Of a stretch of DNA of 64,000 nucleotides, positions 1 to 64,000 are shown one piece after another. The notes under the pieces are model-generated. The model did not search any database. It worked only from the letters and a program-made list of their open reading frames with translations, and was not told the origin of the DNA. The stretch's first letter is position 1; the number at the start of each line of letters is the position of its first letter. The DNA is from Octopus vulgaris (taxonomy: Eukaryota), in the NCBI GenBank assembly GCA_951406725.2, contig OX597815.1, forward strand, positions 112,220,001 through 112,284,000, written 5' to 3'. The translations under genes and the position numbers were made by a program.

Positions 1-941
1 TTCTGACTGGTATAATAAACATTGAAATATTGGTATGGGATCCAGACCATCAGATTTTGTTTTGCAATACATTGTGTCACTAACCTTCATTTCCATCCCA
101 TTCTGATTTTTTTTGTTCTTGTTCAATTCGTTCACATGCTGCAGAAAGGTCCCAATATTTCCTGCATTTCTACTTTTCTGAAGAGAATTTTTCCTTAATT
201 TAGAGTCTTTGACGATTCTGTATCATTTTCAATTGTTTATAACTTATGGTTCTTTATAGTAAAATTTATGAGTTCAGAAGTAAGAACTTGGGGATAATAG
301 ATAAGTTTTCAATGTATAAAATCTTAAAGCATATTCCCAGTAATTTTGTAATAGAAGTTGACACTAATGAACGTGATAAATCTATGACTCGTGTTAGTTT
401 ATTTCTTATCATCGTTGGGCGTCAGCTTAAAATCTAGTCAGTGATTCCGATATAGTTTTACAAGATGTTTTGAAACCCATTCTTTATTGGGAAAAAGTAG
501 ATCTTCAAATATGACCACGGACTTACATGAAGACGAAGATATTTTCTTCTTGGCTTATTTAATTCTTCACAAATGTGTAGAATTTATATTCCATCACTTA
601 TTAATTAATACTTAAATCCTAGATTATAAATACTTTTATTTAGTCAATTATATGTGTGTGTGTGTCTATGTGTGTGCGCTCACACACACACAGACACAGA
701 CCTATATTAATATGTAAAGGTAAGATCCAACGATCAGGGTTTAGGAAGTTAATAAGTTTCCAGCAGTACATAGAAGGTATAAAAAAAACCACTCTCAGAA
801 ACAATGGTGGTTTATTGACGTAGAAGGTTGTAACTTTTCCCTTATTGAATTTCAATAAGCTGGAACGAGCCATTTTCTACTTTACAGTTAGCAGCTGGGT
901 TTGCTATGTATGCGAATAAAATATATTTACATATATTTTAC

Positions 942-1172
942 AACGGCGAGCTGGCAGAAACGTTAGCACGCCAGGCGAAATGCGTAGCCGTATTTCGTCA
1001 GCCGTTACGTTCTGAGTTCAAATTCCGCCGAGGTCGACTTTGCCTTTCATCACTTTCGGGGTCGATAAATTAAGTACCAGTTACGCACTGGGGTCGATAT
1101 CATCGACATAATTAGTGTGTCTCTCCTTGTTTGTCTCCTCTATGTTTAGCTCCTTGTGGGTAATAAAGAAAT
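942..1172 (+). mobile_element. tRNA-derived SINE, family B, Tx1-like tail variant
   Basis: Head GGCGAGCTGGCAGAAACGTTAGCACGCC...GAGTTCAAATTCC (A/B-box-like). Ends CCTCTATGTTTAGCTCCTTGTGGGTAATAAAGAAA. Homologous copies at 6330, 6570, 8989, 13423 and 59427. Confidence 0.85.
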
Positions 1173-1323
1173 ATACATTTACATATATACGAACATGTAT
1201 GTCATTATTCATTTTATTTCAAGATTTCTTACCAACAAAGAACCGGTTTCTAAACTAGATAAAAGGCTCCTTCACTGGAGCTTGAAAATCAACAACAGGG
1301 TATTTTACTTTGTATGTACGTAG

Positions 1324-1652
1324 TATGTATGTATGTATGTATGAATGTATGTATGTATGTATGTATGTATGCATATATGTATGTATGTATGTATGTAGGT
1401 AGGTAGGTAGGTAGGTAGGTAGGTAGGTAGGTAGGTAGGTAGGTAGGTATGTATGTATGTAGGTAGGTAGGTAGGTAGGTAGGTAAGTATGTAGATAGGT
1501 AGGTAGGTAGATAGGTAGGTAGGTAGGTAGGTAGGTAGGTAAGTAGGTAGATAGGTAGGTAGGTAGGTAGGTAGGTAGGTATGTAGGTAGGTAGGTAGGT
1601 AGGTAGGTAGGTAGGTAGGTAGGTAGGTAGGTAGGTAGGTAGGTAGGTAGGT
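1324..1652. repeat. compound (TATG)n/(TAGG)n microsatellite
   Basis: Directly visible; explains the PTYL-repeat ORFs. Confidence 0.97.
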
Positions 1653-2039
1653 AACCCTGTCCCAGTACCCCTCTTACCTGATTCACTTGAAGACCTTGAC
1701 ACATCGCACGATGAACCTCCTCATTTCTCCTATCGACAAAGAGTACGTAATTGGTTCTCAGAAAACGGAGCCACGAAGATTTGAACGTAAGAGACCTTGC
1801 ATTATCAAAGGAGAAGAAAAGTTTTGGGATCCAGACTACAGCAGCGCAATCTCCTACAGCAAAATACTAAAATTTCCATTTTCTATTCTCATGATGTAGG
1901 CTTATCTGCCTTTTTCAAACAAGGAAATAACGCTTGTTTCTATTTTTTAATAATAATTAAAAAATTATTATTCATTAATAATAAAAAAAATATTTACGAC
2001 TATATAATCGAAATTGGTTATATATTTATATTAAAGCAT

Positions 2040-3004
2040 GATTGAGATTTTGAATTTCTCGCATATCTCTCTATGTGTTGTTTTAGTGGTATTTATCTAT
2101 ATCTTGGGAAACGGATACGGTCTCTATGGTGTGTTATTCTCTGTGCGACATTCTTATTTGCGATATATTGCCGTGTCCCACATCCTGGACAATTCATTAC
2201 GTAGATTAGGTTTTGGGACACACAAGTAAGATCAGTCTTAATTTTGAATATTTTTAATTATTTAAAATGGAATTCCGAAACTTCCAGTTGCTTGGCACGT
2301 GTTCCATAGGTCACCCGCATTTTTTCACTCTTGATTCCGTTGTCTTGCACCTATCAGTATTACCTTTAGAGATTTTGTCTGTCTTTTACTTTCATTTGCG
2401 TGTGCATAGAATTTGATGCAGCTTGTAGTTCCTATTGAAAATTTTGAATATTGTTATATGCCTCATTGATTCTAAGATTGTGTGTAGACATATAGGCTAG
2501 TATATTTTCATCGGGTGTGTTTTTTCGTTTTAGTTCTTTTAGTGTCTGAATATCAATTATTTTTGCATGTTTTATCCCATCATCGATTAGTGAAGGTAGA
2601 TAATAACTCACAACGAGTATGGTTTTAAGTACAAGAAATCGTAAGTCCCTGGTATTTTTACCAGGTACTATTATTCAAATCATTTTCGCTAAATTGAAAG
2701 GAATATCTCTTTTAATGTGTTTCGGGTGACATGATCTGAATGGTAAGTATTGCTTTGAACCTGTAAGTTTATAATAAGTGTCGGTTTCAATTTAGATATT
2801 GACTTCTTTATCAAAATATTAAGAAATGAAAGTTTCACTTTGTTGTAATCCTTTGCGAATTGAATGTGAATATTTACACTATTGAGAAAGGTTTTTAAAT
2901 TCAAATAGTTTATTAATGTTTTCATTCCAAAGTATAAAGCAGTCATGCAGATATCTTTTTCAGTTGCATCTCATATACAGGCAAAAAGTGTATCCATATT
3001 TTTC
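2040..3004 (-). mobile_element. Neptune-type Penelope-like element remnant (RT C-terminus, thumb, GIY-YIG), degraded
   Basis: Minus-strand translation gives KRYLHDC (RT motif C-like), FLNSVNIHIQF..LSFLNILIKK, KCG*P (Cys linker) and FKIKTDLTCVSQNLIYVMNCPGCG..YI (GIY-YIG start), with many frameshifts. Confidence 0.75.
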
Positions 3005-4095
3005 TAGTGATTTTTTTGTATACAGCCAATTCTGTATGCCTCATTACAAGGTTTGCAAGAACTAGAACTGCTTTTGTTCCCATCACAATTCCACTTAATC
3101 AAGTCCTCGGCGTCATAAGCGCAGCACTCAAGAAGATCGAGAGGTACAATAGGGGAGAGTACCCAAAAATAGAAAAGCGCAGGAAAGTATACTTCCACAT
3201 GGAGGGAAAAGGACATAAAACCAGGCCTACAAGTAAAATATACGAGATAGACGAAAGATGGAAGGGATACTGGGAGGTGACCACGGATTTGGAAAGGTAA
3301 GTAATATTTCCACTAATAAAAACGACAAAAAGACCAGATTTAGTCCTATGGAACAGAACACGGAGAATAGGAATTTCACTAGAACTGACAGTACCTTGGG
3401 AAAAGAACATCGGCAATGCAGAGGAACGAAAGGAGAGGAGGTACAAAAAACTAATCGAAGAATACAGAGAACAGGATGGAATGTCGAGTGTTATCCCCTG
3501 GCAGTGGGGGCTAGAGGCTTCATTGAAAGGAAAATGACAACGCTTTTCAAAAGATTTTTTTTCTAGCTCCGAGCTGCGAAAACAAATAAGGAAAGTACAG
3601 GAGGCGGTCGAAAAAGCCAGCTTCTATATATGGCTGAAGCAGGAAGACCAAAAAGGGCTTGAAAGTCATAACATGCCGGCGGAAAATAACATCACTAGGT
3701 GAGACAAGCTGACGCTGAATCACCTTCGCTGACTGACAGGTGACGGTCGTTTAGAGAATGCGCGGGCTAAGACTACGCGCCTTCACTAATCAGTTATGGT
3801 GAGACAGTGTCACGTGACAACTTGCTGGGGCTGCCTGCTGGAGTCTTGCGGCAGGTATTTAAAGGGAAAAATTTGACAAGTCAGTCAGTCACCGGCTGAC
3901 ACTCGCTGACGATACATCGAAGTGGCCAGGCAACTGAAAAAAGAAGAAAAATACACATTCGAAAGGGGTGGGGGCGCGTCAAAATGGTAGAGGAGTAGGG
4001 GACGAAACTGGACGTGGTTCCTCCTGATGATGTCTTGAGCTAAGTGGATCTTATAAAGGAGCTGTTGTGGTAGCAGATCACGAAACACGGTTATA
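3005..4095 (+). mobile_element. HERO-like RLE non-LTR retrotransposon 3' end nested in the PLE
   Basis: Frameshifted translation LNQVL...RPDLVLWNRTRRIGISLELTVPWEKNIGNAEERKERRY..GWNVECYPLAVGARGF..AVEKASFYIWLK matches a PD-(D/E)xK restriction-like endonuclease of HERO type. A GC-richer putative 3' UTR follows. Confidence 0.75.
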
Positions 4096-4500
4096 ATTCC
4101 ATGAAGTAATTATTCTGGGGGATAAATTTTGATTATGATTAACTTCTGGATGCACCGTGATAATTCTTCTGGATAGTATTCCAACCAGGATTCCCATTGT
4201 CGTGTGAGATATTAGCATACAGGCTCACAATGTGCATTAGTATACAGGTTAAAAGGATACTATGACTGTATCATCAATGATTGTTTTTGAAATGTGGCTG
4301 AGCATGTCTAAATCGTCACTATTAAAATTTTTGATTTATTTAGAAATTTATATAGGATTCTTTTACTTTTTTACTAGTTTCTGCCAGATGCTGGACCACC
4401 TACTTTAGTATTTTGGGGTATCCTTTCGGTACTGATTTTGACTAAGATGCGAGTTGGACGAAGCTACTCTTCTTTGTGCGTGTTTCCTGTCCAGAGAGTT
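4096..4500 (-). mobile_element. Penelope-like RT fragment, upstream part of the 2040-3004 element
   Basis: Minus translation gives IVSLYANISHD (RT motif A region), LEYYPEEL and KFIPQNNYF. Collinear with the 2040-3004 remnant across the HERO insertion. Confidence 0.6.
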
Positions 4501-4506
4501 TCTATA

Positions 4507-4923
4507 GGCCCAGGAATGGCTGTGTGGTAAGTAGCTTGCTTACCAACCACTTGGTTCCGTGTTCAGTCCCACTACGTGGCACCTTGGGCAAGAGTCTTCT
4601 ACTATAGCCTCGGGCCGTCCAAAGCCTTTCGAGTGGATTTGGTAGTCGGAAACTGAAAGAAGCCCATCGTATATAGGTATATATATATATACGTATGTGT
4701 ACATATATGTTTCTGTCGGTGTTTGCCCCCGCCCCAATATCACCTGACAACCGATGCTGGTGTGTTTACGTCCCCGTAACTTAGCGGTTCGGCTAAAGAG
4801 ACCGATAGAATAAGTACTATGCTTACAAAGAATAAGTCCAGGGGTCGATTTGCTCGACTAAAGGTGGTGCTCCAGCATGGCCGCAGTCAAATGACCGAAA
4901 CAAGTAAAAGAGTAAAAGAGTAA
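4507..4923 (+). mobile_element. tRNA-derived SINE, family A, full length
   Basis: TGGCTGTGTGGTAAG (A box), GTTCAGTCCC (B box), CCTTGGGCAAG central domain, internal (TA)n, 3' end GAAACAAGTAAAAGAG. About 10 copies in the window. Confidence 0.88.
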
Positions 4924-5121
4924 GCGATGGTTTCAACCTGATGGGCTAGCTTTAATGGGTCTTAATTTTAAATAAATCTCTTGGTGATTGGACATAAATG
5001 TATTTCTGATGAACCATCATAAACACACACACAAACACATGCGCAAATATACATACATACATACATACATACGTACATACATACATACATACATACATAC
5101 ATACATACATACATACATACA

Positions 5122-5153
<32 letters not shown>

Positions 5154-6329
5154 CACATACATATGTGTGTATGCATGTTTTTCAGTGGGTAATTTCTCTC
5201 TCTCCCTTTCTCTAATACTCTAAGTACAGACACACACTCACATATATTCACAAATGCAAGCGCGCAAACATGTGTAAAAGGAAATATATGTGTTGTTGTT
5301 GTTTTTAATGCGTCCTATAAGTATGTATACATGTCTGCGTGTGTGAATATTTACATATGTGTGTGATTGCATGAACACAGCCAAGAATAGGATTAGATTT
5401 ATAGCTCTTGTATGTATTCCTTCTTATCAAATTCTTACAAATAATAATCAATAAAATAAACAAAATGTTCTGTTAAGGTTCCTGATATATATGTCTATGG
5501 GCTTCTGTGTTTTGTCTTGCTCACTCAATCCTTCGCACAGTCTCTCTACCAATTTCTTTACCAATCTCTTTTTCCATCAATCTCCCTCTATCTCTCTCTT
5601 TCTATCTCTCTCTTTCTATCTCTCTCTTTCTATCTCTCTCTTTCTATCTCTCTCTATCTCTCTATCTCTATCTCTCTATCTCTCTCAAGATTTTTCAGAC
5701 TCATTAGGTGTACACATACACACAAGCGTATACATACACGCACACACATACATACACACATATATATATATACATAAATACATACAGACAGACATACATA
5801 CACATATACATACATACGTATGTTATTTCCTGTGTTATTGTGTGTTATCGTGTGAGAATGTTCCTCTGTCAGTATTATATTTAGTCCTACGAAAGGTGAT
5901 CTCTGCAAGGGAGAGTTGATTTATGTTTTTGTCAGCTTCTAATAACTGAATGCTAAAAAGCCAGAAGTTAAGAATAGAAAGCCAGAGAAATCTTTGAATA
6001 ATGAATTTGGAAAACTTTGTATGTTTATTTTCGTTGGTGTAAAATGCTTCAAAAACAGTATTTAGTGTTTATTTCTTACATTTAATGTGAAATATGCTTG
6101 ATTTCGAATGAAACTCAATGTAACTCTAATAATCTCTTGCATTACATTCACTGTAGTATTGTAAAAAAAGTTTGTTCCCAAAAGAATTAAATGCGGAGCG
6201 CAACGCGATAATAATGATTCCTTATAGATTCTTATTCAGGTTTCTATAGCATTTGTTACACATCCACCAACCAACAAACCAGAACACTATTTATAAAAAT
6301 GAAAAGACACTAATATTATTCCATGGTAT

Positions 6330-6780
6330 TAAGTCGATGTTGTGGTAAAATTATTAGCACCCCGGGGCAAGTTGTTTGGCCGCATTTCGTCCGTGCTTAT
6401 ATTTTGATATCAAATCTTGCGCACATCGACTTTTCCTTTCAGCTTTTCGGTATTAATAAAATAAACACCAGTCAAGCACTGGGATTCGATGTAATTGACT
6501 TACCCACTTCCCCAAATATCTGGCCTTGTGACAAAATTTGAAATCGATATTATTTTATCGTACTAAAGCAGCCAGCTACCAGAATTGTTAGCACGCTGGG
6601 GAAAATACTTAACGGCATTTCCTCTCTCCTTCCGTTCTGAGTTCAAATTCCGCCGAGATTGAATTTGCCTGTCATCGTTTCGGAGTCGGTAAAACAAGTA
6701 CCAGTTAAGCGCTGGAGGTCGACTAAATCGACTTGCCCCTCCCCTGAAATTACTGGTCATGTGCCAAAATTTCAAACCAA
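6330..6780 (+). mobile_element. two diverged family B SINEs with the alternative (CTTGTGCC-type) tail
   Basis: TTAGCAC..GG..AAAT, GAGTTCAAATTCCGCCGAG, AAGTACCAG and CCCCTCCCC..ATT..TGG.C.TGTG motifs are shared with other family B copies. Confidence 0.7.
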
Positions 6781-8036
6781 ATTTACTTCATTGTATGGTG
6801 ATGCATAACAAAGACATCTAATAAGACACCAACATGTTTGTCGCTTCCTTTTACTAGGTACCTCTATAGTCAAAACTTTCTGCAATCTCCATTGTATAGA
6901 GTGTCCACAGATTTTGATAAACTTAATTTGTTGCACTAAAGTCTCGTTTTTAGGCTTTAAACAACCTATGGGAAGATTGATATTCTCTAATGATTCATGA
7001 GATGATAGCTGTTAGTAAATCATGTTTCACTCAATCTATTGCATGCGTGATAACAAAATTGGATCATATATATTGAATTCCTATCCGATTCACTTTTAAT
7101 AAAACATGTAAATGATACCCATAAACAACATCACTGAATTCCCACTTTTTTCACTCTCGCTGTATTCGATATATTCGTTATATCGTTATATATGCGCATA
7201 AATGCATCCGCTGACACACACACACACACACACATGTCTATCTATTTATCTATCTATCCATATGTGTGTATATGTGTATATTCAAACTGATCTTTTCCAA
7301 TGAAGGATGATATATTTAGGAAATTTAAGGAAACCCACCAAATATTTTCGCTATCTTTCGCCAATTTATGATAAGAGCTGCTTCGCCTTTGGCTGCAAGC
7401 CCCAAAGCTGTAATCAGCTGATCGTAATATTTCAACCATGTTATCTATGAATCTTGTATGGAGAACACTATCTTCATGCATTTTGCATCAATCATATTTT
7501 CGCTTTCCGATGCACATTCGTACATTCAATAACAGTACTTGAATTAAATTTAGCACGTATCCATCATTTGTAGAAGTGACATCCAATTATCTGTCATGAT
7601 TACCTCAATGCACACTCCAATAACATATGTCCTATTGACTATTGGAATTTACAAATACTTGATCATGACAAGTAATTGACCATCATTTCAAACATTGCAA
7701 TATATAAGCGTGAGGCACATTACATGAAATTACATTCTTTCAAAAATGACCATATCACTCTATGATACCTTCGATTGTAATTCTACAGCACTTTGTTCAT
7801 CTGTATCATTCCTTTACTTGCTCGTTTTAGGGCATATATTCATAATAATTTATAATGTTTCATTATAACTATGGCCCTATAATGAAAAAGAAGGAAGCTT
7901 CTAAACTGCGTTCATACATACATATACATATATACATACATATATACATACATACACACATATAAATGTATACGTATATAAATAGATATATATGTGTATG
8001 TATATATAATATACCTATATATATATACATACTTAT

Positions 8037-8074
<38 letters not shown>

Positions 8075-8109
8075 ACATATACATTTATATATATATATAT
8101 AAGTATACG

Positions 8110-8165
<56 letters not shown>

Positions 8166-8237
8166 CACACATATATATCTACTTATATACATATATGTAT
8201 ATATACATATGTATTTATAAACTTATATATATACATA

Positions 8238-8373
8238 TAGGGAGAGTTCACGAAAAAACAAAAGACGAAGACAGGTGGTGGAGAAAACAAACAGATGTAT
8301 TAGTATAACGCTCAGGAATTGAAAAAGTGTTTTACGTTTCGAGCCTACGCTCTTCTACAGAAAGGGACACAGT
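8238..8373 (-). mobile_element. short PLE-type terminal cassette with variant hammerhead, in (TA)n
   Basis: Homologous to 23330-23537 and 29533-29686. Minus strand TTT-CTGTAGAA-GAGC GTAG GCTC-GAAA-CG-TA-AAA at 8330-8363. Confidence 0.65.
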
Positions 8374-8988
8374 AAATATATATATATGTATGTATTACTT
8401 TAAAATGTGTGTGGTAAAACAAGTATAAATCAATACAAATCATTATTGCTATATGTTGATAATTCAAGATATATTCCAAAAGATCATGATATCCTGCACA
8501 AAACTATGCAATGCTTAATTTTCTTTCACAAAACTAAGCGTTCTTTCAAAATTATCAGTATGCAACAACAAAATGAAAATCAGTGATTAAAACAGTCGAG
8601 ATTCAGCCAAACCTCGGCCAGGCTGTTACATGCTGCTCCTTGATATTTGATGTGCGGGCCACAGAAATATGTTGGCTGAGATTGTTATTTCCATCACAAC
8701 TAATACAAATTGTGCGTAAATATGTACTTCAACTTCATTATTATTTACCTAATAAAAATAGAAACTGATACGCCAAAGGATTACAACGTGACTTTAATGG
8801 TCAGAGTTGGTGAAAATTACTACAATGTGCGACATTTGTTTCTTCAATGAACAGTAAGAGAAATGAACATTTAGGGAAAGATTACGTGAAATCTCATTAC
8901 TAAGAGAGTTTCAAGCTGAAACTTTTTATCAGAAAAGGCCTGGCCTTACGCATGCTTCAGTTGTATTTCAATATCTAAAATGAGTTAA

Positions 8989-9251
8989 GGCGGTGACCTA
9001 GCAGAAACGTTTGCACGCCGGGTGAAATGCTTAGCGGGATTTCGTCTGCCGTTAAGTTCTGAGTTCAAATTCCGCCGAGGTTGACTTTCCCTTTCATAAT
9101 TTGGGGGTCGATAAATTAAGTACTAGTTAGGCACTGAGGTAATCGACTTAATCCGTTTGTCTGTCCTTGTTTGTTCCCTCTATGTTTAGCTCCTTGTGGA
9201 CAATAAAAAATAAGAAACGTTAGCACGCCGGGCGAAATACTTAATAGTATT
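8989..9251 (+). mobile_element. family B SINE (Tx1-like tail) followed by part of the head of a second family B SINE
   Basis: Unit 8989-9212, then AGAAACGTTAGCACGCCGGGCGAAATACTTAATAGTATT, which is interrupted by the LINE and resumes at 13423. Confidence 0.8.
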
Positions 9252-12200
9252 GTGACTTGTGAATAACTGAGTGGTGTTTTTTACTTGAAGGTTAGTGTTA
9301 AAATTGTTGTTACTGAATTTTTTTCCTTGTGTTGTTATTAATAGCATTCTGCGTGTGACAGACGGTGTAAAATTTTATTCACCTCTGTCTGGGTGGGGGA
9401 TTATCTATTTTTGTGGATTTGTTCCACAAACTTTGTTAAAAATGAATACTTCCTCTAAAGAGGAAAACAAATGGTGATAAATTGAATGAAATGTTAAGCA
9501 TGCCGACGGCAGAGAAACTTGTTGAACAGCCAAACAAGATAAATGTGCAGTTGCGACTGGAGTCAAAAAAGAAAAAAGTGTGTATAGAATGAAGTGTGAT
9601 AATGCAGCATCAAAACATGTTTTCGAAGGAGGGACATGACATAAAAGCCACCCTCCCGACCGAAAATATAGAGAAAACTGCTAAGAAAATAATCGTGTTT
9701 AAAACCCTGGTAATAAAAGACAAAAAAAATCGACAAAGCACCACAGTAAGAAATAGAAAAATGCCTAACACCGATCTGGCAGGACCAGAGTGAAACTTTT
9801 GGCAACCGTAGTAGTTTATTTTTAAGAGCAAAGAGAAGGCTAAAAGACACTCAGTGAAACTTTTGAGAACCACAGCCATTGTGTTGTTGCGAACATACTT
9901 AGACATCAAAGATTACAATAGAAGAGATCCCTCCAGAAATTGACGTCACATAGCTAAGCTCAGAGCTACTAATTGGGCTCGAAGAAGAAATAACAATACT
10001 AGAGGCCTCAATACTAGAGTTTTTCTCTCTCTGGGCTGTCCTTCTGGCGGGAGCGGGGTGTTGGTCCTGATAAAAGGAAACCGGGTTTCTGAGGATAAGT
10101 TAATTTTTTTTCAGATTCAGAAGGTAGGCTAGTCGTCATGGATTTGAAGGTCAGTCGTGATAAGATTATCAGACTAGTTGTAATTTATGAATCCCCTGAA
10201 AACGGGCTAAGTGAGTATTTTCGGAACCTGGAGAAGTTTCTCGGTACATTACATTCTCTAGTTGTACTAGGAGACTATAATACAATCTGCAACGCACGCG
10301 TAGATTATGTTGGCTCGTGTTCTGATAGAAGAGGTAATCCTTGATTTCTGGAACTGTTGAGGTGCTTTGAGGTAGCAGATACTTATAGGTTGGAATTTCC
10401 GAACGCTCACTCGTGGACATGGTCAAACAGCGATGGATCTTCCAGGTCATATCTAGATAAGTTGTTAATTAGAAAAGCAGATAAGAATAATGTTAGGTGT
10501 CTACAGTTTTTCCCGGTCAGCTACAGTGATCATAAAATGATAAATGTACGTTCGACATAGATAAGTTATATAATAGAGGATCCGGTTACTGGAAACTTAA
10601 TACGTCCCTTTTGGCGATTAAGGAGTACAGAGACTGGATTAAGTTATTGATTCAAAGGGCATTAACCGGATCTGTTACTAATGGTGGTATGATCCCAAGC
10701 GAGCCATTAAATTTGGGTCTATTAGATATAGCATGGATTGAGTGGCAACAGAGGCTAGGAAGGGATTAGCATTAGCTAAGGACGTAGATGAAGCAATGGA
10801 GTCTGGCTCTGCAGCTCAGGTGACGGCCAAGAGACTGGCGTTAAATCAGCACCTCGAAGCCTATCATATGGGTTGCATTATCAGAGCTAGGATTCGTGCA
10901 TGGAGTTGTGGAGGAATCAAGGACGCAGGATGGGCTCGAGTGGTAGAAGCCCAATGTGGAAATGGTGACACAATTCAATCTTTGACGAACCATTGAGGTA
11001 AGTTGATGAACGAGCCCGAGGTGATGTGTGATGTCTTTCAGGAGCACTTCACACAGCTATTCCCGTGGGGTGGCGGATCGGACAGTAGGAGTGACCTAAC
11101 GGACTTCATCGCCGGGCTGCCGCGTCTCTTGGGGTAGGTCGCGGAGTGATGTGAAGAGTCGATCACGCCTAAGAAGGTAATTGAGGCTACGGCGGACTGC
11201 AGCGCGCGTAAGGCGCTGGGGCTGGATGGTCTGCCCTATGAGCTGTATAAGTGTCTGGCGGACTTGTACGGGCACCTGCTGACGGATGTCAACGCAAACT
11301 GGCATCAGAATAGGTTCATTCTCAGATCTGTGCACCGGGGAATGGTGACGCTTGTCAGAAAGGACCCGAGCAAGGGGTAATACATTGATAAGTTTCGGCC
11401 CATCAGTGCTAGACAGAGAGTTGAAGATTTTGGCCAAAGTGTTATCGAAAAGATTACCGCGTGTCGCGGATGACTTGATTGACAAGGCACAGACATGTGC
11501 CGTTCCCGGTAGAACCATTCAGGATACTCTCCAACTTCTACGGAACACTCTAATGATTCTTGCAAGGAAGGTGCAGTGGTCCATTTACACCAGTCAAAGG
11601 CTTTTGATAGGGTGGACCATCATTACCTGATGTCCGTTCTGGCACAGTCTGGCCTGGGTCTTGCCTTACTCAGGTAGATCATCGAAATTTATCACAACAT
11701 CGACTCAGTAGTTCGAGTGAACGGCTTTTTATCTAAGCTGTTCAACGTCAAAGGCTCGGTCCAACAAGGGTGTCCATTCTCCCCGATTGTGTATGTAATG
11801 GCTCTTGAGCCATTGCTTCGAAAATTGAGCGACATCCCGAGAGAGCCAGATTGTGGAGAGTCGGTTTCAGCGTACAAGGACATCACCATCATCGTAACCG
11901 AAATGGATCACCTTCAGAGGGTAGGCAAGACCATTAAGAAATACGAGACGGTGTCAGGAGCAAAGAGTAATCGAGAAAAGTCAGTTGGCTTGCAGCTCGG
12001 CACCTGGAGAAGCAAGTTGATGCCTCCTGACAGCGTCGTGGGACATTGAACGATGGTCTCAATTAAGTTGCTAGGAATCTGGTTTGGACCAGGTCTCTAA
12101 ACAGAGAAGAACTGGGCTGAGGTAGCGAGCCGGGTGGCCAACATAACCAAGACCTAGTATTGTCGGTGGCTCTTCCTGAAAGAAAGAGCGGAGGTAGCCA

Positions 12201-13422
12201 ATTTGCTCATCGAATCGGTCATCCCCTACCGCTTAACCGTCGTTCCCTGCCCTGATTCGTGGTTGAGCAAGCTGGAAAAACAAATCTTCCGCTTCTTGTG
12301 GAAAGGCTCGAAGCCGCTTGCGAGACGCTCTATTTGCTGCCAACAACCATTAAAGAGTGATCTGGAGATGCCTTGGCTAATGATGCGCAGGCACGCGCTG
12401 AGGTTAAGGCATCTGTGACTCAATCTGGATGGTGAACGGGTGTGGTTTCCACAGGCGAAACAGATGTTTCCAAGTTCACTTGTTTCGGTGGATTGGAAAC
12501 CTGGTTCTATTGTAGATTGAAGTTGGGTACATGGGTTACAGTGTGTTGCAAGGCTCTCCGGATATTCCTTCTCTCGGTAGCGCTTCTCTCACATTGTTCT
12601 ATGGAGAGTTGGTAGAGACGAAATGTGACGATACCTTTCGGGAAGCCCTAGGTTTCGATGATAATCAGCTAGCCAGTGTGTTCCAACGTACATCCGGGCC
12701 GAAGACACACGATAATTTCCAGAAGTATTTGGCATGGTAATGTTACAGAGGAGTCTTACCTGTCCGGGACAAGCTCGCAAGACATGGTGGCCCTGGCCCA
12801 CTGACCTGTCCAAGATGTGGCCGGGACAAGTAGACTGTCCCGCATGCTATCATTGAGTGTTCGGAGGTGTCAGATGTGTGGGTTTATGCCAAACAACTTT
12901 TGCCAAGTACAGGAAGAGTACAGCTATCGACTGAGTCAATAGTAAAAATTGACCCACCGGATTTCCAATCGAAAGTTGGTAAGAATTGCTTTTTCAGCGT
13001 AGTAGCAATTGCAAGAGAGGTAATTTGGAAGTTGCGGGTGAACAGGTTAATAACAAGCATTTTTATCTCTGGCCCTTGGCTGGTGAATTTCTTCAACTTC
13101 CACCTAAGAAGGAAAGTAAGGGTAGAGAGAAAATGCCTGTCTGCGAAAATGTTTCAAGATCGATGGAAGAATGTCGTGCGAATGTTGCATATGGATCGGA
13201 CTGCATGAATACAATGTAGGATGAACCTAAAACATCTGTGGGGTCCGAGCATATCCCGCCTCCCCACTCCATTCTGTAATGTTGTCTTGTTATCATTCGA
13301 ACTCTTCATATTTATATGAAATTTTAAAAATTCATCTTCGTGTCAATTCATACGTTTAATCTGACTCTATATCAGATTGTACTGTTCCCTCTGTGTTGAC
13401 CACTTGTGGGAAATAAAACAAT
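9252..13422 (+). mobile_element. Tx1/L1-clade non-LTR retrotransposon (APE-RT-CCHC), degraded
   Basis: APE motifs SEGRLVVMDL, VVLGDYN, WTWSN..SYLDKLL, SDHK, GYWKLNTSLL. RT motifs GLDGLPYELY, FRPIS, QTCAVPGR, SKAFDRVDH, QGCPFSP. C-terminal CPRC..H...C. AATAAA tail. Imperfect ~20 bp TSD at 9232-9251 and 13423-13441. Confidence 0.9.
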
Positions 13423-13592
13423 GCGAAATGCTTAGCGTATTTCGTCTATCTTTACGTGCTGAGTTCAAATTCCGCCGAGGTCGATTTTGCCTTTCATCCT
13501 TCCGGGCGTCGATAAATTAAGTACCAGTTACGTACTGGGTTGATCTGATCGACTGGCCCCCTTCCTCCAAAATTTCGGGCTTGTGCCTATTT
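13423..13592 (+). mobile_element. 3' remainder of the family B SINE split by the Tx1-like LINE
   Basis: GCGAAATGCTTAGCGTATTTCG...GAGTTCAAATTCCGCCGAGGTCG...CTTGTGCCTA continues the head at 9213-9251. Confidence 0.82.
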
Positions 13593-16500
13593 ATTTATTA
13601 GATTCCTTGAATGTTTTCGTATGACTGTAATTGTTGTAATACGGCAGCTTATCTTATGAATTAATATTCCAAAGAAATATTACCTTAGATAATATAATCA
13701 GTTCCTTGCACTTACAAAAGGGTGTAATTACCAAGGTTGATAAACCTTGAACCAGAAACGTGACTGTCCTGTTCTGAACGGGGTTAAATGCATCGTCGAC
13801 AAAAACAGAACTTCAGTGCGTTTATTTATTGCAGCCAAAGTGCCCGCAACACCTAGGGAACAGGCAGTCAACTACATCCCAAATATAAGTGAAACATTTC
13901 GAAAAATGGTGCTTACAAGAAAAAAAAACATTTCAACTCTATCTAAGAATGAATAGATGAAAATAAGATGTGAACTCAAATCAAGCTTCTTACTCTAACC
14001 TCCTTTTATTGTAAAACATTTATAAGAAATATTAGAGTTACATACATAGAGAAAAAGAAACAAACATAGATCAAAATCTTTTCAACCATTGAAATATGTA
14101 ATTCGAATTATTGTTAACTACACATGCATAACTTTTGGTGGTGGATCTAGCCGTAACTTTCCACTTACAATATTTTTGCACAGGTATTTGTGAGAATTTT
14201 GTCACAGAATATATCAGCAAATTCTAAAAATGTACAATATGAAGTTGAGAAGCATTTAAATCTAGTTTGTTTTTTTTTTTGTTTTCAACTTGAAGTTATA
14301 AAAAGAAAGACTTTCGGAAGTGTTGTGTGAAACATATCTTTGCGACATTTGTTGCTGAAGCTTCTGTGATTTTTTCATGTAATACTGCAACCGCATCAGC
14401 TATGATATTCTTAACAAATTTGCTGTCAGAATATTGGTGGTTTGCACGAGCAGTATTCCGTGATGGGTATATTAAGCTATAGCGGGAGTGAGAATTTTTA
14501 TTCACTTTTAAATGAGGTAAACCTTTATGTTTTGTCTGTCATATCTCAGTTAATACTAAACCAGAAACTTGAAACACCGATATGAGCTAAATAATATTCA
14601 AAAAAGTAAGGAAATATATCGCTTTAGGCTAGTTTTCTATCGTAGAATATTGTACGTGCTAAACGCCAACATTCTAATAGAGGCTTTTTGAAGAATAACA
14701 TAGCTCATGTTGCAGTAATAAATTTTAAAAATACACAGTTCAACATCAAATAGAACAGAGGCTTATTTCATACGACATAGCAAAAATGAGTTTCCCTCTG
14801 ATGTTGCAAGTAAAACTTAAGTATTATTTAAACAATCCAGCTGCCTTCTGCCTGCTTCACAAGGAATGACCAGACATACAAAGCAACACATAGCAGCTAA
14901 TCTTCATTTGTATTGCTCCCTTTGGTGTTACTATGAAAGAGGATGTTACACTTTGTGACATTAAACAAAACAATGTATGTTATTGATAATAAGGACGTGC
15001 TTAGCAGAAACTTGGCAAATGCTAATACCCCACTGAAAAAAAACTGTCAGTATGACATCAAATGTATACCAGCAATTATGGGAGAAATGCTGAAATAATT
15101 ACAATTAAGATGAAAGTTCAGTTTTCTTGATTTCTCCTCTGATCATGGCATTATGAGCGTAGTCAACTAGCGACGAAATAAGTTAAATATTAAACATGTT
15201 ATAGAACGTTTCCTTGAAATAATCAACTTCATGCTTTTAAAGGATCAGAGTCATAGGTATCTCAGAAATTTTATTAAGGAAATCTAGCTTCAAGATAACC
15301 TCAAATGCTTGTCTTTCTATAGCATTGTCTAATTTTGGAAATATATTTTCCTCCTAGATTTGAACACACGATTACAAAGAAACATTTATCATTAAGCTTA
15401 ACTATTTTCCGTTGTTTGACTATCTTTTTAGTTGTAGAATTGAAATCAGAATTGAAATCAGAATTCGCTTATTTTTGTCAGGCGTTGGTGTAGGTTGCTA
15501 TTGTAGTCAATGCATTCAATGCAGTTAAAACGATGTTCGGTCAAGATTTTAGAAACGTTATGCACACACACACACATGTGTGTGTATGTGTGCCTGTGTG
15601 TGTGTATGTGTGTGTATGCGTGTGTGTGTGTGTATGTTTGTGTGTGTGTGTGTGTGTAGCGGTCAACTTATCTCTGGCTAGTTAGATTGGGCAATGTCCG
15701 CTGTCTATAAATATTAATAACTGAATATTAGAAGGAAATGCTTTCCATTTCAATCAAAAACGCAAATTTAATTTGATGTAGTGTATTATTATTCATAACT
15801 GGCTATTACTTTTATGTTAGACACTATTCCTTATATATTTAAACCTAGATATATAAACTAATACATATTTATATTAAACTCAATGCCATGAGTGAAACTT
15901 CAAATTACAATGTGATGACAGGCCGATTTATGCTTCTATTATGATTAAATTAAAGATTGAGGAATGTGCACATATACAGTATCATATGTATTTCATTGAC
16001 AACAGAAGGTTGTGGAATGGATAGAGTGAGTTGTCCTACAATTTTAGTTTTATTTAACAATTTTAGTTTTATTTGTGGCAGGAAGGCACCGACTAAAAGA
16101 TTGGATTGAATCAATTTCTAAATATTACCTGTTATTCAATAAAATTATTTCGGTAAAACTTTATACTCTCGGCGCGAGTATGGTATTTAATATCCAGTGC
16201 ATAACCGAATAAACAAAAATCTAAAAGTTGAAATGCAATCGAAGAAGCAGACAAGAGATCAGTGTTGATATATATGGAGGGAAGAAAAAGAAAAGATTTC
16301 GATGATTTGACCAGTCCTATGTCAGATAAGAAGGATGAAAAACTAAAGCTTAACTTAGATCAATAAAATATGTTGAGCCAGGGGTAGACGTGTAGCCTAG
16401 AACTAATCGAAGGAGAAAAGACATTTTATCTGCAGAAACGTGTGTACTTCCTGTATGTAGTGCATGTATAGGATAGTATGTGTGACAAGTGTGGGGGGAA

Positions 16501-16818
16501 GTAGGCTGGGAAAAGGAAGTGTATGCTCGTCAAATCTGTGTCAACGAACAGATTGAATCAAGATGCAAAGAACTAAATTATTATCGTATGAACTTCATTA
16601 GCTTACAGTTGTTTCTGCCATAAGATGCAGTAGATTCATAGTTGAGAGCTTCAGAAACACAAGTTAGATTCCTCGAATACTTGAATATGAAGTGCAATTT
16701 ATTTGGGAAAGAATTACAATTGTGCCTGGTTAGGGAACAGCCCCAGCAACAAAAAAGTCAATGCAGATCTATATAAGAAAAGTATACGTCCAAAAAGTAA
16801 TTAGATGCATTAATGGAC

Positions 16819-16863
<45 letters not shown>

Positions 16864-16891
16864 CTCCTGATTATTGGACCCACAATCCTAG

Positions 16892-16924
<33 letters not shown>

Positions 16925-16926
<2 letters not shown>

Positions 16927-17137
16927 TCTTGCTCTTACTTGTTTCAGCCATGTGACTGTGGCCATGCTGGAGCACCGCCTTTAGTCAAGCAAATCGACCC
17001 TAGAACTTATTCGTTGTAAGCCTAGTACTTATTCTATCGGTCTTTTTTAGCCGAGTCGCTAAGTTGCGAGGACGTAAACACACCAGCATCGTTTGTCAAG
17101 CGATGTTGAGGGGACAAACACACCCACACAAACATAT

Positions 17138-17174
<37 letters not shown>

Positions 17175-17340
17175 TACGACGGGCTTCTTTCAGTTTCCAT
17201 CTACCAAATCCACCCACAAGGATTTGGTCGGCCCGAGGCTATAGTAGAAGACACTTGCCCAAGGTGCCACGCAGTAGGACTGAACCTGGAACCATGTCGG
17301 TCCTAAGCAAGCTACTTACCAAACAGCCACTCCTACGCCT
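16925..17340 (-). mobile_element. family A SINE, full length
   Basis: Reverse-complement match to 4507-4923 including the internal (TA)n. Confidence 0.88.
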
Positions 17341-18113
17341 TCTATATTGAAGGCGTGTGTATGCATATACTATGTGTATGCATATACATAGCTAAAGAGA
17401 GTTAACTTGATATATATATATGCACCACATATGTGGGAAATTCTGTCTGTGGTGTGTTTGTGGAGTTGTTAGCTAACTCCTCCCACATCGTTTTATCGAT
17501 TTTGATTAAACTTGATCCGTGAGTAGAACTCATGTCTGGAAACCTCATAGTTTACTCAGACTGTTGAAAAAACCAATAATAGGGTCCTGGAGGGCATCCT
17601 TATATATATATCTAATATAATTTATTTTAAAAGCCAAGGGAAATAACCCATTCGCCACCGGAAGGTATTCGTATATATATCCAAGGGAAATAACCCATGT
17701 ATTTTCCTAAATTATTTGGTATAAATCAAATTGAGTATGTTTATTTCTTAGTATTTGAACTGTTAGAGTTATTTTCATAATTTATCCAGTACAACTCTTA
17801 ACCAAGTAAATAGTATTTTCCTAAACAACGTATTTCGGTTAGTAACCTATTCACGAATATACCAACAGTAGCACCCCCGAGGATAATATTCTCTGAGAAC
17901 GCACAAAAGCCCTTTTCAAAGTTACTTACTTTTAATTGTTATTATCTCATATCTCATTAGCCTGCTATTACGTAACATGTTTCACAATTTTAGAATACAT
18001 ACTTATTAGTATTTCCTCCTATGTTCTATATACTTTGGGAACGCATTAAAGCCCTTTATATAAGAGTGCATATATATATATATATATATATATACAAACA
18101 TATATACATACAT

Positions 18114-18159
<46 letters not shown>

Positions 18160-18160
18160 G

Positions 18161-18208
<48 letters not shown>

Positions 18209-18700
18209 TATATACACATATATATGGATATATATATACACACGTTGAAAGAATGAGTCATACAGACACACAGGCAGACAAGCAGAAAGATAAATGCACA
18301 CGAACATTTAGTTTACATATATTCATCCTCTTCATATTATTGAGTATATAAATAGATTGGCTACTTGTTTCTCTGGGAATGTGTGAAAATCGTGTAGGCA
18401 CCACCGATGGGAAAGCAATATGTTATGAAAATCGACATGTGCTGTGCCACATTTCTTCAATAAATGGATAAATGGACAAATTTTCCGTTTATAAATCCAC
18501 TATATACGTTACAAGTATTAAGTCATATCTTGATTCTTTTGTTGATTGAAATCCCGGTCGAAAGCCTTCTGATATTAGATATAATGATAAAAACTACCTG
18601 CACGCAAATTGATTGTCCCATTTTCCTGCAGTTACTGGATTTGTTGATTATATAAGCAAAGTGTTGCTTGTTGCCTTTGAATTGGTTAAATTGATGTACA

Positions 18701-18745
18701 CACCTCTGATGAGACACTACTATGTTTCGAAAATCGACTGAGGTG
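18701..18745 (+). ncRNA. degenerate type-I hammerhead motif
   Basis: CACCT-CTGATGA-GACACTACTATGTTTC-GAAA-ATCGACTG-AGGTG. Stem I and both core boxes are present; stem III and NUH are damaged. Confidence 0.5.
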
Positions 18746-18950
18746 GTTTATAACTGTTCAATTCAATGCGAAATAGGGCAAGTTACTGTTTTTATGACTA
18801 CTATATAGGGTACACATGTAACAAACGCACATACACGCATACAAACGCACACGCACATGTATATATTCCTCTATTCTTTAACGTTTTTTAGTCATTTTAC
18901 TCTGGTCATGCTAGAGCACCGCAAACATATACATATCTGTATATATATAT

Positions 18951-19352
18951 ATAGTGAAGGGAAGAAATGGAGCCGAACGAAGATTCTACAAAATTCCTTT
19001 TTATTATTTTCTACACATATTTCAAAGGCTGCAAATTCCCAAATTCGGATTGAATAAGGAGACCATTCTGCAGCTTTCTCTTCAGGAAAATCCAGGAATT
19101 TAAAATCTCAAAACAAATGCGCAGCAAGCTTTTCGAACAAAACGCTCCCTAGGAGCCCATGGTAAAAATCTTTTACTCCATTTCTTCCCTGCACTAAATA
19201 TATAAAACTTTAATTATCCGCGCTAAAGCACGGGGGCGAAACCCCATGGTCGTAACCTCAACCGTGTCTTTTCTGGTGTGATTTTTGCTACACAGGTATC
19301 GGTTAAATTTTGAATAATCCGTAACAAGATAATTCATTTATCCATTTCATTA
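18951..19352. mobile_element. solo Naiad-type pLTR fragment with internal inversion; HHR at 19007-19090 (-)
   Basis: 18951-19168 matches 49135-49350 directly and ~19175-19352 matches 48982-49160 inverted. HHR TTTTC-CTGAAGA-stem II-GAAA-TATGTG-TA-GAAAA. Confidence 0.8.
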
Positions 19353-19381
19353 AATGTATATATATATATGTATATATATAC

Positions 19382-19440
<59 letters not shown>

Positions 19441-20371
19441 CAAATGTGTTGTTGAAAAGCACCTACATTTGAAAAACTTGTAATTGTTTAAACTGAATTT
19501 ATTTACATACACACCAAACTAGTTTCAAAAATACTTTTTGCTTATCAATGTTAAAAATTTAAAAATATGAATTAGGAAAACATCTTTAAAAGTTTCAATT
19601 TTGACATATTAAAATGTTAATAACTGACAAATTTAGAATTATGAATTAGAAAAACATGTTCAAAAATTTCGCTGATGACAGGTTTAACTGTTCATAATAG
19701 TCAATATTAAAACTGTGCATGGATTTGCTTGAATGAACAAAGTTCATTATTGCCAGTAGTGATCGGCAAGAAGTCAATATCATCAAAGTTTCCTAAAAAA
19801 AGGGATTTAGTTTACACTTTCACTGATCCTCTTTCCGTCGGGTGTAGGAAGTTTCATTTGTAGCAAAGCACACAAATTTAGGTGCATTTTCAATAAAACA
19901 TCCTTTCACAATGCTTTGGTTGGCCCCAGGTTGTAGCAGAATACATTTCACCAAGGTACCATACAGTGGGGCTGAACCTCGACCCATGTAGTTGGGAAGT
20001 AAGCTTCTTACCATACAGTCATGCTTATATATATATATTGTATATATATATATATATATATAAAATAATAAATATTAGGGAATAAATCCAAATTTACAGG
20101 GAAAAAAATCAGATTTAGGATTAAATCCAATTTTATAGTAAAATATTATAAAATATTATTAGAGACAAAACCACTATTTTGCAAAACAAACAAGGAAAGA
20201 CTTAATCAATACAATCCCCGAGAACTACGTTAAGGGTACACGTGTCTGTGGAGTGCTCAGCCACTTACACGTTAATTTCACGAGCATATTTTTTGACTAT
20301 TTATTAAAATTTTATGTATTGATTAAGTCTTTCCTTGTTTGTTTTGCAAAATAGTGGTTTTGTCTCTAATA

Positions 20372-20452
<81 letters not shown>

Positions 20453-20454
<2 letters not shown>

Positions 20455-20832
20455 AAGCACTCCGTCGGTTACGACGACGAGGGTTCCGGTTGATCCGATC
20501 AACGGAACAGCCTGCTCGTGAAATTAACGTGTAAGTGGCTGAGCACTCCACAGACACGTGTACCCTTAACGTAGTTCTCGGGGATATTCAGCGTGACACA
20601 GAGAGTGACAAGGCCGGCCCTTTGAAATACAGGTACAACAGAAACAGGAAGTAAGAGTGAGAGAAAGTTGTGGTGATAGAGTACAGCAGAGATCACCACC
20701 ACCCTCTGCCGGAGCCTCGTGGAGCTTTAGGTGTTTTCGCTCAATAAACACTCACAACGCCCGGTCTGGGAATCGAAACCGCGATCCTACGACAGCGAGT
20801 CCGCTGCCCTAACCACTGGGCCATTGCGCCTC

Positions 20833-20835
<3 letters not shown>
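20453..20835 (-). mobile_element. tRNA-derived SINE, family C
   Basis: Minus head GGAGGCGCAATGGCCCAGTGGTTAGGGC...GGTTTCGATTCCCAG carries A and B boxes. Embedded in (TA)n. Confidence 0.8.
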
Positions 20836-20881
<46 letters not shown>

Positions 20882-20915
20882 CATATATACATATATATTA
20901 TATATTACATTATAT

Positions 20916-20980
<65 letters not shown>

Positions 20981-20988
20981 ATATATAC

Positions 20989-21063
<75 letters not shown>

Positions 21064-21084
21064 TCTTTTACCTGTCTTGAGTTC

Positions 21085-21148
21085 GCTGCACTGAAGAAAA
21101 TAAAATGCATATACTGCATTGATTGCGAAATCACAGGTGATATGTAAC
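21085..21148 (+). ncRNA. type-I hammerhead ribozyme, copy 1
   Basis: GCTGCA-CTGAAGA-...AATGCA TATAC TGCATT..GC-GAAA-TCAC AG GTGA-TA-TGTAAC. Confidence 0.68.
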
Positions 21149-21569
21149 TAAATTCTGTTTTTAAATGACTCGCTTCGAAGATTGCATTCGGTACAATTTG
21201 TTTATTTTAGTAGTTTTGACTTTAAAAGTTCCTCCTAGTTGTCGGCATCTATGTGTAACAGTGCCCTCTATATAATATAAATAAATATTTTCAAGTTGAA
21301 AAAATTTACGGATTTTTTCTCTTACGAGGTTTTTTCACGCTAACTACTTGATAATTTCTTATGAAGATTTTATCCTATTTTTAAATTTATATTTTTCACC
21401 GGAATAGTTCAATTTTTGTTCCGAGTAAGCACGTTGTTACCGAAATGCAGTTCGAAAAGCCCGCCATTTACATAGATATGTAAGGATATACATTCCTATA
21501 TGCTGCGATGAACGCTGAGGTTGCTTATCTGGTATGTTGTGTTTGTTTATTAATACATGTCTTGAGTTC

Positions 21570-21633
21570 GTTGCACTGAAGAACATAAAATACATATACT
21601 GCATTGATTGCGAAATCACAGGTGATATGTAAC
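21570..21633 (+). ncRNA. type-I hammerhead ribozyme, copy 2
   Basis: GTTGCA/TGTAAC 6-bp stem I, CTGAAGA, GAAA, stem III ATCAC/GTGAT, AUA cleavage triplet. Stem II is partly decayed. Confidence 0.7.
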
Positions 21634-21771
21634 TAAATTCTGTTTTTAAATGACTCGCTTCGAAGATTGCATTCGGTACAATTTATTTATTTTAGTAGTT
21701 TTGATTTTAAAAGTCCCTCCTAGCGTGCGGTATCTATGTGTAATAGTGCCCTCTATATAATATATATGATA

Positions 21772-21943
<172 letters not shown>

Positions 21944-23329
21944 AATGAGTGTCGTGCGCCCACGCGTATGTGCTTATATCCATAATTTCTACCTTTTAAT
22001 TGTTTCACTCATCTGACTGCGATCACCACGGAGGATTTCAGTCGATCCATCTCTTTTGTGAAACTACTCTAGTATGAATACGTAAGCAATACAACACCGG
22101 AAGTCAAAAATACAGAGAGACTTGCATGATAAGATTCACATAATAGAGCATGGCATATAGCTAACACTATCACTGAGTCATCAGAACCTTCTCACACAAC
22201 TATCATCAGTTTCTGTATTTAGTATTTATCCTTAAATACTGAAACAGTAAATCATTCAGCATATCGATGGCAAACAAAATGGCTACCCCTCTATTCAAAA
22301 TCCACCCCTAACTTCCCACTTCCTGTCTCCATAACTACTATGACACTTGTCTCACAGCACGTAATATTTTCTTATAATTTCTCTTTCCTCCATGATTCCC
22401 AACGGGAGACATACACCCCACTGGTGGAGTCAAGGAAATTTGCAGACATACATCGAGTTTCCACAGTGTTTAGTTCAATGAAACTCATTCACGACACACT
22501 AGTCGGGCTATAACTATAGCAGGAAACACTTGTCCGAGATATTTTGCAGTAGGACTGAACCCGAAAACACTGGCCTGTATGTATATTATATCTGTGCGTG
22601 CGTGTGCATCTGTACGTATCTGCGCTTATGTCTGTAACTGCGTATGAATGTATGCATGCATGCATGAATGTACGTAAAATTGTGAAACTACAAGCTGGGT
22701 GGAGCAAGCTTGGTTTTATCTGAAGTGAAGTGATGTATAGTGATTCCTGCCAGCCTGCTTGTACTAACATTTCGTTATACATATTGCTGTTCTTTCGCAA
22801 TGCATAGAACTATTGATTTCTAACATCATATTACTGCGAGATAACTCACAAAACATATAATACCTTTTCGGCATGAAATTGAAAAGAAATTGTCCTGACA
22901 TTTCTAAGCTGGCTACCATTAACTGAGCGGAGAAAAATGATTTGGTAATGGCTAATTATCCTGAGCCCGCACTGAAAGACTATCTTGTACCTGGAAGCTG
23001 AAAACTTAGCTTGTTACCTGTGCGTGATATTTCTCAATTTTGCCAATATATAATATTTTCGGAAACGGGACAAAGTAACGAAAGACTGGCAGAAAAAATA
23101 CAATAATCATTTGCGTTTAGACACATTCAGCTCAGCATCGACAAATTCTAATTAGATATTTGTCTGGCATTAGATCGAAACACCACGTAAAAATGAGAGA
23201 AAGCATATATAGTAAGACACGTAGCTGCGCCAATCAAACAGTTTTATTTTATTCCTTTTATACCCAAAATATTTCACTAGTCATTTGCATATTATATGCA
23301 CACACACACACACACATATGTCTGGACGC

Positions 23330-23533
23330 CATGATAGATCGTTAGCTCCTACACGCATTTTTTTCTCTCCTTGTTTCTCTGCTTGTTTTTTTCTGCGTAT
23401 CTTTCTGTCGAAGAGCGTAGGCTCGAAACGTAAAAGACTTTTTCTATTTCTATTCCTGAGCGCTATACTAATACATTTGTGTGTTTGTACTCCACCTGCC
23501 TTCGTCTTTTGTTTATTTTCGTAAACCTTCCCG

Positions 23534-23537
<4 letters not shown>
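23330..23537 (+). mobile_element. short PLE-type cassette with variant hammerhead (23400-23437)
   Basis: TCTTT-CTGTCGAA-GAGC GTAG GCTC-GAAA-CG-TA-AAAGA. The 3' end runs into (TA)n. Confidence 0.7.
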
Positions 23538-23592
<55 letters not shown>

Positions 23593-23689
23593 ATGATGTG
23601 TAAATTGCCACCTCTTATATTTTTGAATTTCACGCATTCGCATTGTTTGTTTTGTATTTTGTCGAATACACAGTATAGTAGGGTCAGTT

Positions 23690-24634
<945 letters not shown>

Positions 24635-24899
24635 AATAATAAAAAGAATAAGCTTTCACCGTGTATTAGCTAAAGAAAATATTCTAATATTGCGGTACAT
24701 AAGCCCGCGACAGGTAAACGTCGGTTCCGTCGAGAATTATGCACACCACTTTTAGACTATTCTCTCTAGCCAATACAAGGTGATTGCTTATAAGCCTATA
24801 ATTATTTTTATTATTTACAGAATTTGCACTCATCGCCGTTACTTCATTTGTTGTAGAATATATATATATATGATTTTTCGTAAGCAGTGTCAAGTTTAC

Positions 24900-25059
24900 A
24901 ATAATGTAAATAATAATAATAATGATGATGATGATGATAAGAATAATAATACTAACAACAATAACAACAACAAAAACAACAACTGCAATAACAACAACAA
25001 TAACAATAATAATGATAATAATAATAATAATAATAATAATAATAGTAGTAGCAGTAGTT

Positions 25060-25143
<84 letters not shown>

Positions 25144-25181
25144 ATATCAGTGATATCAGTGATGATAATAATAATGATAAT
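24900..25181. repeat. compound (AAT)/(GAT)/(AAC)/(AGT)n trinucleotide microsatellite
   Basis: Directly visible; source of the poly-N/S/T/I/V ORFs. Confidence 0.97.
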
Positions 25182-26130
25182 GAAAAGAAACGGGTGGAGC
25201 CTCCCCATGGACTGATTAATAATACATCTAGTGATGGTGTCACAGTACAAACACTGGTAATTACACAACCTGTTAATCGCTACATTATATGAGTGACAAT
25301 GAAGAAACAAAATATCGTGAATAACGTTGGTAATGAAACTGAAGCCAATAATGGTGACAGTATTCCATCTGGCAGGTGAGAGAATCTGATCCGGCTCTAG
25401 CCTGTAGATACCCAGAAAGGGACCACCACACACGGCGTAGATAGAGCAAGCAAATTAATGCTGTGGTCATGGAGTGTTACTATCTGAGCCGCCCGGTAGA
25501 TTAAAATGGTGCTCAAATTAGGGGTTACCGACAACGTACGTATGATCATTGAAAAGAAAAACGGATTGTTTCACCTCACGGAACAGAGATTATGTGATCA
25601 AGCTAGACCAACAAGAAAAATATTTGGTTCACAGACGTAGAGCTCGAAGCTATCAAAAGACGGGTCATGGAAAATAGCAGCAGAGATAACAATAAAAATA
25701 CAGTTCTAATTAATAAGAGTAATCTCATATCACAGGAAAGGAGCAGAGGTAGTTTACTTGATGAGAGACATATAGATGATATAGAAGAAGACAATAAAAC
25801 TAATGGCGACATGGCAGCTGAACAAAAGGCTATCTACGACAAAATAAATGTAAGACTACAGGAGAACGATAGTGACATTCTTTGCAAACTTAGAAACGTT
25901 GATCGAGGGAAATTGAACCAAGAAAGGAAAAGTGTCAATGAAATTCTGAAATACATGAGAACAAACATCACAGAAACACATAATTTGATCAAGCAGCAAG
26001 TATTCTTATTGCAGAAAACGTGAGTGTTGATGTCAAGAAAAAGAAACATAATGGGAGTGACAAAAGGAGAGATCTATGGTGGAAAAGAAGGATTTTATGT
26101 AGGGTTAGACTTGCTCCTGAAGGAAATCTC
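25182..26130 (+). mobile_element. R4/Dong-like LINE 5' fragment
   Basis: Frameshifted translation RRR*SKQINAVVMECYYLSRP..RGYRQR..LTEQRLCDQAR..WFTDVELEAIK, NITETHNLI and WWKRRI matches the R4-clade N-terminus. Starts at an (AAT)-type tract. Confidence 0.72.
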
Positions 26131-27620
26131 GGTGTTAGAAAGAGATTATATAGATAGATATACAAACAGATACTCACACAAAAACAAATATATAGAAACA
26201 AAGATAAATATATATAAATTTTTGAGTGTGTGTCTGCATTTATGTATATGTATGCACATCGGTATATGAAAAGATATGCATCAAATTGTTTATGATTAGA
26301 AGGGTGTGGTGATAATTTTGTTATCAAGCATATTATTGTAAGAATATGACTTAAAATCCTATAACTTTCTTTCCTATGGGTTCTGCCGAATTATTGGGTC
26401 TTTAGATTGAGAACTACCCTCGCCTCAATCACATTTTGCTACGTCTCGTAGAACCAATTTGCCCTGTGCCAGAAGGCACGCTTTAAATTCAGAAAGCTTC
26501 ATGCCAGAACAGCATTTTGTATCTAAAGCTTTATGATATCGCCATGACATAGCGCTGTAATGGAAAGTTATTTATCTATTCTGAAAGAGGGAAAGAAAGG
26601 TTATCGATCCACAAGTTTAGCATTGCATTCTAAATGACGTTTTCTCGACACGGTTTTTTGACCGTTAAATTTGTTTGGTGTGTGTGCGTGTGTCTCTCTG
26701 TGTGTGTGTAGGTGGGTGTGTCTATTATCGTTTTTTGTGGTCGAATTGGAAGATACAATAATAGCAATTAAATATCAAAATAAAAAATTCTTTGGATAGG
26801 AAGATTTGGATAAGGTGAGATAAAATTTCATACTGTTTACCTTGAGAGAATAAAATAAATGTTATTTAACTGTCAAAAATCTGTTAAATTTAGCGATATA
26901 AGTTCGGGTCCCACGCCCAGCTGTCGATTTTACCATTAAAGCAGTTTTTGACACAATATTTACACATTATTTACAATATTTATAGTTTATTTCATGTCTC
27001 TTGAAATATTAAAATTCTCATGATGTAAACAGCGTATGATTTTCGCTGATCAGAACAAAACCCAGAAAATGGATCGAGACATTCTAAGGATTGCTTTGAT
27101 ACAGTTGTAAAACGTCTCTAATGTTTACAAAGAGCGGTAATTACCAAATTCACAAGTAGGCAGCCTTCGACATTTCCATCTAAGGAAATTTCAATGTAAT
27201 ACTTACCAGCTGTTATTTAAAACCTGACTTAAAAAGGATTTAACAAATCCTACCTATCAGCTGGTGCTATTAAGTTAGACATGGTCTGGATTAATCTTTG
27301 CTCGAAACATATCTAAATTTCACGTCGATCGTTTACTTGTATGTCCACTCTGGAGTCATTTGTTCGTTCGAAGCCCTAAGTCTCCACAATTTTTATATTT
27401 TTTTAATTTCTGGATGTTGCTGCCTTATGACGTTTTCATGTCTTGTTGTTAAAAGCACGAAACAGGTAATAATAAACAGTCCACAACTGAGAAGAAGTTA
27501 GACTTCTTTTGTATTTTGACCCGTACTTGTCTCTCGTTTTGTGTTTACCTATTTTTCGCTCGTTGCTGATGCCCTGTACTTAATGTGTATTTTTCATTTT
27601 TAGTTAAAATATATATATAT

Positions 27621-27677
<57 letters not shown>

Positions 27678-27720
27678 GAGTTATTAGTATTGCAATACTT
27701 AAGTGATATATTAATGCATA

Positions 27721-27963
27721 AAGGTAAAGACACCCTTCGGTCATGAATGACAATGGGATTGCACGTAGAAAGTCCCCCTTCGAGGTACATGTCCGGGCAG
27801 GCTTATTTATGGAAAATCACCAGTCACTCTTACAATACAGCCTCCTCTCTTCTCGCTACCGATGTTATCCAAGGGAAAGGCAAAGGCCGATACAACTTGG
27901 CACCAGTGACGTCGCTACTCATTTCCACAGATGAGTGAACTGGAGCAACGCGAAATAAAGTGT
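27721..27963 (-). mobile_element. 5'-truncated SINE, family D (V-SINE-like centre, RTE-like tail)
   Basis: Minus strand ACACTTTATTTCGCGTTGCTCCAGTTCACTCA...GTCTTTACCTTT. The ACCTTT-type end resembles RTE-mobilised SINEs. Confidence 0.55.
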
Positions 27964-29426
27964 GCGCGTGTGTGTGTGTGTGTGGACTTATATATAATAG
28001 TCAGAGGCCCTTGTACGTAAGCAGTTCTAACATAATCTATCTAAGTGAGACTTTCACGTACATCAATTTAGAAGGTAGTTGATGCTATGACTGTATGTGT
28101 ATGCTTAAAACGAATTGGCAGAATGTGCTTGAAATATCCGGCAAAAATCAAAGATAGAAATTTTACAAGACAACCCATGCATCATCTTAATATTCCGGTA
28201 ACCAGTCAACTTGTTTATAGTTAGAGAATAAAAGAAAAGCAAACTTTTAACAACACATGTGGCAATTATTTACACCTTAAGTGGATGACATATATTGAAG
28301 CGACCAAACAGAACGCAATGGTTTTAGTATTTTATATATCTTAAAAAGTTAATCATATACAAAAGTTCAGAATGCTGTATTGCAGGAATATTAGTTGATA
28401 CTTGTGAATATGTGTCAGGAGTCATAATCTATGTAGATGAACACGAAACTGGTCTGTTCAGTTCGAGTGTAAGCGAAATACATAATCAGTAAGGGTGGTG
28501 CTTAACAATGGGAAATTAGACTCTGCTACTGATTATGTGTATGTGTATGTTTGTATGTGCGTGTCTGTCTGTGTGCACGCGCGCATGTGCGTGTGTGTCT
28601 GTGCGCGCGCGTCATCTATCTACTGGAAAGAACATATGGAATTCATTGAAAAATCCCATGTTTTTTATAGTTTTAGTGAGGAGAAAGAAAAGATAATTAT
28701 TGAAGCCAAGCAGAACAATGAATAAATTATTTTACATGGAATATATTCGGAAATATTCAAATTCAATTTTGTTGAGACAAAAACCAATTAATGATATTCA
28801 TTGATTTATTTCGCTAATGTAATTAAATCATATTTTCCTATATTTAACATACGGTTTTAACTCTGAAATTAATTACAACATTAATTAGGATTTCATGCTC
28901 AAATTGTATCAAACTATAAAACTTAGTTGGTCTTCTTAGAATTGCCATTTATTGTAACAGTTCAATACAATATTATCACACATAATATCGCACTTCTTGA
29001 ATTGTACAGGGACGAAAAGGTTGAATAGACAAAATTTCGAAATATATGCGTGTTTTAAATGTCAGCTTGGACCTTATTTTGGGAGTAGTGGAAATTAGTT
29101 TTATTAACTTACATTACCTCAGTTCCACTTGTCGGGAATAGGTGACAATCCGTCAGGGAATGCAACCTGTTAGAGACCCAACATAGATTTATAGATCCTC
29201 CACTTTGTTCCCGAAATTTCAACAGTTACGCGAAGCTTAATGAAACTTACATAAATTAAAAAAATACTGCGCAAGCATGCCTCTATATGCATGTATGGCA
29301 AGAAGCTTGCTTCTCATCACAGGGGTTCAGTCCTATCGTGTGTCACCTTCAGCAAGTGTCTTCTTCTATAGTCTTGGGTCAACCAAACCATGTGAGTGAA
29401 TTTGAGACGGAGATGGATGAAGCTCG

Positions 29427-29507
<81 letters not shown>

Positions 29508-29532
29508 TATATATATATGTATATATATATAT

Positions 29533-29684
29533 TCTTTCCTTGTTTTTTCTGTGTCCCTTTTCTGTAGAAGAGCGTAGGCTCTTCTACGTAAAATACTTTT
29601 TCTATTCCTGAGCGTTATACTAACACATCTGTTTGTTTTGTACACCACCTGTCTTCATCTTTTGTATTTTTCGTAAACTCTCCC

Positions 29685-29686
<2 letters not shown>
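29533..29686 (+). mobile_element. third copy of the variant-HHR cassette, GAAA box lost
   Basis: Matches 8238-8373 (inverted) and 23355-23530. Lies between two (TA)n tracts. Confidence 0.7.
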
Positions 29687-29752
<66 letters not shown>

Positions 29753-29961
29753 TGTAGTGTATGTATGTATGTATGTAATGTATGTATGTATGTGCGTATG
29801 TGTGGGTATGTTAATGCAAACATGTTAATGCAAAAATAGCACTCAAAATATGAGTATATGTATATTTTTACTGTTGTTTAGCAGGAGTTTGAGAGGTGAA
29901 ACGCACGAAACTCTCGGACCTTAAGACACTCTGTTACTTCTGAACAACATTAAATTATATA

Positions 29962-30170
29962 GTTTACTTGTTTCAGTCATATGACGCTGGAGCGCAACCT
30001 TGAATGGATTTTAAGTCGAAGAAATCGACCCCAGGACTTATTATTTAAGCCTCGTACTTATTCTATCGGTCTCTTTTACCGAATCGCTATGTTAAGGGGA
30101 CATGAACACACCAACATTGGTTGTCAACCGATAGTGCGGGATGCACACAAACACAAAGATACAAACACAT
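29962..30170 (-). mobile_element. family A SINE, 3' half
   Basis: TTTACTTGTTTCAGTCA...TACTTATTCTATCGGTCTCTTTT.CCGAA as in 16925-17130. Confidence 0.75.
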
Positions 30171-30475
30171 AAATGTGTGTGCGCGCGCGCGCACTTTCAA
30201 TATCGGCTCACTTAGATTTCCTTTATAAACCCTGTTTACTCTACCGACTGTGATATCAGCGTGTAAGTTCGTATAATTTGTGCGCTATTTTTTTATATTG
30301 GTATTATTTCGATCTCATCAGTTGATTATATATATCTACAGAGTATAAGATGTTTCTAAGCCATTTAAAACACACAAAAACCGTTAGATTCACTTCAACA
30401 TTGAAATTGAACTTTCCAAAATATTTTCTTCGCTTTGAGACCGCGACATATTCACTGACGAAATTCTGTGCTGCA

Positions 30476-30562
<87 letters not shown>

Positions 30563-31324
30563 GCACATATATAGAAGCATCTATGTGTAGAAATGTAACA
30601 TACGCACAGACATACTCGTACTTACACGCATACGCATACATAAAAAGGTGTGTTGGCCCTACAATTTCACTTACATCACGATTAATTCGGTCAATTCCAT
30701 CCTACTACCTCTGACATATCACTTCTACATTGTAGTAAGTAAACGCACAATAGCACGAAATATTGCACATATGTATTCCAATCAAAATGCTGAGATTTTA
30801 ACAATTTATACTTGATTTATCATTGCACTGTATCTTCACTATTGAGACAAATATCTTATTTTATATATTTAAAAATTTTCAAAACCATTGTGGACTTTAT
30901 ATATTAAATATTAACTTTACCCCTTGGCATAAGTATGCAATTCTACAGAGACAACCAAATATACGTGAAGAATTTAGAGATTTGAAAGTTTTATTGTTTT
31001 AATTCCATTACGTCCCTGGAGATGTTTCATTTCTTCTCCTTCAAAAAGGACTGTATTCAAGTATGTATTAGGAAGACGGTATCTGATAGATTAGTTACCT
31101 CGTGTATTAAATGAAATTAAAAGAGACATATCCGCCGGCAGGGAAAGAGAATTATTGAAAAGGGAATTAGTGGTAGGTTTTAGGAATTAAATAGTCATTC
31201 ACTTAAGTAAAAATGCTGATAGGGGTGATCATGCAATTACTATTATATCAAGCACCAGTGTTATCTTATCTCCTTAAAGGAGAATTTATGTAAACGTATG
31301 TTTTATTTATGTATATGCGTTTAT

Positions 31325-31393
<69 letters not shown>

Positions 31394-32134
31394 TGTGGAT
31401 GTAATTTCCTCGTAAGCGATTGTTATTAACAATCCAGATGCCGAATAACTATATCAAATACATTGAAGGTTCCTCAATAGATATGTATAGAGAGTCTGAT
31501 AAATTATAAAGTTAATTAAAGAAAATGGAGAAGAAAAAGTATAATAGACAATTGGTTCATTATATTTGTATAACAATGGAAAAGTAATACAAAGTACAAG
31601 TGACACAGATAAGAATAAAGATAACCCATTTATATCTTAAATAATACCAATATTATAATGTTTCTCTGAAATTACTCCTATAAAACATTATCGTTGTATA
31701 ATATAAATAGATTTTTCAGCCCTTCTTCCTTTACATTTCTCAAGATAAGTTCCATTTAACTTTAACTCATTCCATCCCTGTCCATCCATTCGCCTCCCCT
31801 ACATTGTTTTTTTATCAACAATTATTTGTCTATATTACAAATGTTTGCGATTCTTATAGAAAGATAATAGTAATTGAAAATGTAGCAATGTTTCATTCCG
31901 TAACCAGACGGACATATAGCAACATAACAGTTAAAACTCAGGATCTTTAGCGCGACACAACTTTATGTATGATTATACCTCATGAGACCTAGATTGCAAA
32001 TTAGATGCAATGTTCAATGTTCAACATGTTCAACGGAGTCCAACCAATACTGAACAGTAGAAAGATGGGTCGAAACGCCCGTTGTACAAAATAAAGATTA
32101 ATACCAAATCTATCTTATAGTTAAGAAATTATTA

Positions 32135-32181
<47 letters not shown>

Positions 32182-32184
<3 letters not shown>

Positions 32185-35100
32185 TAGTTTTCTTTTTATA
32201 GCGTGCTTTCACTTCACTACCGAGCGCAGCTCTGTGTGCCTTGGGTATGTGCTGTGATTTGTTGTAATGCTCTGATGGTTATTGTATGGAAAGTGTTCTG
32301 CGTAGGATGTGTGCAGTGCCTAGTAGTGCAATTTCTGTATGTTATATGTTTGTAAGTCCTGGTGTTTTTGTTATGTATTTGTCTGAATATTTTTTTATCA
32401 TGCCTAATGCACCTACTATCATAGGGATTGTTTCTGTTTTTAGATTCCACATTCTGGTTACCTCTATTTCCAGGTCTTTGTATTTTGAAAGTTTCTCCAT
32501 TTCTTTTAGAGGCACGTTGTCATCTGCCGGTATTGATACATCAATTAGAAAGCATTTTTTTCTTCATGATCTCTGACAACTATATCTGGTCTGTTGGCCT
32601 TAATTTCTCTATCTGTGTGTATTGGCATATCTCAGAGTATGGTCGCTTTCTCGTTATCTGTAACCTTTTCTGGTGTGTGCCTATACCATCTTTTTTCTGT
32701 TGTTATTCCATAATGTTGGCATAGCTTCCAGTGTATATAGGTCCCAACTCTGTCGTCTCTGTGAATATATTCCTTCTTACACAGGACTGGGCAGCCAGAG
32801 ATAATATGATTTATTGTTTCTTGTCCATCTCCACATATTCTGCAGTTACTTGTTATATTTCTTTTCATTACATGTTTTTGGTAATTTCTGGTAGGGAGGC
32901 TTTGGTCTTGTGCTGCAATTAAAAATCCCTCTGTCTCTGCTTTGAGTCCTGAGCTTCTCAACCATTGTTGCGATTTTTCTTTGTCTATTTCTTTTGCATT
33001 TAGTTTAGTCCAGTATTTACCATGAAGGGGCTTTTCTTGCCATCGTTTTATCACAGTTCTTTGCTGTTCTATTTTTAGTTTGGATTTCATTTGTTTTATA
33101 GCTTTTGTTGTTTCTTCATCTTCTTCTTATTCTTCTTCATATTTGTTAGGTGGTATGATTTCTTGTTTGTATTTGTCAGCTTCCTTAAATACTGAGAACA
33201 GTTCTTTGTTTTGCTCGTGTTTTGAAGCTATTTGTATCAGTTTTCCTTCCTTCTGAAGTAGATATTTTTGCAGTCCTATGGTGGTTATTTTATAGTAGTT
33301 TTCCAGCTGTATAAGGCCTCTACCACCTTCTATACGTTGTATATATAGTCTTTCTATGTCAGATTTTGGGTGATGCATCCTAGATCCTGTCATTATTTTT
33401 ATTGTTTTCCTATCTATTTTGGTCAGTTCATTTAGTGTCCAGTTAAGGATATCGTAGCTGTAACTTATAACTGGGGCAGCTAAAGTGTTAATACCTATTA
33501 TCTTGTTTTTAGCATTGAGCTCTGTTTTTAGTATTGATCTAACACGTCTATAATATTCTTTTTTATTTTCTCTTTCATTTGTGTGTGTTGTATCTTATCT
33601 AGTTCATGGATTCCTAAGTATTTGTAAGTTTGGCTTTGGTCTAATTCTTTTATTTCATTGGTTTTATCTAGTGTTTTGTTGCTACTCTTAACTAGTTTTC
33701 CTCTTTTCAGGGTTACTTTGGCGCATTTTTCTAATCCAAATTTCATATATATTTCTTTGGTAAATCCATGAACTGTCTTTAATAGTGTTTCTAGCTGTTT
33801 GTCATTTGCAGCGTATAGTTTTAGGTCATCCATATATAAAAGGTCGCTGATGGTTTTGCCGTAACATTTATATCCGCATCCAGTTCTATTTAGCATATCA
33901 GATAGAGGTGACAGTGCCAAGCAGAAAAGGAGTGGAGAGAGCGTGTCTCCCTGGAATATTCCTCTTCTAATGGAGATGGCTTTGGGTTTCATGAGTCCCT
34001 CTTTTGTTTGGAGATGTAGCACTGTTGGCCATTTATTCATAGAGTGTCCTATGGATTTTATAATTGTTGGTGCTACATTGTTAATGGCTAGTGTTTCGAG
34101 GATCCATGTTTGAGGGATGCTATCAAACGCCTATTTGTAGTCGATCCAGGCCATACTGAGGCCTTTCTTCTTTCTGTGGCTGTCTTCAGTTATGGCTTTA
34201 TTAATCATTAGTTGATCTTTACAGCCATATGAGCCTTTGCGGCATCCTTTCTGCTCTTCTGGAAACAGGTTGTTTTCGTCCAGGTGCTTGTTCAGCCTTT
34301 GCGATATCACTGCAGCAAATGCCTTCTACATTGTAGGGAGACAGGTTATTGGTCTGTAGTTTTCTGGTTTTGCTGTCTCATTTGATTTAGGAATTACGAT
34401 GGTTTTCCCTTCGTAAGCCATTGAGGGATTGTCTCTGGCTCTGCTAGTATGCTGTTAAAGTTTTCAGCCAGCTTTTTGTGCATTCCTGTTAGATATTCCA
34501 ACCAGAGGTTGGGGATCTTGTTATGCCCAGGTGCCTTCCAGTTGCTTAGTCTTTGCAGTGCCTGGGTGACCTCTTCAGTTGTTATGGGGGTCCAAATTTG
34601 CTCAGATGCTGAGTTTGTTGGTTTGATACATCTTTTTTTTGGTTGTTCGTTCGCCGACCATATTTTTCTCCAGAATTCTTCCACTTCTTCTGCCGTTGGT
34701 GCTGCAGTGACTTCTATTTTATTTTTGCCAAGTTCTTGGTAGAACTTTTTGTGGTTGGAGTTGAACTTTTTGTTTTGTTCAAAGAAGCGCTGGCGTTTCT
34801 CGTACCGGCGGATCCTTTGTGCTTTGGCAAGGATATCTTGCTTCAGCTTTTCTTTTATCTCAGGTAAATCTTTTTCTCTGATGTTATATTTGCGGAGTAT
34901 TTTTGTTTTCTTTTTGTTGCTCAGTAGCGTTGATTGTCTACTGATTTCATTAAGAATCGACAGATCTTTTCTCATTTTTTGTATTTTGTTTTGGATGTTA
35001 TTTATCCACAGGGTTTGTTTGGGTGGTGGTACTCCTGTTTGGATGGGTTTGATTGAGTATCCAGCTTCTTTTGTGGCTGCAGTGGCTGCTGCGTATACTA

Positions 35101-36295
35101 AGTCATTTAGCTTAGTGATATCGCTTTTTTTTTCAGTGGCTATTAGTTCAGTGACGGCTAGGTTTATGCTGTTTATAATTGGTGTTGTTGTTTCGTCTAT
35201 TTTGATTTTTGGGAGATATGGTCGGTGGCCCATTTTGAGCTTTGTGGTTTTCAATTCTTTGATTATTTTACTTTTTATATTATCATAATCATTAGGCTCC
35301 CCTTTGTTGTCTCTAAGTTTTAGATTTGTGTCGCTTTCTTTCTTAATTATATGTTTGTTTGCCGTGTTTTGGCTTGCTGTTTGTCGTGTATTATTATGCA
35401 TCCTTACGGTCTGGGTTTGTTGTTTTTTATTTATATCGTGTTTGTTGGGAATGTTACGTTTGTTTTCGTGTTTTACTGTTTCAGTGTTTATATTAATGGG
35501 CATCGTTGTGTGGCTTCTATCTACATTTTCCTGGTGTATTTTTTCTTTTAAATGTTCTATTTCAATCTCTGATATTTTGTTTTGCTTTGAGGATGTATCT
35601 TCGTACGTTAGCTATTTTATTAGGGTTCATTGCTGTATCCAAGTCTATATTTATGTTATATTCCTTCCATATTTTATATGTATTTGTTGTTGTGTTTACA
35701 TATTTGGGGTAGAGCACTGCTGTGAAATATGCGTGTAGGATAGAAATGTATTCCTCACGTGTCCCTTTATGTATTTTGGGTTTTATCTGCGGGACATGAG
35801 GAACAACGTCCGGCCCATTATTTTGACGGTCGTCATTTTCGTAGGGTACCGGTCCGTTCATTTCTGTTGTCACATTGTTTTGCACGTGTAGTTTTTCGTA
35901 CATTTTGTGTTGTAAGTTTAAGGTACGTACCTCCCGATTGTTATTCTTGGGTTGAATAATATGGGTGGTATTTAATTTCTTCGTAGTTCCTTTGTACATG
36001 GTGTTTGGGGTCGGGGATTATCTGGTGCTGATTGATCGTAATGATCCACGCATGTTTACATGTGTCGTGTTAGAGTTGGAGATGATATCGGGTCAAAATA
36101 CATCATTTAGTTTCGAAAATAGTAATAAATGTTAATGAGCATTACTTACTCGGGCACAGTCCAATCCTTTGTTAGTAAATCTTTGGTTTCATACGATGTC
36201 CTTGTTTTCGATGTTTGTGGATAGATTTCAGAGCTCTGTTGTATCGTTCTTACATCTTAAACGTCCCCCGGTGTTCTCTTAAACGTCCCCCGGTG

Positions 36296-36296
<1 letters not shown>
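32182..36296 (-). mobile_element. near full-length R4/Dong-like non-LTR retrotransposon in (TAA)n
   Basis: Frameshifted single ORF: NWKAPG, IFQGDTLSPLLFCLAL, LYMDDLKLY, GGRGLI, AAQDQSL, CRICGDGQETINHIISGC, then the RLE region. Flanked by (TTA)n at 32130-32181 and 36297-36455, the known Dong target type. Confidence 0.92.
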
Positions 36297-36393
<97 letters not shown>

Positions 36394-36400
36394 AATTATA

Positions 36401-36456
<56 letters not shown>

Positions 36457-36632
36457 CTCAACTAACACTGCAGAGTTCCTGAAGTAGATCCAAAGGTAAT
36501 ATACCCCGACTGCGGATGACACCAGGTAGCCCAAACTGTGCCAGTACTCTACTAAACTTTTCAATACACTAATCGACATGTAACCCATGAGTCCAAAATA
36601 TAAAATAAGTATATAAATTTATATATATGCAT

Positions 36633-37008
36633 TAAGGTACATTTGTGGTTGTGTGCTAAGAAACTTGCTTCCCAAGTACATGGTTCCATTGTGTGGCACC
36701 TTGGGAAAATGTCTTGTAATCTAGCCTCGGGCCGCCCAAATCCTTGTGGGAGGATTTGTTAGACAAAAAGTGAAAAAGCTCGTTGTATATGTGTATGTGT
36801 ATGTGCCTGTGTGTGTGATTATGTGTTTGTCCCCCCATCAGCGCTTGACATCCAGTGATGGATGTTAATATCCCCGTAACATAGCGGTTCAGCAAAACAT
36901 ATGATAGAAAAACAACTAGGCTTTAAAAATAAGTCCCGGGGTCGACTAAAATCCCTTAAGGCTGTGCCCCTGCATGGCCTCAGTAAAATGGGTGAAACAA
37001 GTAAAAGA

Positions 37009-37010
<2 letters not shown>
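36633..37010 (+). mobile_element. family A SINE, diverged full length
   Basis: GTGGCACCTTGGGAAA..AGCCTCGGGCCG..CCCCGTAAC.TAGCGGTTC..GAAACAAGTAAAAGA. Confidence 0.8.
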
Positions 37011-37072
<62 letters not shown>

Positions 37073-37336
37073 GAAATGAAGAAAGTGCTGACAAAATAAT
37101 TTAAGTAAGGAGAGTGTATTTAATTAGGTGAAAGTTCTTTTTACCGGTTGCGCATTTGTTATGCTTATCAAAAGATAGAGTTCCTTTCTGATTGATTTTT
37201 AAGAGAAAAAAATCAATCAGAAAGGAACTCTATCTTTTGATAAGCATAACAAATGCGCAACCGGTAAAAAGAACTTTCACCTAATTAAATACACTCTCCC
37301 TTACTTAAATTATTTTGTCAGCATTTTCTTCATTTC
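37073..37336. repeat. near-perfect fold-back palindrome, ~128-bp arms
   Basis: Arms 37073-37200 and 37208-37336 are reverse complements with few differences. (TA)n lies on both sides. Confidence 0.93.
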
Positions 37337-37374
37337 GTTTTTTTATATATCACAACTCGTGTTCCACATCTCCT

Positions 37375-37436
<62 letters not shown>

Positions 37437-40089
37437 GTACATATATATGCATGTATAGATAGATCGATAGAATATTTACATGCTTATGGGTATATGTGTG
37501 TGTAATGATGTGTAATACGGAGGGGACCAAAGAGATGGTGACGATTTAAAATGGAAATACCTACACATTTCTTTGCCGAAACAGACCATTCAGAATAATT
37601 CCAGATAATTGAACTGATATATTCACCGATCCATACATAGTTAAACACTTGTTCAGCAGATACGTTTTCTGCTGAATGGCTCTAAAACAGCATTTAAAAA
37701 GTGAAAATACAGGGCATTTGTAAGTAAAGTGTGAATTGTTCAAAATCTTAGCATTTTGATCGTAATATATACATGCAATATATCTTGATATCGTGCTTTT
37801 GAGTACTACAATATAGGAGAGATATGTAATAGCATCGACTTAATCGTAGTGTATGTGGAAGTGTAAAGACGATATATGTTTCTATATGTGCGCATATGTT
37901 AGTATGTGTATGTTAGGCGTATTGGAAGCGGACATTTTTTCCTTTAATTTTCTTTTTAAGGTTCTTCTCTGTGCATATAAATAAAACATACCACTACGTA
38001 CCAATGAAATATGTACCTTATCTGCTTCTATGGATCTGCATATGCAGACACGTGTGTACGCGTGACCGCTGGATTATGTGGTAAATTTCATTTAAACCCT
38101 ATGGTACCAATTTATGGGTGACTACTATAAAGTGGCAGACAAGATTACAAGCTACCAAGGCAGAAGCGCTTTACAAGACTATAATTTATTCATTGTGTAA
38201 AAACAAGGCTAAATAATTCATATAATTATCATCTTAAGCCAATATTTTAGGTTGTGTTTCAGACCATGTTGCAATTTGGTTCAACAAGTATTTTAAGTAT
38301 TCAGATACTTGATCAATATTCTTGAGAAACTGCGATTTGTTGAACATTGATAGTCAACCAGAAAAGTTATTACCAAACGAAAATCGCTCAAATCAAATAT
38401 TAATTAGATCAGAGCAAGAAAATCTCCTACATACTTAGTGAATAGTCTGTGTCCATACGAATAAGTTGGTGGCCCCTTGACCCTGTATAAATTTCTTCTG
38501 CATAATATACTTTCTACCATCGCAACAGTTATATATAATATGTGTGAGCGTATGTGCGTGTGAGTGTGTGTGTGTATCAATGATAGTAAACTTTTCTTCG
38601 CAGAGTGTAGTTCTGATCTACGGTGGTCACGGGCTCGGCACGCTTTTGTTTTGTTACACTTCTCAACAATCATTAAACAAGTATGTAATGCATTATTTCC
38701 TTTATTGTGTCTTCTGGGTAACTTTACGTCTGTTACCTATTTCTCTCGTGGTTCCAACCTTACTGAAGTGTTTCATCGGACTGTCTTTCCTAATCTGTAG
38801 TAAATAATAAAACAAATTGTTATAATAGTCACCTCCGGTATGTCATGTTATCTACATGGTTAGTTCATATCCAAAACACATCAGATGACGTAACGCATTG
38901 TAGAATGTTTTCAATATGATAGTCATTGACTATTCCATAAATGTTATCAATATTAGAAACTTAAACGAATACACTTATTTAAGAATTCTATAATTGAGGA
39001 ATCCATATTGAAATATATTTAAATCAAAGAATTCATAGACTTCTACAATGGGTAATATTCTGAGGAAATTTACAATTAAATATCACAGCTAAAGAACTGA
39101 AATCGCAACAATACTTTCCGATGTCATTACCAGATACGAGCATAACGTGTATGTAAAAATTTCTTAAATACATAATTTATATACACATTCAGACCAGCCT
39201 ATATACATATAAACGCACACCGACATACACCCATATATATATATATATATAAATACATTATACATTTCTTAATAAAATATTCTATAATAAAATATAATAA
39301 AGTATGTACAATCCGACTGACATTTCACTAAGAATTTATTTCTAATGGGGAACCAAACAGAGCAAGACAATTAGCGAAATGTTAAATCTATGCATTTCTT
39401 TCCTTTGATATAATAGATATGAATAGGTTTTCTTTGATTTACGTTTATATTTATGTCTACTCATTATTTTCTGCTCTTCCTCATAAAACTTTTATGATTT
39501 GGTATTAAACTTTCAAAATATATTACAGGCAAGAACCGATAACCATTTCGGCCCAATAACACGCACAAAGAGAAGTGAAATAAAAGTTTCTGTCATCCAT
39601 TTTTAGAACGAGATACGTTAATTGTTTTGCTGCTACTATTCTTTCAATATTTCTATTATCGTTCTTGCTTTTTATCTGCTTGTTGGACATCGTTTGCAGC
39701 TGACCTCTGAGCAAAAGTATTAGGGAAGTGACTTGCACGTCATTTCTTTCCTTTTACGTAGGTGTATGTATAACGAAATTTCGAATGATGATAGCGAGTG
39801 AGATTAGATATGTTTATACTTCTATTAAACCAACGGCCGCATACAAAGTAGTTATTATTAAAATTGTTCTAAAGAGTGTTAGAAATACCCACCACCCATC
39901 CAGCACACACACACACGCAACACACACATGCATTCACAGATATACATACACACGCACATACGCATATAAACACTTATATTCATGTGTATATGTGCGTGGC
40001 ATATGCGGGTGCTTGGGCCATTAGTTGTATATGCATACATATATAAATATATATGTGAGTGTGTGTGTACACCCAGCACGCTCACACAA

Positions 40090-40180
<91 letters not shown>

Positions 40181-40199
40181 ATTATTTTTTTTTATTAAT

Positions 40200-41790
40200 G
40201 ATAATAATAATATGACAACAAAAGAATGAATGAAAGCTCGATATTATGTAAATAGAGGAATTTATCTATAATATATGTGACAAATTAGTAGGGTGCCATA
40301 ATAAAACTCAGAGTTTCGGATACCGGGGCGGAAGACTGCTCCGTCATCTCGTCAGTTATTAAGACAAACGAAGATGCTATGAAAATGAACGTTAAATAAA
40401 GGGAAACTATCCGAAAAAGGAGAAAGCAAAATTACTTGAAGAATGTAAACCCACGCTCATAGAAAATCCGCATATGCGCGCATCTACATACATACACATG
40501 TGCGCAACAGACCCTCGTGCATGTGCCTATATACATATACTCACTTACACTTGCGTGATACACATACCTGCACACCCACACACACACACACCAATATGTA
40601 TACATATACATACATCCATACACATGTACACATATACATACACGCATACACGCACACAGCCACACGCATATATACCCATATACGCACACATACGTCTCTA
40701 TACGCACATGCACAAGTATGCATGGTGAAAGGTCATGTACAGAAAAAATATGTAAAAAAGCAATAAAACTATTTAAAAAAATTTATATGAATATTTTAAA
40801 ATGTATATAAATATATATGTAAGAAATGAAACGCTTGTACACAATATGAAATGCAGATTCTATCTGTGGTCTTGGTGGGGAATACCAAAAACGTAACAAA
40901 TATTTAGGCATAAGTGGACATGATCCCAAAATTTCAGTTCTTTAATTTAGACATGTAGCTGGGTCTAAGCTGCTTTTCCAGATCAGCCACCTTTCCACAT
41001 CACAAAAATCGTACCTTCCACTTGCCGAATATGAGGAACATATTTTCCTTTCTTTGTTTTTCAGTTATTATATAAATTATTCACTCAGAGCTACGGATGA
41101 CCGATGGTGGACGCTTTTTCACCTAATTTTCGTGCGATACCTTCAAATGACAAAAATAGACCTCTGCGACAATCGCTTCTTTTTAGTTTAACGCTCATTG
41201 ATGACATCTTTCATATCTTAGCAAACAAAGATCATAATTTATTCGAGTATTGATGTTATATGTTTTCATTTTCTTTGTTATGAGGAACTACACGTCGTCG
41301 TCTTAGTTGGATAAAATTATAGAGAATCCACGTTTCATTATTTTTGATAATTTTAACCAGGGAAGGTTTGGCAGCAAGTTTACCCGTTGATGATACCCAG
41401 CGGGCAACACTTTGATTAAGTTGAGAAGTGGTCAGGTGATGATGGATCAACTAACTTTAATTATGTTTAGACACCTTTCTCAGTTCATGAAGGTATTTTA
41501 TGATCAAAGTGTGAAGTTACACTGACAGACCTTTCTCAAGCAGATCCAAGTGTACCTGCAGGAGAAAAGTATTTGTAGAAAAACAACCGAAATGATTGTT
41601 TGTATGTCCAGACATTTTAAGCTTCATTTCAATAGACAAAATGAAAATTATTTCCTGCTGTTTCCATTGTTGATGCAGTGCCTGATATAGGTCTGATATA
41701 AGCTCATTCTAAAAGGGAAATCGATACAAATCTCAGCTCGATAGTGCAAATCAATGTGCAAATAATGAAAACAATATTAGAACGTAAAAT
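40200..41790 (-). mobile_element. degraded Naiad-type PLE 3' part with HHR
   Basis: Minus translation near 40870-41020 gives RYDFCDVERWLIW..CLN*RTEILGSCPLMPKY (Naiad EN C-terminal pattern), with an HHR downstream at 40299-40361. The upstream boundary is uncertain. Confidence 0.55.
40299..40361 (-). ncRNA. type-I hammerhead ribozyme
   Basis: TAATAA-CTGACGA-GATGACGGAGCAGTCTTCCGCCCCGGTATCC-GAAA-CTCTGAG-TT-TTATTA. 6-bp stem I, quasi-palindromic stem III, GUU triplet. Confidence 0.72.
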
Positions 41791-41860
41791 GTAATAATTG
41801 TTTTTGTATGTCAAAATGGAACAGGACAGTTTCTTCCAATATACTATATATATATATATA

Positions 41861-41958
<98 letters not shown>

Positions 41959-42149
41959 GTATTTATTTATTTATCTAATCCGATTTCATGTCTAATGAAT
42001 ATGCAAATTTTTATCATGTTTCATATATATACCAGTTAGTAGACAAACGAAAGACACACACACACACTTTCATACAACCGATTATATACCTACATCCATG
42101 CATTCAAACATGTAGAGTATACACACACTCACACACACGCGCGCGAGGA

Positions 42150-42440
42150 AGCACACTGTCCGGCCTTCAATTTCCCGACTCCTGAACATTTAGACTCCAC
42201 CGACTTCCTGTCTAGCCATGCGTTCCAAAGAATTTCTCTTTCTTACGGAACTGCTATCGCTGAATCGTCGATCTTCCTCTGGCAACACCGTGTGACCCAA
42301 CTTGACGAATCGCACCCCATTTCCCAGCGGCCATCATGGATTTCCTCTGACTCTTCAATCTCTGGCCACTGCCTGAACGAGCTACTCTCCATAAGAAGCC
42401 TAAGAACCTTTAAGTCGCATGAAGCTGAATCAAGCAGTCT

Positions 42441-42521
<81 letters not shown>

Positions 42522-42525
42522 GTAA
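42150..42525 (+). mobile_element. possible CR1/L2-type LINE 3' end with (AAT)n tail
   Basis: GC-richer segment with weak RVT...HP, LW.LP and LRTFKS pattern, ending in (AAT)n. Confidence 0.35.
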
Positions 42526-42539
42526 TCATAATGTTAATG

Positions 42540-42878
42540 AGCCTCAGGCCGACCAAAGCCTAGTGAGTAGATTTGGTAGACGGAAACTGGAAAAAAATCC
42601 GTCCTATAGGTGTGTGTGTGTATGTGTGCGCGCGCGCGTTTGTATATTTATGTGTATGTGCCTTTGTGTCTATGTTTGTCCCCCGCACCATTCCTTGAAA
42701 AGCAAAGCTGGTGTGTTTACGTTCCCGTATCATAGCGGTTCGGCAAAATAGAACGATAGAATAAGTACTAGGCTTACAAAGAATAAGTCCTGTGACCTAT
42801 TTGTTCGACTAACACCCTTTAAGGCTATGCTCCAGCGTGGCCTCAGTCAAGTGACCGAAACAAGTACAAAAATAAAAA
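42540..42878 (+). mobile_element. family A SINE, 5'-truncated
   Basis: GCCTCAGGCCGACCAAAGCC...GATAGAATAAGTACTAGGCTTACAAAGAATAAGTCC. Confidence 0.8.
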
Positions 42879-45672
42879 TATATATATTTAATGACCATTC
42901 TGTTCCAAAATCTGAACAGTAATAAAAAATAAACTCCGAACAATTCGTAAATAAAAATCCATGGTCCGCTACATCGTTATGGTAAATACAATGGCGGTGC
43001 CCCAGCATGGCCACAGCTCAAGAGCTGAAACTGGAAAAACAAAAACAAAACAAAAACAAATATTTGGTAGTAGTATATATATTCATTTATGTATGTATGC
43101 ATATATGTATGTACGTATATATGTATGTATGTATGTATGTATGCATGTATGTATGTATGTATGTATGTATGTAAGTATGTATGTATATATGTATGTATAA
43201 ATTAACATATACATTAAACATTAAATCCGATTGAAGGAGAAAACTGAGCATGGTGGCTAAATATCTTTTAAGTTCTAAAAGAAATTACATTGTAAGTCCA
43301 ATGATATTGTTTTTTTTTTTTTTCATTCAACAAAACTGAAACAACATAGCAATTTTCCGAAAAAAATTTTAATAAATAATTACCATTATTACTCTGTCCT
43401 AATACAGACTTTCTTGTATGCATTATAGTTAAGAAAAATCATATTGAAAACGCTTATATGAGTGTTGCGTGTCTGAAAGAAATGGAAGGAAGCAGGTTGT
43501 GAGACAGACAAGGAAACTGCTGAAGAGAAAGAAAAGACAAACTAAAGTGAATCTCAAGGACAAAACAAAGCTTCTGTACCACTCACTAATGTCCCACTGT
43601 ACTCGCACTTCGTTATAACTAACATTCTTTCAACACCTCACTGCTCTAATATTCCTTATTTTACCATAACGATGTAGCAGACCATGGATTTTTATTTACG
43701 AATTGTTCGGAGTTTATTTTTTATTACTGTTCAGATTTTGGAACAGAATGGTCATTAAATTGCGGAAATTATAATAATGACCTTTTTCGAAGTAGATGAA
43801 TAATTATCTAAGGTTATTCTTAAGTAATTAGTTTGCATTTTTCACTAGAAAAACTGTGATGATGATATTTAATAAATATATTCTCCAGCCTTTTGTACAC
43901 ATATTCTGTGACCTTTTGGCGAATGAGACATGGGACTTTGCTATAAAAGAAATTCTCTTCACAGGCTTTTCTTTGTAACTGTGATGGAACAAAAGGCATT
44001 CTAATACAATTATTATATGTTGTGCATAAAGTTAAAATATCACATTACATTTGGGTTATTAAAATACTTACTCCGAAAATTTCCCCCTACTGTACATACA
44101 CACAGAGACGCACATATGAGCACACACATACATGCAATGCATGTAACGTATTTGATAGAAAAAATACAGAAAACAATATCAGCTCTCTTTCAATATATTC
44201 ATTCCTAAATCAATGTCAGTAATTCTTACCGCACACACATATTAGGTAATCCGTAAGAAACATTCTCGGAAGGAATCATTTTGAAATATGAACTACGAAT
44301 TTAAGTATACACAAACATAGAATGGAAATTCGAAAACTAATGATAAATAAATAGGAATACATGTGAAAATAAAGGTAGAAAAACAGAAAAGAAGGATGGA
44401 GAAAAGAAGACAGAAAGAAAGAAAGAAAGAAATATGACCAGAACATAAAAACTAGGCATTCAACATAGGAATTCTAACCAGCACTTCTCTTATTTAGATT
44501 ACATATCTGTATACCACGTAGAATAAAGTGCTTCCAGCAGACAATAAATCACGATGAGTTAAGGTCGCACAATAACAAACGGACAGGAGGAATCTGAACA
44601 TATAAATGTACTAAGATATACAAATACGTTTTTATGAGAATTGAGAGTTTGATAATTACATTTATAAACGCATTTACGGACATTTTAGTACATGTCCACC
44701 TTACATGTATACAAGCCTATGTAAACATGCTCCAAATTATATTCATGTATGGATGCTCATTGACATAGGTGTAACTTTATTAACATATGCATGTAAACTT
44801 AAGCATACATATACACGCTCATATATGTTTATGTATAACTACGCATACACATTTATATGAATACCCACAGTACTGTCTACTGTACAAAAACACACACACA
44901 CATATATACATATAGGTACATACACAGACATATGTATGTGTATATATATGTATGTATGTATATATATATATACAATATCACTTATGGCTATGTACGTATA
45001 CAAGTACGTCCACAAGCATTTACATACATCAGGCAGGGAAAACACATTAGATGTACATTAGGAAAACAGTAAATTATATACAAACGAACGGTATAGCAAA
45101 TGATATGTAAAACATCCCAATATTACATTGTTATAATACAAAAATGTACAATATAATGGAGAGATAAGAATGTAGTCGAGAACTTCATAATTGCCAGAAA
45201 ATACAAAATATAAGAAATAAATCATAAAACTTAGGTCAGTGTAATAGGCGGAGTAAATGGGTGAATATTAAATTATAAGACGATATTGTAGATATTCTTA
45301 AAATTTCTAAAAGTAAAGTTTGGTCAAAGCAATTTGGGTACGCCTATGTATGTGTAAAAGTAAGGTAGGAGTGTGTATATATATGCCAGCGTATATCATG
45401 GTTACCACACTTATAGATAGTTCATGATCCGTTATACTTAAGATTCAAGTGTACTTATGTTTGTATTCAATTATCCAGTTGGTTGCTCTCTGCCATTAGA
45501 TCTCTCTCGATTGCTTCACGTGTGCATAGAACATTTTCTTTAAGAATTCATAGCAGGTATGTAGATCTTATGTAACACCAAGAAACTTCATGCAAACAAA
45601 ATACATCAAGTTGTATAATGATACATATATCTACATACATGCATATATATATATGTGTGTGCGTGTGTGTGT

Positions 45673-45731
<59 letters not shown>

Positions 45732-45811
45732 TGTTAAACAGGACTGCAAACATTAAGGCAAGATAAACGTCTCAAGTCGTATACAATACTATAATAGGAA
45801 GAAATTCAAAA

Positions 45812-45865
45812 TCTTACGGCTGTTTCTGCGATATCCTTGAATATGGGATATTCCGTCATCAGAGA
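45812..45865 (-). ncRNA. type-I hammerhead motif, slightly degenerate
   Basis: TCT-CTGATGA-CGGAATATCC CATATTCAA GGATATCGCA-GAAA-CAGCCG-TA-AGA. Confidence 0.6.
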
Positions 45866-46009
45866 CAAATAGGGGAAAATAGGGAAAATGAGAATGATAT
45901 ATATTAATAAGATCACGTCATAGAGGAAGGGAGTAAAAAACAGCTTCTGTTTTTCTTCTTCTTTTCCAAATCCCTATTCTTTTACTTCCCTGCATCTCCT
46001 TATTCTTTT

Positions 46010-46770
46010 ATTGCAACCATTTTCATGTGGAAAATCAAAAAACCTCGACAAATGGGTACCACATGATTTGAATGAAAATGAGAAAATACGCAGATATTTG
46101 CTCGTTGCTTCTTCTCCATAACCAAACAGATCCATCTCTCGATCGTATTGTAATATAGGATGAAAAGTGGATTCTGTACAATAATAAAAATAAAAGAAAT
46201 TTTCGGAGTGTCTAGACCAAAATGAAGCATCGAAAAACCTTCCATAAAGCACAGCTCTTCAAACAGTGGGTTATGGTGACTGTGATGTACTGCTGGGCTT
46301 ATCCACCATAGCTTCTTAAAATTCGGAAAAACCATTCGTGCAGAAACATATTGCTTATGAAATTGGCAAAATGAAAGAAAAATTGATACTGCTCCGACCC
46401 AGACTGGTCAACAGAAGAGGGTCCACACGTTTCACTAATGATGCTCCTGACGTTGAGGTAACTTGTCTACGAAATTCCTCCCTACCCAGTTTATTCCCCA
46501 GACCTTTCTCCTACCGACTGCCACTTTTTCAAGCACTTTGTTGGTTTCCTGCGAGAGAAGGAGTTCAACATCAAACCGACGCTGAAAGTGCGTTCAATGA
46601 GTTCATCAGCTTCAGGACTCCAGATATTTGTTACCATATTAAACAAAGTTGTCAGTCGTTGGCAAAAATCTGTTGACTGTAATGGTACTTACTTTGATTA
46701 ATAAAATTCCCGCATTGTTGAAATATATTGTGATGAATTTCATATTTCATACTTTTTAGACAGCTTGATA
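46010..46770 (+). mobile_element. mariner transposase pseudogene (catalytic part) with 3' TIR
   Basis: GKSKNLDKWVPHDL, DRIVI*DEKWILYNN, YSPDLSPTDCHFF and SRWQKSVDCNGTYFD*, the mariner WVPHEL and YSPDLAP signatures, with frameshifts. Confidence 0.88.
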
Positions 46771-46959
46771 TATTAGGTTGTCAAGTATGAAAATTGTAGA
46801 ATGGTATAAGGTAAATTTTAACAGCTACTCATTTTGTGCCTTCATTATATATTAACAATTTTTATTTTTTTGTTAGAAAGCTGACATCAATTTATGTATG
46901 CAAGTATGTATGTACGTATGTGTCAGTGTATGTGTGTGTATTCTTTTATTATATATTTT

Positions 46960-47160
46960 TACTTGTGTCAATCATTTGACTGCTGCCATACTTGAGTAAC
47001 ACTCCATGAAGGATATTACACGAACAATTTGGCCCCAGGACTTATCATTTGGAAACTTAGTACTTATCTTATCGGGCTCTTTTGCCGAAACGCTAAGTTG
47101 CAGGGACGTAAAAACACTAACACCGTTTGTCAAACAGTATGGAGCGACATACACAGACAC
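46960..47160 (-). mobile_element. family A SINE, 3' half
   Basis: TTTACTTGTGTCAATCATTTGACTG...GCCGAAACGCTAAGTTGCAGGGACGTAAA. Confidence 0.72.
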
Positions 47161-47164
47161 ATGA

Positions 47165-47202
<38 letters not shown>

Positions 47203-47240
47203 ATATATATACCAATAGATAGTTGGATATATAGATAGAT

Positions 47241-47279
<39 letters not shown>

Positions 47280-47282
<3 letters not shown>

Positions 47283-47620
47283 GAAATATTAAAATAACTA
47301 AGTCTCTCTAAAAGAGAACAGCGGCAGCGTTCCCGGAAAATAATAGTTATCGCCATACTAATATGGCATTCTTATAAAAATAAGAAAAAAGCGACACCTA
47401 CTGGCTGGCTACGCTGCATTGAAAAGGGGCAATACCCCAAAACGCGTCTGTAGCTGCCGGTCAAGTAGTGTGGAGCGACTGACCTCCCTTGTTCGAAGGT
47501 TATATGGATACAGTTTGTGTATCAAATAGCTAACTTAAGGCGATGGCCTCATGGAGCTAATAAGCGGACAGCTTTTTTCTTATTTTTATAAGAATGCCAT
47601 ATTAGTATGGCGATAACTAT

Positions 47621-47625
<5 letters not shown>
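47280..47625. mobile_element. small (TA)n-embedded cassette with 54-bp inverted repeats and a decayed HHR (47413-47454, +)
   Basis: 47339-47392 and 47571-47624 are reverse complements. GCTGCA-TTGAAAA-GGGG CAATA CCCC-AAAA-CGCG-TC-TGTAGC has HHR topology with three core transitions. Confidence 0.68.
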
Positions 47626-47659
<34 letters not shown>

Positions 47660-47908
47660 AGTCCTTTACTTGTTTCAGTCATTTGACTGTGGCCATGCTG
47701 GAGCATCGTCTTTACTCGAGCAAATCGATCCCAGGCCTTATACTGTGTAAGCCTAGTACTTATTCTATCGGTCTCCTTTGCCGAACCGCTAAGTTACGGG
47801 GAGGTAAACACACCAGCATCGGTTGTCAAGCGATGTTGTTGCGGGGGGGGGGGGTTCAAACACAGACACACAAACATATATACATACATATAAATATATA
47901 TATATATA

Positions 47909-47958
<50 letters not shown>

Positions 47959-48041
47959 CACATATATATATATGACGGGCATCTTTCAGTTTCCGACTAT
48001 GGTAGTCGGAAACTGAAAGATGCCCGTCATATATATATGTG

Positions 48042-48093
<52 letters not shown>

Positions 48094-48209
48094 AGGGTTT
48101 GGTCGGCCCGAGGCTATAGAAAACACTTGCCCAAGGTGCCATGCAGTGGGACTAAACCCGGAACAATGTGGTTGGTAAGCAAGCTATTTACTACACAGAC
48201 ACTCCTATG

Positions 48210-48212
<3 letters not shown>
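47660..48212 (-). mobile_element. family A SINE carrying an internal fold-back duplication
   Basis: Matches 16925-17340 apart from the inverted duplication at 47909-48093. Confidence 0.85.
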
Positions 48213-48258
<46 letters not shown>

Positions 48259-48260
<2 letters not shown>

Positions 48261-48930
48261 TGAATATAAAATAGTGTTTATCTAAACACAAGAGAAAACC
48301 GCCTTCAACAGGCAGTTTTTAAACGCTAGAAGTAGTCAAAACGACCAAAACCACATTTAAGAGCAATCTTCAAAAGGAATAAAAAATAAACACTTTCACC
48401 TTGTTATTTTATTCCAGTCAGACCTAGGTTTCAACATTTTTTAAGCAAATAAAATAATTTGCTTCGCGAATTTCTTGACTGTGCCATAACACTAAAATAT
48501 AATTAAGAGACGAATAACACGTGTCTCATCGTAATACATTATAATTTTTCAAATTCACCGCACAAGCGCAGTTTTACTCGGCAGTTAATGAATAAATGCC
48601 GAAATAATCTTTTAAAAATTGCTAAATATACATAAAATATAGGGTAGTGTATTTTTTTAGAAATTTCACTACCAGTGGCCTAGCATGTATAGTAGTCAAT
48701 AGACAACATATTCTCAATATAAAATAGTGTACAATTAAGCACAATAACAAACTGCTTTCAACAGGCAGTTTTTACATGCTAGAAGGAATAGTCAAAACGA
48801 CCAAAAGGCAGTTTTCTCTTGTGTTTAAATGTACACTATTTTATTTTGACAATGTTTTGTCTATGGACTTTTATGCATGCTAGGCCGGTGGTAGTGAAAT
48901 TTCTAAAACAAACGCACTACCCTATATTCT
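48259..48930. mobile_element. non-coding element with ~453-nt direct period, inversion and damaged HHR
   Basis: 48263-48350 recurs at 48716-48807, and ~48637-48757 is inverted at ~48808-48927. Minus-strand CAGTCA..GAAA-CCTAGG-TC-TGACTG at 48415-48481. Confidence 0.65.
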
Positions 48931-48941
48931 ACATATACATA

Positions 48942-48984
<43 letters not shown>

Positions 48985-49190
48985 AAATGGATAAATGAAT
49001 TATCTTGTTACGGATTATTCAAAATGTAACCGATACCTGGGTAGCAAAAATCACAACAGAAAAAATACGGTTGAGGTTACGACCATGGGGTGTTGCAACC
49101 GTGCCCTAGCGCGGATAATTGAAGTTTTATATATTTAGTGAAGGGAAGAAATGGAGCTGAACGAAGATTCTACAAAATTCCTTTTTATTA

Positions 49191-49274
49191 TTTTCTACAC
49201 ATGTTTCAAAGGCTGCAAATTTCCAAATTCGGATTGAATAAGGAGACCATTTTGCAGCTTTCTCTTCAGGAAAA
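49191..49274 (-). ncRNA. type-I hammerhead ribozyme in pLTR
   Basis: TTTTC-CTGAAGA-GAAAGCTGCAAA...TTTGCAGCCTTT-GAAA-CATGTG-TA-GAAAA. Confidence 0.78.
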
Positions 49275-49879
49275 ACCAGGAATATAAATCTCCAAAACAA
49301 ATGCACAGCAGGCTATTCGAACAAAACGCTCCCTAGGAGCCCATGGTAAGGCACAAACTGTCTCTCAATGTGCGTTGACGTCAGGGTGTGTGAAGGCCGA
49401 CGAAAAAGTCCGTTGAAATAAATCGAGGTCAAACTGCGGTTAAATTTGGTAGGGGAAGAATTCAAGAAAAGCAAAGAGTGTGAATATATTCTGTATAACT
49501 ACTGTTAATGTTCCAATGGTTTTAAGAATGAAAGCTATCTTATTTGGGTGTGAGAAACTACTTACATGTATGCGTGTGTGCGCTTGTGTATGTGTGGCAG
49601 TATGTTAGGAAGCAGCTAGTGGGAAAATATATTGCAGATATTGTAGGTCAAGCGGCCGATAAAAGCCTGTGTCTGTGTGTTCGTCTGTGGTCAGTTTATA
49701 CACAGATGACTTGTTAAACAAGGGGAGTATAATCCCTGATATTGTTTCTAAATAAGTAGCAGATCATACGCTAAAAGGGGAGTAATTTCCCTTTACAAAT
49801 TTAATTCAAAATTTTTTTCAAAATTTTTCCCAAATTTTTTTCTTTTCTTAGGACATCAAGGTGTTAATTATCTTAGGCC

Positions 49880-50690
49880 TCAATTGTATGCAAGAAATGT
49901 GTGCCGCCTCCAATGGGGACATCTGAAAGAGTTTTGCAAAATCGCGTTAACTAGCCGCCCACGGGCGAACAAAATGTGAAAAAGTTCAGAGTTGCAGAGA
50001 TTACAGATTCTTTTGCCTCTATCAAACGGTACAGACACCGATAAAATCGACCATTCCAGTCTAAATGCTGAATTCGCGTTCTTCAAACGCCAGATCAATT
50101 TACTTAGTCCGGTCGCGTGTTGTTTTCTAAAATCGCGAAATGTTGTGAAGTGGTTCGATATTCTCACGGCCAATTTTGATGATGACGCTCCGATATACAA
50201 GTAGACATCTGATTCAGTATAAACTCTGCATTGGTAAATGGCATTTCTAATCTTGGAATTACTAGATAAGAACCTTATTCTATTGGGATTGGCTTCAGAT
50301 ATTAATACGGCGTTCTTATTACTATGATGATTGCGAGAACTGCGGTTGTCTTCGACATTATACACCCCATTATCAATACTATTTAATGGAATATCACCTG
50401 TATATTCCCTGGCACTGACATCGCTGTGATTGCTAATGTCTGTGATGCTACTGTTGTCAAAACCGTTGCTAAGAGTGTTATTGGGACTCTCTACATTAAT
50501 GACTCGGACAGTGCTCTCATCCCCATTACCATTACTAACGCTAGTGTCGTCACCATTGCTCCTATCCTTATTCCTATTATTAACTCCATGGCTGGTATGG
50601 AGATTGCTAATCTCTGTGCCGGTTCTATTATCATTATTATTATTATTATTACTGCGCGTTATTCTGCGTATCCGACCGAGGGTGAGAGGG
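49880..50690 (-). pseudogene. PLE GIY-YIG endonuclease domain with long Asn/Ser-rich linker (open frame 50690-49880)
   Basis: AIYQCRV..LYIG..RISNH..F..TGLSKLIWRLK..WSIL..CNLCNSE..I..LVN..CPH. After one frameshift upstream: FPRNSRYY..VRIAFSNTKNLSQIISSHNNKL (Naiad-like). Confidence 0.85.
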
Positions 50691-51256
50691 TCTTATTTAG
50701 CAGCTTATTGTTATGGGAGGAAATTATCTGTGAGAGATTCTTAGTGTTGGAGAAGGCTATCCTAACTTTGTGTGAGTTAACAGTGGCGTAATACCTGGAA
50801 TTTCTGGGAAAATTACTAAGTTATCTGTGTATAAACTGACCACAGACGAACACACAGACACAGGCTTTTATCGGCCGCTTGACCTACAATATCTGCAATA
50901 TATTTTACCACTAGCTGCTTCCTAACATACTGCCACACATACACAAGCGCACACACACATACATGTAAGTAGTTTCTCACACCCAAATAAGATAGCTTTC
51001 ATTCTTAAAACAATTCGAACATTAACAGTAGTTATACAGAATATATTCACACTCATTGGTTTTCTTGAATTCTTCCCCTACCAAATTTAACCGCAGTTTG
51101 ACCTCGATTTATTCCAACGGACTTTTTCGTCGGCCTCCACACGCCCTGACGACAACGCACATTGAGAGACAGTTTTGTGCCTAACCATGGGCTCCTAGGG
51201 AGCGTTTTGTTCGAATAGCCTGCTGCGCATTTGTTTTGGAGATTTATATTCCTGGT

Positions 51257-51340
51257 TTTTCCTGAAGAGAAAGCTGCAAAGTGGTCTCCTTATTCAATCC
51301 GAATTTGGAAATTTGCAGCCTTTGAAACATATGTACAAAA
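51257..51340 (+). ncRNA. type-I hammerhead ribozyme in inverted pLTR
   Basis: TTTTC-CTGAAGA-stem II-GAAA-CATATG-TA-CAAAA, with palindromic stem III ACATATGT. Confidence 0.75.
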
Positions 51341-51393
51341 TAATAAAAAGGAATTTTGTAGAATCTTCGTTCAGCTCCATTTCTTCCCTTCAC

Positions 51394-51431
<38 letters not shown>

Positions 51432-51690
51432 AAAGAAAATGGTATATACGAGAATTTATTATTAATGACGACAATTGTTGCGAAACATCTAGTATCGATT
51501 CCTCTTGAATGGGACACTCAACAACTGGTGCAGGAGCATCTGATGGTGCAGATGGATTTCGTCGAATAATCAATAAATAAAAACAACTCGTTAAAATGAC
51601 TGTTCTACAATGTAACTTACTGTTTTGTAGAGAGAAGCTACGACGTGTAAACCATTCGTTTTATTATATATATATATATATATATATATA

Positions 51691-51846
51691 CGACGGGCTT
51701 TTGGGGGCCTTCCGTTCACTCACAAGAATTTGGTCTGCCCGCGGCTATAGTAGATGTCATTTGCCTATGGTCTCATGTAGTGTGACTGAACTTCGAACCA
51801 TGTGGTCGGGAAGCAAGCTTCTTGTCACAGAGTCACTCCTGCGCCT
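51691..51846 (-). mobile_element. family A SINE, 5' half
   Basis: CGACGGGCTT..TTGGTCTGCCCGCGGCTATAGTAG..CACTCCTGCGCCT. Confidence 0.75.
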
Positions 51847-51862
51847 ACAAATACATACATAC

Positions 51863-51896
<34 letters not shown>

Positions 51897-51944
51897 GTGT
51901 GTGTGAGTGTGTGTGTGTATGTATGTATGCATGTATGTATGTAT

Positions 51945-52220
51945 GGCCTCATTTACTGCATTAAATGCAACCTATGCGGGATGCTGTATGTAGGACAGAC
52001 GGGACGCCGGTTGTCCGACCGATTCACAGAACATTTGAGGGACGTTCGCCTACACTTTTTTTCTCCCGTCGCACGCCACTTCCGCTCGGCCAGCCATTCC
52101 CTAGATGACATCTCAGTGTTTGGTCTCGCCCCACACAATGGTCGTCCACTTTCTAGGCTCCACTTGTAGCAACGCTACATCTTCACCCTACAAACCACTA
52201 CCCCACACGGACTTAACACA
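51945..52220 (+). pseudogene. Neptune-type PLE GIY-YIG endonuclease fragment
   Basis: GLIYCIKCNLCGMLYVGQTGRRLSDRFTEHLRDV..PVARHF..HS..RLHL*QRYIFTLQTTTPHGLN. Confidence 0.88.
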
Positions 52221-52254
52221 GCCCCCTCCTCCTAAGGTTTTTTTCCGGATAAAC

Positions 52255-52557
52255 ACCCCCCACACACACACCTACCTACATCCCACACGCCTGTTTACAC
52301 ACACACATACGGATACACATCTACGTACACACATTCACACATTTAATCACACATACTTATAGACATACATGCACACACTAACATACAAACCAACATGCAC
52401 ATACATACACACATACATAGATACACACACACATACATACTTACACACACACACACACACATACATACATACATACATACATACACACATACATATGCAC
52501 ATACATACACACACACACACACACACATCGCACATACATACTTCACACATCTATACT

Positions 52558-52589
<32 letters not shown>

Positions 52590-52983
52590 TACGCACACAC
52601 ACATACATACACACATACCTACACATGCACACCTTTACACGAATGCACACACACATACACCTATTTGCACCCAGGCAGCCCCCCCCCCTCTTTTCTGCTT
52701 TCTGGTTTTGGTTGATGGATCCTCGGTTCCCGTGGAGCGGGTTGTTTGGGGGCCCCCGCGCGCGCACGCCTTGGCGCGTGCTGGGTTTTGGTCGGCCCCA
52801 TGGGCTTGCGTTGCATTGTTTGTGTGTTGTGTGTGTGAGCGTGCTCCGTGTGTGTGGGCGTGCTTCGGGTGTGTGCGTGCGTATGTATACATACATACCC
52901 ACACACACGCATGCATCCCTACCCACATACATACACGCACACCCACATACATACACGCACACCTACTCACACACACACTTACA

Positions 52984-53015
<32 letters not shown>

Positions 53016-54182
53016 TACATAGATACACACACATACCTACTTCAGACATACACACACACAGACATACACCCATACACTCACACTCACACGCATACACACA
53101 CACACACATACACACGCACACGCACACATACACACACACACACCTACATACATACATTACACTTGTACACACACACACTTACATTCATACACACACACAC
53201 CTACACAGCCATACCTTCACTCATACATACACACATACCTACACACACACACAAACACTCACAGACACACACCCATACATACATAAACCTATACACACAC
53301 GCCTACACACATACATACACACATACATGCACACACACATACATACATACATACACCCACACACATACACATACACATACTTACATACTCCTATACGCAC
53401 ATACATACACACAGACATACACACATACACACTCACACATACATACACACACATACTTACACACACACTCGCCTGCACGCGCACACACATGCATGACAAA
53501 CACCCATGCACTCACACTCACACACACACCAACATATACATGCACACGCACACATACACGCAGACACACACCTACACTCCTACACACATACATACGCACC
53601 TACATACACATACACACGCACACACACGCACACACACGCATACATACATACATTACATACGTACACACACACCTACATACACATGCATACACACACACAC
53701 AAACACACACGGACACACCCATACATACATACATACACCTATACACACACGCCTACACACCTACATACACACACATGCATACACACACATACACGGACAC
53801 ACCCATACATACTTACATACATACACCTATACACACACGCTTACACACCTACATACACACACATGCATACACACACACACATGTACGCACATACACACAC
53901 ATATACGCACATACATATATACATACACACATGCACACTCACATACACACACACATACGCACATGCATACGCATACACGCATACATGCATACATGCATAC
54001 ACACACACACGCACGTACACATACACATACATACACCCATACAAATACATGCATCCTACACACACAGACATACACACTCACACATACATACACACACACA
54101 CTCACTCACACACCTGCATGTACGCGCACACACATGCACATACACACACTTCCACACACACACACGTACATACATACACACT

Positions 54183-54215
<33 letters not shown>

Positions 54216-54340
54216 GGACATACATCTATATACACACATATACACACATATACTTACATACATTCATCGGACACACTGACACCCAGACTTACACACAGAC
54301 ACACTCACACATCCACACACATACATACTTACCCACACAC
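52255..54340. repeat. degenerate (CA)/(CATA)-rich low-complexity tract, ~2 kb, interrupted at 52670-52882
   Basis: Directly visible; source of the 641-aa and 525-aa His/Thr ORFs. Confidence 0.95.
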
Positions 54341-54581
54341 TCGCAGGCGCGCGCACATACACGCTTGTTCACGTTCGCGCACGCATACACGCATGCATGC
54401 ACCACGCTCGTGGTTGACCGACTAGATCTCCTGTACGTATCTGGGGCCGGCGCGTGTCTTTGGGTTCTCCCACGCCTGTCGCCGCGGGACCACTCTTCCA
54501 TCTTCCCCTTTCCCCCCTCTCCGCTGCAGTTTTTTTTTTCCTTAATGTAGAGACATTAAAAAATCAAATGCAAAGGTTATT

Positions 54582-54634
54582 TGAGAACGTACGTTTCAAG
54601 ATTAGTCAAAATCGACACTTCTATCATCAGCTCA
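54582..54634 (-). ncRNA. type-I hammerhead ribozyme
   Basis: TGAG-CTGATGA-TAGAAGTGTCGATTTTGACTAATCTT-GAAA-CGTACG-TT-CTCA, with palindromic stem III ACGTACGT. Confidence 0.72.
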
Positions 54635-54851
54635 GAACTCCCTGGTTTGGATTTGAAAACACTGAAAGTGGGAGCATACCCTTTCGGCTTGTTATCACCT
54701 CTGAAGATCTGCTCAAAACTAACAGTGCCAGCAAATTCAAATATGCAAGCGAAGAATTTCTGCTCTCCCCTTTCCACCAGCGTGGGTTAAAAACAGCAAA
54801 CACTATGTTTTTTTCGGTAAAATCCGAGGCATTATATAGAGAGAGATGAAT

Positions 54852-55187
54852 TATAATTTCAACAATTGAGGGTAAAATTAATTAATTAATCAATTTTACC
54901 AAGTATTCAGTATACAAAGGGACCATTTAAGGCGAATTCAAATTATTACATTATATAAAAGGGCTTAGTAAAATAAATTACTTTGCCGCATACTGAACTC
55001 ATTAGAAATAGCAGCTGAAAAAGTTTTTTTAGCTGCTATTTCTAATGAGTTCAGTATGCGGCAAAGTAATTTATTTTACTAAGCCCTTTTATATAATGTA
55101 ATAATTTGAATTCGCCTTAAATGGTCCCTTTGTATACTGAATACTTGGTAAAATTGATTAATTAATTAATTTTACCCTCAATTGTTG

Positions 55188-55195
<8 letters not shown>
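54852..55195. repeat. perfect fold-back palindrome, ~165-bp arms
   Basis: 54852-55016 and 55031-55195 are reverse complements. The arm is a diverged relative of 24003-24155. Confidence 0.95.
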
Positions 55196-55240
<45 letters not shown>

Positions 55241-55339
55241 CCATGTATGTATATATGTATGTATGTTAGTATGTGTGCGTCAGTGTGAGCAATTTTGTTG
55301 AAAAGGATGATTGTAAATGATACATACGGTTATCACGTC

Positions 55340-56950
55340 TTTCAACAAGTTTCAGCTAATTGTTTAATATAATTCTTTTTCGTCAGGTACACAGAAGCAA
55401 ATGGAAAACTTGAAATAGCTTGGGTTTCTTGTGTGGTATTGCTTGGTGAATTATAGCTTCATTTTATAGCTTTACAATCTCAACCTATTTTAGATTGCAA
55501 TGGTTATTTAATGTGCTGGCTTGTTTACAATGGTTTTGGTATACTTTTAGTATATATTTTTGTTCTTGCAACAGATTAGTGATTCTTATTCAATGTTAGA
55601 GGATTAATTTTAGAGAAGTATTGTTTGAAAAAGTTTTGCCAAACGTAAATCATATTGCAATATATTTTTTTAATTCTTTCTAAATTCTTTTTTTTTAAAC
55701 ATTAAGTATTTGTAAAAAATATTCATATCAGAAATTATTTTAAACACTTCTTTGAAAAGACCCCTTGTAAACCTTCAAAAATTTCATCTTTACTTTAAAA
55801 ACAAAACCTTAAAGTTTATATTTAGGATTACGATCCAAAGCTCAAAACTGCCTCCAGCTCGAAGGCGTACACTATAGTATTTATACAAATATAGGAATAA
55901 AATTGTGGTAAAAAGTAAAAAGAAGAGCGAAGTAAATAAGGGTGATGAAAATAACAATGAAATTGGAAATAAGTATGTAAATATGACAAAATAGATTTTG
56001 CAATGTATAAAAATAGGATAAATAAAGCGAAACTGGAGGATAAATTACATAGAAAGCTGTATTAAAACGGTGTATAATAATATGATGTAAATCGTATATG
56101 ATAATTTGTAAAATAGGTAAGTTGGGAGGAAAATTATAAGCATATAATTTTTTAAATATTTAAAACAGGAAAATTAAAAAGTAAAAACTATTAAAGAATA
56201 GCATATAATAAAAGCATAACAATAATAAAGCGATAATAAAATTGTTAAAATAATAAAAAGGAAAATAAAATGATATATTATATCATAATAATAAAATATC
56301 TTAAAATTGTTATACACAAAAATAGAAATTATATGAATTATAAAATTCACAAGGGAAAACACAATATTGGAAGATATTATCTGGTGACAAACGTGAGAAG
56401 TTTATAACGTTTCCTTGTGAATGGTTTTCGGGGAGGAGAACTTTGAAGTCTCAACTGTGCAAATCTTGCATATTTTGATATTTAGTTTTGAGAGTTTACA
56501 CACCATTCCACAGACCATTTCAATTCGTGTTGTATATTAGATCTTTCCTTTGTCACTGAAGACATAGATCAAGGATATCTTCGATTTTACCCGAATCATT
56601 GGCTTCCATAACTAATTCTAATGACACCTATACACCCTTTTTACCCGATACACTCCATGAGATTTTAGAAATATTTTTCTCACCAATCTCGTTACTTCAG
56701 TTACTCCCTCCGTGTTCTTTGTGACGCCTTTGGCATAACGTTATGGTTCGTCGGGAGGTTTCTCAAATATAGTTTTTTCTTTCATATAGATTATGAATTT
56801 AAAATTGACATTGTTAGTTTAGGTGAACAACCGTTTCAATATACTTTACGTATTGTTCTTCAGCAGAATTAATATAAATAAGGATTTAATCAATTGTATG
56901 ATGCTACCAAATACATTTTTCTTATGGCGTTAACGCTTTTTCTAGGTTTG
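55340..56950 (-). mobile_element. old Naiad-like PLE remnant with decayed HHR (55340-55390)
   Basis: Minus translation near 56400-56640 gives ELKWSV..KICKICTVE. Downstream CTGACGA..GAAA-CTTG-TT. Heavily decayed. Confidence 0.35.
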
Positions 56951-58908
56951 AATAGGCGTGCTAATGATTTCTACTGGAAATTAGGATGTTGAGTATTAAA
57001 TATCACGTAGAAGGTTGTACGTGCGTGTGGCATTATTTTGTCGGCAATATGTCTCGAATTTCTTGCATTTATTGATTTTATTCATGAAGATTTTATTAGC
57101 CTCCGTGAAATTACTGATAAATATTTATATAGTAATTTAATGCTTTGCCCGCTAGGAGGATTTGGTACTGCCTACTCGAAAAGACAATGGAGTATTTCCA
57201 CATTATATGGTCCAGTACATATTAACAAATACTGAATATAGTTGCTCTTATTCTCATGCTTTCTGCTTCATTTTTCCTTGTGTGTCTGAAACAAAACAGG
57301 GTATACAGTGGACAGAGACGAAGGCCGGTTTTATTGCTTGAAAAGTATTAAATGAAGTAGAAAATGTTTGCAATCATTATTTTTACGAAATTAATTATGC
57401 TGAATTGCCTCCAATATTATGTAAAATTGCTAATGTGTTTTGTCGATAAGAAGAAATAGGTAAATAACACTACAATTGATTAACATTTCCAGTTAAAGAT
57501 ACAGCGAATTTTGAAGTGATCGATCTATTCTTCGACAGATTCCACTCCAATACCTAGAAGAAGACAATAACTTAATCTCCTGACACATGACTGAATAGCT
57601 TCATTCAAATTTACAGGTGGTGTCGCACATTTTCGCAACACAAAGTAAAGAAATTCACAAGTCCAAATTTGGATTCATATCAAAGAAGAGCGTACAAAAT
57701 TTTTTACTACAGTCATCCACAGAATTTATTTTATTCAATAACTGAAAACTAAATTTCTGATCCGCTTCTTATGCTCGGTTTGAATAGACAATGCATGTCA
57801 TTGAAAAGATCGGAAACGGCATCGAAGGGGGTCTTGGAAAACGCAAATGATTCAGTGACTGAATGATTCATTATACAAATGACAACTTAGTTCGTTAAAT
57901 AGCTAACCAACTGATGAGTAAAGACACGAAATTGAACTAGAGCGAGTGTTTAATTTTGGCGAAATGACCTTCCCTCCCAAGATACAGTAAAAGTTGTTTC
58001 AATATAAGAGTTCACATCAAGAATATTGGAAACCAAAATTTAAAATGACATAGATATGTATACACTACGAATAAGAAACGCGTGATAAAATGGTCACAAC
58101 GCCTATCAATGGCATGCAACTAATACAACTATCATGGCGAGGAACAATAAACAAAAGCACTATAATATCAGTGCAACCTTACATATGATAACAGAAGTGA
58201 ACCACTCTCGACTAAAATATTGCTTATAGTATGCCTTAAAAGTATTTTAATAAGTAATATTTAAATGTAGTTTAGAGATTTGTACGAATTTGTTCATTAA
58301 ATGTATTTTAGAACCTTAACTTCAAATATATGAAAAGCCTTGAACTTACATCACTAAAATAAGTCTTACCTCGCCTGTACACTTTAAAACCTACGCCTTG
58401 ATAAACTTCCAAGAACATTTTATATTCTGTTTTAAAATTAACATAAGACGATATTTCTTTTAAGTCATATTTTTCTATAGGGAAATGCTAAAATATCATA
58501 AACAGCGATTAATAAATATATTTGAAATAGAACCATATGAAAATCCATGTTAAACGATAAAATATCGCTGGTTGCCCATAATTCATTCTAATAAAGTATC
58601 TAAGATATTTTCTCAAAATATCATTGCGCAAACAAATGCTGTCCACACCAGGAAAAATAAATGTTTCAATAAAGAGAATAGATACCTGAAAAAATCTCCA
58701 TGTACAAGCATTTTAAGACTGTATCTATATTTGAACGTAAAAAAACTATTAATTGAAATAAAATACCTCAGATGTCTTTTATTTGGCTGCTTAAATGGTT
58801 TTTAAATAAATCAACGTTTGTACACACGTAATGATTTTTATTTTTTCTACAATAATGATTGAACTACATCAAATATTTGTCAAAATATTTTCGTCGCTAA
58901 AATCCGCC

Positions 58909-58976
58909 ACCTGTTCACTGACAAAAATCCGTGCTGCATCACGTGATGCAGCACAGATTTTTATCAGTGAACAGGT
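58909..58976. repeat. 68-bp loopless palindrome centred on CACGTG
   Basis: 34-bp arms with two C/A mismatches. Confidence 0.9.
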
Positions 58977-59426
58977 ACATCAAATATGTTATATATAATT
59001 GATGGTCTGCTCTGCTTTACCAAGGAAATTATGTGAGTGAGTGAGTGAGTGAGTGAATGAGTGAATGAGTATATGTGTTTGCGTGTGTGCATGCTTACAT
59101 GCATACATGCATACTAACACATATGCACACAAAAATATACATAGATATGTGAATATATATATGTCAATGAACATGAAGGGAATCTTTATTTGTATTTTGT
59201 TACAGAACAGAATGAAATAAAGTATTCCCTTAAGGATTCCTTTTGATTAAGCATATAATTATACATATATGGAATATCATTGTTTAACAATTGTTAAAAA
59301 GTATATCAGAATAAACTTACTAGAGACGAAAATATGTAAATAAAAAGCTAAATATCAATTCTCGGGTGCATAACAAGTCTAGAATTCATTAAGTGTTGGT
59401 CGTTACTTGTTATTGTACTAATTCTT

Positions 59427-59818
59427 TTCTTGTCTAGGCACAAGGACCGAAATTTTGTCGGAGGGGTCCAGTCGATTAGATTGACCCCAGTACGCAGCTG
59501 GTACTCAGTTTAACCAATCGAAAGGATGAAAGGCAAAGTCGACGTCGGCGGAATTTGAACTCAGAACATAAAAACAGATGAAATACCTATTTCTTTTCTA
59601 CCCACAAGGGGCGAAACACAGAGGGGACAGACAAGTTCAAACGGATTAAATCGATTACATCGACGCCAGTGCGTAACTGGTACTTAATTTATCGACCCCG
59701 AAAGGATGAAAGGCAAAGTCGACCTCGGTGGGATTTGAACTCAGAACGTAACGGCAAACGAAATACGGCTACGAATTTCGCCCGGCGTGCTAACGCTTCT
59801 GCCAGCTCGCCGCCTTAC
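59427..59818 (-). mobile_element. composite (nested or dimeric) family B SINE with 14-bp TSD
   Basis: A Tx1-tailed unit is joined at ~59587 to GGTATTTC...CTTGTGCCTAG. TTGTACTAATTCTT flanks both ends (59413-59426, 59819-59832). Confidence 0.85.
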
Positions 59819-59884
59819 TTGTACTAATTCTTATACATACATACATACATACATTTACACACACATACATACAAATATACATGT

Positions 59885-62467
59885 TTAAAGCTATCAACGA
59901 TGTGCCAGAGAGCACATGGAATCCTGTAAAGTTAATTACTGTAATATAAATGCTCTAATATACACAGCCGCTATTACGCTTAATGAAAACCTAGGAGAAA
60001 TCTACAGTGAAAAAAGTAACAAAATTACTAAACGAAAACAACGTAGATGGAAAACAAAACTTGAAGAATACTTCAATAACGTGTGCCGTCATATCGGATG
60101 GTTAACTCCAACAATAAAATATAAGAAGAAACATTAGTTTACACTTCACTAACTCTACCTTAGACTAAAATTAAGAAATTTTATGACAACTCTTCACACC
60201 GAGCTCTTGAGGGACAGCTAATCACTTTAAAACGTGAACTCCCTTATCGCATGCGAATTTTAAACGAGCCAGCATCAATCGCAAGTTTGCTTCCAGCCCA
60301 CAAGCATTGTACAGAGAGATGAAGAAGGAAAACATTACCATTAAGAAAGCTCATTCCCAAGAAGATCTACAATCATTCTGGTCACAATCTTGGGACGCAA
60401 AGAGGGATTTCAACCTGAATACATCACGGTTAAATACGATTGAGAAAAAATATTGTACCAAAACTAACAGTAAAACAAACAAAATTGAAGCAGAATCCTT
60501 CGCTATAGTAATAGGCAAACTGCTGAACGGGAAGGCACCTGGAAGCGACCTAATAGTTGGATAATGGTACAAGAAGCTAACATTTTATAGAAATTAGTTG
60601 ATATGTATTTTCAAAAGGACTATGAAAGATTAGACTCATATACCAAATTGGCTTGCTCCAGCAAGGACAAATTTTTTGCCGAAAATGAAATCACCGAGAT
60701 GGTAGAACACTACAGGCCTATTGTTTGCCTATACATTATGTACAAATTGTACAGGTTGCCTCAACCAATTCCTCCAGGACCATTGTGAGTCGAACAACAC
60801 TGTCTGCTGAACAGGTTGGTAGAAAGAAGGGAGTGTGGGGATGTACCGAACAACGTTCAATAAACGAAGCTGTACAGTCTGAAGTAAGAAAACTTGTGAC
60901 AGTATGGCTTAACTATAAAAAGGCATTCGACTCGATCCCTCATTTATGGCTTTTGAAGTGCCTACATCTGGCAAAATTTACGTACTACCCTAATTGCTGC
61001 TCTAGAGAGACTCACAAAGATGTGGACAACGATTCTCATCCCTCCAACTGAAAACAGAACTGTTACAAATATTTGAGCCATTTCAAAGGGAATATTTCAG
61101 GGAGATAGTCTGTCTGTACTTCTTTTCATTTTGGTACTGAATTCATTATCGTTCCTACTACAGAAAACAAATGGTAACATGCTAGGATCTTCAAAGGCTA
61201 GAAAAATCAATGTAACTCGTAATATATTTGTAGACGACTTCAAGTTTTAGGTTTAAAATGTTAACAATGCCAAAACACAATTTACATTAATAATATTTTC
61301 AGCTGATATAGGCATGAAATTTCGTTATACAACGATGAAAATCAGTACCTCAAACCCAAAACTTGGGCATCAACCATCTCTCCATCTCCTATATTCCACA
61401 CAAAGAATGTTACAAATACGTAGGCATAGATGAAAATGTATAATATGAAGTTACTGTGAATAAAAGTAGAGTGATCCGAGTATATTACACCAGACTTAGG
61501 AACATATGAGAGTCGGAACTCTCCTCTTACAACAAAGCGATATGCCACAATGCATTTGCGGTATCAGTACTGATCTCAACATTTGGGATACTTGATTGGG
61601 CTGTACAGGAAATCCACTCCATAGATATCAACACCCGCAAAATCCAGACAACAACTGGGAACTTCCACAGAAACAGTAATGTTGACAGGCTCTACATAAG
61701 AAGAAATGAAGACTGTAGAGGCCTGAGATCAGTGCAGACTGCCTTCGAATGCCGTATGGTATCACTCAGGCAGCAAAAATAAATATATATATAAAAATAA
61801 AAGCAGTGCTGAAAAGTGAAGTGAACACATTGTACGAGTTGGCAGTGAGCTCCTCAAGAAGCACTCTCTTCCTGATGATTTCCTTTACAGCCCCAAAACA
61901 GCTGCGCTTTCTTACCTCAGAGAAGACCTGGATGGAAAGCACTCAGCATATAAAAAAGACTATGCATGGGTATTTTGTCCGGAAGCTTGAAGAAGACAAT
62001 AAAATTGACACGAAACGCAGTCTCTTTTGGCCACATGTCCACTACAACACTTCACACTTTGAAGGCTATGCATTAGCAATCCAAGAATAGGAGATTGCCA
62101 CAAAGTACAGTGGTACTCTTGTAATCCCAAGGTGCAACCGAATGTGTAGGATATGTCATGTTTCTGTGGAAGACATCACGCATGTGATTAGCAGTTGTCC
62201 TAAAATGTCGTCACGGTACTACATCCCTATTAGGCACGATGTTGATGCTAAAACAATTTACAATGCCATCCGCAGAAAAGACTGTCCTGAAATAAACTTA
62301 GAAAATCCCTCTGTTATGAAATACATTCATAAATACCAACTCAAGGAGTACTGGTTGATTATTCCCATCAAAACGGTTGTCAAATGTAAACATAACATGC
62401 AAAACATTATTGTTATTTCGAACAGTGGGGCAAAAGTATGTAACATTGTAGTTGTTAGCTGCCCCGC

Positions 62468-62470
<3 letters not shown>
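59885..62470 (+). mobile_element. degraded R4/Dong-like non-LTR retrotransposon
   Basis: INALIYTAA, GKAPGSD, YRPIVCL, KGVWGCTEQ, NYKKAFDSIPH, GIFQGDSLS, FVDDFK, CRICHVSVEDITHVISSC..RHD. Confidence 0.88.
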
Positions 62471-62520
<50 letters not shown>

Positions 62521-62558
62521 TCTTAGAAGGTTTGGAGATGTTGTACAGGTATTTTATA

Positions 62559-62834
62559 TTTCAGATACAAACACACACACACACATACACGTGCGCGCAC
62601 ATATACACACACACACACACTCTCTCACAAGACAATGATAAAAAGGAAATACAAACAATTTATTGAAAAGTGACATTTTGCTCCCCCCTTGGAGTAAACA
62701 GTTGGATTTACCATTACTAAAAGCCAAGAATTATTATTGACAAATCAACCAACTGCAAAGATATCAACAAAATTTCTCTCCTTCTTCCTTTCCTTATTTT
62801 TCTTTAACACCCGTTTCAGATACAAACACACGCC

Positions 62835-62919
<85 letters not shown>

Positions 62920-63022
62920 GATAATGATAAAAAAGAAATCCAGACAATTTTTTGAAAAGTTACATTTTTCCCCCATTGGAGCAAACAGTCGATTATTATT
63001 GACAACCTGACCAGCTGCAAAC
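62559..63022 (+). repeat. diverged tandem duplication (two ~200-bp units)
   Basis: TTTCAGATACAAACACAC..(CA)n(CT)n..AATGATAAAAA.GAAAT..TTGAAAAGT.ACATTTT..TTGGAG.AAACAGT starts at 62559 and again at 62814. Confidence 0.75.
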
Positions 63023-64000
63023 AGATTTTTGAAGCAAAATAACACCAAATATATAGTGCGTGTGTTTTTATTGGCTAAACTGGCAATATGACCATTCCGA
63101 AATATAACAATATCTGTTTCAACACATATATACTAACTTAACAGATATTTATAGTTAATTATTAAATAGTAATTTTTGGTATTAATAAGTTAAATTAAGG
63201 CATATGATAAAAATTTATATATTTTCTATATGCTAATAATTTTAGAGCATATTTCTTGTATTATAAAATAAATAGTGAAATATATCAGTATGGTTTTATA
63301 TAGATTGAGTATGAAATTTATAGAAATATATTATATATAAAATGATACAGTGAGTAAATAAGTAAGAAATGTTAGTTTAAAATTAAAGTAAAGACATGCA
63401 AATGAATATAATGAAAAATAAATAAAAATCCCTATAGAATATTATAGACAAGGGGTAGAACAGATTTGTGTTCTAAAAACTTATTATAATATATACCTAG
63501 CTTATTTATATTAATAGGTTAGGTAAGTTGTTAGAAGAAATTTATTATAATTCTACAAATTTTAGACTAAAATTTATATTTACTTATCATGGTAATATCT
63601 ATAAATGACTAGTGTTTAATGCCGGGTAAAGAGATGATCAAGTTATTGGGCAAACAAATTACATTATTAACAAAACTTTTATAAAATTGTGGGTTTTGTT
63701 ATAGATTTTTAAAAAATGCTATTATTATTCCTTATATGATAATATATAATTAATAATTGGTACTTATAAAATGTTATTTACTTATTTATATATAATCTAT
63801 TTATATAAAGTTTTCTAATACATACAAAGATCATGAGTGTAGAGTTGTTTTAGTGAAATAGAAATCAAGTAACTTAGATATTATTATCTATTTTTATCAG
63901 GTTTTAAATATTAATTACGGAGATTTAGATCTTTTTAAGAGGAGATTCCCAGTAAATAAGGCATTAATTGACTCACATACCAAAATCCTTAAAACACAAT

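Follow-up and report, generated by a model that had tools for sequence, protein, structure and literature searches.

In a few retroviruses, editing of the RNA is known to have left its mark in the DNA. ADAR A-to-G hypermutation of avian retroviral DNA was described in RAV-1 (Felder 1994) and in ALV (Hajjar and Linial 1995), as related in PMC8586724, which also gives T before A as a favoured ADAR context. In hyper-edited inverted Alu RNA, A-to-G accounts for about 97% among detected clusters and a 5' G neighbour is depleted (PMC4365171), and the scars that APOBEC editing has left in genomic retroelements are G-to-A changes made on cDNA (PMC2873906). In cephalopods, editing outside neurons is directed at repeats (PMC9068888). 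Minimal hammerheads occur in the terminal repeats (pLTR) of Penelope-like elements, often together with inverted partial copies (PMC4209133, PMC8557442). A literature search largely outside subscription papers and with supplements excluded turned up no Penelope-like family described as A-to-G-converted, and the searched part of a preprint on animal retrozymes (10.64898/2026.07.22.740005) held neither ADAR nor cephalopods as terms.

The locus considered here lies in a 64,000-nt stretch of Octopus vulgaris DNA (the window) and is an adenine-poor patch (52681–52882, + strand). The patch is part of a repeat with several genomic copies and sits in the 3' region of a Penelope-like element that is truncated. 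The element is represented by the 5'-truncated C-terminus of a GIY-YIG endonuclease (51945–52235, +), which contains an in-frame stop at 52167–52169 and ends in TTPHGLNTAPSS-stop. It matches PF01541 at E 6e-4 and 20.5 bits, under the Pfam cut-off of 22.6, and shows 57–63% identity to two proteins, one with an RT domain; among relatives with named domains the best, an RT+GIY-YIG protein, is 57% identical. The sequence-only reading was thus right to place this fragment on the strand of the patch. A further C-terminus (RPHGL-like) hidden in the patch itself was rejected, its best scores over 24 tests being reached by 2–13 of 150 shuffles and one of the comparators being out of frame. A protein search of metagenome contigs for Penelope-like elements gave two loci, one (L002) dismissed as a chance bacterial-like match and the other (L001) showing no gain from G/A ambiguity when the hidden C-terminus was sought.

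Behind the fragment, in 3' UTR position, sequence and TRF place a degenerate CA/CATA microsatellite (tract A, 52260–52660, +). Arm 1 of an inverted repeat follows (52705–52888, +, from alignment and duplex prediction), within which a TG tract (52810–52888, +) is an inverted unit of the CA tract. A 1.4-kb A-rich loop, CA tract B (52890–54320, +; TRF; 594 A in 1431 nt), separates it from arm 2 (54321–54506, +), a second A-poor, CpG-rich patch that, reverse-complemented, is about 63% identical to arm 1. A pyrimidine tract read from the sequence (54507–54539, +) terminates in CAG and T10 and is probably the end of the unit. A 709-aa stop-free frame across much of this region (52421–54550) was ascribed to composition and rejected as a gene.

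Other repeats surround the unit. An inverted repeat of about 590 bp (49128–49717 and 50813–51403) is 96–98% complementary with strand-symmetric mismatches, has an extra arm copy at 18927–19402, and encloses a 270-aa frame (49880–50692, −) that by eye is GIY-YIG-like with a C-terminal Cys/His motif and had no Pfam match at E 0.01. At 54852–55195 there is a near-perfect palindrome of 171 bp with a 2-nt spacer, 99% complementary. A 181-bp inverted repeat at 23692–24332 bears a hammerhead-core-like motif on each strand (24267, +; 23757, −), resembling the dual opposite hammerhead motifs described for Penelope-like elements. A decayed non-LTR retrotransposon with an RVT_1 domain (32200–36017, −) is the source of the other A-poor segments of the + strand, and a SINE-like repeat at 51690–51850 has at least six further copies in the window (97–131 nt, 67–79% identity).

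The 202 nt of the patch comprise 76 G, 68 T, 51 C and 7 A, with 18 CpG, and our recount agrees with the earlier observation of 7 A in about 200 nt of CpG-rich sequence. At 3.5% A this is the lowest A count of any 200-nt segment in the 64 kb, the runners-up holding 23 and 25. T is nearly as abundant as G and the last third is the TG tract; an inverted TG fragment, which the sequence-only reading had named as refuting its proposal, thus makes up the 3' third. The sequence-only reading had also remarked that the surviving A's follow only G or C. The counts stand (four after G, three after C, none after T or A), and the pattern is weak, with p of about 0.04 by composition or shuffling; at least four GA occur in 24% of shuffles, and GA enrichment as such is not significant. 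Folded by itself the patch has a z of −1.3, a value matched by 17 of 200 shuffles. Rfam returned only sub-threshold microsatellite and hairpin matches and no tRNA, and ARAGORN found 0 genes. BLASTN of either arm against the SINE copies of the window gave no match, and a tRNA-derived SINE fragment was rejected as the identity of the patch, as it resembles neither the SINEs of the window nor any tRNA.

What the sequence-only reading overlooked is that the patch has an inverted partner. It was picked at 54324–54489 on the − strand by a window scan with asymmetric scoring, within a search that used 12 asymmetric scorings and one neutral; the T>C scoring reached a higher raw score (83.5) yet found only plain TG microsatellite, and the A>G scoring gave arm 2. 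Neutral alignment of arm 1 (52710–52888) with arm 2 (54321–54506) has 120 identical columns of 192, a score that none of 1000 shuffles attained, and arm 2 was the best of about 2550 segments in all four scans. BLASTN of the arms against the window returned microsatellite matches only. The arms have the two lowest values of A/(A+T) among GC-rich segments of the window (0.10 and 0.25; the next is 0.35). A stretch of the CA loop (53448–53495) repeats the start of arm 2 in direct orientation at 83%, already with CpG runs, and differs from it without A>G bias.

As RNA, the roughly 185-bp inverted repeat, A-poor on the + strand in both arms, is predicted to pair well. The + strand duplex is computed at −221.8 kcal/mol, against −134 ± 7 for shuffled sequence (0 of 200 as low), and comprises 148 pairs of which 26 are G·U; the − strand duplex is predicted at −150.3 kcal/mol against −107 ± 6.5 (0 of 200). 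When the whole of 52650–54560 is folded, arm 1 is predicted to engage 75 of its 186 bases with arm 2 and another 75 with the CA tract. A double-stranded partner on the same strand, which ADAR requires, is thus present for the patch as a predicted duplex; both this duplex test and the neighbour rule applied above follow PMC4365171.

A Markov model of the window that allows a single hidden base conversion ranked A>G first of 12 conversions for the patch, at +69 bits against +28 for the next (A>C); under A>G the SINE and Penelope-like controls gained −3 and −7 or less. Dinucleotide shuffles equalled the gain for the patch in 54 of 60 cases. A>G was not the best model for arm 2, which T>C or A>C fitted as well or better.

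Mismatches between the arms were classed over ten neutral scorings. They total 48–63, made up of 23–26 G·U, 5–6 A·C, 18–27 pyrimidine–pyrimidine and 2–4 purine–purine, against 24, 33, 29 and 26, respectively, pooled over eight other inverted repeats of the window. In one arm alignment the ratio of G·U to A·C is 24:4, versus the pooled 24:33 (Fisher p 1.5e-4), which makes the strand asymmetry a genuine one; the scarcity of A·C mostly restates the A-poverty, since arm composition leads one to expect a share of 0.08. The transition share between the arms (0.51–0.59) is that of the controls (0.51; p 0.87), about half of the mismatches are pyrimidine–pyrimidine, and A>G dominance was not found among them. 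In one alignment the 36 A-losses of arm 1 relative to arm 2 went to G in 13 cases, to T in nine, to C in five and to a gap in nine; from arm 2, the only three-letter partner within the window, the patch differs by A>T, A>C and gaps as often as by A>G. Candidate edited sites follow G at 4–7 of 12–15 places in arm 1 and at 0 of 11 in arm 2. In the predicted duplex, the partners of arm 1 G's are 59 C and 13 T, and because C stands opposite most of them arm 2 is not an unedited template.

Public sequencing data bear on whether the patch is unique. There were 24 runs listed for 52660–54900, and 14 of them, under four organism labels, contain 0.28–0.70 of its words, the richest run having 0.70. Logan contigs of four runs (X1, X4, X5 and X6, from three studies and two organism labels, three of them DNA by guess and one of unknown kind) were compared with 52600–52950 at 80% identity or more; six RNA runs with a word share of 0.05–0.07 were left out. 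The comparison covered arm 1, and at this threshold parents below 80% identity (at about 70%, for instance) would be invisible. The figures derive from 32 of 9265 pieces, 40 of 45 difference rows and 24 of 480 loose ends listed, and contig depth is not copy number. All 30 bins were covered in all four runs. The pieces listed include some of 59–166 nt that agree with the core and with both CA junctions at about 85–97% identity and depths of about 10–793, and one 59-nt piece has no differing letter but 12 gaps. Deep pieces among those listed cover 52723–52812 (three differences, depth 327), 52637–52734 (depth 359) and 52807–52898 (depth 793); none of those listed spans the whole patch. The ORF and the patch are seen linked in this one copy, the matching contig pieces being 60–170 nt long.

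Contigs with the same G's in all four runs place the patch in a multi-copy genomic repeat family. These relatives, at least 80% alike, carry the same G-rich sequence, which the sequence-only reading had itself named as a refutation, and a uniquely edited patch is not supported. Of the variable places in the difference rows listed, G>A accounts for 4 of 32, 4 of 35, 3 of 30 and 3 of 27 in the four runs; over the 19 G's of 52696–52748 no G>A difference reaches 5%, at a summed depth of about 3e3 to 2e5. The commonest differences among the rows listed are T>C (8 places) and C>T (7–8). At 52766, where the window has A, G makes up 41–80% of depth, and A52736 is kept as A in a high-depth haplotype with a preceding T, in a T-A-G setting. 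The window letter is absent at 52747 in X1 and X4, at 52786 in X1 and X5, and at 52814 in X5 and X6, and the exact haplotype was therefore seen in none of the four runs. Confirmation in genomic reads was accordingly partial, extending to the family with both its CA junctions and not to the exact haplotype of the window. An unedited or partly edited relative was found neither in the window nor among the contigs at least 80% alike, and a degenerate 30-letter motif had 0 matches in genome contigs and 0 in viral contigs. One loose end, at 52754, among those listed resembles the CA tract with G for A.

With A and G collapsed, 52704–52754 (+) may be read as the decayed remains of a minimal hammerhead whose conserved A's are now G and whose helix II is unconvincing. 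There is no literal match by descriptor and no Rfam hammerhead up to E 1, and an intact minimal hammerhead (core and helices) was not found in the patch, which matches only when A equals G. The collapsed descriptor, which is post hoc and does not require helix II, scores 16 of 19 at 52712 (p 0.045) and has 69 matches of at least 16 across the window. With family letters (C at 52712, G and C at 52742–3, C at 52747) the score by hand is 18 of 19, reached by 2 of 3000 shuffles; these letters are taken from the family contigs jointly. A family haplotype with all of them would look like a hammerhead whose conserved A's have turned to G. The layout lies about 470 nt behind the ORF stop, and the metagenomic locus L001, used as a control, has a literal hammerhead-like motif (17 of 19) behind its own GIY-YIG ORF. 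At 52737–52745 depth drops about tenfold in X5 and X6, most family members ending or diverging near the putative hammerhead core.

There is some reason to think that the patch descends from a Penelope-linked hairpin that ADAR and reverse transcription stripped of its A's long ago and that was then amplified, a tentative and unproven reading that we narrowly prefer to its rivals and would call possible rather than probable. Read-through transcripts across both arms would form a long duplex, within which ADAR would convert A's to inosine, and reverse transcription would fix the inosines as G. Such conversion could have taken place long ago in one founder or over several rounds, after which the converted version would have amplified and diverged further, and the copy in the window would descend from the converted form rather than record the conversion directly. 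Since most G's of arm 1 already face a C in arm 2, the scheme requires either more than a single round or subsequent change. This ADAR imprint is favoured by the coincidence of the A-poor zones with the arms, the excess of G·U over A·C, A>G as the best model and the hammerhead-like G's. Against it stand the ordinary transition share, a pyrimidine–pyrimidine excess that A>G editing does not explain, the unedited A52736 despite its favoured T context, and the absence of a gain over dinucleotide shuffles. The hyperediting originally proposed thus keeps its predicted + strand duplex, its best single conversion and its hammerhead-like haplotype, and loses the single insertion. A bolder form, in which ADAR would act on a transposon lineage as a heritable strand-specific mutator, in an animal that edits heavily, with repeated cycles of editing and retrotransposition stripping the A's, loss of the hammerhead core and amplification in at least two related species, seems unlikely.

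The same anatomy might instead have arisen without ADAR, if the arms were kept paired as RNA or came from a G/T-rich ancestor, with A-poverty as a by-product aided by the inverted CA-tract tail; G·U and pyrimidine–pyrimidine mismatches would survive, and A·C and purine–purine ones would be purged. We hold this to be possible, if doubtful. It accommodates the ordinary transition share and the surplus of pyrimidine–pyrimidine over purine–purine mismatches, as well as a family variation that, in the difference rows listed, lies mainly at C/T (15–16 places) rather than A/G (5–6), and the lack of a signal above dinucleotide composition. The 3.5% A is extreme even for an inverted CA tract, which, judging from the T counts of the CA tracts, would hold 22–35 A per 200 nt, and G at the hammerhead-like A positions is left unexplained.

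An assembly or polishing product, in which a poor long-read call at the fold-back was overwritten by mis-mapped A-poor short reads or arm 2 was garbled, is quite improbable. It would suit the three absent window letters, the lack of a listed piece spanning the patch and the share of words in even the best run, and nanopore accuracy is reported, in part of PMC7229812, to drop at inverted duplicates. Against it, contigs match both CA junctions and the core in all four runs, and the layout therefore exists in real DNA; the other inverted repeats of the window are 86–99% complementary with symmetric mismatches; the missing haplotype could be explained by a different individual or by the search filter; and the A-poor family would need explaining even if the artefact were true.

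Chance likeness plus microsatellite inversion, the patch being an unrelated GC-rich repeat fragment in the CA tract, has little probability. Once the TG tail is left off, the alignment of the core has a score of 58, near the 54–56 found elsewhere in the window under neutral scoring; arm 2 was nevertheless the top match in every scan and beyond every shuffle, the core duplex by itself is predicted at −114.9 against −73.9 ± 6.2 for shuffles, and mutual pairing of the two most A-poor GC-rich segments is unlikely by chance. Least credible, and largely refuted, is the event that the sequence-only reading had proposed, one Penelope-like transcript hyperedited once, reverse-transcribed and inserted here, which the composition, the neighbour pattern and the same-strand duplex partner suit and against which stand the several relatives that share its G's in runs of two organism labels, the mere 13 of 36 A-losses that go to G, and the tendency of one round of editing to stop near half of the A's.

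If the imprint that we prefer is real, germline ADAR activity would be readable and datable from genomes, and the idea that repeat editing acts on transposons, found in part of PMC9068888, would become testable in one multi-copy family. If the arms lost their A's without ADAR, the locus would be a repeat whose hairpin shows strand bias, a more modest finding.

As far as the cited parts of the literature go, the closest parallel in mechanism is avian retroviral hypermutation, with which the patch would share RNA edits fixed by reverse transcription, a one-strand A>G change and the need for a duplex; there the unedited parent is known and A-to-G changes form clusters, whereas in the present case a parent was sought in vain in the window and among contigs at least 80% alike, the element is of the Penelope type, the putatively converted form itself exists in several copies, and transversions make up half of the mismatches between the arms. 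Inverted Alu pairs resemble the arms in that nearby repeats of opposite orientation form a duplex, and in the three-letter logic of detection; their editing is confined to RNA, and neither their A-to-G share nor their 5'-G depletion is reached between the arms. APOBEC scars in retroelements record editing in an integrated copy, as the patch might, with the opposite change and another enzyme. In anatomy the nearest system is the pLTR of Penelope-like elements. There the inverted arm is at the 5' end, and here it lies 1.4 kb downstream; the unit also differs in having G at conserved A's, no clear helix II and two A-poor arms, and it shares with the pLTR a GIY-YIG C-terminus, a microsatellite setting, a 3' hammerhead-like motif and an inverted repeat.
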